From an uncultured Roseivirgaceae bacterium (GTDB taxonomy: Bacteria > Bacteroidota > Bacteroidia > Cytophagales > Cyclobacteriaceae), in NCBI GenBank assembly GCA_964437135.1, contig CAYTFO010000001.1, positions 1 through 53,798 on the forward strand: 53,798 nt of DNA, in the 5' to 3' direction. Position 1 is the first letter of the stretch; the number at the start of each line of letters is the position of its first letter. The position numbers and the translations under genes are program-made. Below the pieces are notes generated by a model. It did not search any database, was not told the DNA's origin, and worked only from the letters and a program-made list of their open reading frames with translations. Shown piece by piece: positions 1-53,798 of the stretch.

Positions 1-102
1 AATGATCTTTGTTTCCCTATGTCTTAAGTTGACGGCTATGGTGTAAACACCAACAAGAGAAATAAGTTAGAAAAATTAAATTAGCAAATAATGTAAGAGT
101 AG

Positions 103-339
103 AATATTCTTTATCTTTATCAAAGAATTAGCTATATTACTAATAAGAACAGAAGAGAATTCAAATCAGAATTGGAGAGATACAAAAACCAAATTAATGC
201 TTCTACTGAGTATTTAAGAAAGGGTTTTGAGGATCTCAACAAACGAAATTTTGAGCTCTACGAGTTTATTGAAACTAATTATTTTGATCTGGGGGAAATG
301 GTTACGACTCTGGAGAGTAAGATAGAAAAGCTTAACTAA
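103..339 (+). CDS. Small coiled-coil ORF, paralog of ORF 1016..1231. It has no ATG, so it may use TTG at 172, use a non-canonical start, or be a decayed copy.
   Basis: Frame 1 is open from the stop at 100-102 to TAA at 337-339. My translation is ...NKNRREFKSELERYKNQINASTEYLRKGFEDLNKRNFELYEFIETNYFDLGEMVTTLESKIEKLN. It aligns by eye with ORF 1016..1231 (EFK..E....QI.A..YL..GF..L ... SKIE), about 12 of the first 27 aligned residues identical. No in-frame ATG lies upstream of the homologous part. Confidence 0.3.
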   Translation, partial: NILYLYQRISYITNKNRREFKSELERYKNQINASTEYLRKGFEDLNKRNFELYEFIETNYFDLGEMVTTLESKIEKLN

Positions 340-340
340 C

Positions 341-664
341 TCAATCCACCAGCATTTCTTTTATGACTGATTTGGTTTCTTTTATTTCCTTAAGTGAAAG
401 AGTATTAAACGTTTTGATCACCCTTACCTTATCTATGGTTCTGATTTGATCTAAAACAATCCAGCCTTTTTTGTTATTGTGATTGATTGCAATTCTTGTG
501 GGATAATTTTTTCCGGTAGTAGTCATTGGAGCAATGATAATAGTTTGCAGATGGTAGTTCATTTCATTAGGACTGATAATAACACAGGGTCTGGTTTTCT
601 TAATCTCACTTCCGATCGTTGGGTCAAGATTGACCAATACAATTTCATATTGATTCAATTCCAT
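341..664 (-). CDS. mazF: Type II toxin, MazF/PemK-family endoribonuclease
   Basis: 107 aa. PemK-like blocks: YEIVLVNLDPTIGSEIKKTRPCVIISP and IIIAPMTT...YPTRIAI...GWIVLDQIRTIDK. Its start overlaps the upstream antitoxin ORF by 10 nt. Confidence 0.85.
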   Translation of the reverse strand: MELNQYEIVLVNLDPTIGSEIKKTRPCVIISPNEMNYHLQTIIIAPMTTTGKNYPTRIAINHNNKKGWIVLDQIRTIDKVRVIKTFNTLSLKEIKETKSVIKEMLVD

Positions 665-900
665 TCATCGAGATTTTCATCTTCAAAGACATCATCCATC
701 AACAAATCATCATCTTTTTCTTGATTCATTCTTTTAAAAGCAACGTCCCAACCAGATCTTGGTTTTTCAATTGGTTTGAGAACAATTTGATCTGCTTCAA
801 AATGAATTTCAACCTTGTCCTTTATTTGATATCTTTCCAATACTGCTTTACTTAGACGGATTCCTTTAGAGTTTCCGATCTTTATAACTGAAACTTCCAT
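655..900 (-). CDS. mazE: Type II antitoxin, MazE/AbrB (SpoVT-AbrB fold) family
   Basis: 81 aa. N-terminal swapped-hairpin motif VIKIGNSKGIRLSKAVLERYQIKDKVEI...IVLKP and an acidic C-terminal tail (DDDLLMDDVFEDENLDEW). It lies immediately upstream of the toxin and overlaps it. Confidence 0.8.
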   Translation of the reverse strand: MEVSVIKIGNSKGIRLSKAVLERYQIKDKVEIHFEADQIVLKPIEKPRSGWDVAFKRMNQEKDDDLLMDDVFEDENLDEWN

Positions 901-917
901 TGTAAATTAAACGAGTA

Positions 918-938
918 TGTAATTACAATGTTATTACA
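918..938. promoter_or_regulatory. Candidate operator: inverted repeat TGTAAT-N9-ATTACA just upstream of mazE
   Basis: tgtaattacaatgttattaca has perfect 6-nt arms and lies 18 nt upstream of the mazE start codon at 900. Type II antitoxins commonly autoregulate through palindromes in their promoter. Confidence 0.25.
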
Positions 939-1015
939 AAATATTCATATTTTATGATTTCATTGAGTATATTATTCAACTTTAGTGATTTACAGGGAAA
1001 AATCTGATGTACTAG

Positions 1016-1231
1016 CTAACCCAAGTTATTTTCTATTTTAGAAATTCGGTTTTCATGATCGGAGAGACCATCGGCAATAAAAGACATGAAGTCTGACATC
1101 TCCTTCTGAAAATCCCGATGAGACTGAGACAGACCTTTAAACCCATCATTCAGATAGGATATCTTAGCATCTATTTGTGATAAGCTTTTCTCGATCTTTA
1201 GCTTAAACTCGTTGAACTTCTCTATGTCCAT
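1016..1231 (-). CDS. Hypothetical small coiled-coil protein (71 aa)
   Basis: ATG-initiated ORF with heptad-like helical sequence and no recognisable family. It is a paralog of the open frame at 103..339. Confidence 0.5.
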   Translation of the reverse strand: MDIEKFNEFKLKIEKSLSQIDAKISYLNDGFKGLSQSHRDFQKEMSDFMSFIADGLSDHENRISKIENNLG

Positions 1232-1280
1232 CTCCTGGATTTCTTGTATTTTAGGTAATATACGAAATAATAAATATTGA

Positions 1281-2456
1281 ATGTTTCAAATATACCATAA
1301 AAACGTTATAAATAAAATTAATCGTTTGATTTCAAGATTTCTATTGGCAGCGCTCGCAATTAGTGTTAGTTGTCAGGAATTATTTGCTCAGGACAAACGT
1401 TCTCGAGATTATGGTATTGAAATCGGAGTTCTAAAACCCGGAGAAAACAATGCAATCACCGATGTGGAGGGTGTTCAGGTAGGTCATTTTACTTTGAATA
1501 AAGGAAAGAACATAAGGACTGGAGTAACAGCGATACTTCCGCATGATGGAAATATTTTTCAAAACAAAGTACCGGCAGCGATTTACATTGGGAATGGTTT
1601 TGGAAAATTGGCAGGTCATAGCCAGGTACAAGAACTGGGAAACATCGAGACGCCGATTATCCTTACCAATACGTTGAGCGTTCCAACGGCTATGAACGCT
1701 GTGATAAATTATACCCTGGAGCAAAGAGGGAACAAAGATGTACGCAGTGTCAATGCCGTAGTTGGAGAAACGAACGACGGAAGGCTTAACGACATTCGAG
1801 GGCAGTATATCAAAGAAAAACATGTGTTGGAAGCAATTGAGAATGCAAAGTCAGGAGCTGTTGAAGAAGGGAATGTAGGGGCAGGAACAGGCACCGTTTG
1901 TTTTGGATTTAAAGGAGGAATCGGTACAGCATCGAGAGTACTACCGGAATCAAAAGGCGGGTATACCCTTGGTTTGCTTGTACAAACAAATTTTGGAGGA
2001 GTGTTGGAAATTGCAGGTTTACCAGTGGCTAAAGAGATGGGAAGATATCCCTACAGAAACGATTATGAGGCAGATGGAAGTTGCATGATCGTGATCGCAA
2101 CTGATGCGCCAGTTGATGCTCGCAATCTTGAAAGAATGGCAAAAAGAGCGATGCTGGGTCTTGCGAAAACGGGTGGAATTGCTTCTAATGGCAGTGGGGA
2201 CTATGTAATTGCCTTTTCGGCAGCAAAAGAAAATCGAGTACCTTATGAGATGAAGAAACCCGTTAGAAAAGTTGAGTATCTCGAAAATGACGTTATGACA
2301 CCACTGTTTTTAGCGGTTGTTGAGGCAACAGAAGAGGCTATTATTAATTCTCTTTTTGCAGCAGAAACGATGGAGGGGAGAGATGGAAATGTAGTTGAAG
2401 AACTTCCGGTTGATGAGGTTATGGAGATAATGCGAAAGTATGGTAGAATTGAGTGA
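1281..2456 (+). CDS. P1/S58-family peptidase (DmpA-like L-aminopeptidase/D-esterase), secreted
   Basis: 391 aa with an N-terminal signal-like segment. DmpA-like blocks include ITDVEGVQVGH, TGVTAILP, GNVGAGTGT and CMIVIATDAP. Confidence 0.8.
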   Translation: MFQIYHKNVINKINRLISRFLLAALAISVSCQELFAQDKRSRDYGIEIGVLKPGENNAITDVEGVQVGHFTLNKGKNIRTGVTAILPHDGNIFQNKVPAAIYIGNGFGKLAGHSQVQELGNIETPIILTNTLSVPTAMNAVINYTLEQRGNKDVRSVNAVVGETNDGRLNDIRGQYIKEKHVLEAIENAKSGAVEEGNVGAGTGTVCFGFKGGIGTASRVLPESKGGYTLGLLVQTNFGGVLEIAGLPVAKEMGRYPYRNDYEADGSCMIVIATDAPVDARNLERMAKRAMLGLAKTGGIASNGSGDYVIAFSAAKENRVPYEMKKPVRKVEYLENDVMTPLFLAVVEATEEAIINSLFAAETMEGRDGNVVEELPVDEVMEIMRKYGRIE

Positions 2457-2585
2457 AAATGAGATATTACAGTTAAATTATTAGAATTAAAGGTCTGGAA
2501 GTCTGCATTTAGACAATTCAACAACTGGACAATTAGCCATTTATCAAATTAGACAATAACCTACTATTTAGCTAACTTCGTTTTG

Positions 2586-3368
2586 ATGAATTTCCGTATT
2601 TATATTCTTGCCGTCCTGGTACCAATTTGGGGATTTTCTCAATCAGATCCCCCTGAGAGAATTGTGAACGATCAGGTTCAATTCTGGACGAGTGTAAACA
2701 GTACCATCCGGGTATCACAACGATGGGGTATTATTGCGGATGCACATATCCGGAGAAATGATTTTGTGAAGGAACCCAACTTCTATTTTACCAGACTGGG
2801 TGGGGCTTTCTGGATTGATGATGCCTTTTCTGTTGCCGGAGGAGGTGCTTTACTTTGGTTGGCAACAGATACCGAAGTGGGTTCTGAATATGCACTGGAA
2901 AAAAGAACCTACCAACAATTTCTCTGGCGTGAAAAAATCTCGAGGCTTACCTTTTTGCAGAGAATTAGAATAGAACAACGCTGGCATGAAGTATTGGACC
3001 CTTCCGATGCCTCAGTAGATCGAATACGCTACACCAATAGATTTCGATTTTTGATGTCAGCAACCATTAAGGTTTTTGAAAACAACTATCTCCCAAAGCC
3101 CGTAATCGCTAATGAAATTCATTTCCACCTGGGTGAAGAGGTTATTTACAATACGTTCGAACAAAATAGAATCTTTTTAGGTATTAATCAACGGCTCTCT
3201 CCGATCTGGAGCTTTGACTTCGGCTATATGTTGGTTTACCAGCAGAAATATTCAGGAGTCAATTACGACTTGAATCATACACTTCGATGGTTTTTCTACT
3301 ACACCCCGGATTTCAGAAAAGAGAAAAACAAGGAACTACCAAATTATCCTATGAATGGGTTTCAGTAA
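2586..3368 (+). CDS. DUF2490-like secreted or outer-membrane protein
   Basis: About 260 aa with a signal peptide (ILAVLVPIWGFSQ). The sequence is rich in aromatic/beta-type alternation and resembles DUF2490 proteins from memory. ATG is at 2586; the track uses TTG at 2583. Confidence 0.55.
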   Translation: MNFRIYILAVLVPIWGFSQSDPPERIVNDQVQFWTSVNSTIRVSQRWGIIADAHIRRNDFVKEPNFYFTRLGGAFWIDDAFSVAGGGALLWLATDTEVGSEYALEKRTYQQFLWREKISRLTFLQRIRIEQRWHEVLDPSDASVDRIRYTNRFRFLMSATIKVFENNYLPKPVIANEIHFHLGEEVIYNTFEQNRIFLGINQRLSPIWSFDFGYMLVYQQKYSGVNYDLNHTLRWFFYYTPDFRKEKNKELPNYPMNGFQ

Positions 3369-3414
3369 TAGTAGTATTCAATTGTCAGAATTCAGTTTTC
3401 AGAAAAATTATCCA

Positions 3415-3442
3415 TATCTAGTGCGCATTTATAACGCGTGCT
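3415..3442. repeat. Copy 1 of a 28-nt intergenic motif TATCTAGYGCGCRTTTATAACGCRTGCT
   Basis: tatctagtgcgcatttataacgcgtgct matches the copy at 3501..3528 at 25 of 28 positions. It has imperfect internal dyad symmetry. Confidence 0.7.
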
Positions 3443-3500
3443 GATCATTTCGGAAAGCAAATAGAAAACCGAGTATCGAATACTGCTTACTTAAATCTCC

Positions 3501-3528
3501 TATCTAGCGCGCGTTTATAACGCATGCT
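3501..3528. repeat. Copy 2 of the 28-nt intergenic motif
   Basis: tatctagcgcgcgtttataacgcatgct contains the hairpin gcgtt-tat-aacgc. It lies 22 nt past the stop of the giant minus-strand gene. Confidence 0.7.
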
Positions 3529-3549
3529 TTACCTATATAGTCAACCAAC

Positions 3550-6500
3550 TCAATGTTTCACCACTACCTTGTAAGTCATCACACTCTCACCACTCTTATC
3601 GTCCACAAACCTTAGTATGTAGATTCCTTCTTCCAGTTCCTGTGTTCTCACCTCAATTTCCTGATCAAATCCATTCTGCATTTCGATTTCCTTCACTATG
3701 GATCCGGACAAACTGAACATCTGCATCTGTACATTTTCAGAAATCAATTGCTTGTATTTCAATGTAAAGGATTCATCTGCAGGGTTTGGATATACCTGAA
3801 GATCAGTAAAGTATTCACGTATGATGCTTAGAACTAACTGAAGTTCAACACTAATACCCTCTTCAGTAACTGTCACATTCGCATCAAACTCAGTTTCTCT
3901 ACCTTCCTCGATTTCAAAGTCAATATTGGAAGTCTCATCCATTGGTACACCCGGATACTGAATATTGATTCTATAAAAACCCGGAGGAATATTTCCAAAG
4001 CTTACATTACCCTGATCATCCGTTTCCTTATATGCGACGAGTACATATTCATCATCATTCTGTCCAATACGTCCTCCCCCACCTGTGACACGTCTTCTTA
4101 AAGAACAACCAGCTTTTCTTACCCTTCTCCTTGCTTCAATACGTGCATCCTCTTCTGCAAAATCACTTTCCACTAACATGTCCAGCGTGCCAGGACCTTC
4201 CACAAAATCATCAGGTCGAAGAATCATGGTATAAGTACCTTCAGGAACTTCAAAATCACTTCTTACTTCAAGTGTATCAGCAAGTATCCAATCTTCAGTA
4301 TTTCCTACATAAGTGGGAACAAATTCTTCATTATTTAGGACTTCTGTTATACATACATAATTCCCGAGGATCAGATTTTCGACTCGGAATTCACCTGCTG
4401 TTACAGATACAGTTTGAACAGTATCATAAGGCTGTCCTTTAATGGTTTCAAAAGCTTGCATAGAACCTACAGTTAACCCAATATTGGTTCTTGGATCGAC
4501 AACTACTCCAAAAATATCTGCAGTAGCAAGTACCTCTATTGGCTCCGTAACGATCTCAAAATTAGGATCTATTGCTTCAGTTGCACTACTAGTTGCCGTT
4601 AGGGTATAATTACCCATATCTTCAAAATTAATTTCCGAGACACCATAAGTATCTGATGTAGCTCCTGCAATATTTGCCGGAAGTGTTTCAGCTCTGTAGG
4701 GTTGTAGTTTCCATTGATACTCCTCTGCACCTTCAATTGGTTCAGACAACTCAAAAGCGGTACCCTGTTCGATAACTACAGAGTTACTTGCTACTGATTT
4801 AGGATTCTGTGGATTGAAATCCAGTCCGGTTCTGGCTGCATTTGGATCCAGGTCATCAAACTCAAAATCATTATTGGTTATATCGAAAGAGGTCACGTTG
4901 GTAAGTGTTCCGGTAAAATTCGGTAATCCGGAAAGGTTATTATCCGAAAGGTCAATAGATGTAAGTCCTTCAACATCTGCTAATTCTATTGGAACATCTC
5001 CCGAAACTCCGGTATTTTCAAGATTCAATTCTGTAACCCTGTTATTCGCAATTGTTACTTCAGCCCAGTCAGCAATTGGAGTTGAGGTCCAATCCGAAAT
5101 ACTTGAAGAAGGATTCACAATGGCAGCATAAACGATTCTAAGAGATGCAGAATCCCTTTCCAATGAAGAGACGATGATATTTATTGGATCGGTAGTGATC
5201 GTAAGTTCAGGAGCAGAACTGTTAGTCACCTGTGCAATATACTCTGCCTCATCACTGAAGTCAGTGATTGGAATAGTAAATGAAGAGGTTGTTTCACCTA
5301 TCGCTGCTCCATCTCTTAACCAAACATAGGTTTCACCACCAGGAACTGTTCTATCGACTACATAGTCTGAACCTATCTGAACCAATTCTCTCAAAGGATC
5401 CAATGCAGGTTTTTGTGGAGAATAGGTAATATCATAACTTCCGGACAGTACTCCATCTGTTAGATCTGCAAAATCAAGTTCATTATCTGCAATATTGACA
5501 GTCGTTAGAACTGTTTTGCTTTCAATTCCTATTACCGTTTCAATTTTATTACTGCTTATATTCAAAGTAGTAAGGGAATCCAAACCATCTCCTGAAATAT
5601 CAAAATCTCCGGTAAGGCCATTGAGAGTCAAATTCAATGCAGTTACTGCGCCTCCGGTAACAGTGACCCCAAACCATGAGTCAAGATCTCCGCTTAACCA
5701 ACCTGAATTATTGGTCCATTCCCCTCCGCCATTTGCATTGTAAAGGGCAATTAACATGGTTGAATCAGACTCAAGCTGACTTTTTTCAACATTAATAGTT
5801 ACCACTTCTCCTGCTGAATTTTGTACACCGTCATTTACCAGAATAGTCAGGTCGTAGCTGGCAGCCGCCTGAAAATCGATCGCGCCAGTCGTTCTAATCT
5901 GTCCTGCAGTGTCAATAGAGAATGGAACCGGCTCAACAATTGAATAAGTATAGTCAGTGGCGGGTTCAGCATCTATGTCAGTGAAGGTAATGGGAGTACC
6001 AACCAAAGTTCCGATATCTGTGTTTTCCGGTACTTCAAACGGTCCGGCTGGATCTATAACCGGAGGATTATCATTGACAGGATTTATCGTGATATTAATT
6101 GCAATTCCTGTGATATTGATAGCTCCGTCTGTTAAAGAAAGTGTTGCCTGGTCTGTAAAATTCTCTGAATCATCATGAAAAAAGACGATCTCATTATTAT
6201 CAATATCAGCCTGACTAAAGCTTGAAATAGGTGTACCAGGATCACCAATATTTTCAAATTGACCGAAATCAGCGGCGGAAGTAACAGAGTAAATTAATTC
6301 TGTTGAATCGTTATCCGGATCGGTATAAAGCAACAAATCTGGGGTGATTACAAGGCTTTCACCTTCGTCCATAACCAACCCGGTATTATTTATCTCTTCC
6401 GGAGAATCATTTGCTGGATTTACTGTTATATTAAATGTTGAAGAGACAGCTGTATTTAATCCATCGGTAACATTAAAATTAAAACTATCGGATGTAGTTT

Positions 6501-9500
6501 CACTTCCATCATGTTGATAAAGCAAATTACCATTATTGATATCTAACTGTGTAAAACTTGTGACCGGAGTGACAAGATCCGGTGAGATAACAAGAATACC
6601 GTGAGCCGGAGCAGTTTGTACGTTGTAAGTGAGTGCACTTACCGGACTGTCGAAATCAGAATATTCAAGATTTGAAGTCTCTATCTCCAAAAGAAATCCT
6701 TCTGTAACAGTGATTCCAGTATTGGTCTGTTCAACCGGGGCTTCTTCATTCGCCAGAGTAACTGAAATGGTTGCTGTTTGTCCGGCTATAGAAGTGAAAC
6801 CGTCGGAAATTGCAAAATTAAAAGTATCCGAAGTTGTTCTGGAATCATCATGCCCATATTTTACTCTTCCGGTTTCTACATCTCCCTGTGTAAAGGACTG
6901 GCCAATATTTAACGGCACATCATCTAATAAAATATTTCCATTTACCGGAGTTGTTTCCAGGGTAAAAGTTCTAAACTCAGGAGGAGTATCTAAATCTACC
7001 GCAATTATATTGGAAGCACTGAGGGTGAGAGTATCCCCTTCACCGACAGTAAATGCACTATTCCCCAGGGATATTGGCTGCGTGTTGAAGGCAATTGAGT
7101 CCCTTTCTCCTATACCTTCATATGAGTTGGACATAAATACATCGATGTCTCCATCATTATCTATATCTACCGCAATGAGTTTATCAGTATAATTGGGTGT
7201 ACCAAATATCAAACCTGAATCAGAGAAAGTTCCGTTTCCGTCATTCAATAACAATTTGTGCTCCCCACTGTAAGCAGACAAAAACATATCAATATCACCA
7301 TCACCGTCCATATCTGCCAGTTCAATCTGATCAGGATAAGAACCCCCAAAGAAAGCAGCTGAGAATGTTTGCCCACCTTCTACAAAATTCCCGTTAGATT
7401 CATTGTAGAACATCACTTTTTCAGTGGTTACTACGTCCTGGAAGCCATCTCCATTGACATCAGCAATTTCCATGTCGAGATTGAATGATTCTGTTATTAG
7501 CTCTCCAATCTGGTTACCATAAGACCCGTATGCACTAGGCACGACATCAAACATTCTCACAAAATTTCCTGCAACAAATGCCAAATCTGTGTCGCCATCA
7601 TTGTCGAAATCGGTAGAACGCAAGGTTCTTATTGAATACCCGGAACTGTTTATAAAAGTACCACCATTCGAATATAAAAATCCTAAATCATTCACATAAG
7701 TAACGACACCCTGCGTACCAAACCTACTTCCACCTCCGAAGAAATCCAGATCACCATCACGATCAAAATCAACCCAGACATTAGAATACTTCGTTCCATT
7801 AGTAGTTATATTTTGTGCCAGAAAATCCACTCCATTATTGATAAATAATTCTGTAGTAGAATATTCATCTTTAGAGAGCAGAATATCCCCATCTCCATCC
7901 AAATCATAATCTGCAACGGCTATATCATAAATGGTATTAAAATTACCGTTCGCAAACAGCGTATCAACCGCAGTAAATTGATTGGGGCCATCATTATTAA
8001 TGACAAAAATATTGCTGTTATCTGAAGCAATTACATCTAAGTCTCCATCATTATCATAGTCGTAGAAATCTCCACCATCAAAATAAGTATCAACTCCTAG
8101 TCCAAAACCCTGAGTAAAGAATGTTCCCAATGAATTGAATGATGGGCTACCCTGAATATCAATCGTAAATACCTGTTGGAAAACATCTCCAAATTGATCA
8201 TAGGCTTCTACCTCAATCTGCATGGAACTTCCTGGAAACCTGTTCAGTTCCTGGTTGAGAATTAATCGGCCATCAGTAGTTGTTGTAAAGAATCCATTTT
8301 GCGGGCCATTCCCAGAGGAGTTGTCACTCATTCTGAAGAAAACATCATCCCCATCCGGTTCGGTAAAGGATAATGAGCCAACCTGAGTTCCTTTCATACT
8401 TAAATAGTTGACGGTATTATTATCCAGACTGACGGAACTAATAGGATTTTGATCTTCATTGAAGAAAATCATGTTTTCTGATGAGAAAGCGTATCTGAAA
8501 CTCACAAAAACATCAAGGTCACCATCTCCATCAAAATCTGCAGGTATTATTTCAGAAACTCTATACGACCTGGTGGGTAGGTCTATGACAAATTCAGGAG
8601 GTCCGAAATTACCATTCCCATCATTGGCATGTATAGTCAACAATTCTTCTTCTCCACCAGGCCCAAAATATTTATTTGACGCAAATAAATCAACATCCCC
8701 ATCTCCGTCATAGTCTCCTGCTGCTGTCCAATAGACATCGTCATAGGTAAATGGATTACCAAAATCGTAAAACCCAAGAGGCGCATCACCGTTTTTAAAC
8801 GTAGCATACCCTGAAGATTCATAGGTTCCCTGAGTCATATCCAGATCTCCGTCTCCATCAAAATCAAAAAAAGTAGTAGCTTCAGTATATCGAGTAGATA
8901 TTGTATCTGTAGGAGTTAGTGAAAATTTACTATTTGGATCTGATAATAAATAGCCATTATTACTGTACACGAAAACTGCTTCTCCATAACCTGAAAAATA
9001 ACCAGAAACAGCAACGTCAACATCTCCATCCTTATCAAAATCTCCAATCCCATCAATAAAATATATATTGTAGCTTGAAATTCCTACATAAACCTGAGGA
9101 ACCTGTACAAAATTCCGCGCACCATAATTAGCAAAAATTTGAATGGGATTACTAAATACAGGCTTAACCAGAATATCAAAATCTCCATCATTATCAAAGT
9201 CAGCGACCTTAACTCTGTCCCAATAAACTGATGATAGGTCACCACCTCCTTCATTACTGAATACTCCGCCTCCTTCATTAAAAAAGACCGGGTATTCATT
9301 ATTGAAAGAACCAGAGGTTCCAAAATTACCAGCAATGACGATATCTAAATTTCCGTCATTGTCCAAATCGACAATTTCAATTTCACTGGCATCATCGTAT
9401 CTGGAACCTGCAGCAAAATCATTTTTAGTTGGGAAAGTACCATCACCAAAATTGTAGTAAATAGTGAAAGCCGTGTCCTGAAGAACAACGATATCCAGAT

Positions 9501-10167
9501 CACCATCATTGTCCATATCTGCAACCTTGGCATCCTCGGAATCTCGTAGTTCAAATGGGGTAAAGTCAGGAACAAATTTCCGGGTAGGAAGCGCAGGTGC
9601 CTGGGGTAAACCAACAACTGTTACGGTTTCTGCTCCCAAAGAGTTCAGTGATGCATCCTGGAATTCAACGTTTAAAGTAGCACGTCCGTATTTCCACAAA
9701 TCATCAGCAACCACCAACTGGTCACCGTTCACAATGGTAAATAAAGCATTATCATTGGAGGCACTGTTTGTGAAAGTATAAGGGGCTCCGTTTCCACCGG
9801 TAATGGTTCCGATCACTGTACCTCGCTCAGCATAAGCATCAACAGTATTGTTGGTTATCGCCATTAGCTTTTCAGCAGATTCAGACTTTGCAGAATGAAA
9901 TCTTTCAAAAGTTTCAGCTTTTAGGCCTTTTGTTGCAAAAATTAGTAATGCTGAAACAGCAGGAATCGAATATTTTCGAAAACTGGAACATTCCGAATTA
10001 CCTAGTTTTTGCTCATATTTTTTAAGCCTGCTAAAAAGCATTCTTCTTTTTCTTCCGGAATATCTCCAGAAGTTGCCATTTAAGAGGCTTTTGTAAAGTC
10101 TTTTGTAAAGTTTTAAATAGGTATATTCCGATACCTTCTGAAATGAGGAAAGACCACTATTTTTCAT
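3550..10167 (-). CDS. Giant (2205 aa) adhesin-like T9SS cargo protein with FG-GAP/VCBS repeats, cadherin-like domains, LRR-like plus Ig-like modules, a CarboxypepD_reg-like domain and a T9SS C-terminal sorting domain
   Basis: Uninterrupted 6.6-kb ORF. It carries many calcium-binding-type D-x-D-x-DGD-x-D repeats (DMDNDGDLDIVV, VDLDNDGNLDIVIAG, ADFDGDGDLDVFVS, VDIDNDGDIDVFMS and others). Three repeats have the pattern L.Y.HDGSETTSDSF.F.V.DG. There is one cadherin-like NDNPPVI...ENT..GT segment. Two modules resemble LNL..NGLTGD and DLSDNNLSGLP. The C-terminus ends ...VYPNPADESFTLKY...GIYILRF....YKVVVKH. An alternative start is Met43 at 10041. Confidence 0.9.
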   Translation of the reverse strand: MKNSGLSSFQKVSEYTYLKLYKRLYKSLLNGNFWRYSGRKRRMLFSRLKKYEQKLGNSECSSFRKYSIPAVSALLIFATKGLKAETFERFHSAKSESAEKLMAITNNTVDAYAERGTVIGTITGGNGAPYTFTNSASNDNALFTIVNGDQLVVADDLWKYGRATLNVEFQDASLNSLGAETVTVVGLPQAPALPTRKFVPDFTPFELRDSEDAKVADMDNDGDLDIVVLQDTAFTIYYNFGDGTFPTKNDFAAGSRYDDASEIEIVDLDNDGNLDIVIAGNFGTSGSFNNEYPVFFNEGGGVFSNEGGGDLSSVYWDRVKVADFDNDGDFDILVKPVFSNPIQIFANYGARNFVQVPQVYVGISSYNIYFIDGIGDFDKDGDVDVAVSGYFSGYGEAVFVYSNNGYLLSDPNSKFSLTPTDTISTRYTEATTFFDFDGDGDLDMTQGTYESSGYATFKNGDAPLGFYDFGNPFTYDDVYWTAAGDYDGDGDVDLFASNKYFGPGGEEELLTIHANDGNGNFGPPEFVIDLPTRSYRVSEIIPADFDGDGDLDVFVSFRYAFSSENMIFFNEDQNPISSVSLDNNTVNYLSMKGTQVGSLSFTEPDGDDVFFRMSDNSSGNGPQNGFFTTTTDGRLILNQELNRFPGSSMQIEVEAYDQFGDVFQQVFTIDIQGSPSFNSLGTFFTQGFGLGVDTYFDGGDFYDYDNDGDLDVIASDNSNIFVINNDGPNQFTAVDTLFANGNFNTIYDIAVADYDLDGDGDILLSKDEYSTTELFINNGVDFLAQNITTNGTKYSNVWVDFDRDGDLDFFGGGSRFGTQGVVTYVNDLGFLYSNGGTFINSSGYSIRTLRSTDFDNDGDTDLAFVAGNFVRMFDVVPSAYGSYGNQIGELITESFNLDMEIADVNGDGFQDVVTTEKVMFYNESNGNFVEGGQTFSAAFFGGSYPDQIELADMDGDGDIDMFLSAYSGEHKLLLNDGNGTFSDSGLIFGTPNYTDKLIAVDIDNDGDIDVFMSNSYEGIGERDSIAFNTQPISLGNSAFTVGEGDTLTLSASNIIAVDLDTPPEFRTFTLETTPVNGNILLDDVPLNIGQSFTQGDVETGRVKYGHDDSRTTSDTFNFAISDGFTSIAGQTATISVTLANEEAPVEQTNTGITVTEGFLLEIETSNLEYSDFDSPVSALTYNVQTAPAHGILVISPDLVTPVTSFTQLDINNGNLLYQHDGSETTSDSFNFNVTDGLNTAVSSTFNITVNPANDSPEEINNTGLVMDEGESLVITPDLLLYTDPDNDSTELIYSVTSAADFGQFENIGDPGTPISSFSQADIDNNEIVFFHDDSENFTDQATLSLTDGAINITGIAINITINPVNDNPPVIDPAGPFEVPENTDIGTLVGTPITFTDIDAEPATDYTYSIVEPVPFSIDTAGQIRTTGAIDFQAAASYDLTILVNDGVQNSAGEVVTINVEKSQLESDSTMLIALYNANGGGEWTNNSGWLSGDLDSWFGVTVTGGAVTALNLTLNGLTGDFDISGDGLDSLTTLNISSNKIETVIGIESKTVLTTVNIADNELDFADLTDGVLSGSYDITYSPQKPALDPLRELVQIGSDYVVDRTVPGGETYVWLRDGAAIGETTSSFTIPITDFSDEAEYIAQVTNSSAPELTITTDPINIIVSSLERDSASLRIVYAAIVNPSSSISDWTSTPIADWAEVTIANNRVTELNLENTGVSGDVPIELADVEGLTSIDLSDNNLSGLPNFTGTLTNVTSFDITNNDFEFDDLDPNAARTGLDFNPQNPKSVASNSVVIEQGTAFELSEPIEGAEEYQWKLQPYRAETLPANIAGATSDTYGVSEINFEDMGNYTLTATSSATEAIDPNFEIVTEPIEVLATADIFGVVVDPRTNIGLTVGSMQAFETIKGQPYDTVQTVSVTAGEFRVENLILGNYVCITEVLNNEEFVPTYVGNTEDWILADTLEVRSDFEVPEGTYTMILRPDDFVEGPGTLDMLVESDFAEEDARIEARRRVRKAGCSLRRRVTGGGGRIGQNDDEYVLVAYKETDDQGNVSFGNIPPGFYRINIQYPGVPMDETSNIDFEIEEGRETEFDANVTVTEEGISVELQLVLSIIREYFTDLQVYPNPADESFTLKYKQLISENVQMQMFSLSGSIVKEIEMQNGFDQEIEVRTQELEEGIYILRFVDDKSGESVMTYKVVVKH
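3553..3815 (-). other. T9SS type A C-terminal sorting domain (CTD) of the giant protein
   Basis: The last ~85 aa match the classic Por-secretion tail pattern: VYPNPA..., then F.L.G..V, then GIYILR near the end. Confidence 0.75.
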
Positions 10168-10325
10168 GGTTCTAGATGGTTTGTTCTTGTTTCTGTTTGT
10201 CTGTGCTGGAAGGGTTGTATCAATCAGAAAAAAATAGACTACCTACAACATCTTAAAAATAATAATTTTTATTGCGAAATGGTATAAATTATTGACTTTT
10301 AACGTGAGATTATTTTTGAGGTTTT

Positions 10326-11069
10326 TTAATCGAGTACTTTTTTTCGATTGCTGAAAACATATTCAAACCGTGCCAGCTGTTGTTTTTCAGACAGACTATA
10401 CTGATACCCAAAATTATGATCATGATCATGCTGGCTCCGTCTGATACCCCGTATCCTGTTTTTTTCCAGTATATATTTTTCGCTCAGATATCTGTAATGT
10501 AATAATTTGATCCTGGGATCTTTCCAATACATCTTAACTATGCCCTCAGGGATAGCATAATGAGCTCCTGGTGAATAGTTGATATTTTCGATTTTATTGG
10601 GATCAAACAATACCATTTTATCATATTCAAAATTTCTGGCCCCCTCTTTTACCTGGTCAAATATGGGTAACCCATGTTGAGGTTCCTTTTTCGAAATCAT
10701 GTCAAACCCGATAGGACGCACTACGGAAAATTGGTTTTGCTTGAGATGATTTAAAAATAATACCGGATTTTTGATATATAGAAATTCATCAAAATCACAC
10801 ATAATTACAAAATCAGCTTTTCCCCTGCTGTTTTTCCACACAGTATTTCTTCTGGTGGTGAGTTCAGATTCCCGCATTTCATTTTCTGAGTCAAATTCCT
10901 TTCTAAAAACGTTTGGATATTTAACCAGTAAAGCAGCTGAATTATCTGTTGATTTGTTGTCCAAAACCACTATCTTATCCACCCATTTGAGATAATAATC
11001 CATAAAAAATGGAATTATGAATTCTTCATTGAAGCATAATGTATAAAGATGAACGATCGGTTTTTCCAT
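10326..11069 (-). CDS. Small GT2-like glycosyltransferase (Glyco_tranf_2_4-like)
   Basis: Begins MEKPIVHLYTLCFNEEFIIPFFMDYYLKWVDKIVVLDNKSTDNS, followed by a D-x-D-like CDFDEF motif. No signal peptide. The track extends to a GTG at 11150; ATG at 11069 fits the family N-terminus better. Confidence 0.65.
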   Translation of the reverse strand: MEKPIVHLYTLCFNEEFIIPFFMDYYLKWVDKIVVLDNKSTDNSAALLVKYPNVFRKEFDSENEMRESELTTRRNTVWKNSRGKADFVIMCDFDEFLYIKNPVLFLNHLKQNQFSVVRPIGFDMISKKEPQHGLPIFDQVKEGARNFEYDKMVLFDPNKIENINYSPGAHYAIPEGIVKMYWKDPRIKLLHYRYLSEKYILEKNRIRGIRRSQHDHDHNFGYQYSLSEKQQLARFEYVFSNRKKVLD

Positions 11070-11077
11070 AGAAAAAG

Positions 11078-12970
11078 ATGATTGATAATAAACTAGAAAA
11101 AGCAATTCAACTTCTTGAAAATAATGTTTTTGATCCGAATAACAAGTCACGAATCAAAGCATTATTCGATTTCCTTAGAAAATCACAGACATTCGAAAAG
11201 GAACTAACACTCATAAAGTCAGCAGATTCTGTGCAATATTACACCCGAGCTGCCAATTGCATTGCTTTCCTCTGGGATTCGGAAGAAGTGATCATCAATC
11301 GTGAGGAATATGTTCGACTAATTCCCTACGTGAACCAGATCAACTATATCTTTTTTCTGAGTGGCTTCGAAACTCCTGAAGTTTTGATCAACAGAATCCG
11401 TTCCAGAGCTATTAATAAACAAGGTAATCAATTGAATTTTGCTAATGAAAATCTTGCTCATAAATACCTTTTGTTGACAGGTCCGTTTTCTTCTCAACAC
11501 ACCCTTGATTTGTCCGAAATGTTCAAAAGACAACCCCATGGGGTCTTTAGTCTGCTACTGCAACATCTTTCTTTGCGATTATATGCCTTTGAAAAAGTAT
11601 TTAAAAATCAGCAGGAACTCATAAATGCCCTTAGCCAAACTGTTAATGTAAACCCTAATGTTAATAATGTTCTGAATATACATTTACTCTGGGCCATCAG
11701 TAGCTATTGGGATGAAGATTTAAATGTAAAGGTAAAAACCAGCCTCAATACTATTTTGGAAGATACATTTACTAAAGCAAAAGTTTCAACTGAACCTGTC
11801 AATAGACATATAAAGCTGGAGAAAAACACAAAGCCAAAGCTTATGATTGTGGCAGAAGCACTGAACAAAGAACATGTGATGTTTAGATGCTTTGGGCCCT
11901 CATTGATAAAGCTAAAAGAAAACTTTGAATTAATAGTTATAACCGCAAAAGAAGATTTGGGAGAAAAAGAATGGGATTGGGTAGATGACCTATATACATT
12001 TTCAGTGCGAGAATTTGCTTTAAACATTCAAAAAGACAGAATACAAAAAATTGCACCGGATATAATTCTGTATCCAAGCATTGGAATGAAATTATGGACG
12101 ATTCTGATGTCTCGTTTTAGGTTAGCGCCGTTGCAGATTTCCATGTTGGGTCATCCTGATTTTCATTATTCCAATAATATAGATTACCTCATAGGAGGCA
12201 AAGGTCTCTTTTCGGAAAAATATGCGAATGATGAAAACATCGTCCCTTTTTCAGGTTCAAGCGGAAGTCTTTTTGATATTTCCAATATTAACCTATTCAA
12301 TTCTCATAGCCCGGGCATAAAATCAGGGGATTCATTATCAGATAAAGAAAATTTTGAAGACCCTAATTCAAAAAAGCCGATTTCAGCATTGAAAGTGATC
12401 ATCTGTGCAAATATCTTCAAGTTCAATTATCATTTTGGTCAGGTACTTAAGAAAATAAAAGAACAAAGTGATTGTCCGTTTGAATTTCATATTTTACAAA
12501 ACCTCACTGGTTTGCATTTTCAGATTGGAAAAAAACAAATCAAAAGGATTTTGGGAGAAGAACGAGTTTTTGTCTATCCCAGATTAGTTTTTAGGGACTA
12601 TGTTTCACTTCTAAAGTCAGGGGATATTTATTTAAGCCCATTTCCATTTGGAGGTGAGAATAGCACACTTGATGCTTTATTGGCAGGACTTCCTGTTATT
12701 GCAAAGACTGGATCAACTCCCAGGGAATTGCTGGATTATCGGGTTTTAAAGCAAGCGGGACTTGAGATTGAATACTGTCATGAAACTGATGAACAATATA
12801 TCAACCATGCACTCCAGCTGATAAATTCACCTGAATTATTAGAAGCAGCTAAAAAGAAGATAAAGCCGGAGACCATTGCCCAAATATTTAAAAAAGAGAC
12901 GGAATCAAATGCGGGTGAACTAAATCAGGTGATTACTACTCTTTATCAGAAGCACTTAGAAAGGTCCTGA
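11078..12970 (+). CDS. TPR-less GT41-family glycosyltransferase, HMW1C/NGT-like (candidate cytoplasmic protein N-glycosyltransferase)
   Basis: 630 aa with no signal peptide. The N-terminal ~250 aa look helical. Block YPSIGMKLWTILMSRFRLAPLQISMLGHP....NIDYLI resembles the PSIGM..T......RLAPIQ...LGHP block of NGT/HMW1C as I recall it. Block SPFPFGGENSTLDALLAGLPVIAKTG...GL......T.DEY resembles NPFPFGNTNG..D....GL....KTG. The same blocks are shared more loosely with SPINDLY/OGT GT41 enzymes. Confidence 0.6.
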   Translation: MIDNKLEKAIQLLENNVFDPNNKSRIKALFDFLRKSQTFEKELTLIKSADSVQYYTRAANCIAFLWDSEEVIINREEYVRLIPYVNQINYIFFLSGFETPEVLINRIRSRAINKQGNQLNFANENLAHKYLLLTGPFSSQHTLDLSEMFKRQPHGVFSLLLQHLSLRLYAFEKVFKNQQELINALSQTVNVNPNVNNVLNIHLLWAISSYWDEDLNVKVKTSLNTILEDTFTKAKVSTEPVNRHIKLEKNTKPKLMIVAEALNKEHVMFRCFGPSLIKLKENFELIVITAKEDLGEKEWDWVDDLYTFSVREFALNIQKDRIQKIAPDIILYPSIGMKLWTILMSRFRLAPLQISMLGHPDFHYSNNIDYLIGGKGLFSEKYANDENIVPFSGSSGSLFDISNINLFNSHSPGIKSGDSLSDKENFEDPNSKKPISALKVIICANIFKFNYHFGQVLKKIKEQSDCPFEFHILQNLTGLHFQIGKKQIKRILGEERVFVYPRLVFRDYVSLLKSGDIYLSPFPFGGENSTLDALLAGLPVIAKTGSTPRELLDYRVLKQAGLEIEYCHETDEQYINHALQLINSPELLEAAKKKIKPETIAQIFKKETESNAGELNQVITTLYQKHLERS

Positions 12971-12973
12971 TAA

Positions 12974-13405
12974 TTAGATTGACCTGGGCCATTTAATAGA
13001 AGTGTAGAGGATCATTCCAAATACAAAAAGCTCTACAAAATTATATAGAACAAAGAAGGTTCTCCATTCACTACCAATTTCGGCAACGATAATTAGGATG
13101 GAAATTAGTGCATAAATGATTCCAAAAACTATATTCAATACTCGGTTGAGTACCGGTTTCATCAAAGCGGACCCGGCAATCATCATGGCAGGGATGATTA
13201 ATAGAATGGAAAACCCAATGAGAATTCCGGGACTTGTAGGTCCTACTGGAGTCTCAAGAGACATCATTTCCTGAATGGAGTTGGGAGTCATTAGGTTAAA
13301 AAAATCAGCATAAATGTATAAGGCAATTATTGTTGCCCACATAAAACCAAGTTTGATTTTTGGATTTACTGAGAAATCCTGAAATTGACCTTTTGAAGTA
13401 TTCAT
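12974..13405 (-). CDS. Hypothetical 4-TM membrane protein (DUF6326-like)
   Basis: 143 aa with four hydrophobic helices. The motif FMWATIIALYIYADFFNLM recalls DUF6326 proteins. Confidence 0.45.
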   Translation of the reverse strand: MNTSKGQFQDFSVNPKIKLGFMWATIIALYIYADFFNLMTPNSIQEMMSLETPVGPTSPGILIGFSILLIIPAMMIAGSALMKPVLNRVLNIVFGIIYALISILIIVAEIGSEWRTFFVLYNFVELFVFGMILYTSIKWPRSI

Positions 13406-13482
13406 TTTAATCCTTTTTTATTTGATGAAGTAAAAGCGGTGTAGGTTGCATGACTGGATTTCAGTTTCTTTTTTTGATGTTA

Positions 13483-13866
13483 TTAAGTCTTATTATTAAT
13501 CATGGCAAAACGAATCTCAGCTTGTACCAAAATCAGGACAATGATAATCTCACCAAGAAAATACCCAATTCCCCAAATTGTAAGCTGTTCAAAAAGAAGA
13601 AAAATAAGGCTGAGAGTAATTAAACAGTAGATTGAATTGATAATTGCGATAATTTTAAGCAGGTTATTTTGATGCGCCTTCGCGAACAAAAAGCAGGAAA
13701 AAGAATAAAGAGCAAAAACAGCAGCCGCCAATGCCAGAGGGATAAGATAGTTTTTCGGCATACCGAAGAATGATTCAAATCTGGTCAGAACCTGACTCAA
13801 CAAAAGCGCCGTTGTAATAGCTCCCAAAGCATCTATTAAAAACAGTTTTTTAGCGGTTATTTTCAT
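13483..13866 (-). CDS. Hypothetical 4-TM membrane protein
   Basis: 127 aa, almost entirely hydrophobic helices. Its start overlaps the stop of the upstream ORF by 1 nt. Confidence 0.45.
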   Translation of the reverse strand: MKITAKKLFLIDALGAITTALLLSQVLTRFESFFGMPKNYLIPLALAAAVFALYSFSCFLFAKAHQNNLLKIIAIINSIYCLITLSLIFLLFEQLTIWGIGYFLGEIIIVLILVQAEIRFAMINNKT

Positions 13867-14048
13867 TACTGTTCAATTGATACCGCCTGAAATTCCACTA
13901 ATTCTCCTGCTTCAAGAGTAAAACTAATCTCGATAGGATTGCAACAAACCTCACAGTCTTCAATGTAGGTTTGTGAACGAACAACTGTCTCTAGAATCAT
14001 CGATATCTCTGCTCCGCAGTATGGACATGAAAAGAAATGTTCTAACAT
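13866..14048 (-). CDS. CPXCG-motif cysteine-rich (zinc-ribbon-like) small protein
   Basis: 60 aa with a CPYCG ... CEVCCNPI four-cysteine arrangement typical of the CPXCG family. Confidence 0.7.
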   Translation of the reverse strand: MLEHFFSCPYCGAEISMILETVVRSQTYIEDCEVCCNPIEISFTLEAGELVEFQAVSIEQ

Positions 14049-14109
14049 ATCATTTCAAATAAAGAATCTGGATAAATGTTTTTCCTTTCGTAGAATTTAA
14101 AATTAATGA

Positions 14110-15030
14110 TCAAACATTAACCGATTCGATTGCTTTTTGAATAATATCAGCGGATTTCAATAAATTTTCTTTTTCTTCATCTTCCATCAACATCTCCAGC
14201 ACCTCCTCAACTCCATCAGCAGAGACAAGGCTAGGTAAGGAAATAGCTAGATCATGCAATCCATGAGTTCCTGAAAGAACCGTGCAAACATTTATTATTC
14301 TCCTTTCTCCTCTTAAAAGCCATTTTAGGAGTGTGGCAGTTACCAGTCCAATAGCATGGTTGGTAGCTCCTTTTCTTTGGATGATTTCATATGCTGCTTT
14401 TTTAACATTCAGCCCGATTTCTTCCTCGTATTCTTGTTTCCAATCCGGCCAGTTTCTCAGACTCACCCCACCCATACTTGCTCTCGACCAAAGCACAACC
14501 TCACTGTCTCCATGTTCACCCACAACCTGTGCATGGACGCTTTTTGGGTCAATATTCAACCTTTTGCCAATCATTTCACGTAAACGGGCTGTATCCAGCA
14601 TAGTACCTGTTCCGATTACTTTACTGGAAGGAAGACCCGTAAACTTTTGATAAAAATAGGTTAGCACATCCACCGGATTTGCCACGATGATCAGGAGCCC
14701 CTTAAATCCTTTTAATCTTCCTGAAATATTTTTGGCAATTTTTACATTATCATTGAGTAGATCCAATCTGGTTTCTCCCGGTTTTCCGCCTCTGCCAGCA
14801 GTAATGACAATAGCATTACAGTCAATCATATCTTCTATTGACCCTGAAACTACATCCACAGAAGTGGTAAAGGGAGAACCGTGATTCATGTCCATCGCCT
14901 CGCCTTCAGCTATTTCGTTTCTTACATCATTGACGATGAGTTTATTGCAAATTCCTTTATGGATGATGGAGATCGCTACACTTGCTCCGACCCATCCCAT
15001 TCCGATAATTCCGATTGAATTTTTAGCCAT
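14110..15030 (-). CDS. ldh: L-lactate/2-hydroxyacid dehydrogenase (LDH/MDH superfamily, LDH-like)
   Basis: NAD-binding fold IGIIGMGWVGAS, catalytic block VGEHGDSEV, and DTARLR. The specificity loop reads AGRGGKPGETRLDL instead of the canonical AG..QKPGETRLDL. Confidence 0.75.
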   Translation of the reverse strand: MAKNSIGIIGMGWVGASVAISIIHKGICNKLIVNDVRNEIAEGEAMDMNHGSPFTTSVDVVSGSIEDMIDCNAIVITAGRGGKPGETRLDLLNDNVKIAKNISGRLKGFKGLLIIVANPVDVLTYFYQKFTGLPSSKVIGTGTMLDTARLREMIGKRLNIDPKSVHAQVVGEHGDSEVVLWSRASMGGVSLRNWPDWKQEYEEEIGLNVKKAAYEIIQRKGATNHAIGLVTATLLKWLLRGERRIINVCTVLSGTHGLHDLAISLPSLVSADGVEEVLEMLMEDEEKENLLKSADIIQKAIESVNV

Positions 15031-15338
15031 TTCTGTTAGTATTTCAAATTATAAAAGTTAGTACTTTAATAATTGCAATCCGAATTTAAATATTAAGGTT
15101 TAGATAATTAATTGTTTTGTAATGAAGTAAAAGACGATCAGGTGTGTCACCTGTAAGCTGGTATACTAGTATGCTGGTTCTCCGGTATTTGTTGGTAGAT
15201 GGGATGTACTGCTATATCATTGAAGTTCTGTTAAAGATGCAGAGTTTCCGGTTGTATCTCCGTGTTAAAAAACACTTTGTATGATAAGGACAAGTCCCTT
15301 TCTTGAAAATTGAAGACTAAAAAACCGAAAACTAAACT

Positions 15339-16223
15339 TTAAATCGGCACATTTACATGCCTTTCAGCATGGTAAGAAGAACGGACCAATGGCCCTGATT
15401 CGACGTATTTCAAGCCTCTTTTCAGACCCTCTTCTCTATAAGCATCAAACTGATCCGGATGAATAAATTCTGCCACTTCAATATGCCTTTTGGTAGGCTG
15501 AAGATACTGACCTAATGTAAGTATGTCTAGGCCGTGTTCAACCAGGTCATCCATAGCCTTATGAACCTCTTCTTTCGTTTCGCTAAGCCCTAGCATGATC
15601 CCGGATTTGGTTCTCTTCCCCGCTTCTTTAGTCAGTTTTATTTGTTCCAGACTTCTATTGTATTTCGCCTGAGGTCTCACTCTTCTGTAGAGTCTTTCTA
15701 CGGTCTCAACATTGTGGCTCACAACCTCCTGGCCCGGTTCGATCATTCTGTATAATGCTTCCCAGTTTCCTTTTACGTCAGGAATAAGGGTTTCAATAGT
15801 AGTTTCAGGACTTAATTCTTTCGTAAGCTTAACTGTTTGATACCAGATCTCTGCCCCCCTGTCTTTCAATTCATCGCGGTTTACAGAAGTGATCACGGCA
15901 TGTTTTACCCCCATGGTTTTGATCGCTTCTGCTACTCTTTGAGGTTCTGCAGTATCATATTCGTTTGGTCTTCCGGTGGCAACAGCACAGAAAGTACAGC
16001 TACGCGTACAAACATTTCCTAAGATCATGAAGGTAGCAGTACCAGCACCCCAGCACTCACCCATGTTTGGGCAGTTACCACTTTCACAGATAGTGTGGAG
16101 CTTATTTTCATCCACAATTTTCCTGACTGCGGCATATTCTTTTCCAACCGGGAGTTTTACCCTAAGCCAATTTGGCTTTTTTACCCGTTCTTTTTTCTCT
16201 TCTACTACTGGTAACTCTATCAT
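15339..16223 (-). CDS. lipA: Lipoyl synthase
   Basis: N-terminal cluster [12 protein letters not shown] and radical-SAM motif CTRSCTFC. The length (294 aa) is typical. Confidence 0.95.
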
Positions 16224-16283
16224 GATCTCTCCTTATTCTGCTGCAAATTAAGTTTGTAACTGTTTCTTAACCAAAAAGGTTGA

Positions 16284-16997
16284 CTATTTCCTTGACCCCC
16301 AAAATAATGTAATAAAAGCGGCTGTAAAGAAACTTCTATTGTCTTGTGTAGGTACTAACTGAATTTGCCTGATAAATTGTTCCGCTGAAACCCCTAATTC
16401 TATTCCGGTTACATTATTTCTAAAAGCACCAAATTCGAAAGCCATTGAAGCTCTGGCATTTAGTCCAGGAACTACTTTACTTTGACCTAGTCCCTGAAAA
16501 ATTCTTCCGGGTCCTGCAATTTGAGATAAACTTGTTATTTCTTCCGGATTGTATTGTTGATAGTTTCCACTCTGTGTCATTACATAGTAGGGTGCTTCTA
16601 ATCCAATTGTAGGTCCTGCAGCAATTCCAAAATTAATTTGTACTCCTTGCTGTGGAGCTTTTTGATATAAGATTTTGTCATACCCATACTGTAAGCGGAT
16701 AGAGTACAGATAATTTTGCTTTCCCCAAATAAATGAAGTACCGGTTTGGTTAAAGGTATATCGCTGTTCTTTTGGATGCTTTACATTGAGTATTTCTAAT
16801 CCAAATGTCTCGTATAGTTTATCTTTTTTATTTCGGCTTGAACGAAAGAAAACTCCTCCAATCAAACCTCCGTTGGTGTTCTTATTAAATCCCCATACGA
16901 ATTCCTTGAAATAGGAATTATCTTCTTCAGGGGGTTGAGCCAACACAGAAGTTAGTGTAATAAATGATATGACTATGACTAAAAGCCTTTTAACCAT
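16284..16997 (-). CDS. Hypothetical secreted or outer-membrane beta-barrel-like protein
   Basis: 237 aa with a signal peptide (LLVIVISFITLTSVLAQ) and alternating aromatic/glycine-rich beta-strand-like sequence. No family recognised. Confidence 0.45.
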   Translation of the reverse strand: MVKRLLVIVISFITLTSVLAQPPEEDNSYFKEFVWGFNKNTNGGLIGGVFFRSSRNKKDKLYETFGLEILNVKHPKEQRYTFNQTGTSFIWGKQNYLYSIRLQYGYDKILYQKAPQQGVQINFGIAAGPTIGLEAPYYVMTQSGNYQQYNPEEITSLSQIAGPGRIFQGLGQSKVVPGLNARASMAFEFGAFRNNVTGIELGVSAEQFIRQIQLVPTQDNRSFFTAAFITLFWGSRK

Positions 16998-17050
16998 TAG
17001 GTATATATTTGTTTTCTTGTAAACGTAGTGTTAAAAATAATAGTTTAATT

Positions 17051-17452
17051 GTGCATATAAAAACTCAATATTCCGGAAAGCTTAGAACAGAAGTTACTCA
17101 CCTAAAGTCAAATACAAATATAATCACTGATGCACCTACCGATAACCATGGATTAGGGCAATCTTTTTCTCCAACTGATCTAGTAGCAGGCTCTCTTGCT
17201 TCCTGCATGCTCACTATTATGGGCATAGAGGCAAACAAACAGGGTTTTGATCTTGGCAATGTTGAAGCCACCACTGAGAAAATAATGAAAAAAAACCCGA
17301 GGGCTATTTCAGCAATCAGAATAAAATTTTCATGGCCAGATTGTGATCTCGATGAAAACACCCGTAAACATCTTAAAGAAAAAGCCCTTACATGTCCTGT
17401 AGCGCTGAGTATCCACCCAGATATCAGGCAGGAAATAAGCTTCGATTTTTAA
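17051..17452 (+). CDS. OsmC/Ohr-family peroxiredoxin-like protein
   Basis: The block TDAPTDNHGLGQSFSPTDLVAGSLASCMLTIMGI is typical of the OsmC family. The track starts at TTG 17009, only 11 nt from the divergent gene. GTG at 17051 gives a family-typical N-terminus. Confidence 0.8.
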   Translation: MHIKTQYSGKLRTEVTHLKSNTNIITDAPTDNHGLGQSFSPTDLVAGSLASCMLTIMGIEANKQGFDLGNVEATTEKIMKKNPRAISAIRIKFSWPDCDLDENTRKHLKEKALTCPVALSIHPDIRQEISFDF

Positions 17453-17805
17453 GAATTTATAAGCTGGCTTTTTGCAAGAGCTACTATTTCATCATAGTCT
17501 ATGCTGAAATGACTCGCGTCATAGATGGATTTACCTTCCTTCAATAAGATTGCCTGTGGTGACTGGTGATACACATCTGTTTTTTGTGCTACCAGATGAG
17601 AAAGTTCACGATATCTGATTAGATCAAGGTAGTATGCGGTTACATATGTATCTGCTTCTTTATCCCATTTTCGCTCTATCCTGTCTAAGCTAGCTGAGCT
17701 TATTGAACAACGTGTGGAATGTTTAAAGATTAATACGGGTTTTTGTGAAGATTCAGAAATTGCAGATTCCAGTTCTTCTGCAGTAGTTAATTCTTTCCAG
17801 TTCAT
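17449..17805 (-). CDS. ytxJ: YtxJ-type monothiol thioredoxin-like protein (bacillithiol system)
   Basis: 118 aa. The block PVLIFKHSTRCSIS is the YtxJ/DUF2847 T-C-x-I-S active-site context. Confidence 0.8.
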   Translation of the reverse strand: MNWKELTTAEELESAISESSQKPVLIFKHSTRCSISSASLDRIERKWDKEADTYVTAYYLDLIRYRELSHLVAQKTDVYHQSPQAILLKEGKSIYDASHFSIDYDEIVALAKSQLINS

Positions 17806-19113
17806 TTATTCGTTCCAGATTTCTATTTCGCCTTTATCAAACTTTGATTTTTTTACTTTTTTCTTAACAGCTTCTGGTTGAACATTGTTCCCGTAAATAT
17901 TATTCCATGTAACATTCCATTTTCGCATGGCTTCTTTAGTGAATCTGGAATTGGCATTTCTGGCAGAAACAACCTTTACACTAGGATGCATATCTGAACT
18001 TTTCTTATGAACCATTTTTATGGGTCCAGTGTATGTTTCTTCTGTATTACTGGTAGGTCTGCCCCATTTAATGTAAAACCTTTTGAAACTAAATCCTGAA
18101 TTGATGGTATATCTGGGAATTACCTTGTATTTATCGTCAAATGGCATTTCACCTTTTGTGGTTTTAGGCTTGTAGGTATATAGATATCTCGGGAAGGTAG
18201 TTTCTTCACTAAACTTACCTGACATTTTCTGTTTTTTATTGGGCCACATCGGTCCGGAAATCGATTTTGGTGCAGCCGCAATCCTTCCACCGGTAAATTC
18301 CTTAGGTCTTGAATACCTGGGAGCTACATCATATTTTTGATTTTTGAATGGAGAACCTTCGCTATATCTTGGGTTCACCGCCCATTTTCTGCTACCAAAA
18401 GGATTATTTGCAGAAAGATTGGTGGGAGCCCTCATATCTTTTCGGGTAAATGGCTTTTTCTCTATTGATTTGGGCGCAGCCGCAATCTTTCCACCGGTAA
18501 ATTCCTTAGGTCTTGAATACCTGGGAGCTACATCATATCGCTTATTTTTAAAAGGTGACCCCTTAGAATAACGCGGATTAACTGCCCATCGGCTGCTTCC
18601 CATAAATGGAGAATCTGCGGTTACAGGAGTCCAGCCTTTATGATATTTTGGTTTTCTAAATGGTATGGGTGGGCTTCTTCTTTGTTTGGCAACATACTTA
18701 CTCGTATTGCTCCCCTGGAATGGATTTGGTGGAGATTGATATCGCTCCGGCCTGCCGATTCTCTTATTGCTATACGGACTCCCAATAGAATACCTTGCAA
18801 TCCCTCTTGCTTTACTAAATCCTAATGGTGATCCTTTGCTTTGCATTGTTGCCGGCTTACTTCGCCTGTCGAAAATCGGTCTTGGTGAAACAGAACTATA
18901 TCGCTGTTCGTTTTTTTTGTTTTTAAATGGATGTGAATGATCCTGTGAAAAAGCCTGCTTTCGTCTTCTTTTAGCTTCTGCCTTGGTTTCACGTGGTTGT
19001 TGTGTTTTTAACCTTGTGTCACTATCCGGGATCAATTGAGCATACCCTTCCTGCGAAAACATTACGAGTGCAATGAAAAATATCAGGATTCTTATGGTAG
19101 CAGAAAATTTCAA
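17806..19113 (-). CDS. Secreted, highly basic repeat protein (RYS-x-GSP-F/Y-x-NK repeats), function unknown
   Basis: 435 aa with a signal peptide (ILIFFIALVMFSQEGYAQ), very Lys/Arg/Pro-rich. The motif PRYS.GSPFKN..YDVAPRYSRPKEFTGG.IAAAPKSI occurs twice as a 68-aa tandem unit, plus degenerate copies. Its stop abuts the ytxJ start. Confidence 0.6.
   Translation of the reverse strand: MKFSATIRILIFFIALVMFSQEGYAQLIPDSDTRLKTQQPRETKAEAKRRRKQAFSQDHSHPFKNKKNEQRYSSVSPRPIFDRRSKPATMQSKGSPLGFSKARGIARYSIGSPYSNKRIGRPERYQSPPNPFQGSNTSKYVAKQRRSPPIPFRKPKYHKGWTPVTADSPFMGSSRWAVNPRYSKGSPFKNKRYDVAPRYSRPKEFTGGKIAAAPKSIEKKPFTRKDMRAPTNLSANNPFGSRKWAVNPRYSEGSPFKNQKYDVAPRYSRPKEFTGGRIAAAPKSISGPMWPNKKQKMSGKFSEETTFPRYLYTYKPKTTKGEMPFDDKYKVIPRYTINSGFSFKRFYIKWGRPTSNTEETYTGPIKMVHKKSSDMHPSVKVVSARNANSRFTKEAMRKWNVTWNNIYGNNVQPEAVKKKVKKSKFDKGEIEIWNE
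18272..18334. repeat. 63-nt intragenic direct repeat, copy A
   Basis: 62 of 63 positions are identical to 18476..18538. The offset is 204 nt, or 68 codons. Flanking sequence is clearly more diverged. Confidence 0.9.
18476..18538. repeat. 63-nt intragenic direct repeat, copy B
   Basis: See copy A. The single mismatch is C/T at repeat position 13. Confidence 0.9.
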
Positions 19114-19210
19114 ATACTGGAATTGAACCTCAAATATTTATATTATTATCCTTAAACCCAAATAATGCAACCAGGCATAATTTGCCCTAAAGGTCAACTA
19201 TTTAGCATTT

Positions 19211-21220
19211 TTAATAGCTCAATAGTTCCTCAGTTTTCTTTAATAAACGTTCTTTTGGCAAAAAATTGCTTTCCAATCCGGCAGCAAATGGTACCGGAGT
19301 ATCCAGGCTTCCTTCTCGCATTATAGGTGCATCCAGGCAATGAAACCAGTTTTCGGCTATGTATGCTGATATTTCTGCTCCTATTCCACCTGTAATACAA
19401 TCTTCATGGAGAACCAGCACCTTATTTGTTTTTTCAACACTTTGTTTTACGGTTTCCTTATCCCACGGGAGTAATGTTCGAAGATCCACAACCTCAATTT
19501 TTCCTTCATGTTGTCTTGCAACTTCCATCGCCCAGTGAACTCCAAGGCCGTAGGTGATTATGGAAAGTTCACTTCCTTCTTTCACAACTTTTGCCTTGCC
19601 GATTTCTTCAGTGTAATACTCATCAGGTATTTCTTCTGTTAGAGATCGGTATAAAAATTTATGTTCGAAAAACAAATAGGGGTTTGGATCCTCAATAGCT
19701 GCATTCAACAATCCTTTTGCATCAGCTGGAGTGGAAGGATAAACAATCTTTAATCCCGGGGTATGGAAAAACCAGGCTTCGTTGGATTGGGAGTGAAAAG
19801 GTCCGGCTCCAACACCTGCGCCTGTAGGCATTCTAATTACCACATCGGCATTTTGCCCCCATCTGTAATGAATTTTTGCCAGGTTATTGATGATCTGGTT
19901 AAAACCACAGGTTACAAAATCAGCAAACTGCATTTCCATCATTGCTTTCATTCCGCAAATGCTAAGTCCCAGTGCAGAACCTACAATTGCAGATTCGCAA
20001 AGCGGTGTATTTCTGACCCTTTCTTTGCCAAATAGATCTGTAAAACCTTCCGTTACTTTAAAAACCCCACCATAATCAGCAATGTCCTGACCCATCAATA
20101 CAAGTTCAGGATACTTCTCCATCGATTGTTTCAGACCATCCGAAATGGCATCCACCATTCTTTTCTCCGAGGTTTTTGGACTTTTTGGATCTATTTTTTT
20201 CTGTTTAAAAGGAAAGTACACATCTTTCAATTCTGTTTCTGTGCTTACCTCTACCAGGGACTCATCAAAGGCTTCTTTGACTGCTGTATTGATTTCTTTA
20301 CGAAGTTTGTCTTTAATGTCTTCCAGTTTGGATTCTTCAATACCTTCACTTAAAAGGAAGTTGTGGTAGTTTTCGATAGGGTCTTTTTTTGACCAAAACT
20401 CCATCAATTCATTTGGAACATATTTAGTGCCCGAAGCTTCCTCATGCCCTCGCATTCTGAAAGTACGGGCTTCAAAGATGATCGGACGGGGTTTCTTACG
20501 AACATCCTTTACAATCTTATCAAGACTATCTATTACTTCAAGAATATTATTTCCATCTACACTTACTGCTTCGATACCATATGCAGGACCTTTTACTGTA
20601 AAGGATTCAAAATTGAATTGCTCTCTACTTGGGGTACTGAGTCCATAGCCATTGTTTTCGATCACGAAAATGACCGGAAGATCCCATACGGATGCCACAT
20701 TGATTGCTTCATGAAAATCTCCTTCACTTGCTCCTCCATCGCCAGTAAAAACAAGGCTCGCTTTCTTTTCTTTTTTGAGTTTATGAGCCAGGGCTATACC
20801 ATCCGCAATTCCCAGTTGTGGCCCAAGGTGGGAGATCATGCCTACAATTTTATATTCCTGGGTTCCGAAATGAAAAGATCGGTCTCTTCCTTTGGTAAAG
20901 CCCGATAGTTTTCCCTGAAATTGAGCAACCAACCTTTCGATAGGCACACCTCTCGTTGTAAAAAGCCCCAAATTTCGATGCATAGGAAGCATGTACTCGT
21001 CTTTTTGCATACAAAGCGCGGATCCAACCGAGATAGCTTCCTGACCAATTCCGGAAAACCATTTGCTGATTTTTCCCTGCCTAAGGAGAATCAGCATTTT
21101 TTCCTCAATAAGGCGTGGTGTTACTAAATGATGATAGATTTCAAGAAGTTTTTTATCGGATCTTTTATTGCGAACAAACTTCATTGAGGGTTGTTTCTGG
21201 GTAGTTGTGGGCAAAGTCAT
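19211..21220 (-). CDS. Fused 2-oxoacid dehydrogenase E1 component, alpha and beta subunits in one polypeptide (TPP-dependent)
   Basis: 669 aa. The N-half carries E1-alpha TPP-binding blocks (GDGGASEGDFHEAINVA, VIFVIENNGYGLSTP). The C-half carries E1-beta blocks (VLMGQDI..YGGVFKVT, RV.NTPL.E). An alternative start is Met13 at 21184. Confidence 0.85.
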   Translation of the reverse strand: MTLPTTTQKQPSMKFVRNKRSDKKLLEIYHHLVTPRLIEEKMLILLRQGKISKWFSGIGQEAISVGSALCMQKDEYMLPMHRNLGLFTTRGVPIERLVAQFQGKLSGFTKGRDRSFHFGTQEYKIVGMISHLGPQLGIADGIALAHKLKKEKKASLVFTGDGGASEGDFHEAINVASVWDLPVIFVIENNGYGLSTPSREQFNFESFTVKGPAYGIEAVSVDGNNILEVIDSLDKIVKDVRKKPRPIIFEARTFRMRGHEEASGTKYVPNELMEFWSKKDPIENYHNFLLSEGIEESKLEDIKDKLRKEINTAVKEAFDESLVEVSTETELKDVYFPFKQKKIDPKSPKTSEKRMVDAISDGLKQSMEKYPELVLMGQDIADYGGVFKVTEGFTDLFGKERVRNTPLCESAIVGSALGLSICGMKAMMEMQFADFVTCGFNQIINNLAKIHYRWGQNADVVIRMPTGAGVGAGPFHSQSNEAWFFHTPGLKIVYPSTPADAKGLLNAAIEDPNPYLFFEHKFLYRSLTEEIPDEYYTEEIGKAKVVKEGSELSIITYGLGVHWAMEVARQHEGKIEVVDLRTLLPWDKETVKQSVEKTNKVLVLHEDCITGGIGAEISAYIAENWFHCLDAPIMREGSLDTPVPFAAGLESNFLPKERLLKKTEELLSY

Positions 21221-21251
21221 AAAAAAAATGCATTTACACTGCGATATTAAC

Positions 21252-21259
21252 TAATTTTG
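21252..21259 (+). promoter_or_regulatory. Candidate Bacteroidota -7 promoter box (TAATTTTG)
   Basis: Matches the TAnnTTTG consensus and lies 11 nt upstream of the M16 peptidase ATG at 21270. This would imply a very short leader. Confidence 0.3.
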
Positions 21260-21269
21260 GCGCTCTCTT

Positions 21270-22508
21270 ATGATTCATTTCGAAGAATTTACTTTAAAAA
21301 ATGGCCTGAAGGTCATAATTCATCCGGACCCTAAGGTTTCTACGGTTTGTGTTAACACACTTTATAAAGTAGGCTCCAGAAACGAAAACCCGGAAAAAAC
21401 CGGGTTTGCGCATCTCTTTGAGCACCTTATGTTCGGAGGATCTCAAAATGTTCAATCATTTGATGAACAACTCCAATTGGCAGGTGGAGAAAACAATGCT
21501 TTTACTTCTACTGATATAACAAACTATTATATCACAGTTCCTTCTATAAACCTTGAAACTGCACTTTGGCTGGAGTCAGACCGTATGTTGAGCCTTTCTT
21601 TTGACCCTAAAGTTCTGGAAGTTCAAAGAAAAGTAGTCATCGAAGAATTCAGGCAGCGTTACCTGAATCAACCTTATGGTGACATGTGGTTAAAACTTCG
21701 TCCTGCAGCCTATAAGATACATCCATACCGATGGGCTACCATTGGAAAAGATATCAGCCATATTGAAAATGCCACTATGGAAGATGTCAGGTCTTTTTTT
21801 GGTAGATACTATGCACCTTCCAATGCAATATTGGTTTTGGCAGGAGATGTGAGTGTGGAGAATGGTTTGAAGCTGGTTGAAAAATGGTTTGGAGATATCC
21901 CTAAAGGTCAACCTGTAGATGACTCTATTCCCAAAGAACCGTTACAAAATGAAGTTAGGCAGCTTGAAGTTGAAGCCGATGTACCTCAGAATTCAATTAC
22001 CAAAGTTTTTCACATGCCCGGAAGAGGAGAGGATGATTACTATCCTGTAGATCTGATCAGTGATCTGGCAGGGAGAGGAAAATCATCTTTACTTTATGAG
22101 AAACTGGTGAAAGAAAAGAATCTGTTTAGCAATATATCTTCTAATGTAACCGGCAGCATGGATCCAGGTTTACTCGTTGTAAGTGGCAAATTGAATAATG
22201 GATCTTTCGATGAAGCAGAGAAAGAAATCAATCAATTACTTACAGATATCATGAGTCATTCCATAAAACCAAAGGATCTGGAAAAGGTGAAAAATATAGC
22301 ATTATCTTCTGTGGTTTTTGGAGAGGTTGATGTATTGAACAGGGCGATGTCACTTGCATATTCTTCTTATTTAGGTAATGCAAATAAAGTAAACGAGGAA
22401 GAAGAAAGGATTGAAAATGTAAGTGCAGAGGATATTGTGAGATTAGCACCTGATATTTTAAGACCAACAAACTCTACAACCTTATATTATAAAAAATCAA
22501 ATCAATGA
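21270..22508 (+). CDS. M16-family (pitrilysin-like) zinc peptidase
   Basis: Inverted zinc motif HLFEHLMF (HxxEH) near the N-terminus. 412 aa. Confidence 0.85.
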   Translation: MIHFEEFTLKNGLKVIIHPDPKVSTVCVNTLYKVGSRNENPEKTGFAHLFEHLMFGGSQNVQSFDEQLQLAGGENNAFTSTDITNYYITVPSINLETALWLESDRMLSLSFDPKVLEVQRKVVIEEFRQRYLNQPYGDMWLKLRPAAYKIHPYRWATIGKDISHIENATMEDVRSFFGRYYAPSNAILVLAGDVSVENGLKLVEKWFGDIPKGQPVDDSIPKEPLQNEVRQLEVEADVPQNSITKVFHMPGRGEDDYYPVDLISDLAGRGKSSLLYEKLVKEKNLFSNISSNVTGSMDPGLLVVSGKLNNGSFDEAEKEINQLLTDIMSHSIKPKDLEKVKNIALSSVVFGEVDVLNRAMSLAYSSYLGNANKVNEEEERIENVSAEDIVRLAPDILRPTNSTTLYYKKSNQ

Positions 22509-22990
22509 AACCTAATATAAAAGTCGGTTATGGCTATGATGTCCATGCCCTTGCTGAAGACGTTGATTTTTGGCTGGGAGGTATTCAAATTGAACATACT
22601 CATGGAGCTTTTGGACATTCAGATGCAGATGTTTTGTTACATGTGATTTGCGATGCCTTATTGGGAGCAGCAAGTATGCGTGATATCGGATTTCATTTTT
22701 CGGATAAGGATCCCAAATTCAAAGGAATTGACAGCAAGATTTTGCTGGAGCGAGTGGTAGAATTGATTGGAACAAAAGGTTACAAAGTTGGGAACGTAGA
22801 TTGTACAGTTGCCCTTCAAAGACCTAAAATTGGTCCTTACATTGAAAAAATGAGGGAGACGACAGCAAAGGTTATGAAAATCGATGTTGAGGATGTTTCA
22901 ATTAAAGCAACTACTACTGAAAAACTGGGGTTTGTGGGTAAAGAAGAAGGCGTTGCAGCACATGCAGTTGCCTTGATTTACAAAGACTGA
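22505..22990 (+). CDS. ispF: 2-C-methyl-D-erythritol 2,4-cyclodiphosphate synthase
   Basis: 161 aa with the blocks GYGYDVH, GHSDADVLLHVICDALLGA and DIG. It overlaps the upstream gene by 4 nt. Confidence 0.95.
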   Translation: MKPNIKVGYGYDVHALAEDVDFWLGGIQIEHTHGAFGHSDADVLLHVICDALLGAASMRDIGFHFSDKDPKFKGIDSKILLERVVELIGTKGYKVGNVDCTVALQRPKIGPYIEKMRETTAKVMKIDVEDVSIKATTTEKLGFVGKEEGVAAHAVALIYKD

Positions 22991-22992
22991 TC

Positions 22993-23664
22993 ATGGGTCC
23001 AAGGTTGAAGCTGATTGAAACCGGTGATGGCTCTCATTCTTTGTTGAATGAAGAGTTGAATGAAACCTATCATTCATTTCATGGCGCCAAAGGCGAATCT
23101 CAACATGTATTTATTGAAGCGGGTCTGATAGATTATCTTAAAGATGAGCAAAAAAAGGAGATTACCATTTTTGAAGTTGGGTTTGGTACAGGATTAAATG
23201 CATGGCTTGTCTATGAGTTTGCACGTCAAAATCCAGATATCATCTTCAGGTTCATAACCGTTGAAACATTCCCGATACCAGAAAGTCAGTTTGCTAAATT
23301 TAATTTTACGAATGATTCGGTTTTCCAAAAAATGCACAAAGTAAGCTGGAATCAGGAACATGAGTTTGAAAATTTTCATCTGACCAAATTACATTACGGA
23401 TTAGAGGAAGTAAGATTGGATAATTATCAATTTGATCTTGTTTTTTATGATGCTTTTGCCCCATCCAAGCAACCGGAAATGTGGTCAAAAGAAAACCTTC
23501 AAAAATGTTATGAATACATGATAACTGGGGGATATTTAGTCACATATTGTGCAAAGGGACAATTCAAAAGGGATCTTGCAGCTATTGGATTTGAAGTACA
23601 AACTCTACCTGGTGCCATGGGTAAAAAGGAGATGGTTAGGGGCGTTAAGATCGAGAATCAGTAA
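22993..23664 (+). CDS. mnmD: tRNA (mnm5s2U34) methyltransferase, MnmD-type (MnmC methyltransferase domain only)
   Basis: 223 aa with the blocks TGDGSHSL...ETYHS.HGA..ES.HVFI, EVGFGTGLN and DAFAP..QPEMWS. Confidence 0.8.
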   Translation: MGPRLKLIETGDGSHSLLNEELNETYHSFHGAKGESQHVFIEAGLIDYLKDEQKKEITIFEVGFGTGLNAWLVYEFARQNPDIIFRFITVETFPIPESQFAKFNFTNDSVFQKMHKVSWNQEHEFENFHLTKLHYGLEEVRLDNYQFDLVFYDAFAPSKQPEMWSKENLQKCYEYMITGGYLVTYCAKGQFKRDLAAIGFEVQTLPGAMGKKEMVRGVKIENQ

Positions 23665-23700
23665 TTTTATTCATAGGATTTCTTTTCCTACTGTTCAAGT

Positions 23701-25479
23701 CTAAATCTCCATCAACTGCAGCTCAATGAAGTTTTTATACTCTCCATTTTTCTCTATGAGTTCACTGTGATTACCCTGTTCAAGAACCTGCCCTTTTTTG
23801 AGTACAAGGATTCTGTCAACTTCTTTGATTGTCGCAAGCCTATGTGCAATTACAAGTGTAGTTCTATTTTGCATTAACCTGTCCAATGCATCTTTTACGA
23901 GTTTTTCGGATTTTGCGTCCAGTGAACTGGTTGCCTCATCCAGAACCAGGATTTTAGGGTCTTTCAAAATTGCTCTGGCAATAGCGATTCGCTGTCTTTG
24001 TCCACCTGAAAGTTTCACACCTCTTTCACCAACCAGAGTATCAAAGCCCTCCGGAAAACCTTCAATAAACTCTAGTGCATTTGCTTTTCTGGCAGCTTCC
24101 TTTATCTCCTCATCTGAAGCTCCCGGCTTTCCATATAGAATATTTTCTTTCAATGATCCGCCAAATAGTATCACTTCCTGAGGAACGATACCTATATTTT
24201 TTCTCAATTGATGAATCGGCATATCGGTGATATTTTTTCCATCAATCGTGATTTCCCCATCTTCCAGATCATAATATCGCATCAGCAGTTGTACGATGGT
24301 GGATTTGCCAGCACCACTCTGACCTACAAGTGCGATCCTTTCTCCTTTTTTTAACTCGAAATCCAAATTTTGAATGATCTTTATTTCAGGACGGGTAGGA
24401 TAACTGAATCCAACATTCCTGAATTTAATATTGCCCTCAATATTGATTTCAGTAGAAACTTCCTCCAGGTCTTCACCTTCTTCATCCTTGAGTTCAAGTA
24501 CTCTTTCCGAAGCACCAATTGCTTTTTGAACCTGCCCAAACAGATTACCAAGGCCGCCGATTGATGCACCGATAAATGTAGTGTAAAGTACAAATGAAAG
24601 AAGATCTCCCACACTCATTTCACCCTGCTGCACAAGTCGGGCCCCAAACCACATGATGGCAACGATCGAACCAAAAATCGCGAAAATTATAAAGGAAATA
24701 AACAAGGCTCTGTATTTAGCACCACGCAATGCAGTGATTACCGCTTTGTCAATTGCTTTGGAGAATCTTCCGGTCTCGTAAAACTCAGAAGTAAAGGATT
24801 TTACAGAAAAAATGGCCTGTATCGTCTCTTCAGCCACAACATTAGCTTCAGCAAGTTCATCCTGTGTTCTTTTTGAAAGCTTCCGAATGAATCTCCCAAA
24901 GAAAAAAGCCACTAAAATGATTATTGGGAATGTTGCCAGCATAAAAAGACTGAGCTTCGGAGTGGTTGAGAATATTACGATTGTACCCACCAGTAATACC
25001 ACAACCTGTCTTATCAATTCTGCTAACGTGATCGAAAGAGTATCCTGCAATAACGAAATATCGTTAGTTATCCTACTCACAAGTTCACCTGTTCTGACCT
25101 TGTCATAGTACGCCATTGGAAGTGAGATGATCTTTTTATAGGTATCCACTCGTATCGCTGCCATTGCTCTTTCTGTAACCTGAGCAAAGAGCATGACTCT
25201 GAAAAAGGAGAATACGCTTTGTAGAAAAAGAATTCCGATCAGCAACAACGCAGCAAAAGAGATTGACTGTGTGATCCAGCCTTCCTTTCCGCTTGCTATG
25301 TCCAGTAGTTTTCCGGCTACATATGGAAAAGCCATAAAAAGGCCGCTCGAAATAAATAAAAGCACTAATCCAAAAATGAATTTCCCTTTATATGGAATCA
25401 CATATTGGTAGATGCCTATAAGTTTTCGTAATCCCTCTTTAGAAAATCTCTTATTCTTGCGTTCCCCGCTATCCTTCAT
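23701..25479 (-). CDS. ABC transporter, fused permease/ATPase (MsbA-like exporter)
   Basis: 592 aa with a six-TM N-half. Walker A is GQSGAGKST, the ABC signature is LSGGQRQRIAIARA, and Walker B is ILVLDEATS. Confidence 0.9.
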   Translation of the reverse strand: MKDSGERKNKRFSKEGLRKLIGIYQYVIPYKGKFIFGLVLLFISSGLFMAFPYVAGKLLDIASGKEGWITQSISFAALLLIGILFLQSVFSFFRVMLFAQVTERAMAAIRVDTYKKIISLPMAYYDKVRTGELVSRITNDISLLQDTLSITLAELIRQVVVLLVGTIVIFSTTPKLSLFMLATFPIIILVAFFFGRFIRKLSKRTQDELAEANVVAEETIQAIFSVKSFTSEFYETGRFSKAIDKAVITALRGAKYRALFISFIIFAIFGSIVAIMWFGARLVQQGEMSVGDLLSFVLYTTFIGASIGGLGNLFGQVQKAIGASERVLELKDEEGEDLEEVSTEINIEGNIKFRNVGFSYPTRPEIKIIQNLDFELKKGERIALVGQSGAGKSTIVQLLMRYYDLEDGEITIDGKNITDMPIHQLRKNIGIVPQEVILFGGSLKENILYGKPGASDEEIKEAARKANALEFIEGFPEGFDTLVGERGVKLSGGQRQRIAIARAILKDPKILVLDEATSSLDAKSEKLVKDALDRLMQNRTTLVIAHRLATIKEVDRILVLKKGQVLEQGNHSELIEKNGEYKNFIELQLMEI

Positions 25480-26021
25480 ATTCTGATGATATTTCCTTTG
25501 ATATTGAACCTTGTGGTGTCTTTAAGTACAATTTTTTGAAACCCTTTGATAGAGTAACTATCAAGGATTTTGTTTTTAAAACATATATTTATTTCCCTGT
25601 AGGTGCTGTAAATTTCGTTATTCTCCTCTACCACACCGAAAACCTTTATTAATTCATCATTTCGGTACTCCATTTCGATCTTTTTAACACTCACTTCTAC
25701 GCCTTCCTTGGGAATATATGTAAAACCTGTGGAGGTTTTATTTTTTTCGTAGACTCCGGATAATCTTGGTTTATTTATGTCAAGCTTTTCTATAAATTCA
25801 AGTTCTTTTTTCCATCCTGAAGAGTCAAATTCAAATGATTTCTCTTCCGATTGAGCATCTATCTCAACTACTTTATTTAATTGCAGTTTTTGAAAAGATA
25901 GAGCCTCTATCTGTTTAGACCGCATTGAATCGAGATCAAAATATCCTGTTTTAAGTTTTATTGAAGGCCTAATATCACTACAACTTATCAATAAAAACAG
26001 CAATACAACTGTATATCTCAT
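25476..26021 (-). CDS. Hypothetical lipoprotein
   Basis: 181 aa with a lipobox-like N-terminus (VVLLFLLISCS). It has 4-nt overlaps with both neighbours. No family recognised. Confidence 0.5.
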   Translation of the reverse strand: MRYTVVLLFLLISCSDIRPSIKLKTGYFDLDSMRSKQIEALSFQKLQLNKVVEIDAQSEEKSFEFDSSGWKKELEFIEKLDINKPRLSGVYEKNKTSTGFTYIPKEGVEVSVKKIEMEYRNDELIKVFGVVEENNEIYSTYREINICFKNKILDSYSIKGFQKIVLKDTTRFNIKGNIIRI

Positions 26022-27529
26022 ATAAGCACATCTCCTGTCATTTCGGAAGGAATCTCCACACCCATTTCTTTTAACATCGTTGGGGCTAAGTCTCCAAGTT
26101 TACCCGGTTTTACATTGGGATGATAATCTTTTCCAACGATAATATGAGGGACAAGATTGGTAGTATGAGCTGTATGTGGACTGCCATCAGGGTTGATCAT
26201 AATATCTGAGTTACCATGATCTGCAATGACGTGAGTAACATACCCATTTTCAAGGGCAGTTTCAATAACTTCTTTTGCACATTGATCTACAGTCTCGCAG
26301 GCTTTTACTGCTGCTTCGAAAACACCCGTATGACCGACCATGTCTGGATTTGCAAAATTGAGACAAACAAAATCAACTTCCTGTTTTTTGAGTTCAGGAA
26401 TGATAGCATCTCTTATATCCTTAGCACTCATTTCAGGTTGTAAATCATAAGTTGCCACTTTTGGTGAAGGGCACAGCAATCTTTTTTCTCCTTCAAATTC
26501 TGATTCTTTGCCACCGGAGAAGAAAAAAGTAACATGAGGGTACTTTTCAGTTTCCGCAATTCTGATCTGTTTCTTGCCTGCTTTTTCAAGTACCTCACCC
26601 ATCGTCATTACTAAATTATCTTTATCATATACTACTTTCACACCTTTAAATGTGTCATCAAAGTTGGTCATAGTGAGATAGTAAAGATCCATTTTGTGCA
26701 TATACTGTTCCGGATAATCCTCCTGAGTCAATGCCATAGTTATTTGCCTTCCACGATCCGTACGGAAGTTGAAACACATCACAACATCTCCTTCTTTAAT
26801 TCTGGCGTCTTTACTGTCGTCGATAATGATAGGCTTTATGAATTCATCTGTTACACCATTATCATATGATGCCTGAATGCCTGCAGTACTCGACGTAACT
26901 TTTTCTCCAACACCTTTCACCATTGCATCATAAGCCAGCTTTACTCTTTCCCATCTTTTATCCCTGTCCATGGCATAATATCTACCTGTAATGCTTGAAA
27001 TTTTGCCAACTGTTTTCTGCATATGCTCTTCCAGCTCCTGGATAAAACCCAAACCACTTTTTGGATCACAATCTCTTCCATCAGTGAAAGCATGAACAAA
27101 CACATTTGAACATTCATTTGTATGCGCAGCAGATAGTAATCCCTTTAAATGTTTTATATGTGAATGAACCCCGCCATCAGAAACCAGCCCGATGAAATGA
27201 ATAGATTTATTATTTTTCTTAGCATTCTCAAATGCTTCAACCAACACCTCATTTTCTCCGAGAGATCCATCTTCTGCGGCTTTATTTATTTTCACAAGAT
27301 CCTGATAAACCACTCTTCCTGCTCCCAGATTCATATGTCCAACCTCTGAATTACCCATCTGGCCATCCGGTAAACCAACAGCCATTCCTGATGCTTCTAA
27401 TGTACTATTGGCGTATTTTTTATACAAAGAATCAATAAAAGGAGTATTGGCTTTATCAATTGCTGAAACTGACTTGTCTTTTGCAATTCCCCAGCCATCC
27501 AGAATCATTAAAATTACTTTCTTATTCAT
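26018..27529 (-). CDS. gpmI: 2,3-bisphosphoglycerate-independent phosphoglycerate mutase
   Basis: 503 aa with the blocks ILDGWG, NSEVGHMNLGAGR, GLVSDGGVHSH and ADHGN. Confidence 0.95.
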   Translation of the reverse strand: MNKKVILMILDGWGIAKDKSVSAIDKANTPFIDSLYKKYANSTLEASGMAVGLPDGQMGNSEVGHMNLGAGRVVYQDLVKINKAAEDGSLGENEVLVEAFENAKKNNKSIHFIGLVSDGGVHSHIKHLKGLLSAAHTNECSNVFVHAFTDGRDCDPKSGLGFIQELEEHMQKTVGKISSITGRYYAMDRDKRWERVKLAYDAMVKGVGEKVTSSTAGIQASYDNGVTDEFIKPIIIDDSKDARIKEGDVVMCFNFRTDRGRQITMALTQEDYPEQYMHKMDLYYLTMTNFDDTFKGVKVVYDKDNLVMTMGEVLEKAGKKQIRIAETEKYPHVTFFFSGGKESEFEGEKRLLCPSPKVATYDLQPEMSAKDIRDAIIPELKKQEVDFVCLNFANPDMVGHTGVFEAAVKACETVDQCAKEVIETALENGYVTHVIADHGNSDIMINPDGSPHTAHTTNLVPHIIVGKDYHPNVKPGKLGDLAPTMLKEMGVEIPSEMTGDVLI

Positions 27530-27548
27530 AATGCAAATATACTTATAC

Positions 27549-27556
27549 TAGTTTTG
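27549..27556 (+). promoter_or_regulatory. Candidate Bacteroidota -7 promoter box (TAGTTTTG)
   Basis: Matches TAnnTTTG in the gpmI/DUF4783 divergent spacer, 64 nt upstream of ATG 27620. The TTG start used by the track (27554) lies inside this box, which argues against that start. Confidence 0.35.
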
Positions 27557-27619
27557 CGAGACTTAATTCATCTTATTATCTTGAAATTAAGATTAATGGC
27601 ACAATATTGGTGGGATAAA

Positions 27620-28009
27620 ATGATTATGAAAAATCTCCTTTATGTTTTTTTTGTGGTGCTTTTTTTTACAGCCAGCGCACAAGACCAGGTTATTGCTAAT
27701 ATTTCATCGGCTTTGGACGCCAGTAGCGCAAAAGAACTTATCAAATACTGTGGAAATAAAGTTGAAATAAAAATTGATGGAAGTACTAATACATATTCAA
27801 AACCTCAGGCAGAAGCGGTTCTGAGAGATTTCTTTCAAAGAAACTCTTCTGAACAGTTCGAAATAATCCATCAAGGTTCAAGTCCGGAAGGCTTAAAATA
27901 TGCAATTGGTAAATATTCTATGAAACAAGGTTCGTATCGAATCGTTATGTTTTTGAAGATAGGTGATTCTGAATATAAAATAGACAGAATTACTTTTAGT
28001 AAAGAGTAG
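27620..28009 (+). CDS. DUF4783-domain secreted protein
   Basis: Signal peptide MIMKNLLYVFFVVLFFTASAQ. The blocks YSKPQAEAVLRDFF and YAIGKY...YRIVMFLK are typical of DUF4783. It lies directly upstream of nadC, as is common in Bacteroidota. Confidence 0.7.
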   Translation: MIMKNLLYVFFVVLFFTASAQDQVIANISSALDASSAKELIKYCGNKVEIKIDGSTNTYSKPQAEAVLRDFFQRNSSEQFEIIHQGSSPEGLKYAIGKYSMKQGSYRIVMFLKIGDSEYKIDRITFSKE

Positions 28010-28016
28010 CACCATT

Positions 28017-28877
28017 ATGTCACCGACTTATCTAACCAAAGAAGCCATAAATCGCTTCATTGCTTTGGCTATTGAAGAAGACCATGGAGATGGCGACCAT
28101 TCGTCATTGGGAAGTATTCCTGAATCAGCCATTCAAAAAGCGGAGCTAAAAATCAAAGATGAAGGGATCATTGCAGGATTGGAAATGGCTCAACACATAT
28201 TCCATTTTTTGGATAGTACGATTGAAATTGATTTTTTTAAAAACGACGGGGATCCAATATCTTCTGGTGAAATAGGATTTCGAGTGGAAGGCAATGCAAG
28301 AAATATTCTCGGTGCCGAAAGACTCGTTTTAAATTGCCTGCAGAGAATGAGCGGTGCTGCAACATACACGCAATATCTCACTTCTCTGATTAAAGGCACT
28401 GATGCTAAGTTATTAGATACCCGCAAAACAACACCCAATTTTAGATTACCTGAGAAATGGGCAGTTATGATTGGAGGTGGGGTAAATCACCGTTATGGCT
28501 TGTTTGATATGATTATGCTCAAGGATAATCATGTTGATTATGCCGGCGGGATAAAAAATGCGATAAATTCTACCGTTTCCTATTTAGAAAAAACCGGAAA
28601 AGACTTAAAAATAGAAATTGAAATACGAAATTTGCGCGAATTGGAGGAAGTGCTTGCTGTTGGCCAAATCCATCGAATCATGCTGGACAATATGCTCCCA
28701 TCAGATATGAGACAGGCGATCCGGATGCTTGATGGTAAATACGAAACAGAGGCTTCGGGTGGAATTACGGAAAAAAACATCCGTGAAATTGCGGAAACAG
28801 GTGTCAATTTCATTTCAGTCGGGGCTTTAACACATTCCTACAAGAGTTTGGATATGAGTTTAAAAGCTACAGAATAA
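28017..28877 (+). CDS. nadC: Nicotinate-nucleotide pyrophosphorylase (carboxylating)
   Basis: 286 aa with the blocks ERLVLNCLQRMSG.AT, LDTRKTTP..R, HR.GL.D..MLKDNH and MLDNM. Confidence 0.95.
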   Translation: MSPTYLTKEAINRFIALAIEEDHGDGDHSSLGSIPESAIQKAELKIKDEGIIAGLEMAQHIFHFLDSTIEIDFFKNDGDPISSGEIGFRVEGNARNILGAERLVLNCLQRMSGAATYTQYLTSLIKGTDAKLLDTRKTTPNFRLPEKWAVMIGGGVNHRYGLFDMIMLKDNHVDYAGGIKNAINSTVSYLEKTGKDLKIEIEIRNLRELEEVLAVGQIHRIMLDNMLPSDMRQAIRMLDGKYETEASGGITEKNIREIAETGVNFISVGALTHSYKSLDMSLKATE

Positions 28878-28879
28878 AA

Positions 28880-29356
28880 ATGAACATACGTACAAAAAAG
28901 TATAAACTGCCAACCAATACTTACATTGGACTTGCATTTAAAGCGGTTCTCAAGCAACAATGGTGGGTTTTTCTAATTTATCTGGCAATCTGTGCGGGCT
29001 ATTTTTGGATACCTAACTGGTGGTGGGTAATAGGTGCTTCTATTGCGCTTGTTTTGTACTTACTTTTCTGGCTGATCCAGTTTGCAGGTGTCACACAACT
29101 TGAACAGGGAAAATTTCTATTTGAGAAATTGGGTTATGAAATAAATAGCCAGCAGGTTTTGATCAAGCTCAACAATAAGCAGGGTATGCCCGTAAAATGG
29201 GACCAGATCAAAAGAGCAACTAAATCAAAAGATTCTTTTGTGCTTTACCTAAGCAAAGCACAACTTATCCATCTTCCTTTCAGAATTTTTAATAGCGAGA
29301 ATGAAATAAGATTTCTCGAAACAGTTCTGAAACGAAAGGGCTATATCAAGGGATAA
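28880..29356 (+). CDS. YcxB-like membrane protein
   Basis: 158 aa with two TM helices followed by a small soluble domain. It resembles the YcxB-like family, from memory. Confidence 0.45.
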   Translation: MNIRTKKYKLPTNTYIGLAFKAVLKQQWWVFLIYLAICAGYFWIPNWWWVIGASIALVLYLLFWLIQFAGVTQLEQGKFLFEKLGYEINSQQVLIKLNNKQGMPVKWDQIKRATKSKDSFVLYLSKAQLIHLPFRIFNSENEIRFLETVLKRKGYIKG

Positions 29357-29835
29357 TGTCCGGTGATCGCTACCGGCAGATTCGGGATAGGGTTGCCAGG
29401 TACTGTGCCATGGGAGAAAGGTCTCCAAAACAAGCTCAGGAGAAACTATTGAAATATGGCCTTAACCCTTCACTAGTTGAAAAAGCCATAGAAGAACTCA
29501 AAAAAAACAATTTTCTGGATACAGAAAGGTTCGCGAATGCTTTCGCTAATGATAAGTTCCGTTTCAATAGCTGGGGGAAAATCAAAATCCGAATTGAGCT
29601 AAAGAACCATCTAATTCCCGAAGACCATATTGATAAGGGTCTATCAAATATCGATCATGAAGAGTACACAGATAAGATTGAGGATCTCATTAGAAAAAAA
29701 TGGAGTAAGCTCAAAGAAGATGAAAACTATTTAGCCAGGAAAAATAAAACAGCTTCTTTCCTGGTCCGGAAAGGTTTCGAATCTGATATAGTTTTCAATA
29801 AAATCGACGATTTAATGTCAGCGGGCAAACATTAA
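29356..29835 (+). CDS. recX: RecA regulator RecX
   Basis: 159 aa with three-helix-repeat-type sequence (ERS..QA..KL..YGL, FLD..RFA..FA.DKFRFN.WGK.KI..EL, ...FL.RKGFESD). Confidence 0.8.
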   Translation: MSGDRYRQIRDRVARYCAMGERSPKQAQEKLLKYGLNPSLVEKAIEELKKNNFLDTERFANAFANDKFRFNSWGKIKIRIELKNHLIPEDHIDKGLSNIDHEEYTDKIEDLIRKKWSKLKEDENYLARKNKTASFLVRKGFESDIVFNKIDDLMSAGKH

Positions 29836-29931
29836 TCTCTATTTGCCAATACTCATTGACTTGATCGATACATCATTTACCTAGTTTAGCCTTTCAATTA
29901 GATGTTATGATTCTTGCACAATATTGAAAAA

Positions 29932-30462
29932 ATGGGCAAATTGATAAGTCAATTTTTTGATTATATGAAGTTGTACCGATCAGCTATAGACGTTCTTAAT
30001 CAGATTAAATCAGTATTAAATCAATTAGAAGACGAAGACTACCATAAGCCGCTTCCTCAACTTTTTGATGCATCAATAGGTCAGCATGTAAGGCATACTG
30101 TAGAATTTTTTGATTGTTTATCAGATAAGCAGAATGTCATTAATTACGATTTGAGAAAAAGAAACTATGAAATTGAGACTTTTACACAGGTCGCAACGGA
30201 AAAGATAAATGAACTCATCAAGTTTTTAAGTAACAGACCTGTCGATATGCCGGTATTATTTATTGCCAATTTCGACACAAGTGAAGGAAAAGATCTTCAG
30301 ATAAGCAGTTCTTTTGAAAGAGAAATCGCTTACAATATCGAACATGCCATCCATCACATGGCGTTAATTAGGATTGGACTTCAGTTTTTAAATGTACAGA
30401 TTGATTTACCTGAAAACTTCGGAGTTGCCAGCTCCACTGTCCGGTACCAGCAGGAAACCTGA
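29932..30462 (+). CDS. DinB-like (four-helix bundle, His-triad) protein
   Basis: Blocks IGQHVRHTVEFFDCL and NIEHAIHHMALIR give a DinB/YfiT-type metal-binding His pattern. The track start is TTG 29914; ATG is at 29932. Confidence 0.55.
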   Translation: MGKLISQFFDYMKLYRSAIDVLNQIKSVLNQLEDEDYHKPLPQLFDASIGQHVRHTVEFFDCLSDKQNVINYDLRKRNYEIETFTQVATEKINELIKFLSNRPVDMPVLFIANFDTSEGKDLQISSSFEREIAYNIEHAIHHMALIRIGLQFLNVQIDLPENFGVASSTVRYQQET

Positions 30463-30464
30463 TC

Positions 30465-31499
30465 ATGAATTCATTGAGGAGGTTTTGGTACCGACTGACT
30501 CACTATGAGTACTGGCCGTTTGATCTGTTATATTTTCCTGTTTATTTCTACTATTTATTCCTGGCAATTAAATATCGGTCTTTTACTTATTTCACATCAT
30601 CAAATCCTTCAATTGAAACTGGTGGTTTCCTGGGCGAAAGTAAATGGGAGGTTTTTAAACTAATTCCAAAAAAATATCTTTCAGTTACCATACTGTTTTT
30701 ACCGGATGTAGAAATAGGTGATCTGGAAAAAAGTCTGAAAAAATCCGGGATTGCATATCCATTTATAGCAAAGCCGGAGATTGGAGAAAGAGGCTGGATG
30801 GTTGAAAAAATAAGCACCCGTGAAGATCTTGAGCTATACCTTTCGAAAATAAAAGTAAATTTTTTGATTCAGGAATTGGTAGTATTCCCTATTGAACTGG
30901 GAGTTTTTTATATCCGATACCCAAACTCCGAACAGGGAAGAGTTACTTCGATAGTAAAAAAGGGATTTCTTGAGGTTGAGGGTGACGGCACTTCTTCCGT
31001 TAAAGCACTTCTTGAAAAGAATAAGCGAGCAATTTTGAACTTCAATTTTGAGTCAGACTTTAAGCAATCATTACTAAAGAAGATCCCCGCAGAAGGTCAG
31101 AAAGTTATTGTCGAAAGTATAGGTAATCATTGCAGAGGTACTACTTTTATAAATGCAAATGATGAAATAGATAAGAAACTAAATCAAACTTTTGACTCTA
31201 TTGCCAAACAAATACGGGGTTTTTATTTTGGGCGATTTGATTTACGCTGTCAGTCGTTTGAGGATCTGAAAAATGAAAAGAACTTTAAGATTATTGAGCT
31301 CAATGGAGCAGGTTCTGAACCAGGCCATATTTATGATCCTGATTACTCATTATTGAAAGCTTATCGCGATATTATTTGGCATTTTAAGGTTTTAGCTGAA
31401 ATTAGCAATCTGAATAAAAAACAGGGAGTTTCTCCATGGACTTTGAAACAGGGTCTAAAAAAGTGGAAAGAAATTCGGGAATATAACAGATTAAAATAA
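30465..31499 (+). CDS. ATP-grasp-fold ligase of unknown substrate, with a hydrophobic N-terminal segment
   Basis: 344 aa. The N-terminus is YWPFDLLYFPVYFYYLFLAIKY. The blocks FIAKPEIGERG..V, FLIQELV and IIELNGAGSEPGHIYDP are ATP-grasp-like. Many Bacteroidota homologs are labelled D-Ala-D-Ala-ligase-like, as I recall. Confidence 0.6.
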   Translation: MNSLRRFWYRLTHYEYWPFDLLYFPVYFYYLFLAIKYRSFTYFTSSNPSIETGGFLGESKWEVFKLIPKKYLSVTILFLPDVEIGDLEKSLKKSGIAYPFIAKPEIGERGWMVEKISTREDLELYLSKIKVNFLIQELVVFPIELGVFYIRYPNSEQGRVTSIVKKGFLEVEGDGTSSVKALLEKNKRAILNFNFESDFKQSLLKKIPAEGQKVIVESIGNHCRGTTFINANDEIDKKLNQTFDSIAKQIRGFYFGRFDLRCQSFEDLKNEKNFKIIELNGAGSEPGHIYDPDYSLLKAYRDIIWHFKVLAEISNLNKKQGVSPWTLKQGLKKWKEIREYNRLK

Positions 31500-31502
31500 T
31501 TG

Positions 31503-32117
31503 ATGCCTTCATACGAGGTTTTTTTGGTTGCATTTATAGTTAGCTATCTGGGTTCAATTCCGCCAGGAACCGTGAACGTATCAGTAATGCAACTTTCCAT
31601 AAATAATCATCGTGCTGCCGCAATCTATCTTGGATTTGCTGCCAGCCTTGTTGAGTTGTTCTATGTTGCTATAACTGTTCAATTCCAAAGATTTTTATCT
31701 TCAAGCGAAGAATTATCATTTTACTTCCAAATCATTACTGCATCTGCATTGATTATCATTGGTGTCATAAATCTCTTTTCAAAGAGTAAATCTGAAACCT
31801 TTATTCGAAAAACAGCAATGAGGAGGCGAACTGGATTTTTAAGAGGGCTTGTTTTAGGTTTTCTTAATCCGATGACCATTCCCTTTTGGCTGGTTGTCAC
31901 CAACTATCTTGTAAGTCATAACTGGGTTGAAGTAGAAGGAGCCAATTTCTGGGCCTATATTACAGGACTTGCAGTGGGGACGTTTGTTTTGCTCGTTACC
32001 GTAGACTTTTTAGGGAAGAATTTTCAAAAGATAGCAGATAATACGTTCATTGTTCATAAAATACCCGGTCTCGTTCTGATTGGAATGGGAATCTACAATG
32101 CTATCAAACTTTTTTGA
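31503..32117 (+). CDS. LysE/RhtB-family amino-acid exporter
   Basis: About 204 aa with 5-6 TM helices. N-terminal motif SYLGSIPPGTVN and mid-protein GFLNPMTIPFW are typical of LysE-type translocators. Confidence 0.7.
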   Translation: MPSYEVFLVAFIVSYLGSIPPGTVNVSVMQLSINNHRAAAIYLGFAASLVELFYVAITVQFQRFLSSSEELSFYFQIITASALIIIGVINLFSKSKSETFIRKTAMRRRTGFLRGLVLGFLNPMTIPFWLVVTNYLVSHNWVEVEGANFWAYITGLAVGTFVLLVTVDFLGKNFQKIADNTFIVHKIPGLVLIGMGIYNAIKLF

Positions 32118-33344
32118 TTAACTCTTAAATCTGATTCTTCCCAGATCATAGCTAATATAAAAAGACCTCAGCATCATCGTGACCAGTAATGGGAGTAAGG
32201 CCTGGTTAAGATCCTGTGGGATAAATGCCCAAAATACTAATGTCAGAAGGTTGAGTACAGCCATGAACCTGAAAAACCTAGCTAAATAAGGTTTTAGTTT
32301 TTCGATATGAGTAAGATATACGAATGGAATATATAATGGGAATGCCCACAACAAGTTCCAGTTTGCTTTTGATAAATGCTCTGTTCCTACCCATAAAAAG
32401 AATAGCCACCAGCCGAATATCCCAATAACTGTAAATAAAATATAATCAATCCATTTACTTCTTTTAAGGGTTTTGAAATTTCGGTTGGTGATTAACCCTA
32501 CCACAAAAAACAAAAGAATAAAGAAATTGAATGGAGTAAACCAGCCAAGAGGCTCTGGTTCCATCCTTTTCTCATATAATTTGTTAGTTGCAGAAACTAA
32601 CGGTTTCTGACCGCCATTTTTTATGGTTGCTTTTTCCAAAGCGTAAAAGATGTAGTTAGGTAAAAACATATAAACATTTGGATCTGCTTCGCCGTCTATC
32701 TGGCTTCCCAGACCAATGTCAATGATCAGCTCGCCCCATGGCTGATAATCCAGGTAATCATGCATAAGATCACGAACACTTTTGCCCTCTTCTGCATAAC
32801 CATAGTAGTAACTTACCTTTTCAGAGCCAAAAACATCAGTAATTACGTCTCTGATTTTGGTTGCACAATTATCATATACATAGTTGTAGAGATATTCCCT
32901 GTTTTCAGGTAAATAATTGTTTTCCAGGTAATCAAACATCTGTTGTGTTTGTTCAGGTGAAAGGTTTAATACCTGTTCATATACATACCTGTCCTGATCC
33001 GAATAAAATTTCAATACTCTGGGGAAACTCTTATTTCGGCCTATGCTGTAGAGCATTAAACCTTGAGCAAAGTTTGAGTAGAAGTTTTTTTGTTCGAAAT
33101 CAAACCTACCATAGTCATACATCCAGTCAATATTTTGATTCGGATCAAATACCCGAATACCACTATGACCAAAAGCAGAATAAAGCTCGGGCTGATAAGG
33201 GCCAATAGTAATGATACTGATTTTTGCCTTGTCTGAAAGAGTAATTGAATATGAGGAAAAAACCAGCATTAATAAGTTTAAAGCAAGGAGTACTTTTTTC
33301 AGTAACAGTTTTGAAATAAGATTTTTGAATTGAGTTTGATTCAT
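32118..33344 (-). CDS. DUF4105 (Lnb N-terminal periplasmic domain) membrane protein
   Basis: The block ISIITIGPYQPELYSAFGHSGIRVFD is the DUF4105 hallmark. The C-terminal half is multi-TM. The start is taken at Met30 (33344), because the longer frame to 33431 would overlap the divergent radical-SAM gene. Confidence 0.7.
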   Translation of the reverse strand: MNQTQFKNLISKLLLKKVLLALNLLMLVFSSYSITLSDKAKISIITIGPYQPELYSAFGHSGIRVFDPNQNIDWMYDYGRFDFEQKNFYSNFAQGLMLYSIGRNKSFPRVLKFYSDQDRYVYEQVLNLSPEQTQQMFDYLENNYLPENREYLYNYVYDNCATKIRDVITDVFGSEKVSYYYGYAEEGKSVRDLMHDYLDYQPWGELIIDIGLGSQIDGEADPNVYMFLPNYIFYALEKATIKNGGQKPLVSATNKLYEKRMEPEPLGWFTPFNFFILLFFVVGLITNRNFKTLKRSKWIDYILFTVIGIFGWWLFFLWVGTEHLSKANWNLLWAFPLYIPFVYLTHIEKLKPYLARFFRFMAVLNLLTLVFWAFIPQDLNQALLPLLVTMMLRSFYISYDLGRIRFKS

Positions 33345-33357
33345 TAGGTTTACTCTT

Positions 33358-34380
33358 ATGTTTGTCAGCTTTTCAGATTCCCTGGAATTAGCTTCAAAGC
33401 TAACTTTTATTCGTTTAATAAACGCAATCAAGATTTATTTGAGCTACTGGTTTTCCAGACTCACCGGAAAAGCAAGTATCAAGGGCTATCCAATCAGCTT
33501 TGCAATTGAACCTACCACAGCCTGTAATCTTCGCTGCCCTGAATGTCCCAGCGGTTTACGTTCTTTTACCAGGCCGACCGGTAAACTAAAAACGGATTTT
33601 TTTAAAGATATTATCAATCAACTGGCACCTTTTACAACCTACTTGACATTTTATTTTCAGGGAGAACCTTATCTGAATCCCGAATTGCTCAGGATGATTG
33701 CTTATGCAAATGAAAAGAAAATTTATACGGCAACATCTACCAACGCTCATTTTCTTCATATGAATGCTGCCAGAGAAACGGTTCTTTCCGGGCTAAAGAG
33801 ATTGATAATTAGCATTGATGGACTTACACAAACTACCTATGAGTCATATCGGAAGGAAGGGTCTTTGGAAAAGGTATTGGCTGGAACTCAAAATATTATT
33901 CAGGCAAAAAAGGAAATGAATAGCAGATTTCCGATTGTGATTTGGCAGTTTCTGGTTGTTCGTCCCAATGAGCATGAGATAGAGCAACTTTATAAACTTG
34001 CGGAGGAGTATGAAGTGGATAAAGTAGCTTTAAAAACAGCACAGGTATATGACTATGAATATGGTAATGCGCTAATCCCTGAAAATGACAAATATTCAAG
34101 GTATAAGAAACAAAAAAATGGCACCTACAAGATAAAAAATGGGATCAGTAATCATTGCTGGAAAATGTGGAGTTCATGTGTTATTACATGGGATGGTAAA
34201 GTTGTTCCCTGTTGTTTTGATAAGGACGCAAAACATCAACTGGGTGATATCAGTCAATATGAGTTTAAAAAAGTGTGGAATTCAAAAGACTATAATCGAT
34301 TCAGACAAAAACTGCTAAAAGGACGCAAAGAAATAGACATTTGTCAGAACTGCACAGAGGGAACTAAAGTTTGGGCATAA
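33358..34380 (+). CDS. Radical SAM/SPASM-domain protein with an N-terminal hydrophobic anchor
   Basis: CxxxCxxC motif in EPTTACNLRCPECPSG. C-terminal auxiliary-cluster cysteines are CWKMW..C..TWDGKVVPCCFDKD...CQNC. Confidence 0.85.
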   Translation: MFVSFSDSLELASKLTFIRLINAIKIYLSYWFSRLTGKASIKGYPISFAIEPTTACNLRCPECPSGLRSFTRPTGKLKTDFFKDIINQLAPFTTYLTFYFQGEPYLNPELLRMIAYANEKKIYTATSTNAHFLHMNAARETVLSGLKRLIISIDGLTQTTYESYRKEGSLEKVLAGTQNIIQAKKEMNSRFPIVIWQFLVVRPNEHEIEQLYKLAEEYEVDKVALKTAQVYDYEYGNALIPENDKYSRYKKQKNGTYKIKNGISNHCWKMWSSCVITWDGKVVPCCFDKDAKHQLGDISQYEFKKVWNSKDYNRFRQKLLKGRKEIDICQNCTEGTKVWA

Positions 34381-34407
34381 TAAGTCAGATTTGACTATAT
34401 TTATAAG

Positions 34408-34962
34408 ATGTTAAAGGACTCATTTGAAACTCAGTTTGAAGTAGAGCTTGACAAAGACTATATTTTCATAAAAAGAAAAAAACGTGCAAATATGGTTTTG
34501 GTCATTCTTTTGGGTTTTTTAATAGTTCTATTTACATATTTTGGAATCAAACTGTCAGCTTTTCTGGGGTCTTCGAACTTCTTTTTTTTTCTGGTTCTGG
34601 ATTTGATTTTAGCAGCTATCATCTGGGTCAATGTTAAAAACCACATTTATCCAATAACTGAGGTTGATTTAAAAACGAGAAAGGTTACAAAAAGACCGAT
34701 CTTTAACTTTTTAAAAGAAAAACATTTTGAACTGGGAACAATAAAAGGAATTGATTTCCTGGTAAAGCCAATCAGTGGACATACTTCAGCTTTTGAGGAA
34801 GGAAATACGGATTATCGAAAGAGGATTGTATTAAAAACTCAAAATGGAGAGTTCACTTTGTTTTCCTTCATCAACAGGTCGGAGGATCTGGAAGACACTG
34901 CCAAATCGATGATGGAAAAAATTAATTATCTTCTGAAAACCACATCTCACCAATTAAGTTAA
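34408..34962 (+). CDS. Hypothetical 2-TM membrane protein
   Basis: 184 aa with two adjacent TM helices and then a soluble domain. No family recognised. Its 3' end overlaps the convergent IMPase gene by 41 nt. Confidence 0.4.
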   Translation: MLKDSFETQFEVELDKDYIFIKRKKRANMVLVILLGFLIVLFTYFGIKLSAFLGSSNFFFFLVLDLILAAIIWVNVKNHIYPITEVDLKTRKVTKRPIFNFLKEKHFELGTIKGIDFLVKPISGHTSAFEEGNTDYRKRIVLKTQNGEFTLFSFINRSEDLEDTAKSMMEKINYLLKTTSHQLS

Positions 34963-35716
34963 GAATCTCAGGGTAAAGACCTCCTGCACCTAAAATTTGC
35001 TTGCCAAAAAGGTAGTCATTTTGTCCTCTGAAATCAGACACCTTTCCTCCTGCTTCCTTTATGAGAATGATACCTGCAGCTACATCCCATGGTTTTAGAT
35101 TATACTCAAAGAAAGCATCATATCTTCCACAGGCGACATAAGCAAGATCAGTAGCAGCACTTCCCACTCTTCTCAAACCATGACTATTTCGGATCAGCTT
35201 TTCCACTAATTTCAGATAAGGGTCAATCATACTGAAGTTTTGTACCGGGAATCCTGTAGAAACCAGACTATCAGTAAGTGATGTGGTTGCTGATACTTTT
35301 ATCGGCTTTTGATTAAGGAAAGAGCCTCCATTCTGCCAGGCATAGAACATCTCTTTGTGATTTATTTCATATACGAGACCTGCTGTGATTTGATCTTCCT
35401 CTAGCAAACCAATACTTATTGCATAAGTAGGAACCCCATGAATGAAATTGGTGGTACCATCCAATGGATCGATTACCCAACGAATATCAGCATCAATTTC
35501 TGTACCTTCTTCAGCCAGTATTCCTGATCCCGGAAGCAGCTTGGTGAGTTTATCAACGAGCATTTCCTCACTTTTTTTGTCAACATATGATACCAAATCA
35601 TTGGTGCCTTTTATTTCCGCATCATTTTGATTGAAGTTGCGGGCTTCTGTTCGAATAAACTCTCCAACCTCTTCTGCAATTTTTATGGCTCCTTTGGTTA
35701 GCTGTTCAAGATTCAT
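34922..35716 (-). CDS. suhB: Inositol monophosphatase family protein (SuhB-like)
   Basis: 264 aa with the blocks WVIDPLDGTTNF and WDVAAG, and the metal-binding motif EE...D. Confidence 0.85.
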   Translation of the reverse strand: MNLEQLTKGAIKIAEEVGEFIRTEARNFNQNDAEIKGTNDLVSYVDKKSEEMLVDKLTKLLPGSGILAEEGTEIDADIRWVIDPLDGTTNFIHGVPTYAISIGLLEEDQITAGLVYEINHKEMFYAWQNGGSFLNQKPIKVSATTSLTDSLVSTGFPVQNFSMIDPYLKLVEKLIRNSHGLRRVGSAATDLAYVACGRYDAFFEYNLKPWDVAAGIILIKEAGGKVSDFRGQNDYLFGKQILGAGGLYPEILNLIGEMWFSEDN

Positions 35717-36389
35717 TTCCCTGTATTACAATTACAAATTCTCCTTTTGGTTGTTTTTCCATGAAATGTTGTAGAATCTCTGAAGAAGTACCCGTTACAG
35801 TCTCTTCAAATTTCTTAGTAATTTCTCGCGAGACGGATATATTTCTTTCAGGGGAGAAAAAACTGCCAAACATTTCTAATGTCTTTAGTAGTCTGTGAGG
35901 ACTTTCGTAAACTATTACTGTTCTTCTTTCCTCTGCGATTTCTTTTATTTTGGTTTGTTTACCCTTTTTGTGTGGTAAAAAGCCCTCAAACACAAAAGTA
36001 TCACACGGAAAACCTGACTTAATCAAAGCAGGTATGAAAGCAGTAGCTCCGGGCAAAGATTCAATTTTCAGATCATTTCTTAGAGCTTCTCGCGCGAGCA
36101 GAAAACCCGGATCAGATATTCCTGGTGTTCCAGCATCAGAAATCAAAGCATATATCTTACCACTTTTTAATTCCTCAATAACCTGTTGGGTCTTTTTATG
36201 TTCATTATGTGCATGAAAAGACCTCATAGGAGTAGTGATATTATAATGCTTAAGAAGGACACCCGATGTTCGGGTATCTTCAGCCAAAATGAGATCAACA
36301 TTATTCAATACCTCAACGGCTCTATAGGTCATATCTGCTAAGTTGCCGATAGGAGTAGGTACCAGATATAATGAAGTTGAATCACTCAT
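35706..36389 (-). CDS. rsmI: 16S rRNA (cytidine1402-2'-O)-methyltransferase
   Basis: 227 aa with the blocks LYLVPTPIGNL.D...RA...L, ILAEDTR, SDAGTPGISDPG and LPGA.A. Confidence 0.9.
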   Translation of the reverse strand: MSDSTSLYLVPTPIGNLADMTYRAVEVLNNVDLILAEDTRTSGVLLKHYNITTPMRSFHAHNEHKKTQQVIEELKSGKIYALISDAGTPGISDPGFLLAREALRNDLKIESLPGATAFIPALIKSGFPCDTFVFEGFLPHKKGKQTKIKEIAEERRTVIVYESPHRLLKTLEMFGSFFSPERNISVSREITKKFEETVTGTSSEILQHFMEKQPKGEFVIVIQGNES

Positions 36390-36428
36390 TCCTCAAATCT
36401 ACTCGAAACATTTAAGTAACGAAATAAC

Positions 36429-36878
36429 TCAATCAATCTTAGCAATTTGTCTTCTGAAGTCAACTAATTCTTCATGCAAGACATATTTTGGAGAAATTGA
36501 GTCCTGCTCTACCTCGTATGTAATTAGAAACCCATTTTCAAGCCACATCATTCTGTAACGATCATAATCAGGGTTAATACTGTAAATTCCATTTTCTCTA
36601 CTTAAGATTTCCAGATTATCTGTACTATCAACTCTAAATGCTGAAAAATTGAAACTACCATACCGTTGAATCAATTCTGAAGTGATATCTTTTTGAATAG
36701 TATACTTTTTCTTATACAGCTTTTCATCAACAAAATATAACATTAGCTGATTTACAGAACTGCTTCCCAGGTATATATAAGGATCATCAATAATATAGTA
36801 CTCGGATCTGCCATCGTAAAATTCCCCCAACAGGTCCTGTTCTCGTTTTTCTACTGACTTAAAATTCCCCAACTCCAA
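36429..36878 (-). CDS. Hypothetical protein, the body of an apparently interrupted lipoprotein gene
   Basis: 149-aa frame starting at a TTG. It has no signal peptide of its own. It is in the same frame as the lipoprotein-signal mini-ORF at 36897..37034. Confidence 0.45.
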   Translation of the reverse strand: MELGNFKSVEKREQDLLGEFYDGRSEYYIIDDPYIYLGSSSVNQLMLYFVDEKLYKKKYTIQKDITSELIQRYGSFNFSAFRVDSTDNLEILSRENGIYSINPDYDRYRMMWLENGFLITYEVEQDSISPKYVLHEELVDFRRQIAKID

Positions 36879-37034
36879 AGACTGAAAAAGCAGTTTTTAC
36901 ATTTCAGTTGGAATTTTTTGAATCTCTGTGGTTGAAGATGCTGCTTCATTCTGAGTCAGTTCTTCAATTTTTCGATCTCTTGAATTTGAGCAAGCTATAG
37001 ACAGAATACAAATCAGTAATCCTACCCGAGTCAT
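36429..37034 (-). pseudogene. Lipoprotein gene interrupted by an in-frame TAA (36897..36899)
   Basis: The minus-strand translation from ATG 37034 is [45 protein letters not shown]-stop-KLLFQSLELGNFKSVEK... A lipobox (LSIAC) lies in the 45-aa fragment, and the same reading frame continues into ORF 36429..36878. Confidence 0.4.
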
Positions 37035-37258
37035 AATTTATCAATAGCAGCAACCAGCTTACGGTCCTTATCAGTTATTGTATTTCCGGCATCATGTGTA
37101 GTGAGCTCTATAGTTACTTTGTTGTAAACATTACTCCAATTGGGGTGGTGATCCATTTTTTCAGCAATCATTGCTACCTTAGTCATGAAACCCCATGCCT
37201 CTACGAAATTTTCAAATTCAAAAGTTCTTTTCAGTTTATTATCAGATTCTTCCCACAT
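37031..37258 (-). CDS. phhB: 4a-hydroxytetrahydrobiopterin (pterin-4-alpha-carbinolamine) dehydratase
   Basis: 75 aa. The blocks [25 protein letters not shown]...L.THD are the PCD signature. Confidence 0.85.
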
Positions 37259-37268
37259 ATTTTTTTAT

Positions 37269-37529
37269 TTATAATGCCATTATCCCTTCAATCTTATGAG
37301 CGGTTTTGTAGACATCCACAACATCATCGCTGCTTTTCATGAAGGATTTTATCGTTACACTTACGTATTTATTATTCGAGCTTTCTTTAAAACTTATTTC
37401 TCCCTCCGGTACGAGGTCCATTACCTCTTTACGCTTTTCAGAGGGTACGATAAACTTAAACACATACATACCCGGAAAGGTATGCTCAGCTTCCAGTTTC
37501 GATTTAAATGATTCAATATTCCAACTCAT
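37269..37529 (-). CDS. DUF493 (YbeD-like) small protein
   Basis: 86 aa. FPGMYVFKFIV and a C-terminal ...VYK....I.G pattern are typical of DUF493. Confidence 0.65.
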   Translation of the reverse strand: MSWNIESFKSKLEAEHTFPGMYVFKFIVPSEKRKEVMDLVPEGEISFKESSNNKYVSVTIKSFMKSSDDVVDVYKTAHKIEGIMAL

Positions 37530-37545
37530 GACTAAACCTTAATAT

Positions 37546-37572
37546 ACAAAAAAAGTCCGCTTTTGGCGGACT
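37546..37572 (-). terminator. Rho-independent terminator downstream of the ppiD-like gene
   Basis: The minus strand reads AGTCCGC-caaaa-GCGGACT followed by TTTTTTT. It lies 24 nt after the ppiD-like stop and 16 nt before the DUF493 start. Confidence 0.8.
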
Positions 37573-37595
37573 TTAGTTTATCTGGATAAATTATT

Positions 37596-39707
37596 TTAAA
37601 AGAATTTATATCTGTTATCTTCTATTTCCGCGTTTTCTGTCAAAGCATTGTAGATGTTTTGGAATGTAAACGGATTAGTATTTCTTCTGAAAGAACGCTG
37701 ATTATTGAGTACAATTGATCGGTATGCCTCATAACTTTCCACATCTGAAGGAACTTCTTTAGAGGTCAACGTAAATTCGATAATTCCATTTGGCATTTCA
37801 AAAGGAAGCGTAGATTCACCCTGCTCTAATGAAAATGCAACCCCAACCGCTTCAGGAGCAAAACCAAGATCTCCAAATGAATTGCTACTTAAATCAAGCT
37901 CCGTTGATCCATTTCGAGCTCCCAGGCCGTAAGCCATTGCTTTTTCTGAATAAGTACCACTCAATCCGGATATTTTTTCTTTTATGTATTCAGCTTTTTT
38001 CTGATCAATAACCTTTCTGGTGATTTCATTTCTGACATCATTAAGCTCAGCTGTTCCCTCTTCCTGGTAACCAGTTTGAACAGCCACAACATATTTATCA
38101 TCCAACTCGAAAACATCTGAAACATCTCCATCGTCATTTGCTTTGTTGAATGACCAAAATACAATGTTTCTTGCATCAGGAAGATTCGCAACTCTCTTCG
38201 AGTTTTTGTTGACATTAGAAGCTTTTCTTACTTCCAAACCTCTTGCCTGAGCTTCCTGTATGAAGCTTTCAACTGAGTTGGCAGCCACAGCGAACTGATC
38301 CGCCTGTCTGTAAATTTCATTTAATGTAAGATCAGATGCGTAAATTTCTCTTTCAATTGTTGCAACTTTATAGATGATATTAGTTTTTGGTTCAGTGATT
38401 TTAATGATATGGTACCCAAATTGAGTTTCCACAACATTTGGAAGTAATCCTGTACCTGAGAATCCAAATGCAGCGTCTTTAAATTCCTGAACGAAGTTTG
38501 AGTTTTCTCCAAACCAGCCTAAATCTCCACCTCTTGAAGCAGTTCCATCAGTACCATATGTACTTGCCATGCTTTCAAAGTCTGCACCTCCTTTAAGTTC
38601 GTTGAGTACTCTTCTGGCTTCTGACTCAGCATCTTCATCATCAATAGAAAATAAGATATGACTTGCTTTCAAAAAGTATTCGTCACCTTCACCTGATTCA
38701 GATAATTTATGAATAGTCATAAACCCACCTCTTACGAAAGGATCTGTAACAGTTCCTTCTTCAACTAATATTCCATCTACTTTTAGCTGCTCAGGTACCT
38801 CACCAAGATTTGTGTAAGTAGAGTAAGGCATAAATCCTTCAGAATTGATATTTGCAAAAACAGAATCATTCTGAGCGTTCATTAAACCTTCCTTCAGCGA
38901 TTCCATTTCACGCATGATATCCAGCGTATCAACAGCAGAAGGTACGATGTCATAAGAGACGAAACTTAAATCCTTTGTTTCATCTCGTTGGTATTGCTCA
39001 CTGTTTTCATTCAAATAACTTCTAAGCTCGTTATCGGTAACATCAAACATTGTGTCAGAGACAGATGTAAACGGTACATAAAAGAATTCAACATTAGCTG
39101 TAGCTGAACTTTTGTACTGAGCTTTTGCTTCGAATTTGTTTGCAAACTTAGTCTTCTCTAATAGGTTTTCATATTTAGTCAATTGCCGCGTTGGGCCTAA
39201 TGTTGACTCAAAAGCAATCCATGACTGTCTTTGTTGAGGAGTTGCCTGGCTTAAATTCCTAAGGAAATTAATAACATTATTTTTATCAAATTGACCCGTA
39301 TTGGGATCAGTAAAATACTGTCTAATCTGAGGGTTTATATTATTTCCCTGTACCATGTCAATGATCTCAGCATTCGTTACATCGATACCTGCTTTCTCGA
39401 ATTGAGGCTGAAACACATTATCAACTATGAGTTCCTGCCAAGCTTGTTGTCTGATTTGTTCCAGTTCAGTAGAAGAAGGATTTCGACCTGTATTTAAAGA
39501 ATAATTGTAGGAAATTAAATCTACTCTTTCAGTAAAGTCCTGGTAATCAATTGTGGTACCGTTTATCTCGCCTATCTCATTATTTTGACCAAATAAAGCT
39601 GAATTTCCCTGAATAAGATCAGTACCAATAAAGGCAACCATCGAGAATGCAACAAGCACTACAACGATTTTGCCCATTTTTTGTCTAAGTGTATTTATCA
39701 AAGCCAT
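37596..39707 (-). CDS. ppiD: Periplasmic chaperone / peptidyl-prolyl isomerase, PpiD-like
   Basis: 703 aa with an N-terminal membrane anchor (IVVVLVAFSMVAFIG). It has a SurA-N-like region and a parvulin block (ASHILF...GGDLGWF....FV.EF..A.F....G......T.FGYHIIK). Confidence 0.85.
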   Translation of the reverse strand: MALINTLRQKMGKIVVVLVAFSMVAFIGTDLIQGNSALFGQNNEIGEINGTTIDYQDFTERVDLISYNYSLNTGRNPSSTELEQIRQQAWQELIVDNVFQPQFEKAGIDVTNAEIIDMVQGNNINPQIRQYFTDPNTGQFDKNNVINFLRNLSQATPQQRQSWIAFESTLGPTRQLTKYENLLEKTKFANKFEAKAQYKSSATANVEFFYVPFTSVSDTMFDVTDNELRSYLNENSEQYQRDETKDLSFVSYDIVPSAVDTLDIMREMESLKEGLMNAQNDSVFANINSEGFMPYSTYTNLGEVPEQLKVDGILVEEGTVTDPFVRGGFMTIHKLSESGEGDEYFLKASHILFSIDDEDAESEARRVLNELKGGADFESMASTYGTDGTASRGGDLGWFGENSNFVQEFKDAAFGFSGTGLLPNVVETQFGYHIIKITEPKTNIIYKVATIEREIYASDLTLNEIYRQADQFAVAANSVESFIQEAQARGLEVRKASNVNKNSKRVANLPDARNIVFWSFNKANDDGDVSDVFELDDKYVVAVQTGYQEEGTAELNDVRNEITRKVIDQKKAEYIKEKISGLSGTYSEKAMAYGLGARNGSTELDLSSNSFGDLGFAPEAVGVAFSLEQGESTLPFEMPNGIIEFTLTSKEVPSDVESYEAYRSIVLNNQRSFRRNTNPFTFQNIYNALTENAEIEDNRYKFF

Positions 39708-39785
39708 AATTCCAACATGGATTTTATTAAGGACGGCAAAAATACATACTTGATTGGAATATAAAAACGTTTCTAAGCCTTTGAT

Positions 39786-41054
39786 TTACAAGGAGTCCTC
39801 ATTATCCAGAATTGATAGCTGAACTTTATCGATTCTATTCTCTTCTTTGCTTATGATTTGGATGAGAAATTGGTCAATCTGAATCTGTTCATTGATCTCT
39901 GGAATATTCTCGTTTTCGGATAAAATCCAGCCACCCAAAGTGTCATAATCACCTTCCGGAATCTTCCAGTTATACTTTTCATTGAGGTAATCAATTTCAT
40001 GCCGGGCACTTAAAATGTATGAATTATCATTTAATTCTTCCTCAAGTAAAGATTCATCATCATGTTCGTCCCTGATCTCACCGAAGATTTCTTCAATAAC
40101 ATCTTCCATACTTACTATTCCAGAAGTGCCTCCAAATTCATCTACTACCAATGCAAGACTTTTTCTTTCATTAATAAATTGAATCAGAATTTCATTAGCG
40201 GGCATTGTTTCCGGAACAATTGGAATTTTTGTAAGTATTTTTTTTATGTTTTCCGGTTTTTTAAATAATTCGAGTGAGTGGCAATAACCGATCACATCAT
40301 CGATATTTTCTTTGTACACTACAATTTTTGAATGACCTGAACTTACAAATGCTTCTTTTAGCGAATCTATAGGGTCATCAACATCTACAGCAATAATTTC
40401 TGTACGCGGGATCATACACTCCCGAACTTTTACCTGCTTAAATTCAATAGCATTGTTAAATATTTTGGCGTCAATTTCAGTCTCCTCTTCTTTGGTAGGG
40501 GTTGCTGTTTTATTTATATAATTGGAAAGGTCTGTAAGACCATAAACAGGGGCTGTTGGTGTTTCATCTACTTTCAGGAGGAACATGATGCCCTGTACCA
40601 GACTTACAATCGGATAGAGAATTATGTAAATAATAAACATTGGTACTGCCAACAATGCAAGCAGGAAGTCTGGGTTGAGTAAAAACAAACTTTTAGGTAT
40701 GAACTCAGCAGTTATCAAAACTATAATCGTTGAGATCAATGTTTGAAAAATCAGGATAAAAATTCCGTCATTGAGATATGCAGGAAGGACTCTAATTAGC
40801 CAGGGTTCGAGCATTAAAGCCATGAAAATACCATATATTACCAAAGCGAGGTTATTTCCCACAAGCGTTGTAGAGATAAACCTGCCTTTGTGCATTTTAA
40901 AAAAAGAAAGAATTCTTCCGGAAATAGTACCTTTTTGAGAAAGAAGTTCTACATATAGTTTATCTGCAGAAATAAAAGCGATTTCCATACCTGAAAAAAA
41001 TGCAGAGAATAGGAGGCATAGTAGAATTATGATGATATATGTAGTTTCAATCAT
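39786..41054 (-). CDS. CNNM/CorC-HlyC family membrane protein (DUF21 + CBS pair + CorC_HlyC), annotated elsewhere as hemolysin family
   Basis: 422 aa with a four-TM DUF21 N-half. It carries CBS-pair sequence (V.V.ECMIPRTEI..V, HSKI.VY...IDDV.G) and a C-terminal transporter-associated domain. Confidence 0.8.
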   Translation of the reverse strand: MIETTYIIIILLCLLFSAFFSGMEIAFISADKLYVELLSQKGTISGRILSFFKMHKGRFISTTLVGNNLALVIYGIFMALMLEPWLIRVLPAYLNDGIFILIFQTLISTIIVLITAEFIPKSLFLLNPDFLLALLAVPMFIIYIILYPIVSLVQGIMFLLKVDETPTAPVYGLTDLSNYINKTATPTKEEETEIDAKIFNNAIEFKQVKVRECMIPRTEIIAVDVDDPIDSLKEAFVSSGHSKIVVYKENIDDVIGYCHSLELFKKPENIKKILTKIPIVPETMPANEILIQFINERKSLALVVDEFGGTSGIVSMEDVIEEIFGEIRDEHDDESLLEEELNDNSYILSARHEIDYLNEKYNWKIPEGDYDTLGGWILSENENIPEINEQIQIDQFLIQIISKEENRIDKVQLSILDNEDSL

Positions 41055-41275
41055 TTCGCCCTTTTCTTGTTTTTACCTTTTCTATTCTTTTGAGAACTGT
41101 TACTTTCATTTTTTTTCGCTCTCTGACTTTTTCGATAGCCATATAAAAATAACAATGTTAGACTGATCATAAAAATCCAATATGAATCAGTGATGGATAA
41201 TACCATTGATTGATGTATCCCTATCACAAAAAGGCCAACTGCAAGGAAGAAATATATAGAATCCGGACCTTTCAA
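41051..41275 (-). CDS. Small 2-TM membrane protein with a Lys-rich tail
   Basis: 74 aa. It has 4-nt overlaps with both the lptC-like and CNNM genes, suggesting translational coupling. Confidence 0.45.
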   Translation of the reverse strand: MKGPDSIYFFLAVGLFVIGIHQSMVLSITDSYWIFMISLTLLFLYGYRKSQRAKKNESNSSQKNRKGKNKKRAK

Positions 41276-41835
41276 AACTCTTCTTCGATTTGTAATGTAC
41301 CCGATGGTTTCAATATTTGATATGAAGTGAAGTCCTGATTTGCAGTCAGACCCTCACCCGTATGAACTTCCCCATCTGAAATAATAGTTACAAACTTTTC
41401 AGTATAGAAAGATTCATTATCCGGATCCCAGAAAAGTTGTTCGGTATTGAGCTCGTCTCCGTTCTGAAGATTTTTCACAATTACATTTCCTTCCCCCATA
41501 TATAAATTATCCTCAGCTATTTTTATAGCATAATTTGACCTAAATGTACTTGAAGGCAGCCCGGAATCATCAAAATATTCTAAAAATAAACCAGAAGGCC
41601 ATTCTCTATCTCCATTCTCAAAGTCCTGTTGTTTCGGCGCTGATAGTCGAAGCACTATTTTGCCAGAATCTGTCATCATAGTTTTAACACTATCCATCTC
41701 AGTAATGGGGCCTTCATAGATCTCAGCTTTAAGCAGGTCTTTTCTTTCTTCACAAGACCAGCTCAGGAAAAATAATCCGATTACAATCAAAAAACGGCCA
41801 CAAAAATTTGGGGCCGTTTTAAAAATCAGTTTCAT
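41272..41835 (-). CDS. lptC: LptC-like periplasmic LPS-export protein
   Basis: 187 aa with an N-terminal anchor or lipobox (LFFLSWSC). It has a beta-jellyroll-like sequence, and its position in the TPR/LptC/CNNM/PpiD cluster is conserved in Bacteroidota. Confidence 0.6.
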   Translation of the reverse strand: MKLIFKTAPNFCGRFLIVIGLFFLSWSCEERKDLLKAEIYEGPITEMDSVKTMMTDSGKIVLRLSAPKQQDFENGDREWPSGLFLEYFDDSGLPSSTFRSNYAIKIAEDNLYMGEGNVIVKNLQNGDELNTEQLFWDPDNESFYTEKFVTIISDGEVHTGEGLTANQDFTSYQILKPSGTLQIEEEF

Positions 41836-41839
41836 CCTA

Positions 41840-43153
41840 TTAGTTTGAAGGCCTTCTTTCTAAAACAACAGATTCATTTATCCAGCAACCTACCTGAATA
41901 GTCTGTCCTTCTTCATAACCATCATTGAATATATCTTCGATGGAAGGGAATAATGCTTTCGCTTTGCTCATTCCGGCAGAATCTCCTGCTCTTTTATATT
42001 GATTATATGCAGCAATGAAAATAGCATAATCTTCTGTTTTCTTTTCACCTCCCTTGCAATCTTCAAAACTTGACATGTACATATCACCAACAAGCGAATA
42101 AGCTTCACTCAATGAAGGGTCAAATGCCAATGCTTTTCTGGAGTTTGATCTTGCTTCAACCTTGTTTCCATTAGAATAATGAAGTTTAGCAATGTTTAGG
42201 TAAACTTCTGCTTTTTTAGTGTTCTCGTCAGTAAGATCGATAGCTTCCTGATAATATTCAGAAGCCTGAGCAATATTTCCGTCCTGTGCCGCCCTAATTC
42301 CTAAAAACTTTGCAATACCGAAAGAAGGCTCTTTTTCATTTACAATTTGAGCTGCTTCAAAGGCAAGAGGTCTGTCTGTACACTTTCCAGTAAGCATCAG
42401 CTGGAATATCTTTTTAGCCATTTTTATGTCATCAGGAGTAAGTTTAGGTCCCAGCTTGTCCTCAACCATATCACAGTCAAGGTCTACAGCGCTTGTCAGC
42501 ATTTTATCAACTGTATCAGTAATTTTTTCCAGTCTGCTCACATTTTTACCAGCAGCTTTTTTAGCGTCAATTACATCTGTAATCTGAGTATAAATGTCAA
42601 TAACTTCTTCATCACTAATAGCTCCGCCAGTAACTTTATATCTCCTTACGACATCCATGTAGGCAACGAGGTTATTGTCATAGAAGTTTTCACCATTTAG
42701 CTTGAATGCTTTTTGATACATTTCGTAAAGCTCCTGGTATTTTGATTTATCGTTTTTGTAAAATTTATAGGCAGGAAAAACCTTTCTGTTAAGCACATAG
42801 TCTTCTTTACCAAAATACTTTATCCTCAAATCATACATTTCCAGAGCTTTTGCCTGGTACTCTTTTTTCTTTGCTTCATCTGTTTCAACTTCAGCAAGCT
42901 CTTCGTAAATGGTTGCCCCATTTATATAGATAGATGCATTCAGGTCAGGAGTATTCTCCAATAACCAGCTATGTGGTGGGATAGCTTCCTTATACTTTCC
43001 AAGCTTTACGAAGTCAGTATAAAGTGCATTTTTTTCTTTAGCTATATCCACCTGTTCTCCCCAGTTCCATCCGGGTTGTGCTGAGGCAGCTCCAACTATT
43101 ATAAAAATAAATAATAGCGGTAATGATATTTTTCTAGCTAATGTCTTCATCAT
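41840..43153 (-). CDS. Secreted TPR-repeat protein
   Basis: 437 aa with a signal peptide (LLFIFIIVGAASAQ). Several TPR-like A..Y...A/G..Y helices occur in the C-half. Confidence 0.6.
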   Translation of the reverse strand: MMKTLARKISLPLLFIFIIVGAASAQPGWNWGEQVDIAKEKNALYTDFVKLGKYKEAIPPHSWLLENTPDLNASIYINGATIYEELAEVETDEAKKKEYQAKALEMYDLRIKYFGKEDYVLNRKVFPAYKFYKNDKSKYQELYEMYQKAFKLNGENFYDNNLVAYMDVVRRYKVTGGAISDEEVIDIYTQITDVIDAKKAAGKNVSRLEKITDTVDKMLTSAVDLDCDMVEDKLGPKLTPDDIKMAKKIFQLMLTGKCTDRPLAFEAAQIVNEKEPSFGIAKFLGIRAAQDGNIAQASEYYQEAIDLTDENTKKAEVYLNIAKLHYSNGNKVEARSNSRKALAFDPSLSEAYSLVGDMYMSSFEDCKGGEKKTEDYAIFIAAYNQYKRAGDSAGMSKAKALFPSIEDIFNDGYEEGQTIQVGCWINESVVLERRPSN

Positions 43154-43160
43154 TTATATT

Positions 43161-44438
43161 TTAATCATATCGTCTTTGTACAAACCATCTGTCATTGATT
43201 GTCACACCAAAGGTAACCTGAAAATAATTTTCTCGTATCAGATTGCTTTCGGTAGTACCACGCCACCCATATTTAAAGGCAGCATCTATGTTTGACAATC
43301 CCCCTACTGGGAAAGAGCCTCCAAAATTAATACCAAAATCATTAATTTCAGTATTTTGTGGAAGATAAGGTACCTGTTTATAGGATAATCCGAATTTATA
43401 ATTGGCTCTTTTGAAGTAATTGTTAACATTTTTTATGTCTGGAATGTAGCTCACCCCAATTCCTGCATTAAAAATATCTCTTGTATCTATTCCCAATCCT
43501 TCTACATTTTCCCACATTTGATATTCAATATCCATAGCAATAGTGAGGAAATTTGCTTTTTCATAGGAAAATCCGATTCCAAATTGCTGAGGGACATCTG
43601 CAAATATTTCAACATCTTCTTCAATTATATCATCCTGCAACAATGCGCCAAGCCCTGAATATCGCTGAATCGAAATATCTTCATTTCCCGTTAGACTTCC
43701 GGCGAGATGATAGGTAAATCCATAATTGAAAAAAGTTTGCTCTTTTTTAAGATTAATTCTGTGCCCCAGACTAAATTCGATATTAAAATCATTGTAAATA
43801 GCCTCATTTGTGTAGCCTGTTCGGAAATCAGTAACAGTAAATAAGGTATCAGGACCTGTAACGATATTATCTATCGTTTGATCGATTTTCCCAAAATAAT
43901 AGGAAGCACGCACTCCTACATTTATTCCATCTACAACCTGAAATCCGTTGGACCAGGACAAACGACTGATTCCTCCATTACCTTCAAATTCAGTAATAGT
44001 AATATCCTCAGTCCCAACCACAGGAGCAATTGAAGATAAAAAATAATTTACATTACTAAATGGCTCCAAACTCACCTGAGTTCCCCATCTACCCTGGATA
44101 AGTGGAAATGCAAGAGATAGATAATTTAAACTGGCGGTTCTGTCTGTTAGTGAATTAGTTCCCCCGGTGTAAGTTCTTATATCAGCTCTTACACCAGCCT
44201 GAAACATGGCGAAAATGTTGTATGTAAGCCAGGCAGCGTTTCTATTATTGGTAGCATATACTGTTGGCATTCCTATACCCACACCTCCCATGGCTTCATT
44301 GTGGGCATATGATACAGGTATCAGTTCTCCGATACCAAAGCTGGAATAAGGGGATGTGATCGACTGTGAATTTACCTGCAATACAAAAGCTGCCAGAATC
44401 CCCGCAACCAACCATTTCTTACCTCTCATTATGTTCAA
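43161..44438 (-). CDS. Outer-membrane beta-barrel protein (porin/FadL-like), function unknown
   Basis: 425 aa with a signal peptide ending VNSQ. It has the motif SPYSSFGIGEL, alternating beta-strand pattern throughout, and ends WFVQRRYD. An alternative start is Met4 at 44429. Confidence 0.55.
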   Translation of the reverse strand: MNIMRGKKWLVAGILAAFVLQVNSQSITSPYSSFGIGELIPVSYAHNEAMGGVGIGMPTVYATNNRNAAWLTYNIFAMFQAGVRADIRTYTGGTNSLTDRTASLNYLSLAFPLIQGRWGTQVSLEPFSNVNYFLSSIAPVVGTEDITITEFEGNGGISRLSWSNGFQVVDGINVGVRASYYFGKIDQTIDNIVTGPDTLFTVTDFRTGYTNEAIYNDFNIEFSLGHRINLKKEQTFFNYGFTYHLAGSLTGNEDISIQRYSGLGALLQDDIIEEDVEIFADVPQQFGIGFSYEKANFLTIAMDIEYQMWENVEGLGIDTRDIFNAGIGVSYIPDIKNVNNYFKRANYKFGLSYKQVPYLPQNTEINDFGINFGGSFPVGGLSNIDAAFKYGWRGTTESNLIRENYFQVTFGVTINDRWFVQRRYD

Positions 44439-45144
44439 AAATTGTATGTAGTCCTTTCAAAATTAAATTTGGGCGTACAAAGATGGGAGCTTTTATTTTG
44501 CTTTCAAAGAATGAATGGTCGCCACCGGTCATAATTATTGTTAATTCGTCAAAAATTGAAGAAAATTCTTTTATAAACCCCTGTAATTCATACCTTACTC
44601 CATCAAATGCCCCTTTTTGCATACATGATCGGGTGCTTTTACCAATCGAACCTGAATCAGTATACAGCTCTTCTTTTTCGAGTAGTGGTAGTTTTCCGGT
44701 AAAACTATGCATGGCTCTTGCCCTCATTTTATATCCAGGAGAAATTACTCCTCCCTGAAAACAACCTGACGAATCTATTAAATCAAGTGTAATACATGTG
44801 CCCATATCAATTACCAATACATTCCGATTTGGAAACTCTGCATTTGCACCTACTACTCCTGCAATTCTGTCAAGTCCCAGTGTTTCTGGCGTTTCATAAT
44901 CCAGATGTATTGGCAGTTTTGTTTTTCTAGTAAACTCCTGAATATGAGAATTATTGAATTTTTTTTTAATTGATTCGATATCCACGTTGGAAACATTGGA
45001 ATAAAAGACGAGATCTACATTTTGAGCAGGAATTTGCTCCGGACTATCATAGATGCTAACATCTGTTAGTTCCTCATTTTGAAAATATCCTGTTTTGACA
45101 CGAGTATTTCCGATATCTAATATTAATTGATTGCTGGAGTTCAA
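44419..45144 (-). CDS. coaX: Type III pantothenate kinase
   Basis: Blocks LILDIGNTRVK, IDMGT.IT.D and GGDH. The start is uncertain. TTG at 45144 gives MNSSNQLILDIGNT. The track uses TTG at 45183, which would overlap anmK. Confidence 0.85.
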   Translation of the reverse strand: MNSSNQLILDIGNTRVKTGYFQNEELTDVSIYDSPEQIPAQNVDLVFYSNVSNVDIESIKKKFNNSHIQEFTRKTKLPIHLDYETPETLGLDRIAGVVGANAEFPNRNVLVIDMGTCITLDLIDSSGCFQGGVISPGYKMRARAMHSFTGKLPLLEKEELYTDSGSIGKSTRSCMQKGAFDGVRYELQGFIKEFSSIFDELTIIMTGGDHSFFESKIKAPIFVRPNLILKGLHTIFEHNER

Positions 45145-45169
45145 ATTATTTCTTTTATTGCCAAAAATA

Positions 45170-46231
45170 ATGAAACAAGTCAAGGTTATAGGTATTATGT
45201 CAGGCTCATCACTCGATGGCCTGGATGTAGATTTCTCTTATTTTAATAAAACCAATGCCGGTTGGACCTATCAAAACATTAAAAGTGAAACAATTTCATT
45301 TCCTAAAGAGCTACAATCTAAACTTAAAAATGCTGATCAAATCTCCGGAAAGGAATTGACCATACTCGATATTGAATTTGGCAATTGGGTTGGTAAAAAA
45401 ATAATGGAGTTTTGTGAAGATTGTGAGCAGGTTCCTGATCTGATTTCTTCTCATGGGCATACGATTTTTCACGAACCTGAAAATGATTTTACTCTTCAAA
45501 TTGGAAACGCTGAATGTATAGCACGGAAAACTAAACTTCCGGTAGTTTCGGATTTTAGATTAAAAGATATACTAAAAGGAGGTCAGGGAGCACCTCTCGT
45601 AGTGATTGGAGAAAAACTTCTATTACATGAATATAAATCATTTCTAAACTTAGGAGGGATCGCCAATCTAACTTTGTTTCAGGAGGAAGCAATAAAATCT
45701 TTTGACATTGCACCATGCAATCAGGTTTTAAACCATTTTTCTAACAAACTAGGTTTAGCCTATGATGCAGAAGGAGAGTGGGCCAGAAAAGGTTCGATTG
45801 ACAAAGAATGGCTCGAATATTTAAAGACTATATCGTATTTTGAAAAGAATCCTCCTAAATCTCTAGCGAATCAGTTTACCAGTCAATATGTGTTAAAAGG
45901 CTTCCCAGCTAAATCAGAGGATGCTCTAAATACATACTGTTATTTTTTAAAGTATGAACTTGAGAAATGGATCAAAAACCTGTTATCAGGTAATCAGAAG
46001 ATTCAAGTTTTAGCTACTGGAGGAGGGGCTAAAAATACCTTTTTAATGGAAGTCTTTAACCAAAGTCCATTCCTGGATGTTATTGCTGGAGATGAGCATG
46101 TTATTGACTATAAGGAAGCAATGATTTTTGGTTTCCTCGGAGCATTGAGATGGTTTGACCAGGTCAACATACTGAGCACAGCAACAGGAGCCAATTCTGA
46201 TAGTTGTTCCGGGACAATATATTATCCTTGA
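45170..46231 (+). CDS. anmK: Anhydro-N-acetylmuramic acid kinase
   Basis: From ATG 45170 the protein reads MKQVKVIGIMSGSSLDGLD. Other blocks are SHGHTIFH, GGQGAPL and ATGGGAKN. Confidence 0.9.
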   Translation: MKQVKVIGIMSGSSLDGLDVDFSYFNKTNAGWTYQNIKSETISFPKELQSKLKNADQISGKELTILDIEFGNWVGKKIMEFCEDCEQVPDLISSHGHTIFHEPENDFTLQIGNAECIARKTKLPVVSDFRLKDILKGGQGAPLVVIGEKLLLHEYKSFLNLGGIANLTLFQEEAIKSFDIAPCNQVLNHFSNKLGLAYDAEGEWARKGSIDKEWLEYLKTISYFEKNPPKSLANQFTSQYVLKGFPAKSEDALNTYCYFLKYELEKWIKNLLSGNQKIQVLATGGGAKNTFLMEVFNQSPFLDVIAGDEHVIDYKEAMIFGFLGALRWFDQVNILSTATGANSDSCSGTIYYP

Positions 46232-46242
46232 AAATTTTATTA

Positions 46243-46250
46243 TAATTTTG
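46243..46250 (+). promoter_or_regulatory. Candidate Bacteroidota -7 promoter box (TAATTTTG)
   Basis: Matches TAnnTTTG, 41 nt upstream of the gdh ATG at 46291. Confidence 0.35.
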
Positions 46251-46290
46251 ATCAAATTAATTGTTATAACAACAAACTAAACCCGAATAA

Positions 46291-47523
46291 ATGAAAGATC
46301 TCCTGAAAAAATTTGAAAATAAAAAACCGGAAATTGTTTTTGAATGGTCTGATTCTGAAACTGAGGCTGAAGGCTGGGCAGTAATCAATTCATTAAGAGG
46401 AGGTGCTGCAGGAGGGGGAACCCGTATGAGAAAAGGTCTTGATAAAAGAGAAGTTGAATCATTGGCCAAGACTATGGAGATTAAATTTACTGTTTCCGGA
46501 CCTCAGATTGGGGGCGCTAAATCCGGGATCAATTTTGACCCAAATGATCCCCGTAAAGGTGAGGTATTGAAGAGATGGTATCAGGCAGTTTATCCATTGC
46601 TTAAGAACTATTATGGCACTGGTGGTGATCTGAATATTGATGAAATCCATGAAGTGATTCCAATTACGGAGGATTTCGGGTTATGGCATCCCCAGGAAGG
46701 AATTGTAAATGGCCACTACAATCCCTCAAAGCCCAAAAAAATACAAATGATCGGAAGGCTAAGACAGGGGGTTTCCAAAACTCTTGAAGATCAGGAATAT
46801 GTTCCTACTTCTGATAAGAAATACACTGTAGCTGATATGATCACAGGTTTTGGAGTAGCAGAATCTGTAAGACATTTCTATACTATTTGGGGAGGCAACA
46901 TTGCATCTAAGACGGCAATTATCCAGGGTTGGGGAAATGTAGGAGCGACTGCTGCGTTGTACCTGGCAAAATATGGAGTGAAAATAATTGGAATTATAGA
47001 TAGAGATGGGGGTATAATCGATGAAGAAGGAATGAATCTTGACTCCATTAAGAAACTATTTTATGACCGTCAGGGTAACAAACTGGTTTCTGATCGAATG
47101 ATATCTTTCGAAGAATGCAATGAAAAAATTTGGTCGCTCGGTGGTAATATTTTCATTCCTGCAGCAGCCTCAAGATTGGTCTCCAAAGATCAGGCAGAGA
47201 AAATGATCAGCAATAAACTGGAAGTAGTAGCATGCGGAGCAAATGTACCATTTCAGGATACAGAAATATTTTATGGCCCTATCGCTGAACATGTAGATAA
47301 GTCGGTAGCACTTATTTCAGATTTTATTGCAAACTGTGGTATGGCAAGGACATTTGCATACCTCATGGATCCTGATAATGACGAAAAAATTACAGATGAT
47401 GAAATATTCACTGATATCTCTCAAACAATAGAAATTGCTCTAAAAAAAGTGTATGAGTTAAATAAAGGAACCACACATCTTGCTGAAACCGCCTTTAAAA
47501 TAGCTCTCGAAGAATTAATTTAA
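46291..47523 (+). CDS. gdh: Glu/Leu/Phe/Val-family amino-acid dehydrogenase (glutamate dehydrogenase-like)
   Basis: 410 aa with GGAAGGGTRM and GGAKSGI substrate-domain blocks. The Rossmann motif is IQGWGNVG. Confidence 0.8.
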   Translation: MKDLLKKFENKKPEIVFEWSDSETEAEGWAVINSLRGGAAGGGTRMRKGLDKREVESLAKTMEIKFTVSGPQIGGAKSGINFDPNDPRKGEVLKRWYQAVYPLLKNYYGTGGDLNIDEIHEVIPITEDFGLWHPQEGIVNGHYNPSKPKKIQMIGRLRQGVSKTLEDQEYVPTSDKKYTVADMITGFGVAESVRHFYTIWGGNIASKTAIIQGWGNVGATAALYLAKYGVKIIGIIDRDGGIIDEEGMNLDSIKKLFYDRQGNKLVSDRMISFEECNEKIWSLGGNIFIPAAASRLVSKDQAEKMISNKLEVVACGANVPFQDTEIFYGPIAEHVDKSVALISDFIANCGMARTFAYLMDPDNDEKITDDEIFTDISQTIEIALKKVYELNKGTTHLAETAFKIALEELI

Positions 47524-47558
47524 ATTTGATTTGTTTTTAAGCAGTTAATATATCATTT

Positions 47559-47566
47559 TACATTTG
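47559..47566 (+). promoter_or_regulatory. Candidate Bacteroidota -7 promoter box (TACATTTG)
   Basis: Matches TAnnTTTG, 26 nt upstream of ATG 47592. A second match, TAAATTTG, is at 47521..47528. Confidence 0.3.
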
Positions 47567-47591
47567 ATAAAAGTCATCTATGATTCTTTAA

Positions 47592-49073
47592 ATGAAGAAG
47601 CTACTCGGCATTTCATTTGTACTTTTCGCTCTTTTTTTATGCTATCCCACATTTGCTGATGCAGGCACTGATGAATTAACTACGTTGTCAGTATCAGTTG
47701 AAAATGTAGACAGTGTAGAAGTGTCAAGTCCCGGAGATGATCATCATGGTCCTGCACCCTGGAGTGTAATACCATTTGTTGTGCTATTATTAATGATAGC
47801 AACGGGTCCACTTTTTTATGAACATTTCTGGCATAAAAACTATCCCATAATTGCAGTTGCACTTGCTGTAGTCGTTGTCTTATACTATCTCTTTCTATTG
47901 CATAATCAGCATAGTCCGGTTCATGCAATGTTTGAATACATACAATTCATCGCCCTGCTCACCGGGCTCTTTGTTGCATCGGGAGGTATCATGATCATTG
48001 TGGACAAGGAAGCAAAGCCGCTTACCAATGTGATCATACTTGCAATAGGAGCTGTGATCGCTAATATCATAGGTACAACAGGTGCTTCAATGTTACTTAT
48101 TCGGCCATTTATACGTTTGAATCGTAATCGTATCAAAGCCTATCATATTATATTTTTCATTTTCCTCGTTAGCAATATTGGGGGTAGTCTCACACCAATA
48201 GGAGATCCACCTCTTTTTCTGGGATTTTTAAAAGGAATTCCTTTTTTCTGGACACTTACTAATAATTTACTGCCATGGGCATTTGCAGTGCTTGTGTTAC
48301 TTGTATTTTTCTATTTCTTTGATAAAAGAAATAAGTCAGACTACACACTTGGAGAGGAGACTACTACACCTACCGGCAATGTTGCAATTAGGGGAACAAG
48401 GAATTTCGTCTGGTTATCTATAATTGTTGCTTCAGTTTTTCTTGATCCAAATGTTTTTGATTGGGTACCTGCTATAAAGTATGATGGTCAGAATTTCTCA
48501 TTTTTAAGGGAGATTATAATGTTCGCATGCGCGTATCTTTCATTTAAGTTCGCTGATAAGCAGGCATTATCAGGGAATGAATTTAACTTCGAACCAATTC
48601 GTGAAGTTGCATTTATCTTCATTGGCATTTTCGGAACCATGATGCCAGCACTTGAATTAGTAAGTGAGTTTGCTCAGTCTCCGGAAGGTACTGAAATGAT
48701 CACTCAAAACACCCTCTACTGGGGTACTGGTATTCTTTCAGGTTTTCTGGATAATGCACCAACTTATATTAATTTCCTGACCGCCGGAATGGCTGCTGAT
48801 GGAGCCAGCATAAATAAAATACAGGAAGTAATAATGTATGCACAGGGTGCTTTCCCGGAATCCCAACTGGAACTAAGAGCGATATCTATTGCAGCAGTAT
48901 TTTTTGGAGCTATGACTTATATAGGTAACGGACCTAATTTCATGGTAAAATCCATAGCAGAACAAGTAGGTATTAAAATGCCTTCATTCTTTGGTTACAT
49001 TATTCGATTCTCGATACCTATACTATTACCATTATTGTTAATTGTATGGTTGATATTCTTCGCTTTCAGCTAG
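47592..49073 (+). CDS. ArsB/NhaD-superfamily ion transporter (sodium:proton antiporter-like)
   Basis: 493 aa with a signal-like N-terminus and then about 11-12 TM helices. Blocks GDPPLFLGFLKG and DNAPTY are typical of this permease family, from memory. Confidence 0.55.
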   Translation: MKKLLGISFVLFALFLCYPTFADAGTDELTTLSVSVENVDSVEVSSPGDDHHGPAPWSVIPFVVLLLMIATGPLFYEHFWHKNYPIIAVALAVVVVLYYLFLLHNQHSPVHAMFEYIQFIALLTGLFVASGGIMIIVDKEAKPLTNVIILAIGAVIANIIGTTGASMLLIRPFIRLNRNRIKAYHIIFFIFLVSNIGGSLTPIGDPPLFLGFLKGIPFFWTLTNNLLPWAFAVLVLLVFFYFFDKRNKSDYTLGEETTTPTGNVAIRGTRNFVWLSIIVASVFLDPNVFDWVPAIKYDGQNFSFLREIIMFACAYLSFKFADKQALSGNEFNFEPIREVAFIFIGIFGTMMPALELVSEFAQSPEGTEMITQNTLYWGTGILSGFLDNAPTYINFLTAGMAADGASINKIQEVIMYAQGAFPESQLELRAISIAAVFFGAMTYIGNGPNFMVKSIAEQVGIKMPSFFGYIIRFSIPILLPLLLIVWLIFFAFS

Positions 49074-50389
49074 ATTTTAAATAATTGGGAATTTAAAGCC
49101 TGTAATGCCTCTGTCTTGTAATCTTTATTCACAAGAATGGAGATGTTATTTCTACTTCCACCGTAAGCTATCATTCTGATCGATATATTTTCGAGGGCTT
49201 TGAAGATCTCTTTTCCTACTCCTTTGTGTTCGGCTACCATATCGCCTACAATACAGATAATCGTCTGATCTTTGTCTACTTCTACCTTTCCGTAAAGCTT
49301 TATTTCCTCTATTATTTCAAGTAGGTGAGAATCATCATCAATAGTAAGAGAGACAGCAATTTCAGATGTTGTGATCATATCAATCGGGGTTTTATACTTT
49401 TCAAAAACCTCGAATACTTTTCTTAAAAAGCCATACGCCATAATCATACGGGAAGACTTAATTTTTATAGCAGTAATCCCGTCTTTTGCAGCGATTGCTT
49501 TAACTGCCTGTGAAGTTTGCTCTGAAGTAATCAGCGTACCATAGGCTTCCGGATTCATGGTATTTTTTATTCTGACCGGAATATCATAATGCTGTGCAGG
49601 AATTATACAGTTTGGATGCAATATTTTAGCACCAAAATAAGCAAGCTCACCAGCCTCCTCAAATGATAAATTTGATATTGGCATCGTTTTATCAACAACC
49701 CTTGGATCATTGTTATGCATGCCATCAATGTCTGTCCAAATCTGCACCTCCTCTGCATTGATAGCTGCCCCAATTAAAGTCGCAGAATAATCACTTCCAC
49801 CACGTTTGAGATTATCTATACCTCCCGAAAAGTTTCTACAAATAAATCCTTGTGTGATATACAGTTCACAGGCTGGCCCCTGTGCGATGATTTCATTTAT
49901 TTTCTTTTGTATTATGCTGACATCCGGCTCCCCATATTCATTCAAATACATAAAGTCAACCGCAGGAATAAGACGTGAGTTAAATTGCTTTTCTTCAAGG
50001 TAATATTGAAACATATGGGTTGACATCAATTCACCCTGAACAATAAGAATTTTTGAAATTTGATCGAAAAAGGGTTGAGCGATTAACTTCTGAATTTCGT
50101 TGAAAACCTTATGTATATAATCAAAGGCCTTGGATTTAAAGATTTTAGTTTCATAAAGTTGATCGATAAAAACATCATATGAATCTTTAAGAGTGGCGAC
50201 TTTTTCCTTCGCTGAAAGGGTATCTCCGGCATTATAGGATTCTATTATTGAAACAAGGGAATTTGTGGTCCCGGAGACAGCCGAAAGAACTACTACTTTA
50301 GGAGAATTATCTGCAGAAATCAGATTTGCAATGTGATGCATTCTTTCAGGTTTGCCCACGGAAGTGCCCCCAAATTTCAATACTTTCAT
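49070..50389 (-). CDS. lysC: Aspartate kinase
   Basis: 439 aa with MKVLKFGGTSVG, the block RGGSDYSA and C-terminal ACT-type regulatory repeats. Confidence 0.9.
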   Translation of the reverse strand: MKVLKFGGTSVGKPERMHHIANLISADNSPKVVVLSAVSGTTNSLVSIIESYNAGDTLSAKEKVATLKDSYDVFIDQLYETKIFKSKAFDYIHKVFNEIQKLIAQPFFDQISKILIVQGELMSTHMFQYYLEEKQFNSRLIPAVDFMYLNEYGEPDVSIIQKKINEIIAQGPACELYITQGFICRNFSGGIDNLKRGGSDYSATLIGAAINAEEVQIWTDIDGMHNNDPRVVDKTMPISNLSFEEAGELAYFGAKILHPNCIIPAQHYDIPVRIKNTMNPEAYGTLITSEQTSQAVKAIAAKDGITAIKIKSSRMIMAYGFLRKVFEVFEKYKTPIDMITTSEIAVSLTIDDDSHLLEIIEEIKLYGKVEVDKDQTIICIVGDMVAEHKGVGKEIFKALENISIRMIAYGGSRNNISILVNKDYKTEALQALNSQLFKI

Positions 50390-50392
50390 CGC

Positions 50393-50875
50393 TTAGTCTT
50401 TTAGCATTAGCATTTTTACTGCAGTGGCAGCGGCTTCATCACCTTTATTTCCATATTTACCACCAGCTCTGTTCAAAGCCTGCTTTTGATTGTTGGGTGT
50501 AAGGACTCCAAAAATGACAGGTTTATCATATTTCAATCCTACATTGGTTATACCATTTGCAACCGCATCACAGATGAAATCAAAATGTCGGGTTTCACCC
50601 TGGATTACACATCCTATACAAATTACTGCATCTATTTCCTCTTTTTTTGCCATCCACTGTGCACCAAGACTTAGCTCAAAACTTCCGGGGACATTTTTAC
50701 GAATGATATTGCCTCTTTCTGCACCCATTTCCAGAAGGGTTTGAAAAGCACCAGAGTATAAAGCTTCTGTAACCTCAGTATTCCATTCTGAAACTACTAT
50801 TGCAAATTTTTTATTTGAAATATCAGTGATTCCTTCCCTGGAAAAATCACTTAAATTTTTATTACTGCTTGACAT
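50393..50875 (-). CDS. ribH: 6,7-dimethyl-8-ribityllumazine synthase
   Basis: 160 aa with the blocks VPGSFELS, VICIGCVIQGETRHFDFI and NKG.EAA. Confidence 0.95.
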   Translation of the reverse strand: MSSSNKNLSDFSREGITDISNKKFAIVVSEWNTEVTEALYSGAFQTLLEMGAERGNIIRKNVPGSFELSLGAQWMAKKEEIDAVICIGCVIQGETRHFDFICDAVANGITNVGLKYDKPVIFGVLTPNNQKQALNRAGGKYGNKGDEAAATAVKMLMLKD

Positions 50876-50909
50876 AAATAAAAAAAGGGTAGAAGATTAA
50901 TCCTACCCT
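50876..50909 (-). terminator. Terminator-like hairpin plus T-tract directly abutting the ribH start codon
   Basis: The minus strand reads AGGGTAG-gattaatctt-CTACCCT followed by TTTTTTATTT and then the ribH ATG. It lies 22 nt after the upstream TPR gene stop. Confidence 0.55.
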
Positions 50910-50931
50910 TAAATATATAATTTTATCTTCT

Positions 50932-51636
50932 TTATTGTGCAATTAAACCTTCCAACCTTGCCTTATGTTTCTTGGCTTCGTCATAAAGAGGAGAATCAAA
51001 ATAATCAGCTACAATTTTTCCATATGTTTCCGCAGCATTTTTAAGGTCTCCATTTTCTTCATAAGCAATAGCCAGCTTCTTTAGATAAGTAGGTGTAAAC
51101 TCTTTATTTGGTTTATGGCCGACAGCTTGCTTATATTTTGAAATAGCGTTTTCGAAGTCTTCCAATTCCATGTAAGCATCTCCAGCAAGAGAATAGGCTC
51201 TGGATTGGATTAATATATCATTACTGGAGTATCTGTCCAGATATCTTACAGCATTCTCATAGTCTGTCAATCTAAGATAAGTAGCTCCAATATAAAAATT
51301 TGCAAGGTTTGCTGCTTCTGTGCCACTATACAAATCCACAATATCAAGGAATCCGTAATTATTACCATCCCCGTTTAGTGCTCTTCCTAAACTGTCTGCT
51401 TCAAAATAATAGACAGCCTGAAACATTTCTTCCTGAGCTTCCTGGTTTTGGGTATTCTGATAGTTTTTGTAAAAAATGAATGCTGCAACAAGTAGTGCAA
51501 TAAATCCACCAACACCAAAGACTATGTTTTTATTTTTGTTGTTGTTAAAAAACTCCTCCGTTTTAGATACTATCGCATCCGGATTTTCAATAAACTCTAT
51601 ACCCTCGTCAGTTTTCTTCTGCTTAGTCTTAGCCAT
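50932..51636 (-). CDS. Membrane-anchored TPR protein (YfgM-like)
   Basis: 234 aa with one TM helix (IVFGVGGFIALLVAAFIF) followed by TPR-like repeats. It lies upstream of ribH. Confidence 0.6.
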   Translation of the reverse strand: MAKTKQKKTDEGIEFIENPDAIVSKTEEFFNNNKNKNIVFGVGGFIALLVAAFIFYKNYQNTQNQEAQEEMFQAVYYFEADSLGRALNGDGNNYGFLDIVDLYSGTEAANLANFYIGATYLRLTDYENAVRYLDRYSSNDILIQSRAYSLAGDAYMELEDFENAISKYKQAVGHKPNKEFTPTYLKKLAIAYEENGDLKNAAETYGKIVADYFDSPLYDEAKKHKARLEGLIAQ

Positions 51637-51684
51637 TTTTTCTCAATTTGAGGCGCAAAGATATAAATATTCTAGAGAAACGTA

Positions 51685-52713
51685 TTATTCCTCAATAAAA
51701 GGATATTCTTCATCCGCATAAACATGAGTATATGCATCAGAAGCAGGTGGAAACTCTGATTCTTCCGAAAACTTAACCGACTCAGCTACAATGGCTTTTT
51801 GTTCATCATCAATCTTCTTAAGCTCCTCTTCAGCAGCAAATTTCTTAGCCAGAATAGTTTTCTTAACCTGCTCTATCGGATCTCTTTCTTTGTATTCCTG
51901 AACTTCCTCTCGGGTTCTGTATTTAGCAGGATCGGACATCGAGTGTCCTTTATATCTGTAGGTTCTAAATTCAAGTAAAGTCGGCCCGTCTCCTTTTCGG
52001 GCTCTTTCTGCAGCTTCTTCTACTGCGTTATGTATAGCTTCAACATTCATTCCGTCAACAGGTGCAGAAGGAATGTCATAAGATTCACCCAATTCGTACA
52101 ACTCATGCACATTTGAGGTACGCTGGACTGAAGTACCCATTGCATAGCCATTGTTTTCAATCACGAAGATTACCGGAAGTTGGTAAACCATAGCAAGGTT
52201 TAAAGCCTCATGAAAAGCACCTTGTCTTACTGCTCCATCTCCCATGTAACAAATACATAGATTGTCGGTACCTTTATATTTTTCAGCAAAGCCTATTCCT
52301 GCTCCTAAAGGAATCTGTCCTCCTACAATACCATGACCACCCAGAAAGTTTACTTCCTTATCAAACATATGCATTGAGCCACCCTTTCCTTTCGAAATAC
52401 CGGTTACTTTACCATATAACTCAGCCATAATCTTATTTGGATGTGTTCCTAATGCAAGTGGATGCGCGTGATCCCTGTAAGCAGTGATGTATTTATCACC
52501 TTCTTTAAGCGCGGATACAGAACCTGCTGCACATGCTTCCTGTCCTATATACAAATGACAGAAACCTCTGATCTTTTGTTGACCGTATAATTGACCCGCT
52601 TTCTCTTCAAATCTCCTCATCAATGCCATCGAGCGATACCATTCCATGTAGGTTTCCTTAGAAAATTCTTTCTTTTTTGAAGCTTTACCTGATTTTGTAT
52701 TTGTTTTAGCCAT
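51685..52713 (-). CDS. pdhA: Pyruvate dehydrogenase E1 component, alpha subunit
   Basis: 342 aa with the blocks GFCHLYIGQEA, YRDH, GDGA..QG.FHEALN.A, LPVIFVIENNGYAMGT and YRY.GHSMSDP. Confidence 0.9.
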   Translation of the reverse strand: MAKTNTKSGKASKKKEFSKETYMEWYRSMALMRRFEEKAGQLYGQQKIRGFCHLYIGQEACAAGSVSALKEGDKYITAYRDHAHPLALGTHPNKIMAELYGKVTGISKGKGGSMHMFDKEVNFLGGHGIVGGQIPLGAGIGFAEKYKGTDNLCICYMGDGAVRQGAFHEALNLAMVYQLPVIFVIENNGYAMGTSVQRTSNVHELYELGESYDIPSAPVDGMNVEAIHNAVEEAAERARKGDGPTLLEFRTYRYKGHSMSDPAKYRTREEVQEYKERDPIEQVKKTILAKKFAAEEELKKIDDEQKAIVAESVKFSEESEFPPASDAYTHVYADEEYPFIEE

Positions 52714-52804
52714 TCTATTTTTAACGTTAGCTTTGCTCTAAAGCATCATTGCTTTAAGACTGTGCCATGCGAAATTAAAGCAAAATGAAGCCTCCTCAAA
52801 ATAA

Positions 52805-53798
52805 ATGAATATTACAAGCTTAAATCTTCAATATTTTAAGAACTATGATTTACTAAAAATCAGTTTTTCTAACCGGTTAAACTGCCTTTTGGGGAAAAAT
52901 GGCGCAGGTAAAACCAATATCTTAGATGCCATTCATTATCTGGCATTTACAAAAAGTGCTTTTAATTCTGTTGATTCACAGAATATCAATCACAACGCTC
53001 AATATTTTCGGATTGAAGGAAGTTTTACCAGTGACAAGGAGCATAGAATACTCTGCTACCTTGAAAAGGGTCAAAAAAAAGAGTTTCGTTTGGATAATAT
53101 TAGCTACGAACGTATTTCAGACCACATTGGAAAAGTGCAAGTAGTACTTCATACCCCTTATGATACTGAATTGATCCGTGAGACCTCAGAATCTCGAAGA
53201 AAATGGATAGATGGTTGTATTTCACAATATGACCACCATTACCTTGAAGCACTTCTCAATTATCAGAAAATTCTTCGTCAGCGAAACTCATTGTTAAAAT
53301 TAACGGATGGGTCTCTTAATGACTCAAATAAAACATTATTGGATACGTATGATGATCAGCTAATCCCGTTGTCTATAGAACTAGCTAAAAAAAGGTCAGA
53401 AATAGTAAAAGAGCTAAATCCTTTCTTTGAAAGATACCTGTCATCTATAGTTCCCGAATCTGAAGAATGTACAATTACATACAATACGAAAATATTGGGG
53501 GATGATTTCAGGGAGGAATTTAGTAGAGCAAGAAAAAAAGACCTTATACTGCAAAGAACTACGCTTGGAGCTCATCGGGATGATTATGTTTTTTCAATCA
53601 ATGACAGGTCCATTAAGAAATTTGGTTCGCAGGGTCAGCAGAAATCTTTTTTGATTGCTTTGCGACTTGGGCAATACGATCATCTTAAATCAAAAAGTGG
53701 AAAAACCCCAATCCTTATGCTGGATGATGTATTTGACAAGCTGGATGATCAACGAATTGAAAATTTGATAAGCCTCCTAAATGATCCGGAAAGGTTTT
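52805..53798 (+). CDS. recF: DNA replication and repair protein RecF (3' end runs off the window)
   Basis: This ORF is not in the supplied track because it is open at the window edge. My translation from ATG 52805 is MNITSLNLQYFKNYDLLKISFSNRLNCLLGKNGAGKTNILDAIHYL..., which includes the Walker A motif. Later blocks are GAHRDD, GSQGQQKSF and ILMLDDVFDKLD. Confidence 0.9.
   Translation, partial: MNITSLNLQYFKNYDLLKISFSNRLNCLLGKNGAGKTNILDAIHYLAFTKSAFNSVDSQNINHNAQYFRIEGSFTSDKEHRILCYLEKGQKKEFRLDNISYERISDHIGKVQVVLHTPYDTELIRETSESRRKWIDGCISQYDHHYLEALLNYQKILRQRNSLLKLTDGSLNDSNKTLLDTYDDQLIPLSIELAKKRSEIVKELNPFFERYLSSIVPESEECTITYNTKILGDDFREEFSRARKKDLILQRTTLGAHRDDYVFSINDRSIKKFGSQGQQKSFLIALRLGQYDHLKSKSGKTPILMLDDVFDKLDDQRIENLISLLNDPERF

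Follow-up and report, generated by a model that had tools for sequence, protein, structure and literature searches.

A candidate cytoplasmic protein-glycosylation module linked to a giant type IX-secreted surface protein in Cytophagales

HMW1C and EtpC modify a neighbouring adhesin in the cytoplasm, and the adhesin is then exported by the Sec pathway (PMC5303269). ApNGT of Actinobacillus pleuropneumoniae works with a second glycosyltransferase (PMC5303269), an alpha-1,6-glucosyltransferase, the gene of which (agt) is co-transcribed with ngt. The enzymes of A. pleuropneumoniae, Kingella, and Aggregatibacter are 'orphans' (PMC5303269), and the original prediction went too far in stating that the genes for such enzymes usually adjoin those for their substrates. 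The hosts of HMW1C, ApNGT, and AaNGT are Proteobacteria, and HMW1C-type substrates leave the cell by type V secretion. HmwC of Yersinia pestis, which retains 41% identity to HMW1C, is reported to be an O-GlcNAc transferase of many cytoplasmic proteins, is not linked to a dedicated giant cargo, and departs in its specificity from N-x-S/T hexosylation (PMC11329713). Glycosylation is also known for cargo of the Bacteroidota type IX secretion system (T9SS), in the form of periplasmic O-glycosylation, A-LPS/CTD-linked anchoring, and periplasmic N-glycosylation of the C-terminal domain (CTD) in Cytophaga hutchinsonii (PMC11611037).

Organization and conservation of the locus

The window, a 53,798-nt stretch of DNA from an uncultured Roseivirgaceae bacterium of the phylum Bacteroidota, contains genes for an HMW1C-like GT41 glycosyltransferase, a small GT2-like (GT-A) enzyme, and a giant adhesin-like protein (Table 1). 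The gene arrangement resembles hmw1ABC and etpBAC in that an enzyme gene lies beside that of a very large, Sec-exported surface adhesin, and ngt-agt in that a GT41 initiator is accompanied by another soluble glycosyltransferase, which might build on the initial sugar (PMC5303269). In contrast to ngt-agt, the two enzyme genes of the window are divergent and the adhesin gene is adjacent rather than distant. The original prediction described the open reading frames, the divergent starts, and the intergenic gap correctly, as it did all other sequence-level features. The spacer between the divergent start codons is so short that the promoters of the two enzyme genes must lie inside the opposite coding sequences. 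A longer version of the GT-A reading frame, with a GTG start, extends to position 11150.

Table 1. Features of the module, in window coordinates
Feature	Position	Strand	Size or basis
Giant T9SS cargo gene	3550..10167	-	2205-aa ORF
Predicted T9SS type A C-terminal sorting domain and stop codon	3550..3795	-	PF18962, TIGR04183
Conserved extended leader of the giant	9916..10167	-	Residue conservation among leaders
Gap from GT-A gene to giant gene	10168..10325		158 nt
GT2-like / GT-A gene	10326..11069	-	247 aa, ATG start, PF13704
Spacer separating divergent ATGs of GT41 and GT-A genes	11070..11077		8 nt
HMW1C-like GT41 gene	11078..12970	+	630 aa

The GT-A gene is located upstream of the giant gene on the same strand. 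As had been stated, the gap between them contains neither a terminator-like hairpin nor a minus-strand TAnnTTTG box; the absence of the box says little, because the motif is not enriched in the window. In five related loci, the position of this gap is filled by a DUF4915/TIGR03032 gene, which is absent from the window. The annotated flanks of the module consist of housekeeping genes, genes of unknown function, and genes without family hits. No polysaccharide or LPS biosynthesis genes surround the module.

The original prediction proposed the linkage of the GT41, GT-A, and CTD-bearing giant genes as a test, and the linkage holds in seven other Cytophagales loci with unrelated flanks (L002/L004, L003, L005, L006, L007, L010, and L046). 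In each of them the GT41 gene is divergent from one to three GT-A genes, and a leader-bearing giant is located downstream in six of the six loci that have sequence on that side (L002, L003, L005, L006, L007, and L046). The enzyme genes are likewise tightly divergent in L002, L003, L005, L010, and L046, where their starts are at most 19 nt apart or overlap. When 13 window genes were compared with L002, L003, L005, L006, L007, and L010, homologues were found for the giant, GT-A, and GT41 genes only, and the same three were the only ones matched in L046, where the enzyme pair has a leader-bearing giant on either side. The spacing between the DUF4915 and giant genes is operon-like in four loci (6–12 nt). 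The recurrence of the trio despite GT41 identities of 28–41% and differing flanks argues for functional coupling of the three genes. Since all of the linked loci, which are from metagenome-assembled genomes, belong to one bacterial order and L006 and L007 are closely related, some of the shared gene order may reflect common inheritance and not selection. In the sequences compared, the trio is rare, and so far restricted to a handful of Cytophagales (Cyclobacteriaceae/Roseivirgaceae-like) genomes.

The GT41 enzyme and its GT-A partner

The 630-aa protein matches the NCBIfam NGT profile NF049992 (NGTferase) over residues 47–610 with an E-value of 8e-52, and its similarity to the NGT family far exceeds chance, as judged from sequence. 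Its score of 177 bits is below the equivalog cutoff of 1000 bits. ApNGT and AaNGT are its top sequence matches in the PDB (phmmer E-values of 5e-32 to 6e-31, vs 1e-3 for SPINDLY/OGT), and its identity to ApNGT is about 23%. The AlphaFold2 model (pLDDT 87.9) has an all-alpha N-domain (residues ~1–233) followed by a GT-B catalytic half, and superposes in Foldseek on AaNGT and ApNGT (8p0q/3q3e) with TM-scores of 0.77–0.81 over ~650 columns, vs 0.48–0.58 for OGT/SPY. There is no Pfam match to tetratricopeptide repeats (TPR). Sequence and predicted fold thus agree in placing the protein in the TPR-less HMW1C-like branch of GT41 and not with OGT/SPINDLY, and the subfamily and domain architecture given in the original prediction stand. 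The two sequence blocks quoted there are both present and align to PSIGMDMTTIFASNTRLAPIQAIALGHP and NPFPFGNTNGIIDMVTLGL..KTG of ApNGT. The GT41 and GT-A proteins both lack signal peptides and hydrophobic segments, and both are predicted to be cytoplasmic. Other GT41 relatives adjoin flagellin or amino-sugar genes, and more distant ones are set among sugar-nucleotide biosynthesis genes, including those for a DegT aminotransferase and an acetyltransferase-like protein.

The UDP-binding and catalytic core of the window GT41 is intact. Residues Y210, H266, R270, G358, H359, K448, Y508, N528, and D532 correspond to Y222, H277, R281, G370, H371, K441, Y501, N521, and D525 of ApNGT, the roles of which are known (PMC10507012, PMC10466321), and these positions are near-invariant across 138 family members. 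R167 and H202 correspond to the peptide-binding R177 and H214 of ApNGT, and Y210 and H359 to residues flanking the acceptor asparagine (PMC10466321). In ApNGT, the Ser/Thr at position +2 is read by D215, a residue conserved among ten active NGTs (PMC10466321, PMC10507012). The window GT41 has Leu203 instead; the position is occupied by leucine across the core clade and by leucine or histidine in the clade. Bulky substitutions of D215, including leucine, severely reduce ApNGT activity (PMC10466321), and the D215A variant of AaNGT is inactive (PMC10466321, PMC10507012). If the window GT41 is directed to asparagine, N-x-S/T is therefore probably not its site motif. Three more ApNGT residues are changed, S278 to valine, H495 to arginine, and T438 to Asn445, and the donor sugar may therefore differ from that of ApNGT. 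In XcOGT, an asparagine at the position equivalent to T438 contacts the alpha-phosphate (PMC11329713).

The GT-A protein belongs to PF13704 (Glyco_tranf_2_4; 9e-15, above the Pfam cutoff), in agreement with its earlier description as a GT2-like enzyme. Its nucleotide-binding motif is DNKSTDNS, and its DxD, within CDFDE, is intact. The orthologues share 46–53% identity. Among proteins of solved structure, the GT-A profile matches best (E=1.4e-4) to GmaR, a flagellin O-GlcNAc transferase (PMC9638930), although this weak match lies mostly in the generic nucleotide-binding region.

The giant cargo and its leader

The giant contains ten FG-GAP_3/VCBS repeats, leucine-rich repeats, Ig-like regions, three Cadherin_3 domains, and one cadherin domain. 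Its C-terminal domain (residues 2125–2205) matches PF18962 Por_Secre_tail (E=9e-10, 39.1 bits, cutoff 27) and TIGR04183 (E=8.5e-8, 32.1 bits, cutoff 23). The giant thus bears a predicted T9SS type A sorting signal, in keeping with its earlier designation as a T9SS cargo. It contains 27 N-x-S/T sites, vs 26.0 ± 4.5 in shuffled sequences (z=0.2), as the original caveat about chance sequons anticipated. The reverse motif is more frequent, and neither the giant nor five orthologues are enriched in sequons. The only enriched motif in these six proteins is N-x-G, because of the FG-GAP calcium loops.

A strongly basic leader of ~66 residues, a previously unnoted feature, precedes the signal-peptide core in all of the giants. 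In the window protein, residues 1–66 contain 17 Lys and Arg vs 3 Asp and Glu. Positions Y17, K19, Y21, R23, L24, K26, G31, F33, W34, R35, K40, R41, M43, L44, F45, R47, and L48 are invariant. The leader is followed by a short hydrophobic core, IPAVSALLIFAT (residues 68–79), and an A-x-A-like site, LKA|E, at residue ~84. Extended signals are found on adhesins that are glycosylated in the cytoplasm or slowly exported; examples are the 68-aa signal of HMW1, the type V ESPR, and the KxYKxGKxW motif of Gram-positive serine-rich adhesins. The giant's leader resembles them as a long, basic, conserved extension before an ordinary hydrophobic core, encoded beside cytoplasmic glycosyltransferases, but has no detectable sequence relationship to them: six giant leaders gave no match in Pfam or NCBIfam at E<=10.

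Interpretation of the module

We favour, with a little better than even confidence, the explanation that these genes form a dedicated module that glycosylates the giant T9SS surface protein in the cytoplasm. Of the original interpretation, the enzyme family, fold, cytoplasmic location, and gene linkage were borne out; the proposed chemistry, a hexose on the asparagine of N-x-S/T, was not. A canonical NGT that attaches glucose or galactose to the sequons of the giant, with the GT2-like enzyme extending the hexose as does the A. pleuropneumoniae alpha6GlcT, is unlikely. Full-length homology and fold, the retained peptide-binding and acceptor-flanking residues, and the 27 sequons are consistent with it. 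Against it stand the loss of the D215 aspartate, the score far below the equivalog cutoff, and the sequon frequency, which is at chance level. The kin of the enzyme include a reported O-GlcNAc transferase (PMC11329713) and members with flagellin or amino-sugar gene neighbours. Moreover, the role of the GT-A enzyme as an extender was assigned purely by analogy, and any relation of this PF13704 enzyme to Agt is hypothetical. An O-glycosyltransferase, attaching for example O-GlcNAc to Ser/Thr of the giant or of many cytoplasmic proteins, with the giant not the sole or main target, is unlikely as well. HmwC, which likewise combines an AAD with GT-B, reportedly uses UDP-GlcNAc on serines of multiple proteins (PMC11329713); Asn445 corresponds to the phosphate-contacting asparagine of XcOGT, and GmaR provides a further, weak parallel. 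However, the window GT41 is no nearer to OGTs than canonical NGTs are, and the tight linkage to one class of giants favours a dedicated target.

It is improbable that the acceptor is a glycolipid, cell-surface polysaccharide, or small molecule to which the giant is linked by co-regulation, for instance as a ligand or anchor. PF13704 GT-A enzymes are functionally diverse and distant GT41 relatives occur among sugar-nucleotide genes, but every characterised HMW1C-like enzyme acts on proteins (PMC5303269, PMC10507012, PMC11329713), R167 and H202 of the peptide groove are kept, and a scan of the flanks in the window found no genes for a flippase, a polymerase, a lipid carrier, or sugar nucleotides. 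Adjacency without functional meaning, arising by chance or from synteny among close kin, is very improbable: although every locus is from a Cytophagales metagenome-assembled genome, the GT41s have diverged, the flanks share nothing beyond the three module genes, the DUF4915–giant spacing is operon-like, and L046 carries a second leader-bearing giant across the enzyme pair.

In the favoured dedicated module, the giant pre-protein would be made in the cytoplasm with its unusually long basic leader. The GT41 enzyme would use a UDP-sugar to attach single sugars to side chains of the unfolded giant before or during Sec export, and the small GT-A enzyme, of which related loci encode as many as three tandem paralogues, would extend those sugars or modify further sites. 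The glycosylated giant would then cross the inner membrane, lose its leader, and fold, and its CTD would be recognised by the T9SS for transfer to the cell surface. Homology, fold, the intact core, cytoplasmic enzymes, the T9SS signal, and gene linkage form the observed basis of the module; from these we infer the giant as the acceptor, the sequence in which the enzymes act, and whatever part the leader may play.

The predicted module shares with HMW1C, ApNGT, and AaNGT the cytoplasmic location, domain architecture, and core residues, and differs from them in the changed active-site positions, the GT-A partner, the bacterial phylum, and the putative T9SS route of the substrate. HmwC illustrates that homology alone does not give the chemistry within the HMW1C-like family (PMC11329713). 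The module shares with known T9SS cargo glycosylation a CTD-bearing surface protein of Bacteroidota/Cytophagales as its putative substrate (PMC11611037). However, the known pathways involve lipid-linked or complex glycans and take place periplasmically or on the cell surface, whereas the module is predicted to consist of soluble cytoplasmic enzymes that depend on nucleotide sugars, with genes linked to one class of cargo. Together, these features suggest, but do not prove, that the giant is coated with sugars inside the cell ahead of its export.

Gene layout and conserved linkage of the module

The GT41 gene of the window is divergent from the GT-A gene, which is followed on the same strand by the gene for the giant protein, and all three reading frames were recovered with exactly the coordinates and lengths of the original prediction. 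The ATG codons of the GT41 and GT-A genes are 8 nt apart, and therefore both promoters must be located inside the opposite gene. A mechanical reading frame of the GT-A gene reaches an upstream GTG; the orthologue N-termini MEKPIVHLYT and MQKPVVHLYT favour the ATG at 11069 as the start. The 158 nt between the GT-A stop codon and the ATG of the giant are free of terminator-like hairpins and of minus-strand TAnnTTTG boxes, as had been read originally, and the absence of the box carries little weight because the motif is not enriched in the window. A sigma-70 promoter scan, the consensus of which is uninformative for Bacteroidota, gave matches at chance level, and an Rfam search of the whole window gave 0 matches. 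Downstream of the module, the window contains ordinary chromosomal housekeeping genes. A polysaccharide or LPS locus was rejected, such genes being absent nearby, and so was a mobile element or island, since the flanks are housekeeping genes and the GC content is just slightly lower.

Homologues and related loci (designated L002 to L046, with L002 and L004 counted as one) came from a genome scan and an exhaustive HMMER search of 1.84 billion representatives, which identified 218 family clusters at E<=1e-30. Word-indexed searches were insensitive, finding 1 close homologue, gaining nothing from a profile query, and, with the leader as the query, missing even the giant itself. Only about five of the 218 clusters are near 40% identity to the GT41 enzyme. 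The closest loci are all from metagenome-assembled genomes of Cytophagales (Cyclobacteriaceae and Roseivirgaceae), followed by Planctomycetota and then by Beggiatoaceae and other Proteobacteria. The co-occurrence of GT41, GT2-like, and giant CTD-protein genes that the original prediction had led us to expect was found in Cytophagales, where the module is present at every locus examined. L002/L004, L003, L005, L006, L007, L010, and L046 each have, divergently from the GT41 gene, one to three GT-A genes in tandem with products 46-53% identical to that of the window, and a same-strand gene for a giant FG-GAP/Cadherin_3/LRR protein follows the GT-A genes at all six loci that extend far enough. A T9SS CTD is seen in each giant whose C-terminus is on the contig (L002, L005, and L046). 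When 13 genes of the window were tested against L002, L003, L005, L006, L007, and L010, only the giant, GT-A, and GT41 genes had homologues, and the same restriction applies to L046. Because only these three genes are shared, and the GT41 enzymes have diverged to 28-41% identity, the module is conserved in surroundings that are not, as would be expected if its genes were functionally coupled. The module is rare, with eight loci in the collections searched, and all linked loci belong to one bacterial order.

Six of the related loci carry a DUF4915/TIGR03032 gene, which is positioned between the GT-A gene or genes and the giant in L002, L003, L005, L006, and L007, and just downstream of the GT41 gene in L010. 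The identity of its products among the six loci (57-86%) exceeds the conservation of the GT41 enzyme, and the gene lies 6-12 nt from the start of the giant in four loci. Sequence searches identified no solved relative of DUF4915, and no literature on it was found. The window and L046 are without this gene and represent a minimal three-gene form. L046 additionally encodes a second CTD giant with the same leader across the enzyme pair. The segment coding for this leader is just upstream of the called start and in a separate reading segment, which could be due to a frameshift, an assembly error, or a mis-called start. A gene for a 2OG-Fe(II) oxygenase (PF13759/TIGR02466-like), absent from the window, immediately precedes the GT41 gene in two loci of Cytophagales and one of Pirellulaceae (L009), a hint that some forms of the system include a coupled hydroxylation.

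Table. Coordinates of module genes, associated genes, and family members in the window and related loci.
Feature	Locus	Position	Strand	Remarks
Giant	window	3550..10167	-	2205 aa
GT2-like (GT-A) gene	window	10326..11069	-	247 aa
GT41 gene	window	11078..12970	+	630 aa
GT-A mechanical reading frame	window	10326-11150	-	GTG at 11150; would overlap GT41 gene by 73 nt
Leader and signal core	window	9916-10167	-	conserved in giants of L002, L003, L005, L006, L007, L046
LRR/Ig-like/CTD part of giant	window	3550-5760		aa 1468-2205, ~740 aa
Counterpart of this part	L002	17361-20477		1038 aa
Counterpart of this part	L005	181-2529
Counterpart of this part	L046	19483-21759
Housekeeping genes	window	14110-53798		L-lactate dehydrogenase, lipoyl synthase, E1 dehydrogenase, ABC transporter, iPGM, SurA-like PPIase, CorC, citrate-type transporter
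DUF4915/TIGR03032 gene	L002	7054-8175
DUF4915/TIGR03032 gene	L003	3423-4535
DUF4915/TIGR03032 gene	L005	7944-9068
DUF4915/TIGR03032 gene	L006	6418-7557
DUF4915/TIGR03032 gene	L007	5796-6935
DUF4915/TIGR03032 gene	L010	2160-3266
Second CTD giant	L046	11834-18976		called start 18718
Leader-coding segment of second giant	L046	18976-18719
2OG-Fe(II) oxygenase	L006	9188-9565		Cytophagales
2OG-Fe(II) oxygenase	L007	9311-9991		Cytophagales
2OG-Fe(II) oxygenase	L009	9074-9742		Pirellulaceae
HMW1C-like homologue with flagellin and FliD	L039	5506-11845		Vreelandella utahensis
N-terminally extended homologue	L008	4359-6782		807 aa, Phycisphaeraceae

Fold, active site, and acceptor site of the enzymes

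The 630-residue protein is a TPR-less GT41 enzyme of the HMW1C-like branch, because sequence matches and structure ranking both place AaNGT and ApNGT, the characterised soluble N-glycosyltransferases (NGTs), first. Residues 47-610 match the NCBIfam family NF049992 (UDP-glucose:protein N-beta-glucosyltransferase) with an E-value of 8e-52, and the top phmmer matches among solved structures are ApNGT (8j30/3q3e, 5e-32) and AaNGT (8p0o/q, 6e-31). SPINDLY, XcOGT, and TtOGT reach merely 1e-3 to 1e-2, and only in the C-terminal lobe. The AlphaFold2 model, calculated with 20 relatives in the alignment (mean pLDDT 87.9, pTM 0.88), has two Rossmann-like halves C-terminal to a helical N-domain. In a Foldseek search of the PDB, ten AaNGT/ApNGT chains rank first (E-values 1e-29 to 1e-26, TM-scores 0.77-0.81, ~650 columns), and OGT, SPY, and XcOGT come next with TM-scores of 0.48-0.58. 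The profile and structure comparisons thus place the enzyme on the HMW1C-like rather than the OGT/SPINDLY side of GT41. The Pfam scan gave a weak HMW1C_N match and no TPR match, in agreement with the earlier reading of the protein as free of TPR repeats, and both sequence blocks singled out in the original prediction align with PSIGM...RLAPIQ...LGHP and NPFPFGNTNG...D...KTG of ApNGT. No hydrophobic segment was found in the enzyme. Its identity to ApNGT is about 23%, and its NF049992 score is 176.6 bits, below the equivalog cutoff of 1000 bits; a flagellin-adjacent relative from Vreelandella scores similarly (195 bits).

Residue roles were taken from studies of AaNGT (PMC10507012) and ApNGT (PMC10466321), and were mapped by pairwise HMMER alignment and a 138-sequence MAFFT alignment. 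The ApNGT residues that bind UDP (K441, N521, D525, and Y501) are conserved as K448, N528, D532, and Y508, and those that bind UDP or sugar (H277 and R281) as H266 and R270. G358-H359 corresponds to G370-H371, which contacts sugar and peptide, whereas Y210 and H359 match Y222 and H371, which bracket the acceptor Asn. Residues binding UDP, sugar, and the acceptor Asn, and the G-H pair, are near-invariant throughout the family, and from these positions the GT41 enzyme looks catalytically competent.

The peptide-binding residues R177 and H214 of ApNGT are also conserved, as R167 and H202, but D215, which reads Ser or Thr at position +2, is replaced by L203. Of the R177/D215 dyad (motif DVYM), only R167 is retained, and L203 lies in HLLW. 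The register is secure, since no gap separates this position from the near-invariant Y222 and both the pairwise and the multiple alignment give it. D215 forms a hydrogen bond to the +2 Ser/Thr and is kept in ten active NGTs; AaNGT D215A is inactive, and substitution of D215 in ApNGT by bulky residues, Leu included, causes a severe loss of activity and stringency (PMC10466321, PMC10507012). Leu or His occupies this position in all five of the closest clade members, and the signature of the closest relatives is R/H/(L or H)/L/W, with Asn at the position of ApNGT T438. The complete dyad was found in just 2 of the nearest 137 cluster representatives. Other changed contacts in the GT41 enzyme are S278 to Val, H495 to Arg, and T438 to Asn. 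On these alignments, the enzyme lacks a defining feature of N-x-S/T-specific NGTs.

The 247-residue partner matches Pfam PF13704 (GT2-like) with 55.4 bits against a cutoff of 27.5. The nucleotide-binding DNxSxDxS motif and the DxD motif (C)DxDE, CDFDE in the window, are kept in eight of nine orthologues and paralogues, and judged by these motifs the protein is a GT-A glycosyltransferase. Its single-sequence structure model has a pLDDT of 31.9. The best solved relative of a profile built from the nine sequences is GmaR, a Listeria flagellin O-GlcNAc transferase (PMC9638930), with a weak match (E=1.4e-4).

Giant cargo protein and its leader

The giant contains ten FG-GAP_3, three Cadherin_3, and one cadherin domain, together with LRR and Ig-like regions. 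It ends in a type A T9SS sorting domain that scores over both curated cutoffs (PF18962/TIGR04183), and with a predicted N-terminal Sec-type signal it has the features that define a T9SS type A cargo. The C-terminal LRR/Ig-like/CTD part is ~40% identical to proteins in related loci. These counterparts are separate CTD proteins or the C-termini of other giants, which indicates domain shuffling among these T9SS cargo genes.

A conserved, strongly basic leader of ~66 residues starts seven of seven giants, including that of the window, where it contains 17 K+R and 3 D+E, giving a net charge of about +14. Its invariant positions include Y17, K19, Y21, R23, L24, K26, G31, F33, W34, R35, K40, R41, M43, L44, F45, R47, and L48. 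The leader is followed by a short hydrophobic core, IPAVSALLIFAT, which has the size of a signal peptide rather than of a transmembrane segment, and by a predicted A-x-A-like site. An annotation artefact at the start of the giant was rejected, since protein-level conservation of the leader extends upstream of the internal Met43. Six leaders gave no match in Pfam and NCBIfam at E<=10, the ESPR and KxYKxGKxW family profiles among them. A scan of JGI metagenomes with a leader profile identified a single locus, L044, which is the reverse complement of the L003 contig. The leader is so far confined to giants adjoining the GT41/GT-A pair. Long conserved signal extensions are present in HMW1, in ESPR-bearing type V proteins, and in the cytoplasmically glycosylated serine-rich adhesins of Gram-positive bacteria; the similarity of the leader to these signals is one of functional analogy, with homology undetected.

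Proposed cytoplasmic glycosylation and its alternatives

Both the GT41 enzyme and the GT-A are soluble and cytoplasmic. In the best-supported reading, which we judge to be just on the probable side, the giant pre-protein is glycosylated in the cytoplasm by the GT41 enzyme and then by the GT-A. The GT41 enzyme would place single sugars from a UDP-sugar on the pre-protein; their extension, or the modification of other sites, would be the task of the GT-A, which related loci encode in several copies. The giant must cross the inner membrane unfolded via Sec and the outer membrane via T9SS. The analysis showed homology and fold, an intact catalytic core, enzymes located in the cytoplasm, a T9SS signal, and conserved linkage of the genes; the giant as the substrate, the order of action, and any role of the leader or DUF4915 are inferred. 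All of the evidence is computational. Parallel cases of glycosylation are HMW1C/HMW1, EtpC/EtpA, and NGT/Agt (PMC5303269).

The original prediction of hexose on Asn in N-x-S/T sequons is not supported. The giant does contain many such sequons (27), but their number is not above chance, composition-preserving shuffles giving 26.0 +/- 4.5 (z=0.2) and the reverse motif occurring 33 times; enrichment in the substrate is not strictly required for NGT membership. The five orthologous giants also have no N-x-S/T enrichment. When every +2 residue was scanned in six giants, N-x-G alone was enriched, because of the FG-GAP calcium-binding loops. Since N-x-S/T is at chance and only N-x-G is enriched, the cargo sequences support no particular Asn site motif. 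With these counts, the D215 to L203 replacement, and a profile score far below the cutoff (177 against 1000 bits), a canonical N-x-S/T NGT is unlikely. An O-glycosyltransferase, or an enzyme with a broader target range, is still rather doubtful, and it has a precedent in Y. pestis HmwC, which is HMW1C-like (41% identical to HMW1C) and has been reported as an O-GlcNAc transferase with many targets (PMC11329713). We consider it improbable that the acceptor is not a protein, and very improbable that genes kept together across these loci adjoin without meaning.

The wider family is heterogeneous, and the linkage type and donor sugar are not inferable by homology at this distance. An HMW1C-like homologue adjoins flagellin and FliD in L039, homologues in L013, L015-L020, L017, and L022 (Beggiatoaceae, Kuenenia, and other Planctomycetota) are directly downstream of a DegT-family aminotransferase, and some distant relatives adjoin a second GT41. 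The neighbourhoods within the family suggest other substrates and amino-sugar donors. Some family members are much longer: P0023 (1736 aa) aligns with the query over 4 separate stretches and P0030 (2762 aa) over 7, and both may contain several tandem GT41 domains. The homologue in L008 has a ~190-residue N-terminal extension ahead of HMW1C_N.

Cytoplasmic glycosylation of the giant by the GT41 enzyme and GT-A would follow the logic of HMW1C systems, in which a GT41 enzyme is encoded beside its adhesin. The module differs from them in phylum, secretion route, and partner enzyme, in its remodelled acceptor site, and in a cargo with a conserved leader. The literature searched contained no HMW1C-like enzyme linked to T9SS or Bacteroidota, and the one source-given name obtained for a Cytophagales homologue is 'hypothetical protein'. 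According to a review of T9SS glycosylation, N-glycosylation systems of bacteria had been considered exclusive to Proteobacteria and Campylobacterota; for CTD proteins, it reports only N- and O-glycosylation in the periplasm of Cytophaga hutchinsonii (PMC11611037). More tentatively, the module may belong to a previously unrecognised pathway for giant T9SS adhesins. In it, an HMW1C-like enzyme with a remodelled groove would use a site motif different from N-x-S/T, a short glycan would be made by one to three GT-A enzymes, and the leader, with DUF4915/TIGR03032 in most loci, would hold or present the unfolded pre-protein before Sec and T9SS. Such a pathway would have arisen in Bacteroidota independently of its counterparts, the HMW1 and serine-rich-adhesin systems.

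Engineered D215 mutants of ApNGT now serve to glycosylate non-canonical sequons (PMC10466321), and glycoengineering may gain a new specificity from an enzyme in which Leu replaces D215 naturally. The leader, conserved and basic, may represent a novel type of signal for export or modification. Cytoplasmic HMW1C-type glycosylation has so far been documented only in Proteobacteria, on type V adhesins and, in one report, on cytoplasmic proteins, and glycosylation of Bacteroidota T9SS cargo is known only after export. If the proposed reading is true, the module provides an enzyme with a defined substrate, open to co-expression tests, and this mechanism, through two cytoplasmic glycosyltransferases gene-linked to a T9SS giant, would extend to another phylum and another route of secretion.
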